A DNA stretch of 55,526 nucleotides, taken from the IMG/VR virus record IMGVR_UViG_3300006046_000007, positions 1-55,526 of that record. The stretch is one strand, 5' to 3'. A program made the position numbers and the translations under genes. The notes under the pieces are model-generated. The model saw only the letters and a program-made list of their open reading frames with translations, was not told the origin of the DNA and did no database searches. Of this stretch, positions 1 to 55,526 are shown piece after piece (position 1 is the stretch's first letter; each line of letters starts with the position of its first letter). The stretch comes from a virus. Taxonomy: Duplodnaviria; Caudoviricetes.

Positions 1-103
1 AGGTGTTGTACCCTTGTTGCACATCCCAAGCATACCAGGCAGGGAAGTCGGTGCGTGGATCGTAAGGATTGTCTTCTGTTGTTATCATGACAGCCATTAC
101 CAT
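1..103 (-). CDS. Conserved phage protein, 5' part only (MVMAVMITTEDNPYDPRTDFPAWYAWD...)
   Basis: ATG at 103 preceded by GGAGG RBS; frame stays open to the window edge; lies directly after the RNAP-like gene. Confidence 0.7.
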   Translation of the reverse strand, partial: MVMAVMITTEDNPYDPRTDFPAWYAWDVQQGYNT

Positions 104-134
104 TGCACCTCCTGTCTGTGTTCTGGTACGTTGT

Positions 135-2888
135 CTAGGCGTTCGCAAGGTTGTCAGCAATGGTAGACCTAGGTATACCAAGGGCAGCAGCAATCTCGGA
201 TAGGCCACGACCTGAACCAGCCATGGACTTAGCCAATGCCAACTGTCCTGGTGTGAGTGATGATCTGTACCTTGGTGTTGCCAACTCCTTGACCCTGTCC
301 ATGTTGCTGTTGTTCAGTATCTCCCTCAACATTGTTGAAGACACAGCGCCTGCTTGAATAGCATCCCATTCGCGTTGCAAGAACGGTACGTGCTCAGACC
401 CAATCCTTTGCTTAGCTGCCCCTGTCTGCAGGCGTGCATCAGCAAGAGACTGATACTGTATCTTCTTAACGTCATCCTTATCAATGTTGGGATTAGCATC
501 TATTCTAGCTCTAGCTGTTGCGTTGCCAACGATCTGAGCACGGCGCTCTAGAGGGGCGTTCATCTGTGCCTCTTTAAGCTTAGCCTTTAGGGACGCTACC
601 TCTGGAGCATACTGTGCCTTAGCGCTCTTAGACTGTAGAGGATCCTTAATAGACACCGCTGTCTTACGTGCTGTGTTAGCCATAGCCTTCAACGCATTAG
701 CGTGTTGAGCATAGACTACTTCCATAGGTTCGCCAGATGAAAGCTTGTTCGCATCCTTAGTGATTGCTGAATCACCTTTAGCAAACTTACTCACTACTGG
801 TTCAGTAGTCGTAGTCTTTACACCGGTGCGGGCATTAGTTCTAGTAACAGTACGTGTTCTACCTGTAGGTACGTAAACTAATTCACCAGTCTTAGGGTCA
901 ATAGATCCACCCTCAGACGCACGACGTAACCGAAGCTGAGGAACCCTTTCTGTAGCTGACGATAGAGAGATGATAGTAGAAGCACCCTTTGTAGGACCGC
1001 CTTGCCACTTGGCCTTTAGTTGGGCAATGCCGTTGTCCTTCTCTGACTGCTTGTAATCAAGGGTATGCTTCTCTGCATCGATGACTACCATAGAATGCCG
1101 AATCGCACGTGAGATCTCTGCTCTATCAGCACCCTTAATAGTCATGTCCGTGATTAGGTTTGAAACCTTACCCATCTCTTTCTGAGTGTTAGCCTTCGTC
1201 ATCTTCGTCATACCCGAAACTTCAGGATACGCAGATTTAGGGTCGAAGTCACTAAGCTCTGTAAGAATAGGTTTAGACTTAACCTTGCCGCTGTTGTTAG
1301 GGATAACAAGAACAGCATCGCCATCGAAGTCGGCGCCAGACAACTGTTTTGCCACTGTATGGTGAATACCAATAGCATCCCTAGCATTACCCATAATACT
1401 CTTTGCTGTGCGGTTACTATTGTTTACCGTCAGCTGAGGTATCTCAAATGGGCCACCATGCGGATACCGAACGAGGGCTACCCTTTCTCCATTATTGAAG
1501 TTAGGCGCATAAACCTCGGTTGGCCGCATACTGTTCATAGGAAGAATAGCATGACTAGATTGGCGGGGTAGAGCAGCAGCTTTCAGATGTACCGATGCAG
1601 AATCTGCCGAAAGAGCGAAATCTTGCAACAATTGTTTCTTCACAACTGGATTAGTCAAAGCCAAGATGCCGTCAAGTTCTTTTTGTTTAGCATCACGCGT
1701 TTTCGCTAGTTGAGTAGCGGCCAACGTAATTGATTGCTTCGACAACATCTGTGAAGAAAGAGATCGAGCCCATCCGTCCCAAGCACCTTCCTCATTCACC
1801 ATGTTAAGTGAAGAGGTTCGTTCAACGCCCTTGCTATCCTTATATGTTACTGGATAAGTTGTTGCCCCGAATCGATTACCCGCATTTTCTGCGCCTTCTT
1901 TCAAAGGTTTCAAAATGGAGTTTTCTTTAGGGCCAAGCACAGGCGTACCTTTAGGTTTATTGGTGTTGAACCGAATGTCGGTGCCGGCTGGAAGATCATT
2001 AGCATAAATAGCCATGCCCTTGAGGTAATGAGTTCCGTCGACAGCAACTCGTACCTGAGCATAACGATTAGCACCTAGATCTAGTGATGGAACGCCACGA
2101 CGAAGCTCAATGACACCATCCATCTGACCGCCACCATCTTCAGCAAAACGAACTTGTAGCTTTTTAGAACTAACTGATACAGGTTCTGCTTTCGGAGTCG
2201 TAAATGTCAAACCACCATCATCTGACCGATCCTTGATGTTGTAAACAAGACCCGCATCAACTGCAGCTTTAGCTTGACGCCAAGTGCTTCCGGGAAGAGC
2301 TAGAATTTTCAACTCGGTCAACTTGTCAGTACCTAGTTGTGGAACTTTGACCAACCAAGTCTCATAACCCTCATCCTTCAATGCGGCAATCGCAGTACGA
2401 AGTTTAGTGTCAGCAACCCCAAGATAAAGCTCAGTTCCTTTACCAACATCCAACCAAGTCTTCGCATGAAGGTGATCTTTTAGAAGGTTAGAAATTGCTT
2501 GAAGAGTTTTGTCCTTGATGCCTTCAGATGTCTTCAACCACCCGCGAACTGTCGATTCTTTGTTTTCATCACCAAGCATTCGCTTAGCAATCGCACGAAC
2601 TGACATACCTTTGTCATTCTTAAGCTTTTGAGCCAAAGCTTGGTTCTCAGCGAAGATGACATTAGTTGAAACAGAGATAGCAGCACGAAGGTCTGTTGTC
2701 TTGATGCCCAACGTTTGCGCAATTTCGGTATCGCTCATTGGCGGATCTCCGTTGCGCATGGCGTCTAGATGAGCCTTGAAATCCTTAGACCTTTGGTAAG
2801 GAGTGCCACCGCTTCCCCAAGGATAACGGCCAGAACGTCGGATGATTCCAATGTGCTCTAGAACTTCTCCGTTTTCTTCAGGCTCCAC
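135..2888 (-). CDS. Putative single-chain two-barrel (DPBB) RNA polymerase with N- and C-terminal HTH motifs
   Basis: 917 aa; LSGADFDGD catalytic motif preceded by LVRYPHGGPFEI (R-x-P motif of RdRP/YonO-like enzymes); HTH-like segments SDTEIAQTLGI, SVRAIAKRM, LSEIAAALGIPRSTI. Confidence 0.8.
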   Translation of the reverse strand: MEPEENGEVLEHIGIIRRSGRYPWGSGGTPYQRSKDFKAHLDAMRNGDPPMSDTEIAQTLGIKTTDLRAAISVSTNVIFAENQALAQKLKNDKGMSVRAIAKRMLGDENKESTVRGWLKTSEGIKDKTLQAISNLLKDHLHAKTWLDVGKGTELYLGVADTKLRTAIAALKDEGYETWLVKVPQLGTDKLTELKILALPGSTWRQAKAAVDAGLVYNIKDRSDDGGLTFTTPKAEPVSVSSKKLQVRFAEDGGGQMDGVIELRRGVPSLDLGANRYAQVRVAVDGTHYLKGMAIYANDLPAGTDIRFNTNKPKGTPVLGPKENSILKPLKEGAENAGNRFGATTYPVTYKDSKGVERTSSLNMVNEEGAWDGWARSLSSQMLSKQSITLAATQLAKTRDAKQKELDGILALTNPVVKKQLLQDFALSADSASVHLKAAALPRQSSHAILPMNSMRPTEVYAPNFNNGERVALVRYPHGGPFEIPQLTVNNSNRTAKSIMGNARDAIGIHHTVAKQLSGADFDGDAVLVIPNNSGKVKSKPILTELSDFDPKSAYPEVSGMTKMTKANTQKEMGKVSNLITDMTIKGADRAEISRAIRHSMVVIDAEKHTLDYKQSEKDNGIAQLKAKWQGGPTKGASTIISLSSATERVPQLRLRRASEGGSIDPKTGELVYVPTGRTRTVTRTNARTGVKTTTTEPVVSKFAKGDSAITKDANKLSSGEPMEVVYAQHANALKAMANTARKTAVSIKDPLQSKSAKAQYAPEVASLKAKLKEAQMNAPLERRAQIVGNATARARIDANPNIDKDDVKKIQYQSLADARLQTGAAKQRIGSEHVPFLQREWDAIQAGAVSSTMLREILNNSNMDRVKELATPRYRSSLTPGQLALAKSMAGSGRGLSEIAAALGIPRSTIADNLANA

Positions 2889-2890
2889 AG

Positions 2891-3475
2891 TTACACCTCC
2901 TTCATAGACTCAACTAGCTTGTCGGCAACGATGTAACGATCCATGATGTAAGCGATATCCTCCGGATCTGTCTCGAATCTCTGAATGTCATCGTTCTGAT
3001 AGATACGTAGATCATACTCGAGCTCCATAGGACGAACGTTGTATTCAAGACAGAAGAGTGCAGCATAACACTCAAGCTGACTTTTAGATGCTCTGTTTTC
3101 TCCATTCTTAAGATCGAAAATGCGCAACAACAATCGGTAAGGCGAATCTGAATCTGGATTATCACCAAACCAAATCGCATCGGTAGTCCCAAAAGCATTA
3201 TCAGAAAACGCCAAAGGCTGTTCGATAGACATCCTGTAACCGATGCAGTCATTCACATACATGTTGATAGTCTTGCTGTTGTCTGGTTGCTTCAACCCAA
3301 GTCGAATAGTCTCGGCAGCCCAAGCATGAAGACGAGTACCAAGAACAGCTGTCATGTGTTTGTCATAGGCAGCAAGAATCTTCTCATCGTCATAGTTGAT
3401 CCAGTGATACTTAGATGGACTCAGAAAAGCATGACGCCCTTCAATCTCCACATGACGTCGGAACTTAAAACTCAT
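2891..3475 (-). CDS. PD-(D/E)XK (Cas4/RecB-like) nuclease
   Basis: GTRLH, E-Q, FGTTDAI, IFDLKNG, QLECYA motifs. Confidence 0.7.
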   Translation of the reverse strand: MSFKFRRHVEIEGRHAFLSPSKYHWINYDDEKILAAYDKHMTAVLGTRLHAWAAETIRLGLKQPDNSKTINMYVNDCIGYRMSIEQPLAFSDNAFGTTDAIWFGDNPDSDSPYRLLLRIFDLKNGENRASKSQLECYAALFCLEYNVRPMELEYDLRIYQNDDIQRFETDPEDIAYIMDRYIVADKLVESMKEV

Positions 3476-3774
3476 AGGCCAAACGCTCTTTCCATGTCGT
3501 CTAAAACTTCTCGATAGTTGAGCGGATGTATGAACGCAGCAAATGACATCTCATCAAACAGATCCACATAGTACTCTTGGTTGGGCTGACGCACCGACCG
3601 TAGACCACGCTTACTTTCCAGGATAGCCCAGAACCTTCCCCACAAAATAAGAAGGTCTGGTATGCCTTGGATTTGGTTGGAATCTAGCTTGATGATGAAA
3701 CAATCTGGAAAGCGACGACGCAACTCATCTTTCAAGTCGAGCGTGAACTCGCTTTCAAGCTTAGGCATAGTCAC
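3472..3774 (-). CDS. VRR-NUC domain nuclease
   Basis: LESEF...GIPDLLIL...LESKR...PNQ pattern. Confidence 0.85.
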   Translation of the reverse strand: MTMPKLESEFTLDLKDELRRRFPDCFIIKLDSNQIQGIPDLLILWGRFWAILESKRGLRSVRQPNQEYYVDLFDEMSFAAFIHPLNYREVLDDMERAFGL

Positions 3775-3809
3775 CTCCAGACAGAAAAAGAGGAAGAGTT
3801 GACATACCC

Positions 3810-3838
3810 TCCTATATAATGCATTGTTTCAGCTGCGA
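3810..3838 (-). promoter_or_regulatory. Phage promoter-like motif copy
   Basis: Minus strand TCGCA-GCTG-AAACAA-TGCATTAT-ATAGGA matches the 29-bp consensus. Confidence 0.65.
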
Positions 3839-3849
3839 TACACAGTATA

Positions 3850-4407
3850 TCAGACCGTTTGACGCTCGATCTCCGCGTCAGGCACATAACGGTACCTAGC
3901 GGCTTCGTCATAAAGGCTTGATGCTTGTTTCTCAATCCGCCAAACGATGGATGACTCGAGTACTCCTTCTTGAACTGCACAGTCAAAGGCGTCTTTGTAT
4001 ATCTCGCCCGTTCTGTTGTTCTTAACCGGTGGTGTGCTGAACTTCGGCGTACCTGTCCGATGCATCTCGTTCCACTCGAGCACACGATCACGACGTTCCC
4101 ACATCAAATTAGTATAGTGACAGTTACGAAGGTCGCCATCCTTATGCCAAATGGCTGTACAATCTGAATACAGCGGCGGTGGTAGGAATGCGAGCGCTAC
4201 TAATTTGTTGATCTGACGCAGGTACCTAGTGGGTGAGGTAGCACTGGAAAGAAGGATCACCGGGAAACCTCGCTCGTTGACTGTCACTTTTCGGGCGTTG
4301 GTACGGCCTAAGTGTTTGACACGACCGTAAGAGCTGATAAGGTAGTGAGGAAATTCATCAATCGGAACCCATTCTTCATTCTCGAACATTATTCTCCCTT
4401 CTTGCAA
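3850..4407 (-). CDS. NUMOD4 / HNH-like homing-endonuclease-related protein
   Basis: EEWVPIDEFPHYLISSYGRV (NUMOD4); HKDGDLRNCHYTNLMW (HNH-like). Confidence 0.8.
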   Translation of the reverse strand: MQEGRIMFENEEWVPIDEFPHYLISSYGRVKHLGRTNARKVTVNERGFPVILLSSATSPTRYLRQINKLVALAFLPPPLYSDCTAIWHKDGDLRNCHYTNLMWERRDRVLEWNEMHRTGTPKFSTPPVKNNRTGEIYKDAFDCAVQEGVLESSIVWRIEKQASSLYDEAARYRYVPDAEIERQTV

Positions 4408-4627
4408 TCTCGTCTTGTAGATACCAGGCAGCTTTCTTAAGATCTTGTAACGGGACCTCTGTGTCTTTGATGCCGTCTCGCCACAAGTACTTGATAACGT
4501 TCCCTAAGTTGAATCCCATATGACGCACCACTTGAATACACTCAACCCCACTCGGGTGCACGTTGTAGTGTTCAGGATGGTCAATGCCGGCTGGGTCTGC
4601 CTCATTACCCGTAGTTGTCCTACTCAT
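4376..4627 (-). CDS. DUF3310 family protein
   Basis: DHPEHY...ECIQV...FNLGNVIKYLWR...DLKKAAWYL. Confidence 0.85.
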   Translation of the reverse strand: MSRTTTGNEADPAGIDHPEHYNVHPSGVECIQVVRHMGFNLGNVIKYLWRDGIKDTEVPLQDLKKAAWYLQDEIARRENNVRE

Positions 4628-4850
4628 TTGTTGACTCTTATACTCTCGCTACGCGTAACCCCAAGATGTAACTGCTCTAACGTTCCTTCGAGTAGATGTT
4701 CAGAAATCATAGTTGCACATGATGGATCATTGAGGTATAACGTTATATCGCCCGTTGAACTAATCTCGCCCTTGACCGCTACCTGATGTCCATCTGGCAA
4801 CATAATCGAGGTGGTAAATGAGATTGCGTCGATTCCTGATGGTTGAACCA

Positions 4851-5087
4851 TGTAAGTCCGTTTCTTCCTGTAAGTCCGTTTGCCCAGAAACCCGGAAAAA
4901 AAGAATTATGAAACTTTCTGAGAACGTACACCGTATAACATACATTACTTGTATGATATATTAAGTTCGTCTGTCTATAAGTCTTGAGAGGAATTAAGTG
5001 GGTTTGTGGCCAAAACAGGGTAGATACATCCGCTTTCGTCAGCCTTTGTCCGCTCGAAACCGCTGTCCGTTTTGTCCTCGGACCTCG
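4851..5087. other. Candidate replication origin
   Basis: Gene-free; TGTAAGTCCGTTT direct repeat (4851-4863, 4869-4881), related TCCG(C/T)T units at ~5028-5071, AT-rich core ~4896-4998; next to the helicase gene. Confidence 0.5.
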
Positions 5088-6302
5088 TCACGCGGCGGTC
5101 TCAAACCGGACATTTCTACCCTCATGAAAGTTCTTCTTAGCGACCAATGCCTTCCAAATCAGAGCATCGATCCGGCTCTCGCTCATGAGAATGTAATAAT
5201 ACAAATCCTCATAGGGTGTATCCAATCGGTCAATTCGCCCCTGACTCTGCTCGAAGAGCTTATGGGAGTATGTGAGTGAATAGTACACAACTGTATCAGT
5301 TTCAATGCAATTCCATGCTTCTGACCCAGCTTGGTACTGTACTAGGTACAACCAACGACTAGTCTCGGGGATCTCCTCATGACGGTGACCGTTCCACTCG
5401 GCGATGCATATGTCCATCTTTGTCATGAGTGTGCGAAGATCCTCGAGCTCGTAGTCGTGCGTGTAGAAGATGATCATCCGGTCGTGCCTACGCCCTAATG
5501 CGACGATCTCCTCCAGCCGTGAGGGATCACTGTTGACCAGTCTCCTAGCGACTCTGTGCATCTCTGCTACGTCGATAAGCGGCTTTCCCTCATAGATGTT
5601 CCATCGTCGTTTCCAGACCAGGTCAAAGGCGTCTTTGTCAAATACCACCGGCCTCGCAACCAGGTGTCGAACAGTGTGTCGTTCGTAGGGCATGTCAACA
5701 AGAATGGAATCACGTTCTCGCTCCAGATGACGAACCCCGAAGAACCCACGGATTTTCCGGTACTTACCATTGAAAGACCACACGACGTGCTGCTCGATGA
5801 AGTCTGTCCGGTTGCGGTAGAACCCGTGGGCAATGAAAAGAGGGACATAGTCCATCCATGTATCTGCCGGTGTTGCAGACAATAAGATCCACTGGTTATG
5901 CTTGACGATCTTCAGGAAGGTCTTTACCCATGTCCCTGTTCCCACCAGCCGCTGCTCGTCGAAGATGAAGAAACAGTCCTCACGATCAACGTACTTCTTC
6001 ATGTTGTTCCAGCTGTCGATGATGAACTCTTTGTGGCTGTAGCTAAGCTCAGGATCGATGGACAGCCCTAGTGATAACGCATCACGCTCCCAGTCCAGGC
6101 TATTCCGTTTCTTGGCGGTTGTGATGACAATGAGATGTTTTGGGTGCTTCATGGGTGCTGATCGGTCTAGCTGGCCACCACAGACGATCTGAACGTAGTA
6201 AGCTAGTGCTACAAGGGTTTTCCCCGTTCCGACCCCTCCGGCCAGCACAGAGCCGTTACGGAGCTCCTGGAGGGCTATCTCTTGGTGTGGACGCAGTTCC
6301 AC
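5088..6302 (-). CDS. SF2 (SNF2/DEAD-like) DNA helicase
   Basis: LRPHQ, GVGTGKT (Walker A), FDEQ, LSATP, QSQGRIDR. Confidence 0.9.
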   Translation of the reverse strand: MELRPHQEIALQELRNGSVLAGGVGTGKTLVALAYYVQIVCGGQLDRSAPMKHPKHLIVITTAKKRNSLDWERDALSLGLSIDPELSYSHKEFIIDSWNNMKKYVDREDCFFIFDEQRLVGTGTWVKTFLKIVKHNQWILLSATPADTWMDYVPLFIAHGFYRNRTDFIEQHVVWSFNGKYRKIRGFFGVRHLERERDSILVDMPYERHTVRHLVARPVVFDKDAFDLVWKRRWNIYEGKPLIDVAEMHRVARRLVNSDPSRLEEIVALGRRHDRMIIFYTHDYELEDLRTLMTKMDICIAEWNGHRHEEIPETSRWLYLVQYQAGSEAWNCIETDTVVYYSLTYSHKLFEQSQGRIDRLDTPYEDLYYYILMSESRIDALIWKALVAKKNFHEGRNVRFETAA

Positions 6303-9300
6303 TCTGTGCCTCCTTATCTAACAATCTTGCTTCGTTTGTGTCTGAGTCGATGTACCAGTCGCGTAATGACAAAGGAACGTCACCCCAAAACCAGCCTTTA
6401 ACTAGAATGCCGTTGTCAGTCATCTCAAAATCTTCAACTTGACCAATGATGCCGGGTTTAATGCCAAGGTTGAAGCGATGCCACTCCTCAGACCCAGGAG
6501 GATAAGGGTTAAGGCTGCTTTTCAGTTCCACTCTGTGCCTCCTTTAGTTGACGTTCATAAAGACATCCTTCTAACTCAGGCTCTGACTCTGACATCCAAC
6601 ACCAATGAAGTGGACATGAGTATGTGCCAGCTATTAAGTCTTCAACCCCTGCCTGGCACTGGTCCAGAGTCGGTGCTTGACGTCTCCGCCACTTCTTCGC
6701 TATCATGATGCCAACCACCCTTAATTGGTAGAACGTAGGACAATGCCTTGAGTATCCCAGAGTCAATGACCTTAGGCTCTTCTCTAGTCACCTTGATCAG
6801 GAAGACAGTCAGGTCCATCAGTTTTAAACCCTCTTGGAATGGTGTATCAATAACTAGATCCATCCAGCATTCACCGGTAGCTTCGTCCCTACGCCAGTTA
6901 GTCGCATGTCCCAACAGACCACGATCGAAGTCGAAGTTCCAGACTACCGGCACCACCTCATCGGGGACATGGACTGCTCCTTGTTCGATGATGATGCCCG
7001 TTGGGTAGATACGTCCCTCAACCAGTACCAGTTGGTGCTTCAGCTCCAGCTCCATCTCTAACCTCCTTTTCCAACACCTTAGGCATAGGTTCGGCCCAGT
7101 GTATCTTCCCATCGACATAACATGTGTAACGGTATGAGGTTCCATTGACGTGGATCCAGTCAGCTATTAGTTTGCCATTGAGCTTCTCCCAGCCGGGGAT
7201 GATCGATTCCCTACACCATTTACACAGGTCCATTGTTGATCGCCTTTAACTCCTCTTCAGCCTTACTTAGACGTTTCTCATTCGCCGCCAAGGCACTGCG
7301 CCTTATCTGAATTTCATCTCTTAGTTCTTGCACCTCGATCGCTTTGTCATCACGTAGGTTTTGAGACAACTGCTCAGCGGTGTTGAGGACGGGGCAATGA
7401 CGGACTAGAACAACACACTTACCGCCCTCGATGTGCCCGACACACCAACCAGCACCATTGTCAGAATGGAGCACACCAAACTCATCTCGAGTACTAGTCT
7501 TCTCTTGATTCTCGATGATGCAAGCGGTACAGTTACGCTGATAGTTTCCATGTGGGCATTCGTCCTCTGGCCCGTACATACCTGCGTAGCTCATCAGTCA
7601 ATCTCCGATTTGGACGTACACGGGTGAGTATCCACCATGTGGCACTTTTAGTGCCTCCTCCAGAGCGTGTACATGCTCGAGTCTTACGAGTGTATGGTCG
7701 TTTTCACCACCGTTGATTTGCCACCCGACTTGACGGAAGACCATTCCATTCTCAGTAACCAAATCTCCGTTTTCGTTATACATCTTGTACCTCCTTGATC
7801 TTAGCTGCGAACTCTGGCGTATCCATGAATGCACGAGCCTTTTGTAGATCGGCGATGAAGGCATCAAAATCCTTCTTCACTGTTTCGACATCGTTTGTGA
7901 AGCCGTAAGCAATCTCCCAGGCATCACACTGATGAGGCAACTCCACATCAAGAGCCCACAGTTTGTTACCATCACTATCGGTGGCGGACATAGGACCGCC
8001 GTTGATGACGATCTTGACGTCTTCTCCCTGAGCCTCCCAGACGATGTCCTCTGGGTCAATCGCCCACCAGTTTCTGATCACAAACTCCATTTCTGTCCTC
8101 CTCAATGATGCAGCAATCACGTAAATACTGCTCAGCTCGTTGCAGTTTGTATCCATTACGCAGGAATGATGCTCGAATTTCGGCAGCATCCTTAGATGTC
8201 AGTCTCCGCTTGGGCAGCTCTCTTTGTTCCATCGTTCTCCTCCTGTAACCACTTCCTCCAAGCGGTACCGTAAGGTCGTTTTACATCTGAGTCTTTAACG
8301 GGTGTCCCGAACTCACCTATACCGAAGGTGCTATAAGGACCCGCCTTACCAGTCAACCCCATCAGATTAGCTGCCTCTTGAATGTAGTCAAGAAATGCTT
8401 GTTTATTTTGGTCTGGCTTCTTATGCCGACCCTCCACTCTCATGTGAGATAGTCGAGCCAGAAGAAACTCATTCCCAGGGCATGGTGGTAGCTCCGACAA
8501 CCAGTCATCTGAACGCAGTTCTAGGTTACAGTGAATACATCGGACCCAATGACGATCTTTATCATTGAACCAGGTATGCGTTCGTGTATTAACCAAGTCC
8601 TCGGGTGTTGTCTCTCTGCCTCTCATCATCCACCTCCTTCTCGGAATAGAACTTCGACAGGTCTGTCTCCCCGTATACCGCAACGTCAGTGGCGAACTGG
8701 ACCACTATGTCCTTTGGGAGAGGTTCAAGAATCGGCTCTCCGCCCGGATAGTCTTTCCAACCTAGGAATACATAAAGCCGGTTGGGCTCTATACTGACGG
8801 GTTTCTTCCGCGAATGCTCAAGTATCCATACGACTGCCTTACGGCCGACCAGAGTACCGCCAGCCACCGCTATCACTGTCAATAACCAGCTCCACAATTG
8901 ATAGCTCATCGTCCACACGCCCCTGGGAAGGCATCACATCGCACCGCGTCACAGTCCTTGCACATGCCGCGAGTGTGAGTCAGGTCATCGTCGAACCCGT
9001 AGATGACGGGCGCTCCGCAATGACAGCTCTCACAGAGTTTGACATGCACCTTGTTGGCGAAGGCGGCGAAGTGGTCGACTGGGTCTACGCCTTGCTCATG
9101 AGCAGTACGCAGGATCTCAGGCAGCAACGCATCCCTACGACGGATGAGATAGTTGGCACAGTTCTCGTCACCATTACTCAAGCACATAGCAACCGTGAGC
9201 CGGTACTCCATATCCAGAGCAAGGAGTTCCTGCAGTGGTGCATCACTTACCGTCTCTTGGCTCGTGTCGTTCATCTTCTGTTGCCTCCTTCCAGTTGATT

Positions 9301-11058
9301 GATCCAGTGCTGTAGTCGACACTGACGTTGGTTGGCGGATCAGGAGCAGGTACTACCTCAGACTCCTTACCATGCACATACGCCTGCACCGTGCTCGCCT
9401 TCGGTGTGGCTACTGGGCTACCTGGGCAATGTGCTTCATAGATGCCTCCATTCAGATGCATCCAGTCATCTTCGCCACTTCGGGTGTGGAAGTTGAAGAT
9501 AACGTTACTGCAGTTTTCACAGAGAGCTAGTTCTTCGATGTAAATCTCCTCAACTACCATTTCTCAACCTCCCTAGAAGTACTTGGTATTGTTGGATACG
9601 CAATTCGAGACGTCGCTTCACCGCCTCGATGTCACCAGGTCTGCAACTACTACCAGGACAAGTGTTACCAGAGGGCCCATGACCAGCGAGATGCCCGTTC
9701 GGGTTACCTACCACAGCAACCTCCCGTTTACAGACCAGGCAAGTTGCCTTTTGGTTGGTGTATCTCATGCCCATCACGGTATCCAAGCCGTCCAAAACTC
9801 GTGCCAACGTCCGTCAAGCCAGCGGAAGTGAACTTCCCAGATTGCAGACGTGTAAGTCGAGTAGTTGATCACCCTGCGATGGGGTCGCAATCTAACCGTG
9901 TGCCGTTCGACCGGGCCAATGACTAGTCTCAACTGGTGACGCGTACTCCCGACCACTACATGCCTTGCCTCTGCGTGGCTGACATAACGATCTCTGGTGT
10001 TTGGCGATGCTGTTGCGGCATAGCTGTTGTCTTGGACCGCCAACAGAGAGACCGGCAGCAAGATACTGATAACGAACAAGACTGTCTTCTTGTACATGAC
10101 TGCTCCTTATGCTTTGTCAGGCTGGTTGTGGACCACCATTGTTGCGTAGTCGAACAAGCCTAAGATACGATGATGTGCCATCTCCGGACTGGAGCGCACA
10201 TAATATGACGTTGATGACGTGCCGTCATCATGGAGGACATGGGCAGCTATGACCAGTCCCCATTCCATCACCATCTCGTTACGACCACCAGTAGCAACAT
10301 ACGCGCGAATGTCCTCGTCTAGTTTGACGATCTCAGGCGGCGTTTGCATGTTAACTACCGCCCTTGGACATGAAGACAAGAACGAGCAGAGCGATAACGA
10401 TCACCAGAACAGACCAGCCTGCGGCCTGCCAGATGTCTTTGTTGCGGTTCATTTCTTAACCTCCTCTATAGTTCCCTCCTTCGGCTCAGCCTCGAACCTG
10501 CATTGCTTGACGCCGGTATTTGCGTGATACCAGTCCTCTCCGCCTAGAATGCCCTTTCTTAGAAGCTTGATGCTCTCACCGCACTTCTTGCACTCGGCTA
10601 TTTTTGACGCGACATAGTAATCAATCACGATTACTCCCCGCCCTCAGCCCGACTCACATTCGGCGTCACCAGCGTTCGTTCAAGAATGGCCTTCATGATG
10701 AGCAGTTGCTCCTGCATCGCCGGGATGAGAATGCGTAGAGACTCCTCCACTGCCCCACGTGTCTGGTTAGCAGTGTCCAAGGTCTCATTCAGCTTGCGCT
10801 TGCTGTCTTGGATCATGATTTCAATTTCCATTTTAGTCATAGAACTCTTGTCCTTTCTCTTGGTGTCCGAAGCCAATAACCACTCTTTTCGTCATGCTTA
10901 TAGCTCCCAGTGAGTACTCGAATTGGCTCAGTGATGTCGGTTTCGCAACTAACGCAGGTGATGTTGTTGATACCGATGTCAAGTATGCTAGGTGTCACTT
11001 TGACAACATTATGTCGACAGTTCTTCGGAACATCTTCGGAAGAGAGTTGGGTGCTCAT
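6256..11058 (-). CDS. Run of roughly 18 small hypothetical genes, many Cys/His-rich (possible Zn-binding)
   Basis: Abutting or overlapping minus-strand ORFs of 60-140 aa with GGAG RBSs (e.g. 6256-6531, 6642-7055, 7018-7233, 7220-7594, 9243-9560, 9550-9807, 9774-10097, 10837-11058). Confidence 0.65.
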
Positions 11059-11297
11059 ATCCCCTTCTTACTAAGGCCGTTATGGTACAGACTGTCATCC
11101 ATGATGATCTCGTAAGGCGCCTTCTGAGTCCTGTAGATGTTAGCTACTGCACTTTGCTTGCGTGCATAGCCTTCACTAGACGCACCAATAATCCGACCAT
11201 TACTCCAAGAATGCCTAGTCCATCGAACTCTTGATGATGACGGCGCGTCAGGAGACAGCCACACCCGAATCTTGTCAGGCTTCTGTTCCTTGCTCAT
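11055..11297 (-). CDS. DUF1508 (YegP-like) protein
   Basis: RW...NGRIIGASSEGYARKQSAVANI signature. Confidence 0.65.
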   Translation of the reverse strand: MSKEQKPDKIRVWLSPDAPSSSRVRWTRHSWSNGRIIGASSEGYARKQSAVANIYRTQKAPYEIIMDDSLYHNGLSKKGI

Positions 11298-11704
11298 CTG
11301 TTTGCTCCTTTTCAATTTTTGTCCATCCTGGGTACATCCCGAATGGCTTGAGATACATCCACCGTGCCCCGCACGTCTGGCAAGTCAAGATGTCGTACCG
11401 TTCACCCCAACCTTTAGGCGGCGAGCATGTGTGCGGTGGAGCAAGCTTTACGACCCGACGAATTCGACCTTGGTAGGTGCGTCCTGCCTCCGGGTTTTTA
11501 ATCGGCCACGGCTCTTCAAGGCCGTTTAGGTGAACGAAGGTAAGTTCTTCCACAACTCCAGACACACGTTCCTCCTTACTACCGTCTGAATCGGGCCGCC
11601 CCCATATATTCTCTGGTTTAACGCCCGCTCGAATCGCTTCGTCATACTCTTCTTCTGATCCGACGATCGCAGTTAGGAACATAAAGGACGGCCATTCCTC
11701 TTCT

Positions 11705-12670
11705 TCAGGCATGACAAACTCCATCGAACGAATCGTGGCTAACTCCAGTAGAGTCAATGAACTCAGTGTGCCAGCTGTCGGTGTTCAGCGTCATCTTCAT
11801 GTAACCGAACATCTTCAGCCAGTACGCCGGCTTGATACCAGTGGACTTCATTGCGACCTGAGCTTCTCCACCAGTACCAACGACGTACTCAGTAATGCCA
11901 TCAGAGGTTGTATGCTTGGCAGAGTCCATTGGGCCGAATCGCTGGTAGTTGTGGATGTGACCGTTGATCACGACGTCAGCATGCACTGCTCCCAAAGCAT
12001 CCCACCACGCTTTGTAGGTGCTGACATAGTCCTTGGCTAGCCCCTGGTAGAGAGGCTGGTGCCAGTACGCAGCAATACATGGTTGAGTGGTACCAGCTAG
12101 ATCAGCCTTAAGCCAGGTAGTCTGCGGGCTTGTGGCTGCGCATCCGCCGGCGTTCTTCATAGAGCAGTCAGCATTGAGCGCAACAAAGTGCCAAGTGCCT
12201 AGGTCGAACGAGTAATGCCCAACAGTCTCCGGGTGAGCTGCAGCTCCGAAGTGAGCGAAGTAGTTAGCTCCAGTCGAATTGTCAGTCGGACACTGCATAC
12301 CCCATGCGTCGAGGCCCGTCTTGATCTCATGATTGCCAATCGATGGCTTCATAAGTGGGTCAAGACGTCCCCACGTCGGGTTGTATGATACGGCATAGTC
12401 TGCAAGATCGCCGCAATCGTACTGGTAGTCACCAAGACCAAGTACTGCACTGATAGAGGTGTCTGCCAGCATACGGTCACTGACTGCTTGCTGCTGGCAC
12501 TCGATCGCTGCCGAGTACTTGGTGACAGTGTTGGACGGATCGCAAGCCATATCGCCTACGGCTGCAATCGTTATAGTAGGGTCGTCAGCAACTGCTGAGT
12601 TGGGTTGGATACTGATAGCAGAAAGCCCAAGTGCAACAGAGGCTCCAACTGCTACGATAAATCTCTTCAT
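11705..12670 (-). CDS. Secreted metallophosphoesterase (purple-acid-phosphatase-like)
   Basis: Signal peptide MKRFIVAVGASVALGLSA; motifs GD, GDxxY, GNHE, HQP, GHxH. Confidence 0.85.
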   Translation of the reverse strand: MKRFIVAVGASVALGLSAISIQPNSAVADDPTITIAAVGDMACDPSNTVTKYSAAIECQQQAVSDRMLADTSISAVLGLGDYQYDCGDLADYAVSYNPTWGRLDPLMKPSIGNHEIKTGLDAWGMQCPTDNSTGANYFAHFGAAAHPETVGHYSFDLGTWHFVALNADCSMKNAGGCAATSPQTTWLKADLAGTTQPCIAAYWHQPLYQGLAKDYVSTYKAWWDALGAVHADVVINGHIHNYQRFGPMDSAKHTTSDGITEYVVGTGGEAQVAMKSTGIKPAYWLKMFGYMKMTLNTDSWHTEFIDSTGVSHDSFDGVCHA

Positions 12671-12672
12671 TA

Positions 12673-15488
12673 CTACTCCTTAATGGGTCGGTTAAATCCT
12701 TCAGTAGGGGCGGCGCCATCTGCTTGCAGTTGGTGATCACGTTCAATTGCTTCTGGCAGTACTTCATCAGCAAGCCATTGAATTGCTTCTGCAACAGCAT
12801 GCGCATGGCCATGTGACATTGCGCTGAAAGTCTTGCTTCGGTTAGGAAATGACCCCCAAGTTTCAACTTTTAACTGTCCCATAGTGTTACTCCTTTAGTT
12901 TAGGTTGATGGACCCACCAGCCATGACTCGCGTCATACTGATAGTTCTTTCCTACTCGTGAGATGTAGTCGTTGAGGTTTGTGCCACAACTGAGGCATTC
13001 GATATTCGGTTCGATCAACGGCGACGTGAACCTGGCAAAGACTACGTTATGATGGCACGTTTCAGGGTCAGTTCTTATGTCGTCTGTAAGAACCTCTATT
13101 CCTCTGATACCCATTAGACCTCCGTCCAAATGTTGTGTTCGACGTATCCATGCCATTGGTATGTCACGTCAAGCCACTGACGAGTGATGAGAATGGAGTT
13201 ACTTGACCCATCACCAGCTCGAATGCTCACAGTCCCATCACCATGCTCACGAACGGTATGAGCTCTGAGGTTACCGAAAGCTCTTTTGTCTGCCATCTGG
13301 CCAGGCATCTCGATCGGCACAATACAAAACCAAGCCATCTTGGTGAGGTTGGATGGATGTGCCATCACTACGAGATCTGTACCATCTTCGTTGAGCACCT
13401 TCCAAATATCTCCTGGTCGTAGGTCCTCATAGAGCAGAGGGAACTTACCTTCAACCGTGTCAGCTAGTCGACGTCCTAGGAATGACATCACCGTCTCCTT
13501 TCGTCGATCGGTCTCCGGTAAGCAGCCAGTAGTTCTTCTGCTTGGGAGTCTAGAAGAGCTAACCCTTCAGCAATGGCGTCGGGCTTGATGTTACGATCGC
13601 CTGGACCAACTGTATTAGGACACTCATAGTCACGACTATCACGATGAGCATGCAATCGACCAGTTTCGGTCACGGTTGCTATGCAGTTACAAACACCGCA
13701 ACGAACTTGTTCGAGCTTGGTGTCGGGATCGAAAGACTCGAATGGGTGATAACGATCAATTTTTACAGCTTCAACAGGACCTCGTCGAATTACTCTTCTA
13801 TGAGGCTTGGTCATTACCCCTCGCTCAGCTCTCGCATCTCCTCACGGTCATACATAACCGCTTCTGTGTTGAAGCCAAGAAACTTGACGTTGTACCAGGC
13901 ACCAACACGAACGCTTAGCTCTGAGTTGTAATGACGCCACTCTGGTCTAGCGGTCGGGTTGTCGGGATCGCTGTAGCGAACGTGGTATGGACGATCTTCA
14001 GGACGGTCCTGAGGTGGGTGATGCTTCTTCTTGTTACCACCCTTCGGCTTTGGTTTGGGGTATAGTTGTCTACTCATTTCACATTCCTTCTTGGGCTAGT
14101 TTGAGAAGCTTGTTGGCTCCTTCATGGACGGTTCGGATTGCGTTGGGTATCTGTGTCTCATAGGTCTTGACTGAGTAACTGACCGTGACGCCGCTCTCCA
14201 CCACTACGAGCTTCACGATGGTTGCTGTCAGACTACGTGTGATGGTGAGTTTCTCAGTACGGTCCATTCAGTTTTCCCCCAGCTCATTGTGTTCTTCGGG
14301 GACAAGTTGTCGTTTACGGAAGTGAGAAAAAAGTTCATCTGCTGCAAAAGCAAGAGCGTTCTCGGGAATCGGGCTTGCCTTAATAAGATGCGTGTCATCG
14401 ATCACTACTCGGGCCCAAGGTTTGTTGGGTTGATCAGGAAGACCTACGGTGATGACGTGTCCACCAAATGCTCGAAAAACGACAATCTCTAAGTCACCAG
14501 GTTTGAACGGAGACATGCCTTCTTGGATGGCCTGCTTGATCACATCGAAGTCGGTGTAGTCTTTCTCAATCGTCACTAGGCTTACCCTTCTTGTGTTGCT
14601 TCATCCGACAATCAAGGTGACGAGTCTTCCCATCATCCAACCAATGACTCGGCATGGATGAAAACGGACTGGGGTCATTGGCCTTATGCATCCCCTGCCC
14701 TGGCAGAATAGGCTCACCACATTCAGCACAAGTCGGGTTAGTCAGGTTTACAGACTCCTGCTCATGCATACGCCCGTCTGGTTCCGGCATCTCGCTGAAG
14801 TGCTCAAACGCATTGCGCTCAGTAGGTGCCTCAGTGTCACCACCCTCGACATCCGGGATAACGACGAACATTTCCTCGCCAAGTTCCTCAGCTCTATCTG
14901 CCGCGGCCAAAAGATCGACTATCTTGTTTCCAGTAATGATGTCGAGTCCGTAAGCAACGATGTTGTCGTGAGTCACCTTGACTCTCATCTATTCATCCTC
15001 CTTTTGGCTAAATGACCCTACTCTTTTGACCTTTCCTACTTGAAGTTCAATGAGCTCCCGGACACCGTTAACTTCATACACAAGCTCGTAACCCCCATCA
15101 CGCATAGTTATATACAGAAGCTCACCATCTACAGTCTTAAACTTCACACCTATATATGTATGGGTGATTTCAACGTCCATGACATCTGTGTCCAACTTTA
15201 CTTTGTAAGGCCCGTCAGGTGTCGATAACTTGATGATGGCCATAATTATTCTCCTTGATATGGGTTAGAGCCAATATTGATGGCACCGATGTCTTCTCTG
15301 GCTTCGAGAATGTCAATCTCCATTTGCCTCGAATGCGGAGTGGAGTACTGCACCGCAATACAGAGGTCCCCTTCTCTTTCCCCAACTCGGCCGAGATTAG
15401 GACTCTTCTTAGGCCCCTTCCGGCCACCCGGCCCATAGTAAGCCTCAAGCCAGTAAGGATGAGATGTGCTCGGAACATTTCTACTCAT
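12673..15488 (-). CDS. Run of about 10 small hypothetical genes
   Basis: Tightly packed ORFs 12673-12882, 12887-13156, 13114-13491, 13488-13814, 13814-14077, 14079-14267, 14268-14576, 14566-14988, 14989-15243, 15246-15488. Confidence 0.65.
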
Positions 15489-15654
15489 CAGAATCTATTC
15501 CTCCTTATTACTTCGACTATGAGAATAACAATGAGCATAACGACGGCACCGACTACATAACCGATAATAAAAGAGTCCCAGTTCATAAATTCTCCTAGTG
15601 ATATACTATGGGTAAAAACTAAACCCCTGGTTAGGGGCTTAGTCTTTGAGACGA

Positions 15655-15897
15655 CTAGTTGAGGTAGTCTTCGGTGAACTTCATGCCAGGCACGCTCTTG
15701 AGGTGGCTGTCGGAGTCGACCTCCGGCTCGCCGAACATGTCATCGAGCGCGACCTTCTGCATGGCGGTGGCGTAGGCGGTGTTCCACTGGAACGCCAACC
15801 TGTCCAGCCACGACTTGAAGGCCAGGGTGATGAGGATGATGGCGAGAACGATGGGCGAAGTGACAGCTGCGTACTGGAGGTACGTGTGCAGGTTCAT
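15655..15897 (-). CDS. Cassette gene, small membrane protein (MNLHTYLQ...)
   Basis: Motif 15918-15946, AAAGGAG RBS, one TM helix, terminator at ~15614-15646. Confidence 0.75.
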   Translation of the reverse strand: MNLHTYLQYAAVTSPIVLAIILITLAFKSWLDRLAFQWNTAYATAMQKVALDDMFGEPEVDSDSHLKSVPGMKFTEDYLN

Positions 15898-15946
15898 TGT
15901 TTCTCCTTTGGTAGGGGTCTCATATAACGCTTTGTTTTCGCCGCGA

Positions 15947-16033
15947 AAAAGAGAGGCATTGGTTATCCAATGACTTCTGCCTATGTTATCCAGGTTAACC
16001 GTATAAAACGGCACTGGAGGTAGTCACTCTCTC
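15947..16033 (-). ncRNA. Putative ~85-nt structured small RNA cassette
   Basis: Between motif 16030-16058 and a T-run abutting the next motif; no RBS-led ORF; stems GAGAG/CTCTC, GTGACT/AGTCAT, TCCAG/CTGGA, CCGT/ACGG, CATTGG/CCAATG. Confidence 0.5.
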
Positions 16034-16100
16034 ATTTAAACCCTTGTTTTAAGCGCGAAAAAAGAGAACGCCTTGTTTCCAAAGCGCTCCCTCTTTGAGA

Positions 16101-16277
16101 CTACTTATCTCGGAGTGTTCGGGCGGTGTGCTGGTTCTTGCCTCCGAAGCCGAATTCTCGAGCTTCCATCACTCGTTTATTGTAGTCTTCATTTAGAATA
16201 CGATGAACGAATGAGATGACGAAGATGAAGAATCCGAGTCCGAAGACCATGAAACCTAAGTCAAGTAACGTTTCCAT
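16101..16277 (-). CDS. Cassette gene, small membrane protein (METLLDLG...)
   Basis: Motif 16299-16327, AAGGAG RBS, TM helix. Confidence 0.75.
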   Translation of the reverse strand: METLLDLGFMVFGLGFFIFVISFVHRILNEDYNKRVMEAREFGFGGKNQHTARTLRDK

Positions 16278-16366
16278 GTGTCTCCTTCGGTAGTAGGGTC
16301 TCATATAAACCCTTGTTTAACCCGCGAAGGAGAAAACTAGAAGCCTTGTGGGCTTCTAGTCTTGAC

Positions 16367-16519
16367 TCATGTCAACATCCAGATGAGCAGGGCTGCAAAG
16401 CCGCATGCAATAACGATTGCGCACAGGAACGTGACAACGATGGCCAGACCGATCTTGTAGATCGTGTCGATGAACAGGTTGAACAGGCTCCCGAGGAATG
16501 CTAGAATATTGGCGAGCAT
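16367..16519 (-). CDS. Cassette gene, small hydrophobic protein (MLANILAF...)
   Basis: Motif 16543-16571, AAGGAG RBS, hydrophobic throughout. Confidence 0.75.
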   Translation of the reverse strand: MLANILAFLGSLFNLFIDTIYKIGLAIVVTFLCAIVIACGFAALLIWMLT

Positions 16520-16645
16520 GTTGTCTCCTTGGGTAGTGATGGTGTCATATAATGGCTTGTTTCTGACGCGAGATGGAGTGAAGGGGACCGACGGACTATG
16601 GCTGTAACTATCATCGGCCCCCTCCACGCTTTAGGGTTTAACCTA

Positions 16646-17602
16646 TCAGACGACGCCGAACCAGGCCTTTGCCTCGGCTTGGCTGAGAATCGCCTTTCCT
16701 GAGTCATATGCACAAGCAAGAAGAATGTTGTTCGCAGGATCTAGAACGAACTTCCGGTGCTCCGCGTACCACTGTGCCTGTGTCTTGATCACGATACCGG
16801 CTACTGCGTCGTCTCCAACGCCAGTCTCACCGATACAAACCGGCTTACCCTTCGACTTAGCCCAAGTCAGCAACGGGCCCCAGTTCACAAGCGGCGTGCT
16901 CATTGGCTCGCCAGTCAGCTGGTGTCCCTTGTTGTAGTGGTCGAACCCGATCTTCTTGTGATTCGGGCGCCAACGCTGCTCCCAGACCGATGGGTCTTTG
17001 TCACCAGTGAAACCAGTGAGGCAGACAATTGGCTCGAGCATCGAGAAGCTTGCAATGAGCCGTTCGAGCTGGTCGTAGCCAGCATGATACACATCGAGAG
17101 GAATCGGAGTCTTGATATCTGACTCGTGCTCATAAGTCACCAAAGCAGTCTGAGACTTGGCTCCAAGAATTTGGGCAAGAGCATTCAACTCACCCAGAAG
17201 AGAAGCATCGCTAATGCTGCCTTTGTAGCTGACCCAAATGACTCCACCATTCTTTGTTCGGGCACTAGCTTCTTTGGCACCAGAGCTAGACAGGTCGTAA
17301 GCACGCCTGGCATCGGCTGACACGTTCAGCCCACCATCATTAGATCCGACGGTGGCTCCGATACGAATCACGACTGGAGGGGGAGTTGGGGGTGGCGGTT
17401 TCAGCGCGTCGAGTTGTGCTTGGAGCGCAGCAACCTCTGCTGCTAACGCTTCAACCTGCTCCTTGAGTTGTGCATTCTCAGTGACTAGAGCCTCCGCCTT
17501 CGCGGTAGCTGCTTCGACCTGAGCGCCAAGAGCGGCGATTTGGTCATCTCGCTCGTTGGAGAAAGATCTAAGTTGTGTAATGACATCATCAACGGTGGTC
17601 AT
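16646..17602 (-). CDS. Coiled-coil + Pro linker + GH26-like glycoside hydrolase
   Basis: N-terminal heptads, KPPPPTPPP linker, then HE (acid/base), GFDHYN and KPVCIGETG (nucleophile) clan GH-A motifs. Confidence 0.6.
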   Translation of the reverse strand: MTTVDDVITQLRSFSNERDDQIAALGAQVEAATAKAEALVTENAQLKEQVEALAAEVAALQAQLDALKPPPPTPPPVVIRIGATVGSNDGGLNVSADARRAYDLSSSGAKEASARTKNGGVIWVSYKGSISDASLLGELNALAQILGAKSQTALVTYEHESDIKTPIPLDVYHAGYDQLERLIASFSMLEPIVCLTGFTGDKDPSVWEQRWRPNHKKIGFDHYNKGHQLTGEPMSTPLVNWGPLLTWAKSKGKPVCIGETGVGDDAVAGIVIKTQAQWYAEHRKFVLDPANNILLACAYDSGKAILSQAEAKAWFGVV

Positions 17603-17681
17603 GTTACCCTTTCGCTTGCGGGGGTAGAACTGGAGCCGCCTGTCCTGATGAGAAAGACGGCCCCAGCCCTAGTCAAAAGGC

Positions 17682-18503
17682 TCAGGAGTTAGGGTTGATT
17701 ACCCCATTATCGATAGCCCACACGTAGTCCTTGTAGTGGACGTTTATCACCTGGCTCTTCACCGTCCAACCCGGGAAGTCACCAGTGTACCTAAGCTTCT
17801 TGCGGCTCGGATTGATTGGTTTGGCAACTGAGTTTCCAGTCGAACCACGCACACAAGGCACATGGAACGGATCGGGATTGATCGTCGTGTTGTCATCCCA
17901 CATGTTTCCATTGACTAGGAAGTGGTCAAAGCCGCCAATGCCGACTTGACCGCATCGGAACCGTTGAAGATGGCCAGTTGCATCATTCTGATCAGATGTG
18001 AACCGGAAGTCGAGCCAACGAGGATCATACCAAGTGTGCCGAGTAGTAGAGCTGATCTGACGCCAGCAGTACTTATAGACGATTTCTGTTCGCGTCCTGA
18101 CCTTCACATAGTCAACAGTGATGACTGGACCAAGGATCCGCAATCCGTCAGGGACGAGCCCGTAATCGATTGCGACCTCACCCTCCCACTTGCAGTTGGT
18201 GGCAAGCTTAGTGATGTCCCACGGGTCGGTGTCGTCAGAGGTAATGGCCGCAACTGTGTCATCACCAGGGTAAAGACCTGCCTGAGCTGCGGTCGGCGCG
18301 TCTTCGAGGATAGTTGAAGTCCAAGGCCCGCCTGGTACCTGTGTCTGATCTGACTGGTAAGGATCACCAGCAGGCGTCAGTGGCAAGAAGCAGAAATCAT
18401 CGATGTCTGGGGGACAATCTGTATCTGCATTGGCCGATGGTGCCGACAGCATAGGCAAAGCAACTGCAATAGCCGCTGCGGCAATTATGGTTCTGATATT
18501 CAT
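17682..18503 (-). CDS. Secreted hypothetical protein
   Basis: Signal peptide MNIRTIIAAAAIAVALPMLSAPSANA; several Cys. Confidence 0.65.
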   Translation of the reverse strand: MNIRTIIAAAAIAVALPMLSAPSANADTDCPPDIDDFCFLPLTPAGDPYQSDQTQVPGGPWTSTILEDAPTAAQAGLYPGDDTVAAITSDDTDPWDITKLATNCKWEGEVAIDYGLVPDGLRILGPVITVDYVKVRTRTEIVYKYCWRQISSTTRHTWYDPRWLDFRFTSDQNDATGHLQRFRCGQVGIGGFDHFLVNGNMWDDNTTINPDPFHVPCVRGSTGNSVAKPINPSRKKLRYTGDFPGWTVKSQVINVHYKDYVWAIDNGVINPNS

Positions 18504-18896
18504 TTTACTCCTAGATAGATAAGATAGAGACCTGCAAGCACCAGTGCCCACATGCCAATGTAGATGATGGCAATGACGACAACGTTCTTAACGGTTGTCA
18601 ACCTAACCATTATGCCACCCCATTCAGAATTTGATATGCCTTGAAAACCAGTCGAGAAGCCATTTCAACCATCGAGACTCTACTCCCATAACCCCTCATC
18701 CGAGAAGAGCTATCATGTACTGAAGCCAGGTGCTGTGGTCTTCAGTAACGTGGTTTTGACTCGGATAATGACTGTGCCTTTCGGGCCGGCATAGTGTGCA
18801 ATTGGGACTAATGGGTCCTGGTTTAAGGTCTCTAGACCTATCGGCCCTATCGCAGATATCAGACATGTGTTTGATCCTCCTTTAGAGATGGGTAGA

Positions 18897-18929
18897 GGGC
18901 AGTTTTTTAAAGCAGGCATGCCCAGGCCT
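18897..18929 (-). ncRNA. Small H-type pseudoknot, copy A
   Basis: AGGC-CUGGGCAU-GCCU-GCUUUAAAAAAC-UGCCC; S1 AGGC/GCCU, S2 GGGCA/UGCCC. Confidence 0.65.
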
Positions 18930-19155
18930 CCACGGTGTCCCCGCTGTTTAATGTTACGGTAGGCTAGGAAGAATTCCTTGCAGGGAGCGCTTCCCGCTTC
19001 GGTCGGCTGCAACCGCCTTATCAAAGCTGACCTACCGGCGTTTTTTAACTACCTAACAATCCGCTGTACGTCGCTTCCTCCACCACGCGAACCTATGGCT
19101 CAGATGGTTTCACCAGTCGCTACGGAATGCCGTTCGGTCTACACCTGACCGCTCA
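18897..19155 (-). ncRNA. Structured RNA unit A (pistol-1 3' product)
   Basis: From the predicted cleavage site to pseudoknot A; stems CGGUAGG/CCUACCG and UUGCAG/CUGCAA. Confidence 0.5.
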
Positions 19156-19285
19156 CCCATTGGACGCCGGAAATGAGATCCCGTTCCGGTCTTTTACATC
19201 TGAGCTTCAGGAGAAGGAGATAACCCGCAGCTAGAGTCCAATGACGCACTAGGCCTAAGAGCTATTTATACTCGCCTAGTCGAGT
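19151..19285 (-). ncRNA. Pistol self-cleaving ribozyme 1
   Basis: ACUCG-ACUAGG-CGAGU-AUAAAUAG-CUC-UUAGG-CCUAGU-GCG-UCAUUGGAC[insert]GUCCAAUGG-GU-GAGC: P1, 6-bp pseudoknot, UAAAUAG, P2, GCG, P3 and GU site all present. Confidence 0.9.
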
Positions 19286-19686
19286 TACTCGTCTCTGCCG
19301 AAGGCCGAGTCGCGAGCCTTACGGAGGAGACGGATGGTTCGGTTGATGGCGCTCCGGTTGAACCAGGTCCAAAGACCATCAACGCCGGCCGTTGAGCCGG
19401 TGACTGCGTCCAAGCAGGCACGACCAAGTTTGTTCATGTACTCTGCTGCTGCGTCATCATCAACAGAGTCCTCAGGAACAAAGCCGAAGTCTTCTCGAAG
19501 TAGCTTGAAAAGGATTCTCCCGATCTCAGTCTGAGTAGTAGTCCCACCATAGACCTGATCGATGAAATGCAGTGTGGGTTGGTCGATACGAGATTCAAGA
19601 CCAACTCCAACAGAAGCCAGACCAGGATTCCACTGGACCAAGAGGTCGTAGGAGGCCTGATCTTCTGGGGTGATTCTTTCTTTCAT
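19285..19686 (-). CDS. Hypothetical protein
   Basis: 133 aa, AAAGG RBS; its stop codon abuts pistol 1. Confidence 0.75.
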   Translation of the reverse strand: MKERITPEDQASYDLLVQWNPGLASVGVGLESRIDQPTLHFIDQVYGGTTTQTEIGRILFKLLREDFGFVPEDSVDDDAAAEYMNKLGRACLDAVTGSTAGVDGLWTWFNRSAINRTIRLLRKARDSAFGRDE

Positions 19687-19850
19687 GGTGTTACCTTTCT
19701 TTTCGTTGGCTCCCGCTTATCGGGAGTAGATTGTCCTTGTTGTAGCCAGGCCCAGGACCTTCCCACAGGTTTAACATTTATCACCTGCGACCATGCGAGT
19801 ATTAGCGTCTCAAATGCTTCGACATTCTCGGGTTCATGATCGGCGATGTA

Positions 19851-20114
19851 TTATGAGAGATTTTGTCCCACGATCTGGTCGAACTGCCAGTTCGTAAGAA
19901 ACTTCTGGATCTCGGGGTCCAGCATGAGCTCTGGTCGATCGCGCTCCACGACATCAGTCATAAGACGACCGAACTCGATGAGTTGCAAGTTGCTCTCAAC
20001 CAATATCCGATTAGCCTTACGAAGCTTTGAAGTGATCTGCCACCAACCAATTTGGTTAGCGAGAAAGGCGATCTTAATTAGGGCGATTCGTGTTGCCGGG
20101 TCCATCTTCTTCAT
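19851..20114 (-). CDS. Hypothetical protein
   Basis: 87 aa ORF with AAGGAG RBS. Confidence 0.65.
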   Translation of the reverse strand: MKKMDPATRIALIKIAFLANQIGWWQITSKLRKANRILVESNLQLIEFGRLMTDVVERDRPELMLDPEIQKFLTNWQFDQIVGQNLS

Positions 20115-20152
20115 CGATAACTCCTTAGATAGGGGATGATGGGATGTGTTTG

Positions 20153-20305
20153 CTAACGATTGAGGACCACCAGAAAGAAGTATAGGGCTAGGAAGAACAG
20201 CCCGAAAGCAAGGAAGTCAATCTTCTTCTTTGCGAATTCGAAAATGAACCCTAGCGCAAACGCGAACACGGAAAGGAGCAAAATGATGAAGTAGAACGTA
20301 TGCAT
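20153..20305 (-). CDS. Small two-TM membrane protein (MHTFYFIILL...)
   Basis: 50 aa, AGGAGG RBS, two hydrophobic helices. Confidence 0.7.
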   Translation of the reverse strand: MHTFYFIILLLSVFAFALGFIFEFAKKKIDFLAFGLFFLALYFFLVVLNR

Positions 20306-20487
20306 GATGCCTCCTATGTTTGAATGGAGAGGAGGACAAGACCCACGAAAATCCCATCCCCCTCTCCTACTGTAGGTAGCGTTTTCAATTGACTTTAATC
20401 ACTTCGACTCATCGCACTTCGATCCGGCCAAAGGTGTTGCCCAAACCTCACGATTTCACCAATGAACTACGCTACAGTGACTTGAGG

Positions 20488-20514
20488 GGGCCTTTTTGCC
20501 GCATGCCCAGGCGG
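20488..20514 (-). ncRNA. Small H-type pseudoknot, copy B
   Basis: CCGC-CUGGGCAU-GCGG-CAAAAAG-GCCC. Confidence 0.65.
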
Positions 20515-20683
20515 GATCTTTAATCGGTAAGGTGCCCGGGTCTCCGCCCAGTGGTCTGCAACCTTTCTGCTTCGTCACCCTTGCAGAGGGTGCTTATTGA
20601 CGCAAGAACACGCCTTTTATGTACCTTACCTACGGCTAAGGGAGTGACTGGTTAGCAACGCCAATTCACTTGCCGATTTCCCA
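20488..20683 (-). ncRNA. Structured RNA unit B (pistol-2 3' product)
   Basis: Stems GGUAAGGU/ACCUUACC and UCUGCAA/UUGCAGA; ends in pseudoknot B. Confidence 0.5.
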
Positions 20684-20814
20684 CGACGCGGCTGGTAGTT
20701 GTCCATGTCGGTGAAAACACCTGTCGACTACCAATTACTTCCAAGCTCAAGGCCTGTAACTTGGAACCGCGCCCGCTCTGAGCCTAAGGTCTATTTAACC
20801 TCGCTCAGACGAGG
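20680..20814 (-). ncRNA. Pistol self-cleaving ribozyme 2
   Basis: CCUCG-UCUGAG-CGAGG-UUAAAUAG-ACC-UUAGG-CUCAGA-GCG-GGCGCGGUU[insert]AGCCGCGUC-GU-GGG; core intact, P2 weak (two C-G pairs plus A.G). Confidence 0.8.
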
Positions 20815-20853
20815 GAGTAGTTTAGTGTGGATCGAGGTCATGCTCAGGACCCC
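20815..20853 (-). ncRNA. Small H-type pseudoknot, copy C
   Basis: GGGGUC-CUGAGCAU-GACCUC...UAAAC-UACUC; abuts pistol 2. Confidence 0.55.
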
Positions 20854-20959
20854 GCAATGAGGCATTCAGTTGAACATCTATAGTGGGCGTTACCCACCAT
20901 CCGTCATCGAACTCACCTCCATCTAAATATGCACGCTCTTTCGAGCCTGACTATAGTAG

Positions 20960-21039
20960 CTCGCACGACGGGATTCGAACCCGCATACGCCGCCCTGGAT
21001 GTCCAGGCCCGAACGCTTTACCAATTAAGTTACATGCGA
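20960..21039 (-). tRNA. tRNA-like element with extended, non-canonical anticodon arm
   Basis: Acceptor UCGCAUG/CGUGCGA, D arm ACUU-AAUUGGUA-AAGC, T arm GCGGG-UUCGAAU-CCCGU; anticodon/variable region 29 nt instead of ~22, with CCUGG-ACAU-CCAGG hairpin; 3' end G-CUA, not CCA. Confidence 0.7.
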
Positions 21040-21086
21040 TGCCTCCCTAACCGTCACACTCGGGGGAACGCAGACGGCTAGAAACT

Positions 21087-21188
21087 CTAGTACCTTCGCT
21101 TCTTTGACGGATTCGTGTTGAAGACCCACGAATAGATCAAGCAGAAGAGAAGAATGGCGAAGACCACACCAATAACAAGTCGGACCAT
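21087..21188 (-). CDS. Small membrane peptide (MVRLVIGVVF...)
   Basis: 33 aa, AAGGAG RBS, one TM helix. Confidence 0.55.
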   Translation of the reverse strand: MVRLVIGVVFAILLFCLIYSWVFNTNPSKKRRY

Positions 21189-21595
21189 AATAACTCCTTT
21201 TATGTGATAGTTAGATCTTGACTACGTTGCGAAACAAAGAACTCTCATCGTGTGAGGTGAAGACGTACATCTCGAAAAAGACCATTGGTACGAAGAACTG
21301 GCAGTCCAAAGGCGAGCCCTCGTCACGTAGGAACCAGCCTTCTTCGTGCTCCTCAAGCCACTGTAAGGCCATCTCTAAGTCAAAATCTCGTCCTGCCTCG
21401 CTCCGAATCACACCTCGAAGATTCTCTGGTGTAATCTTGATTGCGTAAGCTTGCACAGGACGGCCTCTCACTTAGATGTGATCCACTGAATAAGCTCGAC
21501 AAACCCCCACCCGAACAAGAAAACGATTGCTAGAATGATGAAAACAATCACCCAAACAACGCCCCAGGCGAACTGATTGGTCTTTTTCTCATCCA

Positions 21596-22072
21596 TCAGA
21601 TCTCCTCGTAGTCAGCATACTTGGCCGCGAAACGGGATTCCTTGACCTTGGCATAGAGTTCTTTGACGTATGCCGTGATCCCAGAGTTCTGTCCATTCAC
21701 CCAACGAGATGGAGTGATGATAACATCGAGTTGCTCAAGAGTGTCTCGACGAATATCAGCTAGGTCACGTTCTGTTGCACGAAGCTTTCGCTCTCCCTTA
21801 AGAAGGTAGATCTTAGGCGGTTCGAACTTGTAAGAGATCTTGATCTTTAGCAGGTGCTCGTCAGGATCGCCTTCCTCATACCCAGGCATATCTCGTACTG
21901 CCCAGCCATCAGCGCGCATCTTGTCTGCAATCTCCTCAGATAGCATGGCAGTGAAGTTATGAGCACCTTCTGCGTTGAACGTGTCTTCCCGTCCATCGAA
22001 ATGCGAGAATGCCCACTTGACCTTGACGTCTTCAAGCTCGACATCGTTGACCCAATTACGATCTTCAGGCAT
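21596..22072 (-). CDS. Putative single-stranded DNA-binding protein
   Basis: F-x-G-RE..FN.EG..NF and ITAYVKELY patterns, acidic C-tail, located in the replication region. Confidence 0.6.
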   Translation of the reverse strand: MPEDRNWVNDVELEDVKVKWAFSHFDGREDTFNAEGAHNFTAMLSEEIADKMRADGWAVRDMPGYEEGDPDEHLLKIKISYKFEPPKIYLLKGERKLRATERDLADIRRDTLEQLDVIITPSRWVNGQNSGITAYVKELYAKVKESRFAAKYADYEEI

Positions 22073-24728
22073 TACGACTCGCCCCCTTGTTCGGGTTGAA
22101 GTCACAGTTCGGGTTGGTGGGGTTGTGGTAAGGACTGCACCCATCACTCAAGACCTCAGGTACTGGTTCCTGAGTCACGGGCGTCTCTACGACATCCTCC
22201 GACTCGACTTCATCTTCCTTCGGCTCAGGAACGTCCAACCCGTCGACGATCTGTTCCACTTCCCCTGCAGGCTGATGAAGGAGAATCTTGTTAAGAGCCG
22301 ACCGGTGTCGCTTGGCGTGGAATCGATGCTGCTTAGCAACAGAAAGGCACCATTGGTTAACTGTCTCGTTCTTGAGCTTCGGGGCCAGATTTTCGGCGAA
22401 TTCAGCGATATCTTCGTTGTATGTGATGGCATCTTCGTGATAGGCCTGGTCTTTTTGCATCAGGTCGTCTCTCTTCTTTCTCTGGTATTCTGAACAGGGA
22501 TAGCAGTGATCATCACTGCAATAGGTTCAGCCTGTTCAAGGAACTCAGCCAACATCTGCCCGTTAAGTCCAACGGCACTGATTTCAATCAGCACTTTGTC
22601 GGGCTCTCGGGAGATTACTGCATGTCCCATAATGTGCTTGTAGTTGGATCCGATAACTACCGGAACGGCACGTTCAGTACGTCGAGCCTTGTCAGCCACT
22701 AACCGCCGCCTCTTCTAGTTCGCGACGCTGACGTGCCTGAGCCGCCAGAAGGTCCTGACAGTGTAGACAGTTTTTGTCGATCTTCTTCCACGAATGCTTC
22801 TGGTCATGGTTGTTGCGCTGATTTTCTCGAGCGCGATGCTCTAGGCGACCCCGCTCTAGCTCCTGAGCCTTCTGCCCGGAACGCTTCACGTCTTCCAAGA
22901 ACTTAGCTCTCTTTGCGAGAGCTTGTTCGTGCTTCTGCTTACGAGTAGCCATGATGTCTCCTAAATATAGATGGTTACCGATGGTTGGTGATCTTGGTTC
23001 GTCCTCGTTTAGCTTCTTCTGTTGCTTTGTTGATGGCTTTGACGCCCTCTTTGAATGCCCGGTCCATATCAGCGCTTGCACGCCTAATGGCATCGGTCAT
23101 TTCTCGAAACGAAGCTTGAATTGCTGCTGAATCTTCCGGCGAGATCTCAAGGTAGACCTTTGCCGGCTCAGCTGTCCTTCGGTGCCAAAATGCCATGTCT
23201 ACCTCCCTCTCGGTCGTGGCAGTCGAACGCCTGCATACCCCTTGATGGCTGCTTTGAGTAGGATCTCTTCGCACTCCTTGACCGAGTAGCCTAGAAGCTT
23301 AGCGGTCTCTTTTATGTTTCCGGCGTTCAAGAGAACGTAGGGCTCTCGACCTTTGTCCTTTCTTCTTACTCGGTTTGACATCTGATAGGTCCTTTTCTTC
23401 GACATGCCCTAGGGAGAGGCAAGATATAGATTGATCGACAATCTGATGATACTGCTTATCTGTGATCACAGCAGACATGTCCATGTAGTTGCCATCCGTA
23501 TCTACGACAGCCTCTCCAATGACCTTACGGACACCATCTTCGTAGACGACTAGAGGGACCCGTTGAGTACTCATCTCACTCCTCGATGATGTCCAGAATG
23601 TTCAAGATCATGCTTTGCACGGTTGAACACGGCTGCTCCACAGTCGAGACATTCGTACAATCCGGCGATGAGCGGGCCTCTGTAACGTTCTTTCCACCCG
23701 TTCACTTGTGATCGAGATTCTTGAGTACCTCATCCAAAGGAGTAGCCATGATGTGCCCCGGCTGATTCCTCGTTGCTTTAGCGATCTCCTGCATCGTCAC
23801 CCAGTAACGAACACGAAGCGGGAGTCGACTAGCCATTTCCATCGCTGCCCACTCTCGAGTTCGCCGAAGCCGCTCCATAGTGGACATAGATGGAAGAGTC
23901 CAAATCGTTTTCAAACGCATGGCTCTTTCCTTTCTATGCGAGTTATTCTTTCCTAGTTAATCATTCGATAGCTTCTTTAACCTTGGCGAGCTGTTGATCT
24001 CTGTTAACATGAAAAGGGTCATGTATCGATCCTCGAAGCCGTCTTTTGTCTCTATCCGAGAGTGAGTTAAAGAACGCTTGGCCTAAGCGCTGTTTTCCTC
24101 TTATGAAGTATTTAAACTTCTCGAGGTCTCCTCCATGAGTGACTAAATATTCTTTAACTAGAGTTGAGGTGGATTCAGGCATTACTTTTTCACCGAAGTC
24201 CAACCGCATCGAGCACAGTGAAGTTCCATCCGACTGTTGTAGGTCGCTGCATCAAGTTGGTGACCCATTGCCCAACAGACGTACTTGTTGCTGACAGACT
24301 TTGCAATATCAGTAATGGACTTCCAGAAGATCATTAGACATCGTCTTCCTCGAACGGGTTGGGGAGGTCGGGATGATCTCCATTGACGTGCTTCTTGGCT
24401 CGGTCCTCAGCTGCTTTCGTGTTTCCTCCGGTGTAGGGACGATCATCACAGTAAGGGCAATAGACGGTTGTTACTGAGGTGGTTTCACTATCCATCATTC
24501 ACCTTTCTTGGTCGAAGATCGTGAGCGCGAATATCGATGATCTGGATGCGACTGCTGGTATTACCCCAAGTTCCTTCGGGAGAATGTCCTCTTGCGACAC
24601 CTCGATCTGAGTTCTGACCATGCTCGAAAGCAGCACTAGCGATCTGCACTGCGTCGCTGATAGAGTTGGCTGTGACCTCGACCTCACGAGTCTGAGTCAC
24701 AACGAAATGTTTCATCTCAGGCATAACG
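22065..24728 (-). CDS. Run of small hypothetical genes
   Basis: ORFs 22065-22460, 22460-22699, 22692-22952, 23299-23574, 23702-23920, 23961-24182 and neighbours. Confidence 0.6.
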
Positions 24729-26327
24729 CACGTTCCCATCTTTGTCTTCGTGTTGGTTAGAACGGTGCTCATACGGCTTCGTGCAGATGCTATGTCCACG
24801 CACTACAGTCTGTCCACAGATCAAGTGGAAGAATGCTCCACTGACGTTCACTATACGACCATTAAGAGAGACCCCAGGACCAAGAATGTTTTCCCCATTA
24901 TAACTATAAGGGTAGTGGTCGTAAGTCCGTCCAAAGGCAGTTATAGTTCGACCATCAAACTCAATACCTGGACCAAGAACCGTTACTCCATCTTTTCGGT
25001 ATGGATAGTCCTGGATCTCGTGGAGAGATGCTGCGAAGAAAATATCCTCCCCGATAACCTGTGCAAAATCAGCAGCGATCTCCTCGCTTGGGACCTCGGA
25101 AATAAGTCCCCCAAAGGGACTGTATCTCCAAAACTGTTCGTTTCCTGTCTCAGGCATCAAAATACCATCTTCCTTTTGTGGCCGGCATAATCCTCATGGA
25201 ACGTCGGCGGATGACCCAATCGCCTCACGCAAAAAGTCGATGGTCCTCCTAAGTTGCCAGAGACGAAAGCATCACATGCTCGGTAGTAGTTTTGCCCATG
25301 AGCATTGATGACGTTGCCGTCGGTGAAGACACCAGGGCCAAGAGCAGTGTAAGGACCGTCTGCATGAGGGTAGTTCACGATGACTGGATCTGACAGCTCA
25401 GCGAAGAAAACATTAAGGCTTCGAAGAAGTTCCGCAGCTTCTACACCCGATTCTTCGTCGTTCATCTGATAGATAAGCCCGGTGGGTCCAATGGCCCAAA
25501 CTGAAGACTTAGACATGAGGTGCCCTCTCGCGGAATAGGATGCCTTCGTTCTGGAGCATGGAAATGATATCTTCGGCTGTGTAGCTGATGCTTTGAACAC
25601 CGTCCAAAACGTCATACACCTTCTGCAAGGTGTTCTCATCGTGATACTCTTCGCCGGTGTCAAACTCAGCAAAGAAATAAATGAGACCGGGGAACATCTT
25701 TGCTAGTTCAGAAGCTGTATTTTCGTCCTTTACTTCTTTGAGCCCATAACTGCTCAAAGAGAAGATAGTGTGTGACTGGTCCATAATGTCTCCTTTTGGA
25801 TAATGGATTATTTAAAACAGAGTTCGTCGAAGTGCAGTTGGTTTTCCTGATTGGTGTCGAGAGCAACCGATCCGCAGATCTCACAGTAATGAAAAATCTG
25901 TGCACAACTGATACAGATGGTGTTGCCATCACGAGTTTCACGAAGAGAACTAGCTTCTTCGCTAGGGATCTTTTTGCGACAGAAGCTGCATTCGATCATA
26001 ATGTCTCCTTAGAGAGAGAAACCAATGGCCCAAATTGAAGAGTCAGACAACATCATACACCTCTGCGAAGAAGAAAATACCGAAGTCATGGTCTTCGGCG
26101 AATTTTTGGGCAAACTCTTCTCCGATGATGGCATAGACATCACCATAGCTGTCATTGTAGAACATGACCTGACGCTCTGGCTCAACGACGTCGGCGACGA
26201 AGTAAATGAGAGTAGGGAACTTCTCGGCTAGCTCTGCTGCTGAGCTTTCGTTCTTCACTTCTCTGAGCCCAGAGCTGCTAAAAGCAAAGATGGTGCGTTG
26301 CAGATTGATAGTATGTAGCTCGTCCAT
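24717..26327 (-). CDS. Tandem paralogous small-protein family (four genes) plus a Zn-finger gene (25808-25999)
   Basis: 24717-25160, 25157-25516, 25509-25784 and 26043-26327 share an N-terminal GL.EV..E..A.E.A....I(Y/F)F.A motif. Confidence 0.7.
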
Positions 26328-26392
26328 AATGTCTCCTCTTAGAGAAAGAAAAGAAGAGTTGTCCGGGGAGGACTGGATCACTTATGGATCCC

Positions 26393-26421
26393 TCTCATTT
26401 AGTGCGTTGTTTTTACCGCGA
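26393..26421 (-). promoter_or_regulatory. Phage promoter-like motif copy
   Basis: TCGCG-GTAA-AAACAA-CGCACTAA-ATGAGA. Confidence 0.75.
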
Positions 26422-26570
26422 ATATAGGCGAGCCTTTCCTCTGCTCGCATGTCGCACCCTGACAGACACTTGTGCGATTCCCCTGCTTGAGATGGGACCC
26501 CGCGTCTTCCTGAGCCATGTACTCAGGCTGCGTTACCCACTTGACCGTCGCTTTGGACGGACCATCAAGT

Positions 26571-29500
26571 CTAAATATAGCCAACTGCTCTAAGTGCGTC
26601 TTGGGCCTTGTTGACCAACTCATCGAAATATGACATATCGATAGCTTCTTGCAACCCTAACTCGAGAACTTTGTCAGCCTCGAGCCAGTCCCAACCTTTG
26701 GTTCCTGTGACAGCATACTCCTTGTCTTCGTTCACACGAAGGAGTTGTCCTTCACCCTTGCCAGTGCCTGGCTTGATCGGGATGAACCGACCGATACGTC
26801 CTACGAACCGCTTACCGTCCTCATTGGCGATATAGATCTCCCCCTTGACGACGTTACGAGTCTCACACAGGTCATCGAATGTGACCTCATCGTGACTGAG
26901 TAGATTCTTGAATACATATGGGTGTTGGAACTGAGCACCTGTAGCCGACCATTCGTCGCCTATCTTGGCAATATAGACGGCGTCGTTGAATAGCACGAAC
27001 TCGTCATAGGTTGCCTCATGCTCGAAGTCATAGCCATAATGCTTACCAAACTCGAACACGAATTCAATGATCTCCGGGGTAGCATCTGGGATCTTAATGC
27101 TATCTGTCTTGATGTGAGCAACAATGAAATCTTGCTCTTGGACAGCATGCTTCAGATCGATCATGAACAAGGCTCCGCGCTTAGCGACGATGTTGTCCTT
27201 GTTACGGGGGTCCCGGAAAGCGTTTTCAAACTTGGCAGAGGTAAGCCCATAGACGATGTTGATTGCAATCTTCAACGCATCTGACAAGTCTTTTGCTTGG
27301 TCCTCGTCTTCTAAGAATGGTGCAAGCTTGCCATCAAGCATACGGCGAGCCTCATCCAAAGCCCCCCGCTTAATCGAGATACGCGCTGCTACTAGCTCGT
27401 TGAACTTCTGAGTATACGGTCCGAAGACGTCCAACAACATGATCGAAGTCGGGTGCATTGAAGTGATGTCCAGCAGTGCCGTGTTCTTGTAGACACCAGG
27501 CTCAGCATAGACATAACCGCCTTCGCCAACCTCCTCATCCCTGTATGTTGACTTACCGAAGTCATACCGGTATCCATGGAACATTTCGGACAAGTCGGTG
27601 TAGAGAAATTCCCGCTGGGGCTTTTTCTCATTACCAAATATGATTCTTGCAGCGTGCTGTTGCGTAGAGTGATTGACACTTAGGCCACTCAGAGCAGCTA
27701 GGATCTTACGGGCGACCCAGTCGCCTTGGCGGGCTTCGAACGTGGCTTCTTCAGCGATAACGTCGTTGCCACAGTACTCAGCTACCTCAATCCAGCGTTC
27801 TTCAGGTACCGGCTGGTCCCAAGGTAACCCAAGCTCCATATGATGGATGCCGAGGTCGATCTCCCACTTCTTAAGCGACTGCTTGACCATGGAGAAGTCA
27901 TAAATATCGGTGTAACTGAGATCGTATGCTCCTCCAAACATAGCTGAACGGTCGCCTGCGATAATGCGCTGTGACAGGTCATACAACTGCTCTACGCTAT
28001 AACCCATGGCTGCAGCATAGAGAATATGGTTATCGTATCTACGGCAATTGAAGCCTACCAGCCGCAATGTCAGTAACTCGTCAACTTCTTGGGCAGACGG
28101 GTTGATCATCGTGACTACGTTGGCGTCTCCTGCGAACTTCCAGCAGATAACGAAGAGGTTAGGGAACACCTCAACGTCATAGAACGCAACCCGTTCGTCG
28201 TTGCTCTTTGTATTCAGCTCCAAAGTGTCAGCACTCTGGAACGGCATCTCTTGTACCAGTCGTATACAGTAACGAGCATGGTTAGTACTGCTCATTGCGA
28301 ACGAATACACATCAGGATATAGGTCGCTGACGTCATAAGGAATCTCAGAATCAAATGCGTCTTCCAAGATCTTCTTAATGAACTCGACTGATGGCTTCGT
28401 GCCGGGATGGATCTCTTTCTTGAGGTTCCTGACAATTAACTCTCGAACCGATTTCTCGTTCGTCATTGCTTTGTTGTCTTGCACAGTCACCTCCTTAAAA
28501 GGTAATCCAGAACTGATAGTCGCCATCTCAACAGAGTTACATCTAGCCACTTTCCGACGAAGGCTGCTGTTTCCAAGCAGCGTCTTGACTTCGATACCTT
28601 CCTCGTAAGAGGCTCTGAGTTCGTGTGGGTTGCCTTTCCAGATATAGTGAAGATGGACGCCATTGGCACCTTGGGATGCTTCGGCATAGGTGGGAGGCCA
28701 TTCGGCTGCCGCTTCCAGGTTTCGTTCCAAAGATTTGTTTCCATGCTCGTCCTTAAGGTCAAAGTCGATGACGATATGATTCTCAGGCACCTGCACATAA
28801 TGCAATCTGCTGGTGTCCAAGTCTTTGAGAGTAGTCGTGACTTCTTCCCACTTCTTCTCGGGAACGCCTGAAGTCGTAGCGTATTGAGCAGGACAGTCTG
28901 CCAGAATATCGTCTATCAAGGACTTCTTCTGGTCTAATACGAGAGACAAAGGAATCGACTCGTCGACTTTGATAAAACGATGGGTCTTGAACCCTGAGTA
29001 GTAGCTGCGGACTCGTACCCCATTGACCTCTGCACGATCCTCGAACTTGTCGAAGTACTGAGTGAGTTCAGAACGAAACTGGTGTCTTTGCATCTTGTAA
29101 CGGATCAAAGCATCTTCACAGAATTCTTTGTAAAGTTGCCACGCCTTATCAAGAGCGATACCATCCTGTGTGTACAGGATGTCGTAGATGTGTTCGATGA
29201 AGTTGAACATAACATCAGTCTCGTACATCATCGTGGTCGGACGGTAACTCGAGTAATGGTTCTTACCCAGAGAGTAGTAAACCCCAAGACAATGTTGAGC
29301 AATCGCCCCTAGCTCAAAGTCGATCTGGTTAAGGAGCACGTGATAATGCTTGTTCGGGATAAGGCTACCTGACGGATGAATATCGATCAAGCGACGAATA
29401 AGTCCCGACTTTGAACCAGTAATTCGTACTGGCTCGTTCGTTCCAAGGAACAAGAAAGCATAAGCCCTTGCATAGAACTCGGACTTGTACTTCTCGTTAA

Positions 29501-30242
29501 TAGAGAGCAACTCATGAGAGACAATCGAGTTCAATTTGCTGTTGTCTTCGATATGGCTCAAGTCGCCATCGTGTTGAATAGCAACGAGAGGATTGTGCTT
29601 GAAACCAGAAAGAGCAAACGCTGCGCCTGATGTCGTTATGGATTTGGCATCGAATGGGATGAAATATCCCTCAAACAACTTCTCGATAATGCTCATCACG
29701 GTCGATTTTCCTGAGCCAGCGGTGCCATAGAAGACTGCAAACTTCTGATTCTTCTTAGAGTCACCAGAAAGAATCGAGCCAATACACCACTCTATCTTCT
29801 CTCGTTCTTCTGGCAGATACAAAACGTCAATGAGTTCATCCCATGCTGGACAAGGTGCGTCCGTGAGAGAATATGGGAGTCGCTTTGATGCATACTTTTT
29901 TCTGTCGGGGACTTCGTCTGCGAACGCAAGCGTTAAATCAAGGTCGTTAGGCGAATCGTCCAAGGTGGAAATATAGGTCTTATACTGCGACCAGCTACGT
30001 GACTCGTATGAGTTCATCAACAGCGGAATGCCATCAAGCTTGTCTGCCTCGGCGTAGAGAGCTTCGTCCACCATTCGAGCGACGTCCATCTCGTCTCGAG
30101 ACCATAGACCTCTAGCCTCATCCCAGACCGCATAGAATGCGCGACCCTTGACGAGGAGATCTTTGGAGGACTGAACGAGGAAGTCAGGGTAGACAATAAG
30201 CCCTTCTTTCGTTCGTTTAGTTCTCAACTTATAGAAGTCCAC
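26571..30242 (-). CDS. Fused SF3/D5-like helicase - AEP primase - 3'-5' exonuclease - family B DNA polymerase
   Basis: GTAGSGKS (P-loop); IDFD...SQGANGVHLHY (AEP); YDVEVF, GFNCRRYD (exonuclease); DITSMHP, KIAINIVYG, IKTDS (PolB motifs A/B/C). Confidence 0.9.
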   Translation of the reverse strand: MDFYKLRTKRTKEGLIVYPDFLVQSSKDLLVKGRAFYAVWDEARGLWSRDEMDVARMVDEALYAEADKLDGIPLLMNSYESRSWSQYKTYISTLDDSPNDLDLTLAFADEVPDRKKYASKRLPYSLTDAPCPAWDELIDVLYLPEEREKIEWCIGSILSGDSKKNQKFAVFYGTAGSGKSTVMSIIEKLFEGYFIPFDAKSITTSGAAFALSGFKHNPLVAIQHDGDLSHIEDNSKLNSIVSHELLSINEKYKSEFYARAYAFLFLGTNEPVRITGSKSGLIRRLIDIHPSGSLIPNKHYHVLLNQIDFELGAIAQHCLGVYYSLGKNHYSSYRPTTMMYETDVMFNFIEHIYDILYTQDGIALDKAWQLYKEFCEDALIRYKMQRHQFRSELTQYFDKFEDRAEVNGVRVRSYYSGFKTHRFIKVDESIPLSLVLDQKKSLIDDILADCPAQYATTSGVPEKKWEEVTTTLKDLDTSRLHYVQVPENHIVIDFDLKDEHGNKSLERNLEAAAEWPPTYAEASQGANGVHLHYIWKGNPHELRASYEEGIEVKTLLGNSSLRRKVARCNSVEMATISSGLPFKEVTVQDNKAMTNEKSVRELIVRNLKKEIHPGTKPSVEFIKKILEDAFDSEIPYDVSDLYPDVYSFAMSSTNHARYCIRLVQEMPFQSADTLELNTKSNDERVAFYDVEVFPNLFVICWKFAGDANVVTMINPSAQEVDELLTLRLVGFNCRRYDNHILYAAAMGYSVEQLYDLSQRIIAGDRSAMFGGAYDLSYTDIYDFSMVKQSLKKWEIDLGIHHMELGLPWDQPVPEERWIEVAEYCGNDVIAEEATFEARQGDWVARKILAALSGLSVNHSTQQHAARIIFGNEKKPQREFLYTDLSEMFHGYRYDFGKSTYRDEEVGEGGYVYAEPGVYKNTALLDITSMHPTSIMLLDVFGPYTQKFNELVAARISIKRGALDEARRMLDGKLAPFLEDEDQAKDLSDALKIAINIVYGLTSAKFENAFRDPRNKDNIVAKRGALFMIDLKHAVQEQDFIVAHIKTDSIKIPDATPEIIEFVFEFGKHYGYDFEHEATYDEFVLFNDAVYIAKIGDEWSATGAQFQHPYVFKNLLSHDEVTFDDLCETRNVVKGEIYIANEDGKRFVGRIGRFIPIKPGTGKGEGQLLRVNEDKEYAVTGTKGWDWLEADKVLELGLQEAIDMSYFDELVNKAQDALRAVGYI

Positions 30243-30796
30243 ACTACTCCCTCCAGTTTCTCACGAAAATATGCAGCATGCTGTTCCCAGATCTCAACCC
30301 TCCTTTGGTCGGGATGGTCGTGTTGACTAAGAGGAAACAAGCCGCCATGGCCATTAGAGTCAAACAGGTTATGATCAACCCGTGTTGTTGCTGCATCAAC
30401 TAAATCTTGATCGACTTCGTCGTATCGCCCATCTTTCGGAGACAACAAGACTTTAGTCAAACCAAGGTTGTCGACAAGCTCCAACAAACGCTCTTGAACA
30501 CCACCTTCGTAAAGATAGTCCAAGGCCTCAGAGAGAGCGATAAGCATCTCGAACCAACTGCATTCCTCATCCATTATAGAGTTGGTCTTGCGTGGATCAA
30601 TATTGGCATCTAAAAACTCGTTCACGAACCGCTGCCGAAGACGAATGCCCTCGGCAGCCCGGCTCGAGTCATGACCGACAGAACGAGTAAACGTGTTGCG
30701 ATGAAGCATCCAACCAAGCCGTTCCAATGACTCAGTTGGAGACTCCATTAGGCTCAATAGCCACTTGAAGTAGAGGTCATCAACATCTGTGATCAC
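30224..30796 (-). CDS. Conserved hypothetical protein
   Basis: 190 aa, overlaps the polymerase start; GHGGLFPL...VEIW motif. Confidence 0.75.
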   Translation of the reverse strand: MITDVDDLYFKWLLSLMESPTESLERLGWMLHRNTFTRSVGHDSSRAAEGIRLRQRFVNEFLDANIDPRKTNSIMDEECSWFEMLIALSEALDYLYEGGVQERLLELVDNLGLTKVLLSPKDGRYDEVDQDLVDAATTRVDHNLFDSNGHGGLFPLSQHDHPDQRRVEIWEQHAAYFREKLEGVVWTSIS

Positions 30797-31563
30797 TCAT
30801 CCTCCTGACGAAGCTTAATGAGCCCCGCCGCTTTGCTCACACGGAATGCTTCTTTATTCATTCCGTACTTGACATGAAGAGGAAGTTCTGTGTCTTCCTC
30901 CTTAACTACTTCAAAGTCCGTCATCAATCGACGGTTGCGAACAAAGACGACATCGGGGTCTCCCGATTCGCCCCCAAACTGTTGTAGACTGCGCCAGCCC
31001 ACAATTTGAGGAATATCGTTCTCCGGGTCTTCATCATCATCGAGAAGTACTCTGTCGCGTGGATAATACGTCAGAGTGATCTTCTCAAAATGTTGGCCTT
31101 CCTCACCATAAGCAAATTCTTCACGAGAAATGACAAACGGCGGCGATTTGTCATACTCTTTGGCCCTGATGGCCTTATCGACAAACTCTTCTTGAACATC
31201 AGGATCTGCTGTGTATGCGTTGATAATGTTCTGAAGATTCGTCCGAGTCTCTTCAGGCGTTTCGCCTTCAGGCACATCATCGTTGGGCACCTCAATTGTT
31301 GCAATTGGTTCTTCCGACTCAGATGAGTGAAGATCCAATAGAGCAGGCTGATTCGGGTTTTCTTCCCAAGAGGATGTCTCGTTCTTGAGACCCGTAACGT
31401 TGTCTATAAAAGACTCAAGATTGCTAGTCCTCTCCTCCAGAAAGAAGATGTTGCGTTCTGTGTCTCGCAGCAGCCGATCGGCACGGTCTGCCGTGATGGC
31501 CCAACCGACCAATGCACCGAGGCCGAATGACCCAACGGCAGTTACAATGAGCTTGCTCTGCAT
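30793..31563 (-). CDS. Conserved hypothetical protein with N-terminal membrane anchor
   Basis: 256 aa; LTYY..D.VL.D and VFVRN motifs. Confidence 0.75.
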   Translation of the reverse strand: MQSKLIVTAVGSFGLGALVGWAITADRADRLLRDTERNIFFLEERTSNLESFIDNVTGLKNETSSWEENPNQPALLDLHSSESEEPIATIEVPNDDVPEGETPEETRTNLQNIINAYTADPDVQEEFVDKAIRAKEYDKSPPFVISREEFAYGEEGQHFEKITLTYYPRDRVLLDDDEDPENDIPQIVGWRSLQQFGGESGDPDVVFVRNRRLMTDFEVVKEEDTELPLHVKYGMNKEAFRVSKAAGLIKLRQEDE

Positions 31564-31592
31564 GACAGTTTTCTCCTAAATATAGGGTGGGA

Positions 31593-32465
31593 TCAGATGA
31601 GATCCCAGATGACCCCATCGATGTTGAAGTTGAGACGCGCAGTACGTTCTTTGCCGTTGCGGAATGCAATAGCTTGCGGGTCTTGACTAGACATGAAACC
31701 AAAGTCGACAAACCCGTCGCCATCACCGTCTAGCAACCATCCTGCCACGATTGTCTCCCTCGTTCGAGGAATGCCGAGAGCATCGTAAACCTCGAACAGA
31801 AACACATGCCCCTTGATTTCGAGTACTCGGTTCATATGGTTCTGAACGCTCTTTAGGAACAAGAAATTCGTGGTTGCGTCTCGAGTCCAGTTGGGGTTGG
31901 CCTCATCGAAGAAAGGTCGTAGGTAAGAGTCGGGCTGATCCGTGAACTTTGGCATCAGCTTGTATTCACCCTTGTGGTCGGGGTCTTCCTCCCATTGACC
32001 AACCGCACCGTCGTAAATATTCCGCTCCATCTCAGGACCGACAGTCTCTGAGACCCGTGCACGATATGCTTGGTACTGCTCCATTAGACCGGTGTAGGCA
32101 GCCATCGTAGCAAGATGACGACCTCGTAGAACCCGGTGCCCATACAGAACGCTAGCTGCCGAAAGCGTACCTACGGCCAATGTAGGACCGTAAAGCTTGA
32201 GCAACTCGATTGATGTGGCTCCGTAAAGGCTCACGACCTGCTTCTGCTCGTCCCGTGCGGTCACGGCGTTAGCAGCAATGTCGATACGCACTTTGGCATG
32301 CTCATCGAGAATGGGGTCAAGCTTGCGCGTGGCCTTTGCAGCCAAGACTGCCGTAGCTCCAAGGCCCACGACACCCGTAACGACCAAGATGGTCGGGCTG
32401 TGCTTGTTCAGCTTGAGTAGCTGACGACTACCAAACCTTGTAAGGCTGGTCGGGACGTATTTCAT
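31593..32465 (-). CDS. DUF6353-like protein, paralogue 1
   Basis: KHSPTILVVTGVVG...LAAKAT; GHVFL.EVYDALG; FNIDG. Confidence 0.65.
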   Translation of the reverse strand: MKYVPTSLTRFGSRQLLKLNKHSPTILVVTGVVGLGATAVLAAKATRKLDPILDEHAKVRIDIAANAVTARDEQKQVVSLYGATSIELLKLYGPTLAVGTLSAASVLYGHRVLRGRHLATMAAYTGLMEQYQAYRARVSETVGPEMERNIYDGAVGQWEEDPDHKGEYKLMPKFTDQPDSYLRPFFDEANPNWTRDATTNFLFLKSVQNHMNRVLEIKGHVFLFEVYDALGIPRTRETIVAGWLLDGDGDGFVDFGFMSSQDPQAIAFRNGKERTARLNFNIDGVIWDLI

Positions 32466-32475
32466 CTGGAATCCT

Positions 32476-32748
32476 TTACTTAAGATGATTGGGTATACGA
32501 CTGGTGTGTCGCACTCGAGAGCTCTTACCTTCTGGCGACTTTCGGCTTATAGAGCTGGGATCGATTTCGCCATTAAAACCGGCGCGAATAATGCGACTTC
32601 CGCAAACCGCCGCTCCGCTCTCACCTTTGTTACCGTCATAATATACGACGAAACAAGGAGTACCTCTGTGCACTTGGTGTTTAGCACAGGCAGTACGGGC
32701 GATGATATCAGCGATGTGCTCGCCGGAGTTTGGCCTTTGGCGTGCCAT
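32476..32748 (-). CDS. Hypothetical protein
   Basis: 90 aa with GGAG RBS. Confidence 0.6.
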   Translation of the reverse strand: MARQRPNSGEHIADIIARTACAKHQVHRGTPCFVVYYDGNKGESGAAVCGSRIIRAGFNGEIDPSSISRKSPEGKSSRVRHTSRIPNHLK

Positions 32749-32759
32749 GAATATAGCTC

Positions 32760-33449
32760 CTAGCGGATAGGTTCGGGCGACGGAAGATCTAGCAAGAAGC
32801 CACCAGGCACCTGGCGGACATCAGCAGTGTTAAGATCTGTCCAACCCCAACGTTGGTCGGCATAGCTACCAGTCGTCCCTACGAAGTCGTAGAGATCAGA
32901 AACTGTCGCTGATCCGTATGTAGCGATACGATCGACAAGAGCCTCGACTACCTCGATAGCCTCTGTTCGGTTGTCTAGCACGATCTCGTTGAAGTCATGC
33001 CGAGCGCGTGCCTCTCGACTGAGCAAACGACGTGGCTCACGGTCGCTAGAGATTCGACTGTAGTTAACTTGATCACGAAGGCTAGCACCAAGTGGAGATC
33101 GACGACTAAGTCGGCCATATGAAGTACCGAATAGTTTACGCTCAAGACTTAGACTAACTGTTTCAACGATAGTTCTCTTGATTGCTGGAATAACTACCTC
33201 AAGAAGAACATACTCGCCGACATTTCCTGCATCTTCAGCAATGAAGTTATTGCCTAGTTTCTTGTACCAAGGCGTTTTACGAGAAATTACCTTGCCTTCG
33301 ACGATCTTTGTGACTGGCTCTCGCTCAGCAGTCTTCTCTGCGTCTGCTTCACGATCCTTATGGCTGTTACCGGCAATTGACTTCATGCCGAGATCAGCAC
33401 GCCTCGCATTTGGGCTACGTGACGCATTGCCAACTGGTTCCTCGCTCAT
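32760..33449 (-). CDS. Conserved hypothetical protein
   Basis: 229 aa; YGSATVSDLYD...WGW..L...LP.PEPI. Confidence 0.75.
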   Translation of the reverse strand: MSEEPVGNASRSPNARRADLGMKSIAGNSHKDREADAEKTAEREPVTKIVEGKVISRKTPWYKKLGNNFIAEDAGNVGEYVLLEVVIPAIKRTIVETVSLSLERKLFGTSYGRLSRRSPLGASLRDQVNYSRISSDREPRRLLSREARARHDFNEIVLDNRTEAIEVVEALVDRIATYGSATVSDLYDFVGTTGSYADQRWGWTDLNTADVRQVPGGFLLDLPSPEPIR

Positions 33450-33509
33450 GCGAGTTCCTTTCAGAGAGAAAAAGAAAGCCCTGGTGCACAGGGCCCTCTC
33501 TTTGGTTGA

Positions 33510-33644
33510 CTAGCTGACCGGAGGAGTCTTGGACAGTGACTTCTGAACGGTCTCCACTACCTCGAGGGCCTTTTCACGAGCGACCAAGCCGCCGATGATA
33601 AAGGCACCCACGCCGAGGGCGGGTACGATGTACTTCTGAAACAT
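33510..33644 (-). CDS. Cassette gene, 44-aa membrane peptide (MFQKYIVP...)
   Basis: Variant motif 33669-33697, AGGAG RBS, terminator at ~33467-33503. Confidence 0.65.
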   Translation of the reverse strand: MFQKYIVPALGVGAFIIGGLVAREKALEVVETVQKSLSKTPPVS

Positions 33645-33701
33645 GACTTGCTCCTAGATAGATAGTGCTTCCGTTATGTGATGTGTTTTTACTGCGCGTG
33701 A

Positions 33702-34214
33702 CTAGGCCTGAGGTGTGTTGCTGTTTTGTTGCGCTTCAAGAAGTTGAGTTCGCAGCCGAGCGATCTCAGCCTGCTGGTCGTCTGCTCTAGCTGCCGTTGC
33801 CGCAGCAAGCGTTGCTGTGTCCGCATTCTGCACCATCTCAAAGAGCTCAGGCGGAAGCAGACCTTCAAGAAGCTTGGCTGTCTGTGGCGGATCCTTCACG
33901 AACATGACCATGCATGCGTTGAAGAGAGCCGACTCCTCAAACTCATACTTACCGCCCTTGCGGAAGTGCAAGCCGTCTTCGGACATCTCACCCCAAGCCT
34001 CGAGGAGAATGTTCTCGAAAGAGGTGTAGAAGTCACGAACTTCTTCAACACCCAGTTCTCGAATATCTTCCTTTTGGTTTGACTCCATCCAGTCAAAGAC
34101 TGACTTGAGCTCAGGAAGCATCCTGAAGACCTCACGGGCATCAAGGTTGAACGCGACCTGCTGGTTACGAGGCTTCCCCTTGTAGTCCTTAAAGGGAACA
34201 GTCATAGTGTACAA
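33702..34214 (-). CDS. Conserved hypothetical protein
   Basis: 170 aa with AAGGAG RBS. Confidence 0.7.
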   Translation of the reverse strand: MYTMTVPFKDYKGKPRNQQVAFNLDAREVFRMLPELKSVFDWMESNQKEDIRELGVEEVRDFYTSFENILLEAWGEMSEDGLHFRKGGKYEFEESALFNACMVMFVKDPPQTAKLLEGLLPPELFEMVQNADTATLAAATAARADDQQAEIARLRTQLLEAQQNSNTPQA

Positions 34215-34229
34215 AATATAGCTCCTTGG

Positions 34230-34720
34230 TCACTGATTCAGGTTGATTTCGCCCAAGTGGGCAGGCTTTGGCTCGGACTCGTCCTGCTGAGTGATGTCGT
34301 TGACGTTGCCAACATCGGGTACTAGTCGGTTGGTCGTCTTGTCATTCATGACATTTGACATGAGAATAATGCCAAAGAGGGTGCCGGCCAAAGTCCCTGC
34401 GAGAGACCCGATGGTCGCGGCGGTTGCATATGCCGCGGCTTGTCTGATCATGATGATCCCTTCTTTTCATAGTGGTCAATGACCATTTCAATGTTATTAC
34501 ATGCCTGAGAGAGCTCTACCTTGTACTGAAACGCGCTCTTCCACGCCTCATCAAGAGTTTCTCTATATGCGTTTAGCAACTTCTCATCCGACTTGTGAAC
34601 GATCGAGGAAATCTCAAGTTTTCGTTTCTGATTCCCATTCGTCATAATGTACTTCCAACACGTTACTCCGTTGGCAACAAGAAGAAGAGTCAGAAGAACG
34701 ATTAGGATGTCTTTCAACAT
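34230..34720 (-). CDS. Two small membrane-anchored proteins (34230-34451, 34448-34720)
   Basis: N-terminal hydrophobic helices, overlapping stop/start. Confidence 0.6.
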
Positions 34721-34796
34721 CGGTATCTCCTAAAAGTGATAAAAGACAAAACCCTATACCTTGCTGGGGTATAGGGGCGGGATCAGAGTCCAGGAC

Positions 34797-35033
34797 CTAG
34801 GCGGTCTCGGACGAGGCGTCGAACGGGACGTCTGAGGCGGGTGCCTCGGTCGTGTCGGCGGCCTGCCTGCGGTTCTTCACGACGGAAATCGCTCCGAAGG
34901 TGGCAGCGGTGAGGGCGATGACGCCGACGACCTTTGCGGTTCGGGGGTGATTGACGGTGAAGGACTTCAGGCGGGAAGTCTTCTCGACCTGGGGCTCAGT
35001 GGCCTCGGGCGTTTCGATCTTGGGCTCGGCCAT
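34797..35033 (-). CDS. Cassette gene, membrane protein (MAEPKIET...)
   Basis: Motif 35064-35092, AAGGAG RBS, terminator at ~34741-34777. Confidence 0.75.
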   Translation of the reverse strand: MAEPKIETPEATEPQVEKTSRLKSFTVNHPRTAKVVGVIALTAATFGAISVVKNRRQAADTTEAPASDVPFDASSETA

Positions 35034-35173
35034 GATTGGCTCCTTTGGTAGATGGATGGTCGATCTCATTATGTGCATTGTTTTTAGCGCGAATATAGAC
35101 GTCCCCATAAGGCCCCTAGCCGAATTGCCAGGGGCCGGTGAGCAGTAGAGCTATCTGAGTAGCCAGAATGGGC

Positions 35174-35947
35174 CTACGGACAGCCCATGTTCTCTTTTGG
35201 GGCCTCGTGAAACCAGATGCTATGGGCGAGACGACCGTCCTTGGCAGTCACCGAACCGAATCGTCCTTCAACCTTGCTGCCTCCAGACCATCCGAACGAG
35301 TTGCCCATGGGAATTGGAGGCAACCCGACATACTCATAGAAGTCATTGAGGCTGGCGTCACCGTTGTCAATGATCAGTCGGTTGATGTTATTGATCGCGC
35401 TCTCGAGATTAGCAAACGATCCCGTAAAATATCGACCAGACCAATCATCGTAACAAAGCTCATCGCCATTGCTGGTGATCATAACTTCTGTGTTCTCATC
35501 GAACGGGTTACGGTCGATCTGCTTCTGAGCCACATCGTTCTGAAGTTGTTGGGTCTTCTTGGGCCCCAACGCTTTCTCGGCCTCAGTAGTCAGATCATCC
35601 AGTCGGTTACTGGTGACGGCGTATAGAGCAGCTACAGCACTGGCACGCTTGGTCAAAACTGCATGTCCGCCAATGGCTGCTGCGATTGAGCCAGAGGCTG
35701 ACAGTGCCGGCAACGTATAACACGGCCAGGTCAGTCGAACGATCTCTTGAGTTGTCAGAGGCGCTGACGTCTCATATGAGTCACGTTCTGCCTGAGCCTC
35801 ATCGACGATGCCACGAGCGTTCCAACCAGCCTTGGCAGCAAGCACCCCGGTTGTCACGACACCAGCGATAGTTGTACCGAGCAACAGCACTGGGCTGTTC
35901 GCGGTGATGACGGACTTGGCCGTCTTAACGTAAGATGCTAGATTCAT
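35174..35947 (-). CDS. DUF6353-like protein, paralogue 2
   Basis: NSPVLLLGTTIAGVVTTGVLAAKA; CYDDWSGRYF; SLNDFY..GL. Confidence 0.65.
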   Translation of the reverse strand: MNLASYVKTAKSVITANSPVLLLGTTIAGVVTTGVLAAKAGWNARGIVDEAQAERDSYETSAPLTTQEIVRLTWPCYTLPALSASGSIAAAIGGHAVLTKRASAVAALYAVTSNRLDDLTTEAEKALGPKKTQQLQNDVAQKQIDRNPFDENTEVMITSNGDELCYDDWSGRYFTGSFANLESAINNINRLIIDNGDASLNDFYEYVGLPPIPMGNSFGWSGGSKVEGRFGSVTAKDGRLAHSIWFHEAPKENMGCP

Positions 35948-36089
35948 TCAGTGGCTCCTTGAGAGCGAGTTGGAATATAGATCACTTGTCTGAAGTGACC
36001 CAACGTTGAACATTGTGAGTCACAACAGCGATGATGATAGCTGCCGTGATCTTTTTCAGCAACGAGTTTCGCTGCATGATCTCTCCTTA

Positions 36090-36245
36090 TCAGAATTGCG
36101 GTTTGACGTCCAACACGACACCTTCGTTGTTCTCCATCGCTTTGCGAAGGATGGCGACGCAGTGGTTTTCAACATCGGTGCGAGTGGCGCACGAAATCGT
36201 GTCTCGATCCCCGTCTTGGTATACTGCAACAATGAGGTAGTCCAT
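36090..36245 (-). CDS. Small hypothetical protein (MDYLIVAV...)
   Basis: AAAGGA RBS, 51 aa. Confidence 0.6.
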   Translation of the reverse strand: MDYLIVAVYQDGDRDTISCATRTDVENHCVAILRKAMENNEGVVLDVKPQF

Positions 36246-36576
36246 GATAGTTCCTTTCGGATAGTCAGAGAAAAAGAAAGAAGCGTTGCTGGCGGGCAAC
36301 GACTAGACTACTAGCTTCTTCTGTCATATAGGGCATTGTTTTTACCGCGAATTCAGCGGGTCAAATGTACTGCTCTTCTCCCGAAACTCTTTAATGCTCT
36401 CGAATATAGATGCCTCTTTGGGTGTCCAGAACTCGTCTGAGCAACCGGCTTTCTTGTATCGTTTCTGTTGAGCAGTTTCGAGATCCCATGCAATTAACTC
36501 ATGAAAGTCCATCTCTTCGTCCACGATAAATCCTTTCGGAGAAAAACCTAAACCCATTGCGGGCTTAGGTGAACTA

Positions 36577-36759
36577 CTACTGCTTCTTGGCGAGCTTGAC
36601 GCGGCGATTCACTTCCTTGTTCCAGGTGCGATGACCTGCTGCTTTGCCGGCGGCGTCGATGAACTTTCCGGCTGCGGTGAGCAGAGCAACTCCAGCGGCG
36701 ATGGCAACGAGCGGGTTTTCTTCGGCTTGGGTTTTCAAGGTAAGTAGGAATTTCTCCAT
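36577..36759 (-). CDS. Cassette gene, membrane peptide
   Basis: Motif 36782-36810, RBS, TM segment. Confidence 0.75.
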   Translation of the reverse strand: MEKFLLTLKTQAEENPLVAIAAGVALLTAAGKFIDAAGKAAGHRTWNKEVNRRVKLAKKQ

Positions 36760-36834
36760 GACAAGTCCTTTCGGTGGTAGTTGTCATATAAGGCCTTGTT
36801 TTGGATGCGAAAAAGAAAGAGCCCTGGTGGGGAC

Positions 36835-36972
36835 TCAGTCTTTGTGCTCCTTGCACTCGGTGATCTTTTGAATGATTCCGTTTCGATAACACACCGAGCA
36901 TTCGTCTGGCGCTCCGCCGTAGGTACGGTCGAGCCAGGCTTCTGCCCAAATGTCATCATCGATTTGGTTCAT
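36835..36972 (-). CDS. Cassette gene, 45-aa CxxC...C..H peptide (MNQIDDDIW...)
   Basis: Motif 36992-37020, AGGAG RBS; below the ORF-track length cutoff. Confidence 0.7.
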   Translation of the reverse strand: MNQIDDDIWAEAWLDRTYGGAPDECSVCYRNGIIQKITECKEHKD

Positions 36973-37037
36973 GATGTCTCCTAGTGTAGGGGTTCATATA
37001 AAGCCTTGTTTAATCCGCGAAAAAGGAAGAGCCCTTG

Positions 37038-37322
37038 TTAGGGCTCAACCTTGATTCGAGTTACGGGTACGAAGCGGGTTTCGATACCAGGCGGTACTGT
37101 TGCGAAGTCGTCTAGAAATTCACGTTCGGTGTAGATCAGGTAAGGCATGCGGATCGACCTGTAGAAGGAATCTTTGACATAGTAGACGGGGTTAGCTGGG
37201 TCCGAAATATCGGTGCCCATTACTTTGTCATACCAGTTATCAGAAACTTCCTTCTTGTCAATACCGAGTGTCTCAGCGATCAGATCGATGTTCTTACTAG
37301 TCAACTCAATGGCCGTTGGCAT
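37038..37322 (-). CDS. Cassette gene, hypothetical
   Basis: Motif 37342-37370, AAAGGA RBS. Confidence 0.75.
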   Translation of the reverse strand: MPTAIELTSKNIDLIAETLGIDKKEVSDNWYDKVMGTDISDPANPVYYVKDSFYRSIRMPYLIYTEREFLDDFATVPPGIETRFVPVTRIKVEP

Positions 37323-37410
37323 AATAGATCCTTTCGTAGGTTCTCATTAAACACCTTGTTTTGAGCGCGACAAAGACCTAAACCTTTGTGGGGTTTAGGT
37401 AGAGTTATAT

Positions 37411-37569
37411 TCAGTTTTGGGTGATGGGCACAATGCTCCATTCTTCGGGAATAGGATCGCCAATACGAAATTCAGGAAAGTCTTTGGGAACTTCCGTCCA
37501 AACGTATTGCCGAGTATCTTCTCTAAAAACGGCAACGCCCCCACCTTGGGTAACGAATAGTTGATCCAT
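37411..37569 (-). CDS. Cassette gene, hypothetical (MDQLFVT...)
   Basis: Motif 37594-37622, AAAGGAG RBS. Confidence 0.75.
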   Translation of the reverse strand: MDQLFVTQGGGVAVFREDTRQYVWTEVPKDFPEFRIGDPIPEEWSIVPITQN

Positions 37570-37681
37570 ATTAGTACTCCTTTGGGGGATAGGTCTCATA
37601 TAACACCTTGTTTTGAGCGCGATTCCCACCGGGGAAAAACCTAAACCCTTTGTAGGGGTCTAGGGTCGAGATGATGATGGA

Positions 37682-37924
37682 TCAGCGCGAATGAAGTTCT
37701 TCCAGGAACACGGCGTCCATCTTCAGGTCGCTGTAGCTTTCGATGTCTGGGTACTGACCACGAAGTGACTTCAACATCATTCGTCCGTACGCGCTCCGAA
37801 GGTCCTTTCGGTCGTATTCGGGGAAGCGGTTGACGATGTCGTTGATGTACCTGTGGGTAGTGAAGGCTGCGATACCAGCGAGGCTGGAGATGGTGCCGAG
37901 TGCTAGGACGGCTTTCTTGTGCAT
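37682..37924 (-). CDS. Cassette gene, membrane-anchored (MHKKAVL...)
   Basis: Motif 37945-37973, AAAGGA RBS. Confidence 0.75.
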   Translation of the reverse strand: MHKKAVLALGTISSLAGIAAFTTHRYINDIVNRFPEYDRKDLRSAYGRMMLKSLRGQYPDIESYSDLKMDAVFLEELHSR

Positions 37925-38009
37925 GATAGGTCCTTTCATAGAGGTCTCATTTCATGCATTGTTTTCACCGCGACAAAACCTAAACCCGTGTGGGGTCTAG
38001 GTATGTGAG

Positions 38010-38120
38010 TCATCGGTCCTTGAAGATCTTGCGAACGAGCCAAGCGACGAAGAGGCCGCAAAGCAGGCCGTCGAGGTAGGCGAGCTTCTTGTTCTTGTGG
38101 ATTGATTCGAAACTAGGCAT
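38010..38120 (-). CDS. Cassette gene, 36-aa membrane peptide (MPSFESIH...)
   Basis: Motif 38143-38171, AAGGAG RBS. Confidence 0.7.
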   Translation of the reverse strand: MPSFESIHKNKKLAYLDGLLCGLFVAWLVRKIFKDR

Positions 38121-38222
38121 GATGTCTCCTTAGTAGGATGTTTCTCATATAGGGCCTTGTTTCTAGTGCGACAAAACAGAAAGCCTTGTGGGCCTTCTGC
38201 TTGGGGGTATTCGATTGTGGGA

Positions 38223-38342
38223 CTATGAGTGCTGTCGGATCTCACGGAAGAGCACCCAAAGCAACCAAATGCCACTCGTGAGGAGTGTCATGAGGAGGTC
38301 GCCTAGGGCTTTCCAATAGTTGTAAGGTACTCGGCGGGCCAT
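38223..38342 (-). CDS. Cassette gene, 39-aa membrane peptide (MARRVPYNYW...REIRQHS)
   Basis: Motif 38367-38395, AGGAG RBS. Confidence 0.75.
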   Translation of the reverse strand: MARRVPYNYWKALGDLLMTLLTSGIWLLWVLFREIRQHS

Positions 38343-38568
38343 AATAGGTCTCCTAAATCGGGAATATCTCATTATGTACATTGTTTTCTACGCGAATTCC
38401 ACCGGGGAATTTTTGCATTTAAAACGTTGAATTTCCTCCGGAGGAAGACCTCCCCAACCAAAAGCATGTCCATTTAGTCGTTTTACTACCATTTTGATTG
38501 TTTTGAGAGGATAGACAAAAAAGAGAACCCCCGTTCCGATTGTGGTTCGGGGGCCCCTTCTTTTGGAA

Positions 38569-38922
38569 CTAGCTGTTGCGCTGGTTGGCCTGGGACAGGG
38601 CTTCTCTTGTAACAACATGGTCACGGTGTACCGTTGTCCAAGTGACAAGCGCGACTCCGGCTAGAGCGCCACCAGACTTGATGAGGACCCGAGTTGTCTC
38701 GTTGTCCCACACCCCAGCCAATACGGCCTTCAGCTTGCCCGCAACCGTGGTGGGTTCGGGGGTTGCTTCAGGATCCGGTGTTGGCGAAGGGGGGCGGCAC
38801 TCAGATAGAACTCTGAGGTTCTTCATCGCAGTGGTGGCTTCGTTAGACGCGAGGTCGAGACTTTTCACAACTTTCAACGAGTCACTGTAGACGTCGTCGT
38901 ATACGTCAACGAGGTCTGACAT
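38569..38922 (-). CDS. Cassette gene, C-terminal membrane protein
   Basis: Motif 38952-38980, AAAGG RBS, terminator at ~38517-38564. Confidence 0.75.
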   Translation of the reverse strand: MSDLVDVYDDVYSDSLKVVKSLDLASNEATTAMKNLRVLSECRPPSPTPDPEATPEPTTVAGKLKAVLAGVWDNETTRVLIKSGGALAGVALVTWTTVHRDHVVTREALSQANQRNS

Positions 38923-38982
38923 TAGGCAATAGCCTTTCGCTAGAGGATAGTTCTCGTTATAAGCCTTGTTTCCGGCGCGAAG

Positions 38983-39348
38983 TCAGGCAGGTCGTTGATC
39001 CGACGGCTTGAGACGGACAGTGCGCTTACCGACCAGCTCATTCGGGTCGCCCTTAAGCACTAGCTGCAGGTCGGGGTTGCCCGTGAGTTCATCTGAACCA
39101 GTAGCGACAAGCTCTCCGTCATACTTAGCGTCGCTATTGTTCCAGCTCTTGCTGCTGATGCCCAATAGGACGCCACCAAACGTCGTTAGAGCCGCTAGCG
39201 TAGCTACGACAGCCTCCGGGTTGGGGAGGTTCCAAGCAGCCGCCAAAGCGGCATACAACGTCGCCAAAGCTGGGAGAAGAATTTGCACAACCGGCTTAAG
39301 CTTGTTGTAGAGATCGTTACTAAGCAGGTGGTCTTGTTCATTGGGCAT
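38983..39348 (-). CDS. Holin (Dp-1-type)
   Basis: LSNDLYNKLK.VVQILLPALATLY.ALA..W.LP...VV.T....TFGGVLLGISS. Confidence 0.85.
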   Translation of the reverse strand: MPNEQDHLLSNDLYNKLKPVVQILLPALATLYAALAAAWNLPNPEAVVATLAALTTFGGVLLGISSKSWNNSDAKYDGELVATGSDELTGNPDLQLVLKGDPNELVGKRTVRLKPSDQRPA

Positions 39349-39351
39349 GTG

Positions 39352-40131
39352 TTACTCCTTACGAAGAAAGTTGATTCGCCATAACCAAACGGTCATTAAA
39401 ATAGATGCCATACCGATTAAGGAAAAGATCACGATTTGAGTCCAAAATGCAACTAGGATTGGGGGATTCCAAAAGTGAAATACAGCAGTCATATCTAAAG
39501 CAAAGGCTAAAGCGAATCCGTGTAACATTAGTATTCTTCCGATTGCTGTAGTCCACCACGGACAAAACAGGTACAGCAAAGGGAAGGCAGTCGCACATGC
39601 GGCAGTGACATAGAGCACCCAAAGAAGAATGTCCGTCAGCGTCTCAATGTCATGAGTCATTAGGCCCTCTTTCTGGGTCTTGGTACCATCATCTGTGTAA
39701 TCTGATCTGCGAAGTGATTACGGATTCGTAATTCGCGCGTTTGCTTAGCGACCGCAGATACTTCTTCCGCCCGAGATTTTACTTCACGAAGATTTTGTTC
39801 AGCATCCTTTATTGCATTTAGAGCTGCGGGATGCTCTCTACGTTTCTGTCTCATCTGGGTCTCCCTGCTTCCAAACGACCCCGTCTCGCCCAAAGGCTGC
39901 GATAACGATGGAATTTGTAAGCTTTGTGACCTCAAGTAGCTCGATAGTTTGCTTATTCGATAAAGCACGAGCTTCCCTCTCGGTTTCGTATGCTTGTCTC
40001 CATCGCTCGGCTTCTTGTGCCTTGTCGAGCCATGTGGATCTAGGAACGATTCGTCCAAGAAGAAGTAGAATAATTGCGATCCCAAGCAATGTAGGAGCAG
40101 TCAATCCAATTAAGGGGAAACCATCTATCAT
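39352..40131 (-). CDS. Lysis-region small proteins (39352-39660 three TM; 39660-39854; 39838-40131 TM + coiled coil)
   Basis: Between tail genes and holin; hydrophobic segments. Confidence 0.65.
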
Positions 40132-41210
40132 TAGGTCACCACCTCAAAAGTTGGATATGCTTTGCTTCCTGTATTGTCATCTGACCGGATAAATTCTGCA
40201 ACACGGACGAATTCAGATAATCCATACTCACCATCGAGTCGGATTATGTCACCGAGAAAATAGTCACGGTTATACCCGTCAGCCACTTGTTCAGCAATTT
40301 GTCCATCAAACAAAGCTGTGGCATTGTATTTGTAAAGTTCGATAAGGCCCCGAGTGCGACGTGACTCTTCACTATCGGTACCTGTTTCGCTCGAGACGTC
40401 CAAATATAGGACTCTTCGATCGAGGCCCGAAGGCTCCGGAGAAGTGTTCTTAGCAACAGTTTGGCTAGCAGATGTGCTGAACACATAAGCCCAGTTCGCA
40501 GACCCGGTGTAACTCAGCAAATATGTAGCATCTTCGAATTGGTCAAACTTTGCATCAAAGACCACTAAGTCAGTAAGATCCGCACCATTGTAGATCTCAA
40601 CACCAATCTTGTTCGAACCAAGAGCAGGACGAACTGCTTTAAGACCGTGGTGATTGGCTGTCAGCAACTCCATAACAACGGTGTACAAGTTGCCAGGCTT
40701 GATCTCGTAGCTAATCGTGGTGCCAGTCGAGTAATCTGCCGGCAGCGTTAAGTCCACCATGGGAAAGGCGTCATTAGGCGAGTTCATAGGCAATGTAGCA
40801 AGTAGCGGTGGCCTGTTCACATCCCCTATGGTTTGACGAATTGCCTGGTACGCAGCGTCCGACTCTTTGTCTCGCATCTCAACCCAAGGAACCCTGGGGG
40901 CACCAGCGAGATTTAGCTTGACCACTGCGCGTCGCTCGAGTACAGACTCGAAAGATCGGCCAGTAATTGTCAACACAGGCGCATTGTCCTTCGCCTTCTC
41001 GATCTTATGCACCTCAACCATCATAGGTACAGTAGACTCACGAAGAGTGACAAAGGACTCCAGAGGAAGTAGGTTGATCATCCTCTCTACGTCAGTAGAT
41101 ACCAGTTGAAAGTCACCAGAGGAAGAATATCGCTCGGTCCACAACAAGCTACCGTATCGCTCAATCAGTTCTGATGGCTGGTACTCCGCATCTAAAGTAA
41201 GTAACTCCAT
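40131..41210 (-). CDS. Gp37-like siphovirus minor tail (baseplate hub) protein
   Basis: SLLWTERYSSSGDFQL...ITGRSFESVLERR...DYFLGDII; follows Dit. Confidence 0.8.
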   Translation of the reverse strand: MELLTLDAEYQPSELIERYGSLLWTERYSSSGDFQLVSTDVERMINLLPLESFVTLRESTVPMMVEVHKIEKAKDNAPVLTITGRSFESVLERRAVVKLNLAGAPRVPWVEMRDKESDAAYQAIRQTIGDVNRPPLLATLPMNSPNDAFPMVDLTLPADYSTGTTISYEIKPGNLYTVVMELLTANHHGLKAVRPALGSNKIGVEIYNGADLTDLVVFDAKFDQFEDATYLLSYTGSANWAYVFSTSASQTVAKNTSPEPSGLDRRVLYLDVSSETGTDSEESRRTRGLIELYKYNATALFDGQIAEQVADGYNRDYFLGDIIRLDGEYGLSEFVRVAEFIRSDDNTGSKAYPTFEVVT

Positions 41211-42205
41211 TAGATCCCCCAGTACGCAGATGTGTACCTCAAGTATTTGATGTTGGCAACAATGCTGCTGAAATCACCATTCTCATACACTCGCATGGTG
41301 TTATTGGCTGAATGCAACTCTAGCCATTGAGAAGTTGACTTCAAATGGGACACGATAGGCGAAGAGATGTATGTCCAAAAGTCATTGTTGTTCCCAGGGG
41401 CCATGGTGTCATTCGTTCCCCCACCGATGTCGTCTGAGTTTGCTTCCCAGACGCCAGCACCATAGAAGATCTGGTCTCCGAAACCGTACCCGGTCGGAGG
41501 AGTCCATTCTCCGGGTGCAGCAGGCATCTGAGTGGCTTTAGTCCAGCTGATAGACCTTTGACCACGAATGGTGTTAATGACAATGATGTCTCCGACGTTG
41601 TATCCAGCCGGGTTCTCCAGTTGCATCACCTTGCCATTGTTGTACAGAGTGATGGCTTGGGTTGCCGTCGTGACGTAGATACGGACAATGAACCCGGTCT
41701 CAGCAGTACCTTGGTATGTGAACGGAACCTGAACCCAGCCCGTTGGATGCGTAAGCACAGTATCGATGTTGTCACGCAGGTAGGGATCTGGGCAGATCAT
41801 GGAAATCTGACACATCGCCTCCGCATCAAACGGCTCAGTCTCAAACTTCTCACAGTACCCGACGAGATAGATCTGTCGATTGGTATCGTCATGGAGAAGC
41901 ATCTTTAGAAAGTCACCATCAGTTTGCGGATCGATGAAAGCTTTGTAAAGTCGATCGCGTAGAACAGCGACGGTTTCACCAAGGGCCGGGTTAGGATTCA
42001 GGTTGACCGTAAGCACGACGTTCCTGTTTCCTACCCGGCGACCCTGGTAAATACCGCCGTCTTGGGAGTAGTCTCCGATGAAGAGACTGCGATCTGGAGG
42101 ATTTAGCCCGGTAATCTTCTGGATTAGAAGACTGTTCTTCGGCGTGACACCTAGAATGGGCATTTCGAATGCATTGTCGCTCATCACGTCGATTTGCGTA
42201 AGCAC
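41210..42205 (-). CDS. Distal tail protein (Dit) with a carbohydrate-binding-like insertion
   Basis: Follows tape measure; ITGLNPP, RNVVLT, ISMICPDPY; insertion GEWTPPTGYGFGDQIFYGAGVWEAN. Confidence 0.75.
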   Translation of the reverse strand: MLTQIDVMSDNAFEMPILGVTPKNSLLIQKITGLNPPDRSLFIGDYSQDGGIYQGRRVGNRNVVLTVNLNPNPALGETVAVLRDRLYKAFIDPQTDGDFLKMLLHDDTNRQIYLVGYCEKFETEPFDAEAMCQISMICPDPYLRDNIDTVLTHPTGWVQVPFTYQGTAETGFIVRIYVTTATQAITLYNNGKVMQLENPAGYNVGDIIVINTIRGQRSISWTKATQMPAAPGEWTPPTGYGFGDQIFYGAGVWEANSDDIGGGTNDTMAPGNNNDFWTYISSPIVSHLKSTSQWLELHSANNTMRVYENGDFSSIVANIKYLRYTSAYWGI

Positions 42206-42219
42206 GGGCGTCTCCTCTC

Positions 42220-45200
42220 TTAGGTCGGTGCTCCCATTTTGATCTCAGATGCAGACAACAGGTTCTTAGTCTGTCGATAGACCGTCGATTCACTGAGTGT
42301 GTCCGGCGAGGTGTTGTTCTGGACAAACTGGTAGACTGGTGTTGCAGCTTGGGCAGCCTCTTCGGCCTGTCGCAAGGAATCAGTATACCTATCAATAGCT
42401 TTAGCAGCATCCTCCATAGCACTACGTGACAGATTGAAACCAGTAGTACCTGGTCCAGCGCCTGGATTACTTGCTTGATCGGCAGCCTGTTGTGCTTGCT
42501 CTTCATCGCTCTTAGCCTCGGCCGCTGCGTCCTTAGCCTCTTGAGCAAGTCGTTCTGCTCTGTCAAGAAGACGTTGTGCCTTAGCAGCATCCGTCTTTGC
42601 CAACTTCTTGGCTTGCTTGATCAAAGCGTCAGATTGCTTTTGAGCTTTGTCGGCACGCTTTTGTGCGGCGTCAGCACGTCGTTGAAGAATGTCAGCCTTT
42701 TCGGCATCCGTCGCACTGTCGAATCGCTGTTGTTGCCGCTGGTCTCGAGCTTCAGCCTTTCGAGCATCTTCGATCGCCTTGATGCGGTCTTGGACGCTTT
42801 TGGCGTAGAACTCACTGGCCTTCTTCTGATCAGCCTTAGATTGATCGGCCAGCTTCTTAGCAGCCTTTGCGTCTTCCCTCGCCTGCTTAAGCATGTCTTT
42901 GCGAGCTTTACCTTGCAGTTTCTTGGCCGCAATGGCCTCTGCGTTGGCTAGAGCTAGCGCATTGACCGCTCGGTCAGAGAGTTGTTTCGCTCGCTGCGTA
43001 AGAATGTCGCCCTTTCCTTGGGCATCAGCAGAACGGAATGCCTGAACGTTAGACACGTGTTGCGCAGCAGCATCAGCCACCTTTTGTGCCTTCTGAGCAG
43101 CCTTAGCCTGTTGGTCAGCACGTTTCCGTGCCGCAGCAGCAGCTTTCTGCAGAGCCTTGTTCTTCGGGTTCTGCCTAGCCTCTCGCTCGGCAGCCGTCGC
43201 CAGTTGATCTGCAACTCGAGCTTTAGCAGCGGCTTTAGCGGCCGCAATCTGCTTCTTCTCTGCAGTTTTCTGTGCTCCAGCTACTGCCTTATCGCCAGCC
43301 GCAATCACTGCATTGGCTAGAACAATAGCAGCACCAACAGCATTCGCGATGTTCCTGGTGATCCCGATAACAAGACCCTTGACAATCATCTCGCCCCACC
43401 AAATTGCTACCTTCGATGGTGATCCGATGTGAAGGACTCCACCCACGGCGTCGACGACGCTGCCTGCCAAGTCCTTAGCGCCTTGAATGACTTCACTAGC
43501 CTTAGATGCAAGACCGAACGTCATGCCATCGATAATCGCACCTGCCAACTTAATGCCAGCTTGTTGAAGTGCAGGAGCTTGCTTGTCGATCGCATCGGCC
43601 AAACCGTTGATGAAGTCGATGATGGTTTGAGCAGCAGCCTTTTCGATCCTCAAAGCAGCGTTCCCGATACCTTCGATAAGATGCACGATAATGTCGGTTC
43701 CAGCTTTAATGATCTTCGGGACGTTATTGTCGATGCCCTTAAGAATTCCAAGAACGATCTGCAATGCGGCGTTGACAAACTCAGGAACACTCTTTACTAG
43801 AATGCCCACTGCCGTGTCAATATAAGCCTGAAACACCCTCCCAACCTTCGGGATAGCCTTGGTAACGACATCAAGTAGAGCACTAATTAGCTTCTCGGCA
43901 AGATCTCTCAAATGTGGAATGGCATCTTGCACCACTCCGAGTGCGCTCTTGATTATCTCGCCAAAGGCTACTCTTAGTCTAGGTGCCATCTTAGCAATCG
44001 TCTCGATAAAGACGACCACAGCAGTAGCTAGTTGAATGGCGAATTGAGGCAGGATAGCCAAGAAAGCCGTAAAGCCTGCGATAAGCACAGCAATACCTGC
44101 AGTGCCGACAACTGCTAGAATACCAAAAGCCGTAGCAGCCGCAAGCATGCCAGCTCCAGCTAAAGCCAGACCAGCACCTAGCAGAGCAACCGAAGCACCC
44201 AACGCAATAAGACCAGGAGCTAGAGGAATAGCCGCAGCAGCAGCCGCGAGCAAGATAACAAAGCCAAGCGCAAGAGCCCCAAGGCCCTTCGCAATCGTAC
44301 CTAGACTTTGTCCACCGATAGCACCAATAGCCGTAGCCATGATTAGCATTGCTGTTGACATCAGGACAATAGCTCCTGCGGCCGCAGCTACGCCAGGCCC
44401 CATCGCCGTAAGTACGACAAGTGCAGCCACGAACAGAACCAGACCAACAGCCATTGTACCCAAGCCCTTAGCAAGCGTGCTTATGTCCATGTTACCAAGC
44501 GTTGCTACAGCAGCAGCCATAATCACCATCGCCGAAGCTACAATGAATATGGCGGCACCTGCTGCAGCCGCTCCAGGCCCAACGGCAGTCAACACAACCA
44601 GGGCAGCTGTAAACAGAACCAGTCCAATTGCTATCGCACCCAAACCCTTGGCTAGCGTGCTTATGTTCATGTTACCAAGCGCCGCAACCGCAAGAGCCAT
44701 CACTGACATAGCCGAAGCCATGACAAATATAGCAGCCGAGGCAGCAGGCAAACCGACTCCTAGGCCAGACATGCCCTTAAGTGCAACGACCATGATTCCA
44801 AGAGCAATAGCCATCGCTCCTAGACCCTTAGCCAACGTGTCTAGACCCAAATTACCAAGCACTGCAATAGCACCTGACAATATAGCCATAGCTGTGCTGA
44901 TCAGAAGGATCGATGCGCCCATAGCAAACAGACCCTCAGGCTTGATCTTAGATAGCAGCATTAAAGAACCAACGAGTAGACCCATCATCGAAGCCAAAGC
45001 TCCGAGACCAAGAGCAAGCTTCTGTGGCTTGATGAAGCTCAGAGCAATCAAAGAAGCCGTCAGAATACCAACGGCGATAGCAATGTCGAGAATGATCTTA
45101 GCCTTGACCTGTTGCTGCATGGCCTTGAGTGTGTTAGTGACTTCTGCAAATGGAGAAGTGATTGCGCCTAGAGACTCTGACAATTGCTTCGTAAAGCCCG

Positions 45201-47016
45201 TAAGTGTCTTTGAAAGACTGCGTAAACTAAGCAGCAAACCGCCAGTAAGGATAGCATTGAACAAAGACGTCCAGTCAAAGGCATCCATACCACCAAAGAG
45301 GTCTTTGAGACCGCCCACAACAGCAGCTGCAACTAGACCCAAAGCGCCTATTAGGAACTTAATTGTGCCCAAAATGCCTTTAGCGATACCTTCTACAATT
45401 GCTTCACCGACAGGAATTAGTTCTGCGGCGGGAGAGTGAATACCGAGAGCACCCTTGATCCACTCTACAATGTTGTTTGCAAATGTAGTTACTGCTGCTT
45501 CAATAGCACTCGGGTCGAGACCTTTAAGGAGGCCATCGATAAGACTTGAGCCAATCGAGGCACCTTGTTGGACCATGTTACCGACTACGGTTGCTAGTTT
45601 ACCAAGCAGAACAAAGAGAGGAGCTAGTCCTTGTACAACGGCGCCAATGACCTTACCGATGTCACCGAAGACACTAAACAACCCAACTAGAACTGGCGTA
45701 AGGACTGCAGAAATTACGGCGGAAACCTTTACCATCCAGCCTGTGATTTCAGCAAACGCCCTAGTCACCTTCGCCAGACCAGATCCTGCTTTTGCTGTAC
45801 CTGGTGCTATTGATGCGAAAGCGGCAATGAATGGATGTATTAGATTGCCAATGGTCTTGAAGATGTTAGCGAAACCAGTCCATAGATCCTGGAATCCGCC
45901 AAGCTGTCGCCAGCCTTGGAGCATCTTGTCAACGTTTTTGAATATAGCGCTAACAACGCCAGTGATACTCTGGCTAACAGCAGTCCACATCTTAGTAGCT
46001 TGAGTGAAGTTACCGAATAGGTCTTGGAAGACCTTAGCCCAACCAGAACCAATTGACTCTTTAACAACGTCAATAAGCTGAGTGAAAGTCTTGACCTTGG
46101 TCGCTGAGTCGATGGCTGCTTGAGACAGGGTATGCAAATGCTTGGCTGCATCGTCAGCAAAACCCATCTTCTTCAACTGCTCAACAGTATAGGCGATAGT
46201 TTGTCCGCCCTTACCGGTTTGACCGGCCATAACCTTCATTGTCTTAGTGAAGGTTTGAGCAGTCAACCAACCTGCTTGCAGAGAGTCACGGAAGCTACCA
46301 GCAGACTTAATGGCATCATCCATAGCCTTGCCGTTATCGCCCAATGTCCGGTTCGTGGCCATCAATGCTTCACGGATGTTCGAACCACCCATGCCGGCAT
46401 TCGCCAGCGAGTTCCAGTCCATCAGGCGAATCGTACCTGTGGAGAGCGCTTGGCTCATCTGGTACATCGCTGTGTTAAGTTGTTGAACGTTCGATCCAGA
46501 CAAAGCAGCAGTGTTAGCCAAACCCTTAATTGCAGACACAGAATCTGGCAGATTAACACCAGCAGCGGTGAATTTACCAATCGAGTCTGCCATCTGACCA
46601 AAGTTATAGATCGTCAAGTCAGAGTAGTGGTTCAACTGACTTAGATACTTGTTGACCGTTTTGACATCTTTGCCCGTGTTGGCCATGATGACCTGAATCG
46701 AGTTAAGGTTCTTCTCGTATTCATGAAAACCATCGATGATAGGCCCAACAGTCAAGTTCTTCAACAGATCAAGACCGGCAGTGACTGCTTTATTGACGAT
46801 AGTAGCAAGAGCAGTGACACCGGCAACTTGCAAAGCAGAGAATTTTGCCTTAACTCCGTCAACAGAGTTTCCCATGCTAGTAAGGCCGGTGCCCGAACCC
46901 ATCTTGCCGATTGTTTCTTCAAGCGTCGTGAGGGACTTCGTGGAATCAGCAGCTCCCGTTTGGAATTGCTTGTTGTTGAACTGCATATTGACGATGCGAT
47001 CATCAACACTGCTCAT
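42220..47016 (-). CDS. Tape measure protein
   Basis: ~1598 aa Ala/Gly-rich; tape-measure domain YSDLTIYNFGQM...; hydrophobic repeats; GIHSP motifs. Confidence 0.95.
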   Translation of the reverse strand: MSSVDDRIVNMQFNNKQFQTGAADSTKSLTTLEETIGKMGSGTGLTSMGNSVDGVKAKFSALQVAGVTALATIVNKAVTAGLDLLKNLTVGPIIDGFHEYEKNLNSIQVIMANTGKDVKTVNKYLSQLNHYSDLTIYNFGQMADSIGKFTAAGVNLPDSVSAIKGLANTAALSGSNVQQLNTAMYQMSQALSTGTIRLMDWNSLANAGMGGSNIREALMATNRTLGDNGKAMDDAIKSAGSFRDSLQAGWLTAQTFTKTMKVMAGQTGKGGQTIAYTVEQLKKMGFADDAAKHLHTLSQAAIDSATKVKTFTQLIDVVKESIGSGWAKVFQDLFGNFTQATKMWTAVSQSITGVVSAIFKNVDKMLQGWRQLGGFQDLWTGFANIFKTIGNLIHPFIAAFASIAPGTAKAGSGLAKVTRAFAEITGWMVKVSAVISAVLTPVLVGLFSVFGDIGKVIGAVVQGLAPLFVLLGKLATVVGNMVQQGASIGSSLIDGLLKGLDPSAIEAAVTTFANNIVEWIKGALGIHSPAAELIPVGEAIVEGIAKGILGTIKFLIGALGLVAAAVVGGLKDLFGGMDAFDWTSLFNAILTGGLLLSLRSLSKTLTGFTKQLSESLGAITSPFAEVTNTLKAMQQQVKAKIILDIAIAVGILTASLIALSFIKPQKLALGLGALASMMGLLVGSLMLLSKIKPEGLFAMGASILLISTAMAILSGAIAVLGNLGLDTLAKGLGAMAIALGIMVVALKGMSGLGVGLPAASAAIFVMASAMSVMALAVAALGNMNISTLAKGLGAIAIGLVLFTAALVVLTAVGPGAAAAGAAIFIVASAMVIMAAAVATLGNMDISTLAKGLGTMAVGLVLFVAALVVLTAMGPGVAAAAGAIVLMSTAMLIMATAIGAIGGQSLGTIAKGLGALALGFVILLAAAAAAIPLAPGLIALGASVALLGAGLALAGAGMLAAATAFGILAVVGTAGIAVLIAGFTAFLAILPQFAIQLATAVVVFIETIAKMAPRLRVAFGEIIKSALGVVQDAIPHLRDLAEKLISALLDVVTKAIPKVGRVFQAYIDTAVGILVKSVPEFVNAALQIVLGILKGIDNNVPKIIKAGTDIIVHLIEGIGNAALRIEKAAAQTIIDFINGLADAIDKQAPALQQAGIKLAGAIIDGMTFGLASKASEVIQGAKDLAGSVVDAVGGVLHIGSPSKVAIWWGEMIVKGLVIGITRNIANAVGAAIVLANAVIAAGDKAVAGAQKTAEKKQIAAAKAAAKARVADQLATAAEREARQNPKNKALQKAAAAARKRADQQAKAAQKAQKVADAAAQHVSNVQAFRSADAQGKGDILTQRAKQLSDRAVNALALANAEAIAAKKLQGKARKDMLKQAREDAKAAKKLADQSKADQKKASEFYAKSVQDRIKAIEDARKAEARDQRQQQRFDSATDAEKADILQRRADAAQKRADKAQKQSDALIKQAKKLAKTDAAKAQRLLDRAERLAQEAKDAAAEAKSDEEQAQQAADQASNPGAGPGTTGFNLSRSAMEDAAKAIDRYTDSLRQAEEAAQAATPVYQFVQNNTSPDTLSESTVYRQTKNLLSASEIKMGAPT

Positions 47017-47396
47017 GCGAGAGTCACCTTCTTCCATACGTCGTCTGCGATTTGGTCAAATATAGGCTGAATCGCGGGATTGATGTAGTCGTAACCGGCG
47101 ACATAGCCGCCCGTTCCAGTGCCGTGTCCATACTGAAGAATTACAGCGACGTTAACTGTACCGTTTCGATGAGTATTGATCCACGAAATCTTAGTACTGG
47201 TCCCTTGAGTCTCGATCTCATAGCTCCAAGAAGCAGCCGTGAGACCAGAATCAACCGGGGTTGCACCCGCAAGAGCATTTACGCCTTGTTGAGCAAGGGT
47301 TTCCAGGCCAACAAACATGTCTGAGGCCTGCATCTTCTGAAGGAACGCCTGCGTTTTAGCAGTCGATCCGCTTGATGAGAACAAGCCACTAGCCAT
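47013..47396 (-). CDS. HK97 gp10-like neck / tail-completion protein
   Basis: ATPVDSGLTAASW...QYGHGT..GGYV.G.DYINPA. Confidence 0.75.
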   Translation of the reverse strand: MASGLFSSSGSTAKTQAFLQKMQASDMFVGLETLAQQGVNALAGATPVDSGLTAASWSYEIETQGTSTKISWINTHRNGTVNVAVILQYGHGTGTGGYVAGYDYINPAIQPIFDQIADDVWKKVTLA

Positions 47397-47399
47397 GAG

Positions 47400-47594
47400 T
47401 CACTCCTCGTCAGGCGGAGAATGAAACTCCTCACCATCCCAAAGCCAGCCAATACCTACTTCAGAACCTTCAGTGAGAAGGACAATATTTGAACCTTCCA
47501 AAACAAATCCGTCGTCGCGAATGAGGATAACGTTCTCGACCGAGCCAGCAGTCACGACTGCCGCACGAAAGACGGGGCCTTCTTCGTCGGCCAT
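47400..47594 (-). CDS. Small tail-associated protein
   Basis: V.NVIL...VGIGW.WDGEEF..P; follows the glycine-rich tail protein. Confidence 0.6.
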   Translation of the reverse strand: MADEEGPVFRAAVVTAGSVENVILIRDDGFVLEGSNIVLLTEGSEVGIGWLWDGEEFHSPPDEE

Positions 47595-47603
47595 GATTAC
47601 CTC

Positions 47604-48668
47604 CTAGTCATAGTAGACAGTGACACGAATATGTCCGCGAGCACCATTGCCGCCAGTAGTTGAGCCAGCCGTGGTCCTCGTAGAACCGCCACTACCACCG
47701 CCGCCTGGGATCGTTCCAACTACGCCATCTGTAGAGTTGGCTGTATTAGAGCTTGCGCCCTTACCGCCATGGATAGAAGCGCCGCCGATTTTCTGAGTGG
47801 CATTGAAGCCAGGAGCACCGCCACCGCTACCGAAAACAGATCCATTAGGCGAAGCTGTACCGCCTCCACCTCCACCGCCCCAGTATCCCGAAGCGCCATC
47901 TAAACCGCCGCTAACTGCTCCGCGTCCACCACCAAACTGGCTCGTTGGAGTAGCTACTCCGGCGCCAGATGCGCCCATCCCACCGCCATCCCCAAGGGCA
48001 GTTGGGCTTGCGTTACTACCGTTTCCAGCAACACCATCGTAACCAACGCCACCGCCACCGCCGCCAAACCAACCAGCACCGGAAGCGGGGTTGCATGCTC
48101 CACCGCCTCCACCAGCACCAAGAACTTGGCCATTAGCAAAGCCGCTAATAGAGGTCGCGCCTCCTGCAGTAGGAACGCCAGCCAAACCAGCAGCGCCCGA
48201 ACCTCCAGCGCCGATAGCACAAGCAAGCGTGGTTGGAAGGTCAGCAACTTCAAGCACGACTGACTGATAACCACCACCGCCACCGCCGCCTCCTTCGGAG
48301 CCATTTCTGCCTCCAGAAGCACCGCCGCCAGCTCCCCACATCTCGATCTTGGCTCGCACCATTCCGGCGTAAGACGCCTTTAGGAAGTTCCCAGAGGCCG
48401 TAATGTCCACAATTGTGGCGTTCTTTTGGACATATCCTAGGTCGTCAACTGCACCTGAGTCTTGAGTAAGCCTCAAATGACCCGAAGAATCGATCGCTCC
48501 AGAAACATATGGATCTGCGGCAGGAACAACTTGGCCGGCATCGATGTTTGTTCCACCAGCCGTTGTAAGGATCAAATGACCGTTGGAGAGATTGACAGCT
48601 CCAGAAACAACGGAGGCATCTTCGATTTCTTGAGCCTTCTCGGCTGTGATACCATTTACGGTTGCCAT
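47604..48668 (-). CDS. Glycine-rich minor tail protein
   Basis: WGAGGG...GGGGGGG...IGAGG...GGNGARG.I.V. Confidence 0.75.
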   Translation of the reverse strand: MATVNGITAEKAQEIEDASVVSGAVNLSNGHLILTTAGGTNIDAGQVVPAADPYVSGAIDSSGHLRLTQDSGAVDDLGYVQKNATIVDITASGNFLKASYAGMVRAKIEMWGAGGGASGGRNGSEGGGGGGGGYQSVVLEVADLPTTLACAIGAGGSGAAGLAGVPTAGGATSISGFANGQVLGAGGGGGACNPASGAGWFGGGGGGVGYDGVAGNGSNASPTALGDGGGMGASGAGVATPTSQFGGGRGAVSGGLDGASGYWGGGGGGGTASPNGSVFGSGGGAPGFNATQKIGGASIHGGKGASSNTANSTDGVVGTIPGGGGSGGSTRTTAGSTTGGNGARGHIRVTVYYD

Positions 48669-48680
48669 CGTTGCTCCTTT

Positions 48681-49559
48681 CTATGGCGTTGAGCTGATAG
48701 TGTAAGTGCCATCGCCATGATCGACTGCAGTGACATTATCAATCTGGAAGATCTCATCGCCGATCAAGTAAATGTTATGATACGAACCTTCAGCAGACCA
48801 TGTTCCATCGCCATTATCGGTAATGACAATCGCATCGCCGAAGCTAAGCAAGTCAAATATAGTCTGTGCATTGGGTAAAGTAGCTACTGCCTCGGAAGTG
48901 CCATAGAGAAGAGCTTCAATCTCTCCCAGACGCTCGGCATCCATGTGCCGTGTATCGATGGTGATATGGGCTGTTGGTCGATAACCAGCAACTTGAACAG
49001 GCACCGCTTGAATGTCCCAAGAGAACTCGACCGGGTTGATTTCACTGCCAATAGTGCCGTAAGACTTAGCTGAGGGCACCACAGTAGCGTTATAGATCAA
49101 ATGAATTTTGTATCCAGCATTTTCCCCCCGGAGCGGATCTGCGATCTTAGTTCGATAACTCAATCCGAATGAGTCGCCAATTTGAGAATCCAAGTACATT
49201 CCATCTGCAACCTCGACTTCTCCCACGATTGCTGAGAAAGCGTCAGGATACATAAATGCTTTGAGAGTCGCCTTGAATTCCTTGGGTTTTGGCAAATATA
49301 GGAATGGGCGGCCGTCAATGTAGTATTCAGCCGCGCCATCTCCTCCGGCTTCATCGACCGATGTCAACCCGTTCCAAGGAACAGATGAGCCATCGTTCAT
49401 ATAAAGCACGCCTCGGTCGAGTCCTGTTTCGATTTGTCGATCGACAACACGACCCCACTCCATTCTTCCTGCATCGGGAGGGGGTTCGCCGCCACTATTA
49501 GGAGCGAGTCCTGGGAACGTATTAGGTCCTGGATACAACGTCGGAGACGGATAAGTCAT
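48681..49559 (-). CDS. Second major-tail-protein paralogue
   Basis: ETGLDRGVLY...WNGLTSV.E...GYKIHLIYNA.V.PS, homologous to 53419-54300. Confidence 0.8.
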   Translation of the reverse strand: MTYPSPTLYPGPNTFPGLAPNSGGEPPPDAGRMEWGRVVDRQIETGLDRGVLYMNDGSSVPWNGLTSVDEAGGDGAAEYYIDGRPFLYLPKPKEFKATLKAFMYPDAFSAIVGEVEVADGMYLDSQIGDSFGLSYRTKIADPLRGENAGYKIHLIYNATVVPSAKSYGTIGSEINPVEFSWDIQAVPVQVAGYRPTAHITIDTRHMDAERLGEIEALLYGTSEAVATLPNAQTIFDLLSFGDAIVITDNGDGTWSAEGSYHNIYLIGDEIFQIDNVTAVDHGDGTYTISSTP

Positions 49560-49581
49560 TAAGGCCCCTTTCTTCGCTAGG

Positions 49582-51405
49582 CTAGATGTCTGCTAGTCTG
49601 AAGCCAATAGACCACATATACCAAGCATCTTGAGAGTCGATCGGAGTGAGACCATGATCGGCTTGGAACTTGTTCGGAATATGGACATTGGACTGCTGGT
49701 TCCAGTACAGCTGCTCGCGCATCGAAACGTCTTCATCGTCGCACTTCTTGGCAATATAGGGTAGGAAGCCTTCGAAATTGTATTGGTGATCTGCCGGTCC
49801 AGTGACTTTTGCACCGCCGACAAGATAACGAGGCTTCTGAGTAAGATCGGTTGCATCCGCACCCGAGCGAACCCAAGGAGAGACATCGCCGTCCAGAGAG
49901 TGATGAATCGGAATGCCGACTTCCCAAGTGGCATACATATTGAGTTGGTCTGAGATATCTGTTCCGCCTGGGCCACCAGTCGTGCGCCACGTGTGCAACG
50001 CATTGAATATGGGATCAATGTAGTAACCGTACTTATTTCTAGCGTTACCACTCCAAACAGACCCAGTCGGATAGCCTGCCGGATCGTACTCAATCAACGG
50101 GTTAGTCGCGCTGATGGTGCGTCCTGCAGGATACGCCGAACAGCACATGCCATGCAGATATCTGGCGATCGGTAGGAAACGAGTGCCAGAACCACCTGTA
50201 CGAATTTGGTTACCCGTCATGTCTACCCATAGGGATGCTTTGGGGAACCTTCTTACGCCGGCAGGAGATTGGGTGATGACATCGAAGCAAGCAGCCATGT
50301 TATCAATGAATCCCTGTGGCAGATTGCCAGACGTATATCCGGTGTTGTTGTCAATCTCGTTTCCAATGGCGAAGTGGTATTCACAGCTTCGTCTCGCTGA
50401 AGACCCAGCTCCCTCGTAGAAGGTGATCAATTCGGTTTCCAAGTCCCCCGGCAAGGAAGTAGCTGTCGGGTTGTGTCCACCGTCAGTTTGTGCAATGACA
50501 CGAGGAGCATAGGTGTTGAACCTGTTGATTGTGTCAGGGAAATCGTAGACTCGAACCGCATCGATCTGAGTTCGATACGCTGGAACTCCGTCTGGAACCG
50601 ACTGTCCCATTACTGGATCGTCGACGGTGACACGGGCTGTACGAATTGTCTTGAAGTCTGCCCAGTTAGTGCCGCCAGACCAGCCGCCAGCGTTGAACCG
50701 ACGGATGTTAATGTTCAGATAGTCAGTACCTGGAGTCAAGGGAGACCAGACGAACGACACTGCATTCGGGTCAATGTCGATGTTGAGATTGACATTGCCT
50801 TGCCAAATGCCGTACTTGGTTCCGCCGTCAGTCGCCGCCCCAACAGAAGCCGTCCATGACAGTTTAACTGAGGTGGAAGTAATGTTGGTAACGACAAGAG
50901 TTCTTGGAGGGTTCGGCGGGTTGGTAACAACGCCGAGCCATTGAACCTCGAATGTGGATGAGTAATCGCCAAGTCCATCGGCATTCTCACCTCGCACCCT
51001 GAATTGGATTCTCTCCTCTGGAGCTGTGTGTGTCGGCACCGTCAAAGAGAGGATCCCGAACACGTCATGAGCATATGGCGAACCAGTGACTGCAGTCCAT
51101 GCACCGTAAGTCGCACCATCATCAATGGAGATACGACTCTCGACGTCCCATTGCAGAATCGCCGGGCCAACAGCACCCTCTGCTGGTGTCCATGACACGT
51201 TGGCAGTGGATCGAGAGGTCAAGGTAGCTGAGACAGTAGGTGCTTTGGGTGTCTGTGGGGTATAAGGGATACCTGTGTTCGCGAACGACACCGGTAGATA
51301 GATTGGGGGACTAATAAGAGGTTCGCCTTCCCAACCAAGAAAGAGACTCCAATCAATTGGACCTCTGAGACTGCCGTCTGGCTGTTTCTGATAGAAATTG
51401 ACCAT
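49582..51405 (-). CDS. Virion protein with two fibronectin-III domains and a possible glycoside hydrolase domain
   Basis: Fn3 patterns (P.AP.V...VSWTP; QFRVRGEN..G; PP..L.V..ITSTSVKLSW); C-terminal IGNEID and WEVG. Confidence 0.55.
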   Translation of the reverse strand: MVNFYQKQPDGSLRGPIDWSLFLGWEGEPLISPPIYLPVSFANTGIPYTPQTPKAPTVSATLTSRSTANVSWTPAEGAVGPAILQWDVESRISIDDGATYGAWTAVTGSPYAHDVFGILSLTVPTHTAPEERIQFRVRGENADGLGDYSSTFEVQWLGVVTNPPNPPRTLVVTNITSTSVKLSWTASVGAATDGGTKYGIWQGNVNLNIDIDPNAVSFVWSPLTPGTDYLNINIRRFNAGGWSGGTNWADFKTIRTARVTVDDPVMGQSVPDGVPAYRTQIDAVRVYDFPDTINRFNTYAPRVIAQTDGGHNPTATSLPGDLETELITFYEGAGSSARRSCEYHFAIGNEIDNNTGYTSGNLPQGFIDNMAACFDVITQSPAGVRRFPKASLWVDMTGNQIRTGGSGTRFLPIARYLHGMCCSAYPAGRTISATNPLIEYDPAGYPTGSVWSGNARNKYGYYIDPIFNALHTWRTTGGPGGTDISDQLNMYATWEVGIPIHHSLDGDVSPWVRSGADATDLTQKPRYLVGGAKVTGPADHQYNFEGFLPYIAKKCDDEDVSMREQLYWNQQSNVHIPNKFQADHGLTPIDSQDAWYMWSIGFRLADI

Positions 51406-52868
51406 TAGAGCCCCTTGAGTGCATCAATCTTAGTCGCCCACTGTCCCGTTTGTGTAGCAGTGCCACTGAGCGAGACTAACGTCGACAATGATCCGCCGCC
51501 GATCGCGCTCAAGATCTGATAGCCGACCCAGAGTCGGCGACCGTTCGTGGCGTTGTCAGATAGATGATCTGCAATCTGTCCTCCCGACCATGGACCAGTG
51601 CCTGCAATGTCTCGGGTGTTCGGCGCGCTGCCGGCCGAGATGCAAGCTGCGCCGATGAGAATCTCACTCGGCTGAGCAGTATTTCCAGGGAGCGCTACAG
51701 TAGCAGCAGTCAGCGTGGCTGACGAGGCTCCACCATTGACGTTCTGCTGGTCTCTTGGTGAAGAGGAGATCAAGTTGGGCAAACTGTAGATGGCGGCGAT
51801 GAGGTGAACTCGGTTGATCGCATTGTTCGACACATCGCGAGCGGTAAAGGTGATCGTTGAACCGGCTGACGCAGGGCCAGACAGCTTGACGAAACCATTG
51901 AGAACGCCGGCGGTGGTGTTCGGGATGGAAAGTGTTCCAAAGTCGAAAGTACCTGTGCCCGGACCAGTCCCACCGAAGGCTGCAGAGAAGTGATCGAACG
52001 GAGTCTCGTTTGACCAGCCGAGCGAGAATCCAATGTACTCGCCCGCGACCATGGCCGAGGGAATCTGAAGCACGACGTTGTTGGCGGCTCGGACAGAGTC
52101 GACATCCAGAATAGTCGGAATCAGAGATGCTGCAGCCGGCAACTTTCCGACCAAACCATAGGACGGAAACGTTCCAGGTGGTACGGATCCCTCTTCGATG
52201 ACGACAGTAGGGACGAAAAACTGCTGCCAATTCTCTGGAGCCAAGCGTAGGCTGGCATCTACTCCAGCAAAGTTAAGAGTCATGTCCGTCGGTTCCATCG
52301 CCGCAGTGGTTCCACTGAACATTCCAACATCGCCATCTGTGAACGGAACGTCAGATACATCCGCAAACTGATTCCAGGACCCGGACTTATCTGCCTTGCC
52401 GGTTAACGCGGTTGTGACAGAAGCAGACAATGCCGCAATAGATGCGTTTATTGTTGTTGCAGATGCGGTTATGGCAGCAGTCACATAGTCAGCTACTCGT
52501 TTAACAGCAGGAACACGAGCAAGGTCTGTTCCTGTTGTCATCTCGGTAGGACTAGCAAGCTCGACAATACCAGCGGCAGTCTCCGTTGCAGCCGAAGCCG
52601 ATGGAATAGAAGCTACAGCCGCAGCAATTTGAGTATTGACAAAGTCCACAACTCGTTTCACAGCAGGAACTCGAATCAAGTCCGTGCCGGTAGTCATCTC
52701 AGCTGGAGATGCAAGTTCTACGTTTCCCGCTTGAGTTTCTGATGCAGCACGCACGCCAGCAGCAACGCCAGCTTCGATTCTCTCCAAGTCAGTTGAAAGA
52801 ATAGGAGTCGTTTCAGATGGCTCATCCTGCCAATCCTTCGGTGGAAAATCATAAATACTCACAGGCAA
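51405..52868 (-). CDS. Tail fibre-like / minor tail protein
   Basis: Tandem repeat A(S/T)ET.AG.VELASP.EMTTGTDL.RVPAVKRV.D(F/Y)V; beta-rich C-terminus. Confidence 0.65.
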   Translation of the reverse strand: MPVSIYDFPPKDWQDEPSETTPILSTDLERIEAGVAAGVRAASETQAGNVELASPAEMTTGTDLIRVPAVKRVVDFVNTQIAAAVASIPSASAATETAAGIVELASPTEMTTGTDLARVPAVKRVADYVTAAITASATTINASIAALSASVTTALTGKADKSGSWNQFADVSDVPFTDGDVGMFSGTTAAMEPTDMTLNFAGVDASLRLAPENWQQFFVPTVVIEEGSVPPGTFPSYGLVGKLPAAASLIPTILDVDSVRAANNVVLQIPSAMVAGEYIGFSLGWSNETPFDHFSAAFGGTGPGTGTFDFGTLSIPNTTAGVLNGFVKLSGPASAGSTITFTARDVSNNAINRVHLIAAIYSLPNLISSSPRDQQNVNGGASSATLTAATVALPGNTAQPSEILIGAACISAGSAPNTRDIAGTGPWSGGQIADHLSDNATNGRRLWVGYQILSAIGGGSLSTLVSLSGTATQTGQWATKIDALKGL

Positions 52869-52876
52869 CTCCCTTC

Positions 52877-53389
52877 TTATCCAGTTGAACCAGACGCAGC
52901 ACGGCGCTGAGCGTTAAGACGACGGTATTCTTCACTTTGTTGAGCCTTAGTCATCGGCTTAGGTTTAGTTTGCTTAATGCCAGCGATCTTCACTAGCGTC
53001 ATGAGGCGGTCCAGATGCCAACTTTCAACCTCGAAAGGGATGTTGAATTGAACCAACCAATAGTAAATCAACTCTGAAGTGATTACTTCGTTGCTAGGCT
53101 TAACATTTGGGTCATCTCTGAACCAAGTCGCAGACTGTTTATCATTGATATAATCAGTAATAGCTTTGATATTGTCTGGCGAAAGTCTGTTGAGGAAATC
53201 GTCAGGGACATTTTCAGTCAAGAGCATACATTTAATGTACGCTGCACCTTCTTTGGGGCTCTTCTCTTCCTTGCCAAAGAACGGTTTCTTGTACTGGGAC
53301 TCCCATTTTGATAGAGAAACCAGAGAATGCTCAAAAGAGAGCTCGACGGCATCAAAGTCGTCGGAAGCTGATAGGATGACAGTAAGCAT
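52877..53389 (-). CDS. Tail assembly chaperone
   Basis: Follows the major tail gene; EHSLVSLSKWES..KKPF, TSELIYYW, WHLDRLMTL. Confidence 0.7.
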   Translation of the reverse strand: MLTVILSASDDFDAVELSFEHSLVSLSKWESQYKKPFFGKEEKSPKEGAAYIKCMLLTENVPDDFLNRLSPDNIKAITDYINDKQSATWFRDDPNVKPSNEVITSELIYYWLVQFNIPFEVESWHLDRLMTLVKIAGIKQTKPKPMTKAQQSEEYRRLNAQRRAASGSTG

Positions 53390-53418
53390 TCCCCAGTTTC
53401 CCTTCAATTTAGGTCGAC

Positions 53419-54300
53419 TTAGTAGTCGTAAACCCAGTCGGTGTCGCCGGTCAGGACATAGCCGGTTGCAGCATGGGCCCTGATCTCTGAAGACTGACCA
53501 GTAGTCATGGCGGCCTGAGCACCGTTCGAGGCATCCACGCCGTTGATCGTCCAAGTCACACCGGTGACAGTAGGCAGGGTAACCACATGAGTGCCTGCGT
53601 TGTAAGTCGGCTGGCGAGTAGAGACACCCATGTCGACAGTAGTGAGACCAGCACCAAACAGTGCAATGACATCTTCCGGCGAAGGTAGCATCGGATTGCC
53701 TGATTGGCCGTACAAGAGGTCTTCGAGGGTGGCAAGATCGCCAGAGTCGACCTTCGTCGAATCAATGATAAGCTGAGCCGTTGGCTTCATACTACCACCA
53801 GCAGTAATCGGAACAGTAGCGACTTCCCACGAGAAGGTAATAGCTTCGGGAGAGTCATTGATCGTGGCATAAGCCTTCTCCGAAGGAGCAGCCGTCGCAC
53901 CATAGATCAGATGCAGCTTGTAGCCGAAATCTGATCCAGCAACGTCATTGCCTAAACGAGTCCGATAACAGAAACCGAAGGTGGTACGACTCTGCTGACC
54001 GACGTGAACGCCGGGAGAAGGTGAAGCAACACCGTCGAACTGCAAGAACTCGTCGGGGAAGGTGTAGGCCTCGATCGTTGCGCCGAAGATTTCGGCCGAT
54101 CGAAGGTCAAGGTACTTGATGTTGTCGGCGTACAGCGCCGTAGCCTCGGCACCCGAAGGTGATTCCGTGACCGTAGTGAGGCCATTCCAGGCAACACCAT
54201 CGCTGTAGTCGCCGGCCTCATCTGGGATGAAGAGAACACCGTGATCCACGCCGGTTTCATACAGACGTGTTCCAGTGTCGTCCCAAGTGAGTCGGGTCAT
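53419..54300 (-). CDS. Major tail protein
   Basis: LTWD..G.RLYETGVDHGV...YADNIKY...; C-terminal Ig-like domain. Confidence 0.9.
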   Translation of the reverse strand: MTRLTWDDTGTRLYETGVDHGVLFIPDEAGDYSDGVAWNGLTTVTESPSGAEATALYADNIKYLDLRSAEIFGATIEAYTFPDEFLQFDGVASPSPGVHVGQQSRTTFGFCYRTRLGNDVAGSDFGYKLHLIYGATAAPSEKAYATINDSPEAITFSWEVATVPITAGGSMKPTAQLIIDSTKVDSGDLATLEDLLYGQSGNPMLPSPEDVIALFGAGLTTVDMGVSTRQPTYNAGTHVVTLPTVTGVTWTINGVDASNGAQAAMTTGQSSEIRAHAATGYVLTGDTDWVYDY

Positions 54301-54311
54301 TCTGGTTCCTC

Positions 54312-54635
54312 CTAGTAATAGATCGAGAAGACGTCATGGTTGAGACCGGACGTCACAAAGTGGCGACTAAATGCGCTCAATGGAAGTTGAATGAGTGCAT
54401 CGATTGGATCACCATCGGGGTTATGATCGATGTACGTGACTTGATACCGTTGCTTAAAATAGTAAACAATATTATCAGCATGATCGGCATCAACGTTATC
54501 CCGCTCGTAAACGATACAAGGATATTGGATCTCCTGGGCGGTAGGTGGCTGGAAGTAGACGTTACCGTCTTCTCCTAGTAAGTCCAAAAGCATGCTATGA
54601 AAAGCTAGCCTACGCTCTTGGCCCATTGTACACAC
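54312..54635 (-). CDS. Tail terminator
   Basis: NVYFQPP...YPCIVYE...HADN..Y; position in the head-tail cluster. Confidence 0.75.
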   Translation of the reverse strand: MCTMGQERRLAFHSMLLDLLGEDGNVYFQPPTAQEIQYPCIVYERDNVDADHADNIVYYFKQRYQVTYIDHNPDGDPIDALIQLPLSAFSRHFVTSGLNHDVFSIYY

Positions 54636-54933
54636 CCCCCAATGAAAGAATTAGGCGAGGTCTGTCTGCGTCTACCGAAGTGACTGTCCAGAGAGACCCC
54701 GCCCATTCCACGTACTTGATCTGAAGATAATTCCCTAGTGCGAACGCATCGGCAACGATAGAAATCCGGCTTTGCATTCGGACATCATCATTGACTTTCT
54801 CGGACGCAGATAATGCTCGCACATCATTGAGAATATCTCCATAGTAGGCCCGCTCGGTGATCTCGTCCGACCACACACCTGGTACGGTTTCTTCGGATAC
54901 ACCGTATCCGATCGTGCCGTAAAAGCGTGCCAT
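54610..54933 (-). CDS. Head-tail connector (stopper/closure) protein
   Basis: ARFYGTIGY...PGVW...YYGD...RPRLIL.LGG.YNG; position. Confidence 0.7.
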   Translation of the reverse strand: MARFYGTIGYGVSEETVPGVWSDEITERAYYGDILNDVRALSASEKVNDDVRMQSRISIVADAFALGNYLQIKYVEWAGSLWTVTSVDADRPRLILSLGGVYNGPRA

Positions 54934-54942
54934 GATGACCCG

Positions 54943-55526
54943 TTAGACAGCGACGCCGGTGAAGTCCCACTCGTCCTGCGCGTTGTTGGGGAAGTACTTA
55001 CCCGCAGCAGCGATCGCGATGACGTGCAGTTCCTGACCCTCAGTCAGCGTAACCGGGGAACCAGTTGTAAGGGTCGCACCTGCAGCGTTGTCGACCTTGT
55101 ATGTAACGTTCGCAACAGTCGGAACCGTAACAGTGCTGGTGCCTTCATCGAACACAGGAGCAGTCGGCTGAGCAAGCTGAACATCAGTGCTGACGTGCGC
55201 ACGGAAGACCAGAGCTGACTTCGGCACAGTCAGAGCACCTGAGACCCGAGTCTCGATCAGGTAGAGGAGCTTGTTGTAGTCAAGGTCGAAGTCGTCGAAC
55301 ATCGTGGCCTGGCCACCACGGTCTGCACCAAGGGTGTAGTCCGCAAGATTGACCATGACACCGACAAGGGTGTCATCGCGCTCCATGACCTCCACCGGAA
55401 CAACGTCCTTCACACGAAGAACAGCGGCGATGTCAGCGAGCGTGTTGTAGAGGCGCCGACCAAAGCTGTCCTTGACCGTGAGGAATGCACCAATGGTAGC
55501 TTCCGTGGTATAGAACGTCGGAGTGC
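54943..55526 (-). CDS. Major capsid protein, C-terminal part (5' truncated by the window)
   Basis: VNLADY.LGADRGG...FDDFDLDYN...YLIETR.SGAL..P; C-terminal Ig-like domain similar to that of the major tail protein. Confidence 0.85.
   Translation of the reverse strand, partial: TPTFYTTEATIGAFLTVKDSFGRRLYNTLADIAAVLRVKDVVPVEVMERDDTLVGVMVNLADYTLGADRGGQATMFDDFDLDYNKLLYLIETRVSGALTVPKSALVFRAHVSTDVQLAQPTAPVFDEGTSTVTVPTVANVTYKVDNAAGATLTTGSPVTLTEGQELHVIAIAAAGKYFPNNAQDEWDFTGVAV

What the first reader, a model, noticed from the sequence alone, without database searches (positions are those of the whole stretch)
20680..20814. Pistol ribozyme 2: compensatory changes relative to pistol 1, weak P2, same two-hairpin P3 insertion architecture
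Seen: P1 and the pseudoknot differ from pistol 1 but keep pairing (UCUGAG/CUCAGA versus ACUAGG/CCUAGU). P3 encloses two hairpins (UUCCAAGUU/AGCUUGGAA and UGGUAGU/ACUACCA). Both ribozymes span 135 nt. P2 has only two Watson-Crick pairs plus an A.G. Inference: slower or regulated cleavage at 20684/20683.
Basis: partly seen in the sequence, partly recalled or inferred. Interest (0 to 1): 0.7.

Follow-up and report, generated by a model that had tools for sequence, protein, structure and literature searches.

The report
Branched-arm pistol ribozyme in soil phage
This is a genuine copy of the known "pistol" self-cutting RNA whose third arm carries a two-hairpin branch; related phages share both the branch and the loose second arm, and the RNA probably cuts a long non-coding phage transcript into separate folded pieces.

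Summary
On the minus strand, 20814-20679 carries an intact pistol core (Rfam RF02679, 46.9 bits). It has a 5-bp P1, a 6-bp pseudoknot, and G32, G33 and G40-C41-G42. A 7-9 bp P3 encloses two hairpins, followed by G20684/U20683 and a weak P2 (GACC/GGGA).

Against pistol 1 there are four compensatory pairs, one in P1 and three in the pseudoknot. The shared "135 nt" is partly a boundary choice: with equal rules the lengths are 135 and 136.

Rfam aligns only the 5' half. A strict shuffle test supports the distant 3' strand (92 of 5000). A lenient score does not (211 of 2000).

The branched P3 is a recurrent subtype. The junction layout 0 / UUAAA-like / 0-1 nt occurs in five other viral, MAG or metagenomic pistols, including the positional orthologue in a collinear relative.

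The P2 mismatch is common: 23 of 100 surveyed pistols have two P2 pairs, and 5 of 9 branched ones mismatch at that same position. "Slower or regulated cleavage" is therefore not supported, and it is untested.

The likely role is transcript processing. It would release a downstream folded RNA whose 5' GGGA re-pairs with UCCC. This scan has noted expanded-P3 pistols and pistol-headed phage RNAs before, on other DNA.

The parts
20679..20814 (-). Pistol ribozyme 2, full extent (136 nt when P2 is counted as 4 nt)
   Evidence: Rfam RF02679 scores 46.9 bits against a gathering score of 34.5, on 20765-20814 only. The 3' part was assigned by hand and by scripts. Fold.
20799..20814 (-). P1 hairpin CCUCG-UCUGAG-CGAGG. 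The loop 20804-20809 is the 5' strand of the pseudoknot.
   Evidence: Sequence. Aligned to model positions 1-16.
20792..20798 (-). Conserved linker UUAAAUA
   Evidence: alignment. Invariant TAAATA in all relatives aligned.
20788..20791 (-). P2 5' strand GACC
   Evidence: Sequence. L015 has the same 4 nt; L146 has GCCC.
20774..20787 (-). Core junction UUAGG, pseudoknot 3' strand CUCAGA, and GCG. It holds purine 32 (G), G33, G40, C41 and G42.
   Evidence: alignment. The roles of these residues come from passages of the review PMC6154101.
20767..20773 (-). P3 5' strand GGCGCGG
   Evidence: Pairs with 20685-20691 in the MFE and centroid folds. Shuffle tests.
20739..20766 (-). Hairpin a inside P3 (UUCCAAGUU...AGCUUGGAA)
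   Evidence: L087 has a look-alike UUCCAGCUU...AGCUAGGAA at the same place.
20734..20738 (-). Junction strand GUAAU between hairpins a and b. Relatives have UUAAA here.
20693..20733 (-). Hairpin b inside P3 (UGGUAGU...ACUACCA, with an inner GGUG-UUUU-CACC hairpin)
20685..20691 (-). P3 3' strand CCGCGUC (G20692 is left unpaired or pairs with U20766)
20683..20684 (-). Predicted scissile dinucleotide G20684 / U20683
   Evidence: It sits between P3 and P2 as a 2-nt junction. Harris et al. describe this junction as strictly conserved in length and modestly conserved as GU (PMC4604425, section 5). Not assayed.
20679..20682 (-). P2 3' strand GGGA. It could also form the 5' strand of a helix with UCCC (20640-20643) in the cleaved product.
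   Evidence: Sequence. Folds of the first 48 nt of the product, and of the L146 counterpart, give the same shape.
20636..20683 (-). 5' domain of the downstream RNA ('unit B'): GGGA, a 9-nt loop, a hairpin, then UCCC
   Evidence: The z-scores are not significant on their own (-0.13 and -1.08). The support is the same layout in the orthologue with a different hairpin sequence.
19151..19285 (-). Pistol ribozyme 1 (comparison copy): P3 9 bp, GU, P2 GCUC/GAGC
   Evidence: Rfam 45 bits..
19016..19157 (-). 'Type A' pistol-trailing RNA 5' module, starting at the pistol 1 cut site
   Evidence: Best hit of model R2 in the whole window: 16.6 bits, E 0.027
20959..21039 (-). tRNA-like gene 145 nt upstream of pistol 2
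   Evidence: ARAGORN calls tRNA-Ser(GGA). Rfam tRNA 37.3 bits.
21596..22147 (-). ssDNA-binding / annealing-type protein gene, the synteny anchor
   Evidence: PF24083 at 2.5e-31. phrog_4787. tblastx match to L146 7175-7570.

Best explanation
Window 20814-20679 (minus strand) is a functional-looking member of the pistol class of self-cleaving ribozymes. It belongs to a subtype whose P3 arm opens into a three-way junction with two hairpins.

Shown:
- an intact catalytic core, P1 and pseudoknot;
- a P3 closing stem followed by the 2-nt G-U junction and a short P2;
- the same branched layout in pistol 1 and in five other viral, MAG or metagenomic pistols, including the positional orthologue in a collinear relative.

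Inferred:
- The RNA cuts itself between G20684 and U20683 by the usual internal transesterification.
- The 5' product is the upstream non-coding RNA plus the whole ribozyme body, ending in a 2',3'-cyclic phosphate.
- The 3' product starts with 5'-OH U-GGGA.
- After cutting, GGGA leaves the weak P2 and pairs with UCCC 40 nt downstream. This closes the first domain of a folded downstream RNA.

The ribozyme lies in about 730 nt without ORFs of 60 aa or more (20360-21086). On this reading it acts as a punctuation and end-maturation device for structured phage RNAs in the replication-gene region. It is not read as a slowed or switched enzyme. The two-pair P2 with A.G and G.A is taken as a tolerated natural variant.
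For: Core:
- RF02679 scores 46.9 bits against a gathering score of 34.5, with every upper-case consensus position of the 5' half matched.
- G32, G33, G40, C41 and G42 are present. Their roles come from passages of PMC6154101.

3' half:
- P3 and both hairpins are in the MFE and centroid folds, z = -4.12.
- Strict shuffle test: 92 of 5000.

Family pattern:
- Of 120 distinct pistols taken from three viral-contig pattern scans, 100 have a confident 3' end.
- 27 of those 100 have P3 of 60 nt or more. Two hairpins is the commonest layout among them (11 of 27).

Branched subtype:
- Junction strands are 0 / 5-11 nt / 0-1 in L015, L059, L073, L087, L146 and both window copies.
- The middle strand is UUAAA... 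in L015, L059, L073, L087 and L146.
- P3 pairs 2, 3 and 5 each show 3-4 pair types among the nine.

Orthology:
- L146 is collinear with the window over more than 6 kb (tblastx 45-67% identity).
- Its PF24083-type gene lies upstream of its single pistol. That pistol's core is 93% identical to 20815-20773.
- It has a two-hairpin P3, GU, and the same GGGA.

Product helix: GGGA/UCCC is predicted in both the window and L146.

Context:
- No ORF of 60 aa or more lies in 20360-21086.
- The consensus scan found no sigma-70-type promoter in 18400-21700 and 7 terminator-like sites; it lists none at the ribozyme.
- Pistols stand directly at the 5' end of a covarying RNA family in 21 of the 61 sources searched.
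Against: - No cleavage assay exists for this sequence.
- Rfam's model does not align the 3' half at all.
- The lenient P3+P2 score is not above chance (211 of 2000).
- No relative shares the sequence of the two inner hairpins (blastn-short against all loci held at that call, before L141-L146 were fetched, found only self-hits). These hairpins therefore have no covariation of their own, only a shared topology.
- P2 has two standard pairs.
- The downstream 'unit B' shows no thermodynamic signal (z = +1.12) and is not found by the type-A model.
- The survey is biased. The scan patterns fixed TAAATAG, TTAGG or TTARG, and in two scans the pseudoknot letters.
Confidence: 0.75

Rival explanations
1. 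Slowed or gated ribozyme. The weak P2 must compete with the stronger GGGA/UCCC helix. The CUGAG loop of the hairpin just upstream (20846-20842) could also compete for the pseudoknot strand CUCAG. Cleavage would then depend on folding order or on a factor.
For: - P2 has only two standard pairs.
- The GGGA/UCCC helix is predicted here and in L146.
- Rfam's alignment shows that GACC could also pair with GGUU at 20768-20765.
- The upstream hairpin loop contains CUGAG.
Against: - Two-pair P2 helices occur in 23 of 100 surveyed pistols.
- The same position is unpaired in 5 of 9 branched relatives.
- The competing pairings are short and were not tested for conservation beyond one orthologue.
- Nothing here measures rate.
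Confidence: 0.12
2. Decayed copy. The 5' core survives, but the true 3' strand was lost when about 70 nt were inserted. The P3 closure at 20685-20691 would then be fortuitous and the RNA would not cut.
For: - Rfam aligns only 50 nt.
- The lenient shuffle score is not significant.
- P2 is weak.
Against: - The strict test gives 92 of 5000.
- P3 closure is part of the MFE and centroid folds.
- The same layout occurs in pistol 1 with a perfect 4-bp P2 (3 of 2000 shuffles).
- It also occurs in five other viral, MAG or metagenomic pistols, including the orthologue.
- All core residues are intact.
Confidence: 0.08
3. The P3 branch is itself a second functional RNA, such as a protein-binding or docking domain. 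The ribozyme would be its carrier, and the cut would define that RNA's 3' end rather than the downstream RNA's 5' end.
For: - A different insert, 'domain X' (GGGCGCUAR...UACUGUCUG...GUCAGRCCGCCC), lies inside P3 in L009, L010, L018, L036, L071, L090, L105 and L143.
- The same motif stands free upstream of the pistol in L015 and L126, and downstream in L012.
- The UUAAA junction of the branched subtype is conserved in five sequences.
- An RNA-library contig covers 20711-20933.
Against: - The window's inserts are not domain X.
- They share no sequence with any relative.
- Hairpin sizes vary widely, 17-57 nt.
- RNA-library contigs cannot show ends or prove transcription.
Confidence: 0.2

Closest known systems
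Pistol self-cleaving ribozyme class (Rfam RF02679; Harris et al. 2015, PMC4604425; env25 structure as reviewed in PMC6154101)
   Same: P1, a 6-bp pseudoknot between the P1 loop and the P2-P3 junction, the AUAAAUA-type linker, purine 32, G33, G40-C41-G42, P3, a 2-nt G-U junction, P2, and association with phages.
   Different: - Here P3 is a 7-9 bp stem opening into a three-way junction with two hairpins (about 75 nt). It is not the simple hairpin of the Rfam model.
- The Rfam model therefore aligns only the 5' 50 nt. It scores 41-50 bits for such copies against 60-73 bits for short-P3 copies.
- P2 has two standard pairs plus A.G and G.A.
Gordonia phage GTE7 / Amore2 / HayZem intergenic pistols (JN035618.1, ON526973.1, PP978842.1)
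   Same: The core is 90.7% identical to 20815-20773, with the same pseudoknot letters UCUGAG/CUCAGA. These are actinobacterial phages. The match is unannotated in the records.
   Different: The two fetched (GTE7, Amore2) have P3 as a single long hairpin (about 12-14 bp), total length 85 nt, and a full 4-pair P2 GCCG/CGGU; HayZem was not fetched.
Positional orthologue in MAG contig L146/L144 (JASLCW010000470.1)
   Same: - It lies in the same genome slot, downstream of the PF24083-type gene in a collinear phage-like contig.
- It has a two-hairpin P3 with junction strands 0/5/0, GU, the P2 3' strand GGGA, and a GGGA/UCCC product helix.
   Different: It is 107 nt. The junction is UUAAA rather than GUAAU. 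The P2 5' strand is GCCC (three pairs plus G.A). The hairpin sequences are unrelated. Only one pistol was found in that MAG.
HDV-like theta ribozymes next to phage tRNAs (PMC10879173; search listing and start of abstract only)
   Same: A small self-cleaving ribozyme set beside tRNA-type genes in phage genomes, presumed to act in RNA end processing.
   Different: It is a different ribozyme class and fold. Here the ribozyme is 145 nt downstream of a tRNA-like gene, not abutting it.

Membership tests
Pistol ribozyme (RF02679) | Covariance-model score at or above the curated gathering score | tested here: met
   46.9 bits against 34.5, E 1.7e-05 for the whole window. Only 20765-20814 is truly aligned.
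Pistol ribozyme (RF02679) | P1 hairpin whose loop forms a 6-bp pseudoknot with the P2-P3 junction | tested here: met
   CCUCG/CGAGG, and UCUGAG with CUCAGA: 6 of 6 Watson-Crick pairs. Three of these pairs differ on both sides from pistol 1.
Pistol ribozyme (RF02679) | Highly conserved core nucleotides (linker AUAAAUA, purine 32, G33, G40, C41, G42) | tested here: met
   UUAAAUA, and UUA-G-G ... G-C-G. Residue roles come from passages of PMC6154101.
Pistol ribozyme (RF02679) | P3 helix followed by a junction of exactly two nucleotides (usually GU) and then the P2 3' strand | tested here: met
   GGCGCGG/CCGCGUC, then G20684-U20683, then GGGA. Strict shuffle test 92 of 5000; lenient score 211 of 2000. 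The junction rule is from PMC4604425, section 5.
Pistol ribozyme (RF02679) | P2 helix (4 pairs in the Rfam consensus) | tested here: inconclusive
   There are two standard pairs (C-G, C-G) plus A.G and G.A. The same count occurs in 23 of 100 surveyed pistols.
Pistol ribozyme (RF02679) | Site-specific Mg2+-dependent self-cleavage | not testable with these tools
   No assay was possible. RNA-library contigs cannot show ends.
Branched-P3 ('Y-type') pistol subtype (defined here) | Three-way junction in P3: no nucleotides before hairpin a, an A-rich strand of 5-11 nt between the hairpins, and 0-1 nt after hairpin b | tested here: met
   Junction strands are 0/6/0 (or 0/5/1 by hand) for pistol 2. 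They are 0/9/1 for pistol 1, 0/5/0 for L015, L059 and L146, 0/8/0 for L073, and 0/11/0 for L087. Pistol 2 has GUAAU where five relatives have UUAAA.
'Type A' pistol-trailing RNA (models R1/R2, defined here) | Match to the covariance model starting at the cut site | tested here: not met
   No hit after pistol 2 at E up to 10 with filters off. The hit in the window follows pistol 1 (19016-19157, E 0.027).

The most novel reading that the evidence does not exclude
In this lineage of soil actinobacterial-type phages, pistol ribozymes are dedicated end-maturases for structured phage RNAs of the replication-gene region.
- The P3 arm of the ribozyme is a docking site for a second conserved RNA module. 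That module is either the UUAAA-junction branch seen here or 'domain X', which also occurs free-standing.
- One cut would then release two folded RNAs at once. The first is the ribozyme-plus-module with a cyclic-phosphate end. The second is a 5'-OH trailing RNA that re-uses the P2 strand in its own terminal helix.
- The weak P2 would be selected because it lets go of the product.
Probability: 0.3. Interest if true: 0.7.

Novelty: new variant of a known kind. Interest (0 to 1): 0.45.

Why it matters
The biological job of pistol ribozymes is still open. The class was defined with a simple P3 hairpin.

- A recurrent branched P3 with a conserved junction means that standard annotation sees only half of such ribozymes and places their cut site wrongly. 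Rfam scores drop to 41-50 bits and the 3' half is misaligned.
- The setting is a cut site fused to the 5' end of conserved folded RNAs next to a ssDNA-binding gene. This gives a concrete, testable role: RNA end maturation with product release by strand re-pairing.
- The comparison also shows that a two-pair P2 with an A.G mismatch is normal natural variation. This matters for anyone predicting activity from secondary-structure descriptors.

Tried and rejected
1. Rfam's own 3' alignment of pistol 2 (GACC with GGUU at 20768-20765) was rejected. It leaves 5 nt for P3 and puts C at the cut-site U.

2. Close relatives by protein. The search for related loci with the PF24083-type protein in viral contigs found none. 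The orthologue came instead from the genome contigs pattern scan.

3. Sequence homologues of the two inner hairpins, of unit B and of the pre-pistol region. blastn-short against the loci held (L003-L140 and the window; L141-L146 came later) gave only self-hits, plus a 17-nt match of unit A to L032.

4. Model R1, built from 8 sequences, found nothing convincing in the window. R2 found only the stretch after pistol 1. No hit in L146.

5. Drum RNA. I recalled an association with ribozymes. The passages read in PMC5737381 do not say that, and Rfam gave no such hit. Dropped.

6. A tRNA inside P3. L012's insert has a T-arm-like hairpin, but ARAGORN calls no tRNA there or in the window's inserts.

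7. Thermodynamic signal of the trailing RNAs: z = +1.12 for unit B and +0.28 for unit A. No support.

8. The MAFFT alignment of seven branched pistols (A5) was too poor in the insert to build a third model. Pair tables were made instead by anchoring at the junctions.

9. Sequencing runs.
   - Two metatranscriptome runs of one study hold small parts. X10 has one 223-nt contig at 20711-20933. X11 has contigs at 18941-19133, 18850-18941 and 19567-19736. All are at depth 2.5-4.3.
   - No RNA-library contig crosses 20684/20683 or 19156/19155. DNA contigs of X7 and X8 cross 20684/20683; none of the four runs covers 19156/19155.
   - This is one study, at low depth, from contigs only. It is not evidence of cleavage or of absence.
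   - X7 and X8 showed no sequence differences, so they give no natural variation.

10. Literature.
    - 'pistol ribozyme' with 'bacteriophage' gave 31 papers.
    - 'pistol' with 'extended P3' and 'ribozyme' gave 2 papers, the one listed being about twister.
    - The 'pistol ribozyme' mutational search gave nothing on branched P3 or P2 tolerance.
    - I found no description of a branched P3 in those listings.
    - Weinberg et al. 2015 (PMC4509812) is not held. Its supplementary alignments, and all supplements, were not seen and may already contain long-P3 members.

Full report
WHAT IS THERE

The window is a whole 55.5-kb virus record with nearly all genes on the minus strand. Rfam finds two pistol ribozymes on that strand. 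One is at 20814-20765 (46.9 bits) and one at 19285-19219 (45 bits). The gathering score is 34.5. Rfam also finds a tRNA at 21039-20960. A permissive scan of 18000-22000 adds no other credible family.

Read on the minus strand, pistol 2 runs as follows:
- P1 is CCUCG-UCUGAG-CGAGG.
- The linker is UUAAAUA.
- The P2 5' strand is GACC.
- The junction UUAGG, the pseudoknot strand CUCAGA and GCG follow.
- The P3 5' strand is GGCGCGG.
- Hairpin a (UUCCAAGUU...AGCUUGGAA), the strand GUAAU, and hairpin b (UGGUAGU...ACUACCA) follow.
- After an unpaired G, the P3 3' strand is CCGCGUC.
- G20684, U20683 and GGGA close the element.

Purine 32, G33, G40, C41 and G42 are all present. The review PMC6154101 names these residues as important around the G53-U54 site (passages).

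THE 3' HALF

Rfam's alignment of the 3' half is forced. It leaves one nucleotide for P3 and places a C where the cut-site U belongs.
- It is part of the MFE and centroid folds of the 135-mer (z = -4.12, 0 of 200 shuffles as stable).
- Nine contiguous pairs next to a purine-U were reached in 92 of 5000 shuffles of the downstream 400 nt.
- Pistol 1 has the same layout with a perfect 4-bp P2. Its strict test gives 22 of 5000 and its lenient score 3 of 2000.
- Relatives show the same layout, as described below.

Against it, my lenient P3+P2 score for pistol 2 is not above chance (211 of 2000).

By equal rules the two copies are 135 and 136 nt.

COMPENSATORY CHANGES

Between the two copies, one P1 pair changes on both sides (A-U to C-G). 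So do three of the six pseudoknot pairs.

RELATIVES AND SURVEY

The core of pistol 2 matches unannotated intergenic DNA of Gordonia phages GTE7, Amore2 and HayZem at 90.7%. The core of pistol 1 matches Cellulosimicrobium phage DS1. In GTE7 and Amore2, the two records fetched, P3 is a single long hairpin and P2 has four pairs.

Three pattern scans of viral contigs yielded 120 distinct pistols with at least 420 nt of downstream sequence. All three patterns fixed parts of the core, so the sample is biased.

Of those 120, 100 have six or more contiguous P3 pairs beside a purine-U. Among the 100:
- The cut-site dinucleotide is GU in 82 and AU in 18.
- P2 has 0/1/2/3/4 pairs in 2/3/23/59/13.
- P3 is 60 nt or longer in 27.
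- Within those 27, two hairpins is the commonest predicted layout (11 of 27).

Short-P3 copies score 60-73 bits in Rfam. Long-P3 copies score 41-50 bits.

THE BRANCHED SUBTYPE

Constrained folds show a repeated three-way junction. No nucleotide lies between P3 and hairpin a. An A-rich strand lies between the hairpins, and 0-1 nt follows hairpin b.
- The middle strand is UUAAA... in L015, L059, L073, L087 and L146.
- It is UGUAAAAGA in pistol 1 and GUAAU in pistol 2.
- Hairpin a of L087 begins UUCCAG and ends AGGAA, like UUCCAAG...UUGGAA here.
- Across nine such ribozymes, P3 pairs 2, 3 and 5 each show 3-4 standard pair types.
- The two P2 pairs beside the cut site are paired in 8 of 9 and 9 of 9.
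- The next P2 position, which is A.G here, is unpaired in 5 of 9.

From recalled knowledge, not from a call: junctions in which the strand after the third helix is shorter than the strand before it tend to fold that helix back along the first. That would bring hairpin b towards the core. Also recalled: 5'-GA/3'-AG tandem mismatches are among the more stable ones.

ORTHOLOGUE

A genome-collection scan found the same core in a 50.6-kb MAG contig labelled Marmoricola sp..
- The contig is collinear with the window over several genes (tblastx 45-67% over L146 2805-5915 against window 30017-26964).
- Its PF24083-type gene matches window 22009-21614.
- Its only Rfam pistol lies downstream of that gene.
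- That pistol is 107 nt. It has a two-hairpin P3 (junction strands 0/5/0), GU, and P2 GCCC/GGGA.

The 3' strand GGGA is therefore shared. The window's A.G is a one-base difference on the 5' strand.

In both genomes the first 48-51 nt after the cut fold the same way. GGGA pairs with UCCC across a 9-nt loop and a hairpin of unrelated sequence. The individual z-scores are not significant.

CONTEXT AND LIKELY ROLE
- 20360-21086 has no ORF of 60 aa or more.
- The consensus scan found no sigma-70-type promoter in 18400-21700 and 7 terminator-like sites; it lists none at the ribozyme.
- Upstream lie a tRNA-like gene and a hairpin. Downstream lies "unit B".

In relatives, pistols stand exactly at the 5' end of a covarying RNA. 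That RNA has hairpin H1, hairpin H2, an invariant A-run followed by CCGCUU, a long-range helix and a terminal hairpin.
- Model R1 found it in 21 of the 61 sources searched.
- On the model-fitted alignment, 92% of cells pair. There are 66 double-change cells against 21 in shuffles, and slid controls are far lower.
- Model R2 found further members in L143, L142 and L032, which were not in its seed.
- In the window its best hit is 19016-19157, at the pistol 1 cut site (E 0.027). Nothing follows pistol 2.

I therefore read pistol 2 as the processing site that frees a different trailing RNA ("type B"). The P2 strand would be re-used in the product. This last step is inference.

KNOWN AND NEW

Membership in the pistol class is met on all sequence features except a full P2. 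Activity is untested.

The branched P3 with a conserved junction was not described in what I could search. I saw search listings, sections 3 and 5 of PMC4604425, and passages of PMC6154101. The founding paper and all supplements were not available, and they may already include such members.

This scan's earlier notes had already flagged pistols with expanded P3 (e1-3287452, e1-6259049). They had also flagged pistols heading folded phage RNAs (e1-5826063, e1-5826049, e1-5885464, e1-5796646). These are leads, not independent evidence. My own data agree with them.

VERDICT
- This is a real pistol ribozyme of a branched-P3 subtype.
- The inference of slowed or regulated cutting is unsupported.
- Interest is moderate.

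Noticed in passing
L007, L009-L012, L014, L015, L018, L020, L032, L036, L042, L043, L052, L059, L071, L086, L090, L105, L126, L129, L138, L142, L143; window 19016-19157 (-): A conserved folded RNA of roughly 230-300 nt begins exactly at the pistol cut site. It has H1 with an AAGG loop, H2, an invariant A-run plus CCGCUU, a long-range helix and a terminal hairpin. It matches no Rfam family. In at least 10 loci it lies downstream of a PF24083-like ssDNA-binding gene and a ~100-aa 'FVRKPF' protein.
   Followed up: partly
P3 of the pistols in L009, L010, L018, L036, L071, L090, L105, L143; free-standing in L015 and L126 (upstream of the pistol), L010 (second copy) and L012 (downstream): 'Domain X' is a conserved branched motif GGGCGCUAR ... 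UACUGUCUG ... GUCAGRCCGCCC. It occurs either inside the ribozyme's P3 or as a separate element nearby.
   Followed up: partly
L012, about 150-250 nt upstream of its Rfam pistol (minus strand of the locus): A second pistol-like core whose P1-P2 linker seems to be interrupted by two hairpins after AUAAA. Rfam does not call it at the gathering score.
   Followed up: no
L012 pistol P3 insert: A three-branch insert whose last hairpin carries a T-arm-like GGUUCGAUUCC loop. ARAGORN calls no tRNA there.
   Followed up: no
L041, L045, L048, L075, L096, L097, L114, L140 (the long contigs among them are 154-187 kb): Short pistols (63-64 nt) are followed by a different conserved stretch: a hairpin, then ...GAGUCUAACCAACUAAUAACC..., then a hairpin and GGGAAGG.
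   Followed up: no
L028 (4091-8574) and L122: Runs of pistols, six in L028, each end about 20 nt before a Shine-Dalgarno sequence and start codon. This is operon punctuation.
   Followed up: no
window 20815-20853, 20488-20514, 18897-18929 (-): Hairpins with loop CUGRGCAU, followed by an A-rich strand and a short complement to the loop. The first abuts the 5' end of pistol 2, and its CUGAG could in principle compete for the pseudoknot strand. Seen.
   Followed up: partly
L014 3344-4053 (-) and L025 10281-10684 (+): tmRNA calls lie near pistols. The call in L014 spans 710 nt against a 374-position model. In L025 a pistol starts 8 nt after tRNA-Val inside a 22-tRNA cluster.
   Followed up: no
L146 9351-9430 (+): ARAGORN calls an odd tRNA-Ala with its anticodon at position 26, downstream of the orthologous pistol. 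In the window the tRNA-like gene lies upstream of the pistol instead. The modules are shuffled between the two phages.
   Followed up: no
L014, L020, L036, L090, L126, L146 flanks: A recurrent promoter-like box ...TATAATGAGA... occurs before and after the RNA region in relatives. The same string was not seen in the window stretch 19000-21200 that I read.
   Followed up: no

What the first reader, a model, noticed from the sequence alone, without database searches (positions are those of the whole stretch)
20957..21039. tRNA mimic with intact elbow but no usable anticodon loop
Seen: acceptor, D (GG) and T (UUCGAAU) arms look canonical, but the anticodon arm is ~7 nt too long, capped by CCUGG-ACAU-CCAGG, and the 3' end reads G-CUA. 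Inference: it is unlikely to decode; it may be a processing signal for RNase P/Z that releases the downstream RNA, or a decoy for host anticodon nucleases or tRNA-binding defence proteins.
Basis: partly seen in the sequence, partly recalled or inferred. Interest (0 to 1): 0.7.

Follow-up and report, generated by a model that had tools for sequence, protein, structure and literature searches.

The report
Anticodon-less tRNA look-alike in phage
An uncultured soil phage carries a tRNA-shaped RNA gene with an intact, conserved upper half but a closed hairpin where the codon-reading loop should be, so it probably marks a cutting site for host tRNA-trimming enzymes in a long phage message; no cut has been shown.

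Summary
The 7-bp acceptor stem, D arm (GG), T arm (UUCGAAU) and 5-nt variable loop are canonical. The anticodon arm is 24 nt and ends in CCUGG-ACAU-CCAGG (pair probabilities >=0.988). ARAGORN's "tRNA-Ser(GGA)" is a forced fit (3 of 5 stem pairs; -9.3 against -29.6 kcal/mol). Infernal scores 37.3 bits only by skipping the arm.

The window is a ~93% complete siphophage related to Gordonia Deejayvirinae. Two of 29 related metagenomic loci (L014, L021; SSAP 63-70% identical) carry a matching element at the same place. All 36 acceptor and T-stem cells pair, 4 of 12 pairs show two-sided changes, and the arms (30, 27, 40 nt) are unalignable and hold no 7-nt loop. That argues against simple decay.

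In 10 relatives a pistol ribozyme follows the same gene. The nearest promoter-like motif lies 5.4 kb upstream. Best reading (0.45): a non-decoding tRNA top-half mimic cut by RNase P and RNase Z, like plant mitochondrial t-elements. No RNA ends were seen, and the decoy idea has no support. "G-CUA" is normal for this phage family.

Earlier notes of this scan describe similar elements beside pistol ribozymes in other phages.

The parts
20960..21039 (-). tRNA-like element, position 1 (21039) to discriminator G (20960), 80 nt
   Evidence: ARAGORN; Rfam RF00005 at 37.3 bits; folds
21033..21039 (-). acceptor stem, 5' strand UCGCAUG; pairs with 20961-20967 (CGUGCGA), 7 of 7 pairs including one U.G
21015..21030 (-). 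D arm ACUU-AAUUGGUA-AAGC: 3 pairs plus an A.C mismatch; G18G19 present
   Evidence: and the sequence
20990..21013 (-). over-long 'anticodon' arm, 24 nt (positions 27-50), irregular stem
20994..21007 (-). terminal hairpin CCUGG-ACAU-CCAGG: 5 perfect pairs and a 4-nt loop, which takes the place of the anticodon loop
   Evidence: pair probabilities 0.988-1.000
20985..20989 (-). 5-nt variable loop CGUAU (class-I length)
   Evidence: fold; my numbering
20968..20984 (-). T arm GCGGG-UUCGAAU-CCCGU, 5 of 5 pairs
20957..20959 (-). 3' trailer CUA; no encoded CCA
21087..21188 (-). 33-codon single-TM micro-ORF with an AAGGAG ribosome-binding site, ending 47 nt before the element (read by eye)
   Evidence: sequence; comparable TM micro-ORFs precede the homologues in L014 and L021
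21211..21471 (-). 86-aa gene conserved in 21 of 29 related loci; the variable cargo region starts after it
21596..22072 (-). single-strand annealing protein (PF24083, phrog_4787), the anchor used to find relatives
20765..20814 (-). pistol ribozyme 1 (Rfam core match); starts 143 nt after the element's trailer begins
   Evidence: 46.9 bits against 34.5
19219..19285 (-). pistol ribozyme 2, starting at the stop codon of ORF 19285-19686; it matches the pistol that directly follows the 86-aa gene in relatives
   Evidence: 45.0 bits; blastn
26398..26421 (-). nearest upstream copy of the 24-nt promoter-like motif; the next copy downstream is at 16548-16571
   Evidence: 19 matches against 4.4 expected; none credible between 16571 and 26398

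Best explanation
The element is a non-decoding tRNA look-alike, probably descended from a real phage tRNA gene. Only its 'top half' is maintained: the 12-bp acceptor/T-arm helix plus the D/T-loop elbow.

It is transcribed as an internal part of a long early/middle phage message that runs SSAP, 86-aa gene, TM micro-peptide, tRNA-like, pistol ribozyme and further genes. I propose that host RNase P cuts at its 5' end (between 21040 and 21039). RNase Z or an equivalent 3' pathway would cut after the discriminator (20960). The message is thereby split between cistrons, and an ~80-nt tRNA-shaped by-product is released that may receive CCA.

In this reading it does the same job as the pistol self-cleaving ribozymes at the equivalent position in sister phages, and it resembles the t-elements of plant mitochondria.

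Shown: the anatomy; the absence of a usable anticodon loop; homologues at the same place; structure-preserving change limited to the top half.
Inferred: co-transcription, cleavage by RNase P and RNase Z, and any effect on gene expression.
For: (1) No decoding loop. The hairpin pairs have probability >=0.988 and ARAGORN's stem 0.000; energies are -9.3 against -20.9 and -29.6 kcal/mol. Infernal skips the arm.

(2) Homologues. L014:2353-2443 and L021:1241-1318 lie in the same order on the same strand, SSAP, (86-aa gene), TM micro-ORF, element. Their phages are 63-70% identical to the window in SSAP protein.

(3) Selection on the top half only. 36 of 36 acceptor and T-stem cells are paired. 4 of 12 pairs show two-sided (compensatory) change and 1 shows one-sided change. 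U8, GG and the T loop UUCGANU are kept in all three. The region between the D and T arms is 30, 27 and 40 nt, cannot be aligned and has different loops.

(4) Position. The element is intergenic. No sigma-70-like promoter was found in 18500-22500, where shuffles give a mean of 3.3. No credible copy of the phage's promoter-like motif lies between 16571 and 26398.

(5) Equivalent site in relatives. 10 of the 29 loci have a pistol ribozyme 3 to 985 nt after the 86-aa gene.

(6) Precedent. tRNA-like t-elements with the GGTTCRANYCC T-arm motif direct RNase P and RNase Z cuts that form mRNA ends in Arabidopsis mitochondria (PMC1920247, passages read).
Against: - No RNA end was observed. The two metatranscriptome runs gave only Logan contigs, at 21097-21247 and 20711-20933. 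None covers the element, and contigs cannot show ends.
- There are only three family members. Part of the 'compensatory' signal could date from before the anticodon was lost, or from separate captures of related tRNAs.
- The arms fold no better than shuffled sequence (z = -1.10, -1.12, +0.01), so nothing shows that the hairpin itself is selected.
- 8 related loci with sequence beyond the 86-aa gene have neither element within the DNA held. Gordonia phage Tanis has neither. The function is therefore dispensable.
- A pistol ribozyme already lies 143 nt downstream in the window, so a second cutter looks redundant.
- Low-scoring, aberrant tRNA-likes are also common inside tRNA arrays of unrelated IMG/VR phages. 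Such elements could be frequent by-products of tRNA gene turnover.
- Top-half conservation fits a trans-acting tRNA mimic equally well.
Confidence: 0.45

Rival explanations
1. Plain pseudogene. A once-functional phage tRNA (perhaps tRNA-Asn-like) lost its anticodon loop and is decaying, with no present function.
For: - Sister phages carry ordinary tRNAs in the same variable region: L006 Leu-UAA at 59 bits and L020 Lys-UUU at 67.9 bits. tRNA genes therefore come and go here.
- The arms are no more stable than shuffles.
- Aberrant tRNA-likes are frequent in unrelated phage tRNA arrays.
- The closest full-length phage tRNA to L021 is tRNA-Asn(GTT) of Streptomyces phage Success, with 75% identity over 78% of the query at a weak E = 0.06.
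Against: - Three phages only 63-70% identical in a neighbouring protein all keep 12 of 12 acceptor and T pairs, four of them through two-sided changes. The arm meanwhile is scrambled in sequence and length.
- Neutral decay should damage all parts alike.
- No homologue with a normal anticodon arm was found among the 29 loci.
Confidence: 0.2
2. Trans-acting tRNA mimic. The released ~80-nt RNA is itself the product. It could bind or saturate a host factor that reads the tRNA body, such as a defence nuclease or sensor, a modification enzyme, the CCA-adding enzyme or EF-Tu, or it could be charged for a non-ribosomal use.
For: - The same top-half conservation applies.
- Phage tRNAs are documented counter-measures to tRNA-cleaving defences. 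I saw only the titles and abstract openings of PMC10264068, PMC11464382 and PMC11555353 in the search listing.
- Stable tRNA-like RNAs of unknown function are long known in T-phages (recalled, and an earlier scan note).
Against: - There is no conserved loop or arm motif that could mimic an anticodon loop.
- No G3.U70 alanine identity pair is present.
- No Y-RNA (YrlA) match appears at E<=1 in 18900-21400.
- Neighbouring proteins have no informative family matches.
- The element has no promoter of its own.
Confidence: 0.2
3. Working tRNA-Ser(GGA), as ARAGORN labels it.
For: ARAGORN call; Rfam score above the cut-off.
Against: - The anticodon stem has 3 of 5 pairs, with G.A and C.U mismatches.
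- Position 37 is C.
- The 10-nt 'variable arm' has no stem, whereas bacterial tRNA-Ser needs a long paired one (established knowledge).
- That fold is about 20 kcal/mol worse than the MFE, and its pairs have probability 0.000.
Confidence: 0.03
4. Module-junction relic. Conserved RNA folds (tRNA top half, pistol) mainly serve as homology patches where cargo cassettes are exchanged between phages.
For: - The window carries ~2 kb (about 21286-19289) that L004-L007 and L010-L012 lack. This stretch holds the tRNA-like element. Homology resumes at the pistol-2 sequence.
- An RNA contig in run X10 diverges from the window exactly at 19286 (table 7).
Against: - Compensatory changes in stems point to selection at the RNA level, not the DNA level.
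- The idea does not conflict with the main reading.
Confidence: 0.07

Closest known systems
t-elements of plant mitochondria (Forner et al. 2007, PMC1920247; passages read)
   Same: - A non-canonical cloverleaf with a well-kept T arm (GGTTCRANYCC; here GGGTTCGAATCCC) embedded in longer transcripts between genes.
- t-elements are proposed, and partly shown, to direct RNase P and RNase Z cuts that create mRNA ends.
- They are released as small RNAs that can receive non-encoded C/A.
   Different: - Organelle versus DNA phage of (probably) Actinomycetota.
- Cleavage here is untested.
- Here the element alternates with a self-cleaving ribozyme at the same site in sister genomes.
mascRNA / MALAT1-type tRNA-like 3'-end signals (recalled; no call)
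   Same: A tRNA-shaped module with a reduced, non-decoding anticodon arm, used only as an RNase P/Z substrate.
   Different: Eukaryotic nuclear lncRNAs. There is no sequence relation. This comparison is from memory and was not tested.
tRNA-like stable RNAs of T-phages (T5 RNA1, T4 species RNAs; recalled, and an earlier scan note)
   Same: Phage-encoded, tRNA-shaped, non-decoding, function unsettled.
   Different: Those lie in or beside tRNA clusters. This one is the only tRNA-type gene of its genome and sits inside a protein-coding operon. No sequences were compared here.
Theta (minimal HDV-like) ribozymes beside phage tRNAs (PMC10879173; listing plus 2 passages)
   Same: A phage pairing of a tRNA-type gene with a small self-cleaving ribozyme downstream.
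   Different: - Theta ribozymes abut working, often suppressor, tRNAs.
- Here the ribozyme is a pistol that starts 143 nt away, and the tRNA-type gene cannot decode.
Canonical tRNA (Rfam RF00005); nearest full-length match is tRNA-Asn(GTT) of Streptomyces phage Success
   Same: Acceptor, D and T arms and the variable-loop length. The D arm and T loop of L021 nearly match the Success tRNA-Asn.
   Different: No 5-bp stem with a 7-nt loop. The match is weak (E = 0.06) and was found with L021, not with the window element, whose own search gave only T-arm hits.
YrlA / bacterial and phage Y RNAs with a tRNA-like domain (PMC4201824, listing only; Rfam RF02553)
   Same: A tRNA-like top half joined to a non-anticodon helix. 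These are known in actinobacteria and their phages.
   Different: No Rfam Y-RNA match at E<=1. The ends lie at the acceptor stem rather than at the long helix, and the arm is not conserved.

Membership tests
Decoding tRNA (RF00005) | 7-bp acceptor stem, T arm with a TPsiC-type loop, D arm with GG | tested here: met
   7 of 7 and 5 of 5 pairs, UUCGAAU, G18G19; 37.3 bits against a cut-off of 29
Decoding tRNA (RF00005) | 5-bp anticodon stem closing a 7-nt loop with U33 and a purine at 37 | tested here: not met
   The only candidate (ARAGORN) has 3 of 5 pairs and C37. Its pairs have probability 0.000, against >=0.988 for the competing hairpin. Infernal leaves the arm unaligned.
Bacterial tRNA-Ser (class II) | long variable arm with a paired stem | tested here: not met
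   ARAGORN's drawing shows a 10-nt unpaired stretch
tRNA-like processing element (t-element type) | non-canonical cloverleaf with a conserved T-arm motif inside a longer transcript | tested here: met
   Anatomy. The element is intergenic with no promoter-like site nearby. Co-transcription is inferred.
tRNA-like processing element (t-element type) | RNA termini that coincide with the element's ends; cleavage by RNase P and RNase Z | not testable with these tools
   Only assembled RNA contigs were available, and none lies on the element.
tmRNA | tRNA-like domain plus a tag reading frame | tested here: not met
   ARAGORN -m found nothing in 20800-21200. No Rfam tmRNA hit in the window.
Y RNA / YrlA | match to RF02553, or a conserved Ro60-binding helix | tested here: not met
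   No such match at E<=1 in 18900-21400. The arms of the three homologues share no motif.
Pistol ribozyme (neighbouring elements, RF02679) | score above Rfam's gathering cut-off | tested here: met
   46.9 and 45.0 bits against 34.5. In Rfam's compact alignment of copy 1 the two unpaired cleavage-site columns read GC, not GU.

The most novel reading that the evidence does not exclude
Actinobacterial siphophages of this group punctuate long early transcripts with interchangeable RNA 'scissor' cassettes. One type is a pistol ribozyme that cuts itself. The other is a tRNA top-half mimic that recruits host RNase P and RNase Z. The tRNA-like element would then be a phage counterpart of mitochondrial t-elements. 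The choice of cassette sets the end chemistry of the flanking mRNAs (3'-OH/5'-P versus 2',3'-cyclic phosphate/5'-OH) and so their stability and translation.
Probability: 0.3. Interest if true: 0.7.

Novelty: new variant of a known kind. Interest (0 to 1): 0.5.

Why it matters
If the reading is right, a DNA phage uses the host's tRNA-maturation enzymes to cut its own polycistronic messages. That mechanism is established for organelles and a few eukaryotic lncRNAs, but my literature searches (listings only) turned up no description of it in phage operons.

It would also give pistol ribozymes, whose biological role is still open, a concrete job, because they occupy the same site.

In practice, gene callers will keep labelling such elements as odd tRNAs (here 'tRNA-Ser'). 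That label misleads codon-usage and host-prediction work.

Tried and rejected
- Relatives by DNA: blastn of 19000-22000 against 'phages' gave only short pistol matches.
- Relatives by the SSAP protein or its 35-sequence alignment A1: none in viral contigs or genome contigs.
The homologue set stayed at 29 metagenome loci.
- Ancestral tRNA: blastn of the window element against 'phages' gave T-arm hits only. The L021 element gave one weak full-length hit, to a tRNA-Asn.
- MAFFT alignments of the elements (A2, A3, A4) misplace the 5' ends and arms, so pair counts were made by position in a script. No covariance model was built.
- My permissive tRNA-shape scan was noise. The stricter one printed 17 rows. 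I kept 6 as tRNA-shaped: L006, L014, L020 twice, L021 and the window. I dropped 11 by eye. One was an overlapping longer variant of an L020 row. The others were long matches inside coding sequence without a D arm.
- A CYACTATAG repeat right after the element is not enriched in the genome (12 matches against 13.2 expected). I dropped it as a promoter idea.
- A resemblance I saw by eye between the sequences downstream of the window and L014 elements was not reproduced by MAFFT.
- RNA evidence: reads were laid once. The RNA runs X10 and X11 gave 6 and 1 contigs on 18000-22500, with none on 20934-21096. The DNA runs X3 and X4 also leave 20886-21008 uncovered. This says nothing either way.
- No integrase was seen among the 30 ORFs I scanned, but the genome was not scanned in full. 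An attP reading was set aside mainly because both tRNA halves are present and the changes are compensatory.
- Gordonia phage Tanis, the nearest named relative, has no tRNA or pistol in 41000-59727.
- Supplementary files of papers were not requested.

Full report
WHAT IS THERE. The window is a single IMG/VR virus record of 55,526 bp, about 93% complete by CheckV. Essentially all genes lie on the minus strand.

Gene content:
- tape-measure and other tail genes;
- a 1,223-aa primase-polymerase;
- a helicase;
- a single-strand annealing protein (SSAP, PF24083);
- a 917-aa protein of phrog_4291, annotated 'RNA-dependent RNA polymerase', which is a two-barrel polymerase type.

The primase-polymerase is 56% identical to those of Gordonia phages of the Deejayvirinae (Tanis, Gravy, Kerry), which share the gene order. 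The host is therefore probably an actinobacterium. That is an inference.

THE ELEMENT. ARAGORN finds one tRNA-type gene in the whole genome, at 20959-21039 on the minus strand, and labels it tRNA-Ser(GGA). Rfam's tRNA model scores 37.3 bits against a cut-off of 29.

Read 5'->3' on the minus strand the element is: UCGCAUG UA ACUU-AAUUGGUA-AAGC G [24-nt arm] CGUAU GCGGG-UUCGAAU-CCCGU CGUGCGA G, then CUA.

The acceptor stem (7 of 7 pairs), T arm (5 of 5 pairs, UUCGAAU), U8, G18G19 and a 5-nt variable loop are canonical. The arm is 7 nt longer than an anticodon arm and ends in CCUGG-ACAU-CCAGG.

ARAGORN's drawing needs an anticodon stem with G.A and C.U mismatches, C at position 37 and a 10-nt unpaired 'variable arm'. 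That cloverleaf evaluates to -9.3 kcal/mol. A cloverleaf with the long arm gives -20.9 and the MFE gives -29.6. The five hairpin pairs have probabilities of 0.988 to 1.000, and ARAGORN's stem pairs have 0.000. Infernal reaches its score by leaving the arm out as a local end.

Folding energy as such is not unusual (z = -1.31 for the whole element; z = -1.10 for the arm). The 3' 'G-CUA' is also ordinary. The normal tRNAs of sister phages end A-CUA, A-CUC and A-CGU, with no encoded CCA.

RELATIVES. No close relative exists among 50,697 phage records. A 35-sequence SSAP alignment found none in IMG/VR or in species genomes either. A scan of JGI and other metagenome contigs returned 29 loci, L003-L031. 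tblastn shows a conserved order: primase-polymerase, several small genes, SSAP, an 86-aa gene, then a variable region.

All 29 loci were scanned with ARAGORN, with Rfam (20 loci and 19, together covering all 29) and with a structural script. The results:
- Pistol ribozymes occur in 10 loci (L004, 5, 6, 7, 10, 11, 12, 16, 20, 26), starting 3 to 985 nt after the 86-aa gene.
- Normal tRNAs: L006 Leu-UAA (59 bits), L020 Lys-UUU (67.9 bits) and L020 with anticodon ACA (50 bits).
- Two further aberrant tRNA-likes: L021:1241-1318 (31.1 bits) and L014:2353-2443 (missed by both programs, found by its T arm).
- Eight loci with DNA beyond the 86-aa gene show neither element.

Gordonia phage Tanis has none either.

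THE THREE ELEMENTS COMPARED. L014 and L021 sit where the window element sits. They are on the SSAP strand and follow a small single-TM ORF (window micro-ORF 21188-21087 read). SSAP proteins of the three phages are 63-70% identical.

- Acceptor stems are UCGCAUG/CGUGCGA, GUGCGUG/CACGCAU and GUGCGUG/CACGCAC.
- All 21 acceptor cells and all 15 T-stem cells are paired.
- Acceptor pairs 1, 2 and 5 and T pair 1 change on both sides. Acceptor pair 6 changes on one side.
- U8, GG and UUCGANU are kept.
- The stretch between the D and T arms is 30, 27 and 40 nt. It cannot be aligned. It ends in different small hairpins: CCUGG-ACAU-CCAGG, an 8-pair bulged stem with a 3-nt loop, and CCUC-GCUA-GAGG. It folds no better than shuffles (z = -1.10, -1.12, +0.01).

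The pattern is purifying selection on the acceptor/T helix and elbow and none visible on the arm. That is the opposite of what a decoding tRNA needs. It is what RNase P, RNase Z and the CCA-adding enzyme read (established knowledge of these enzymes).

A weak lead to ancestry: L021 matches tRNA-Asn(GTT) of Streptomyces phage Success over 78% of its length at 75% identity, E = 0.06. The window element gave only T-arm matches.

CONTEXT AND MECHANISM. None lies between 16571 and 26398, and the single hit at 20307 lacks the GCGA end. No sigma-70-like site was found in 18500-22500. The element therefore most likely lies inside a long transcript that starts near 26.4 kb. That is an inference.

A pistol ribozyme starts 143 nt downstream (20814-20765) and a second lies at 19285-19219. 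Compared with L004-L007 and L010-L012, the window holds about 2 kb of extra cargo (about 21286-19289), which includes the element. Homology resumes at the second pistol.

A self-cutting RNA thus occupies, in ten sister phages, the slot that the tRNA-like fills in three. This is my main reason to read the element as an RNA-cutting mark serviced by host RNase P and RNase Z. The nearest described analogue is the plant mitochondrial t-element (PMC1920247, passages read).

WHAT IS NOT SHOWN. No RNA end was seen. Two soil metatranscriptome runs hold small contigs from the region (21097-21247; 20711-20933, the latter spanning an uncut pistol 1), but none lies on the element, and contigs cannot show ends. 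With three members, some of the compensatory signal could predate loss of the anticodon.

Aberrant low-scoring tRNA-likes are also common in tRNA arrays of unrelated IMG/VR phages. One example is L070:463-540, whose arm is likewise closed by a tetraloop (by-eye reading of the sequence printed; 42.3 bits). Others are in L043 and L040. This shows either that the phenomenon is wider or that tRNA decay is frequent.

The decoy idea has no positive evidence. The arms share no loop or motif, no Y-RNA model matches, and neighbouring proteins are uninformative.

PRIOR NOTES. Earlier entries of this scan describe anticodon-less tRNA look-alikes next to pistol ribozymes in other phage genomes, with the same t-element comparison (e1-6144679, e1-5897904, e1-3509718). 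They are unchecked notes and not independent evidence, but they show the theme recurs. No look-alike stretch of this region is recorded in other windows.

LITERATURE. Searches by words listed work on theta ribozymes beside phage tRNAs, on phage tRNAs that evade anticodon nucleases, on Y RNAs and on novel cloverleaves. For these I saw titles and abstract openings only, plus two passages of PMC10879173. None of the listed titles or abstract openings describes tRNA-like punctuation of phage operons. That is a statement about these four searches only.

VERDICT. The element is a conserved, non-decoding tRNA top-half mimic. Its function as an RNase P/Z processing signal is the best-supported inference (0.45) and remains untested. 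It is a new variant of a known kind and of moderate interest.

Noticed in passing
window 20765-20814 and 19219-19285 (minus strand): Two pistol ribozymes (46.9 and 45.0 bits). In Rfam's compact alignment of the first, the two unpaired cleavage-site columns read GC instead of the consensus GU and P3 is collapsed to 1 nt.
   Followed up: partly
window 3815-38980, e.g. 26398-26421 and 16548-16571: A 24-nt motif (plus-strand form AT-N7-TTGTTT-N5-GCGA) occurs 17 times in one orientation, against 4.4 chance matches expected. It is clustered in micro-gene cassettes at 15.9-16.6 kb and 35-39 kb, and it is probably the promoter of the phage's own polymerase.
   Followed up: partly
window 135-2888 (minus strand): A 917-aa protein matches phrog_4291 end to end (annotated 'RNA-dependent RNA polymerase'). 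The same gene ends the genome of Gordonia phage Tanis (gp92).
   Followed up: no
window about 19289-21286, against L004-L007 and L010-L012: About 2 kb of extra cargo in the window: TM micro-ORF, tRNA-like, pistol 1, an ORF-poor stretch and three small ORFs. Homology to the relatives resumes at the pistol-2 sequence. An RNA contig of run X10 diverges from the window exactly at 19286.
   Followed up: partly
L020:2175-2250: A structurally normal tRNA (50 bits) with anticodon ACA in a sister phage. A at position 34 is unusual outside tRNA-Arg.
   Followed up: no
L014:2159-2284 and L021 (frame ending at 1014): A conserved single-TM micro-protein with a C-terminal GIW.F...I.W.TSK motif lies upstream of the tRNA-like elements. 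The window has a different 33-aa TM peptide at 21188-21087.
   Followed up: no
L070:463-540 and 2152-2232; L038:3283-3368 = L060:11262-11347; L043:3462-3537; L040:3062-3139: Unrelated IMG/VR phages carry low-scoring (35-42 bits) tRNA-likes, several inside arrays of normal tRNAs. The L070 element shares the window's 5' acceptor strand (UCGCAUG), and by eye its arm is closed by a GUAC tetraloop.
   Followed up: partly
L036 (minus strand; 78-nt element found): A tRNA with anticodon CUA (amber suppressor type, labelled 'Pyl' by ARAGORN) in an unrelated viral contig.
   Followed up: no
window 31593-32465 and 35174-35947 (minus strand): Two paralogous DUF6353 proteins (E = 3e-53 and 3e-52).
   Followed up: no
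window 20951-20959 and 20878-20886 (minus strand): Two exact copies of CYACTATAG lie 73 nt apart, just after the tRNA-like element. The motif is not enriched genome-wide (12 matches against 13.2 expected with one mismatch).
   Followed up: yes
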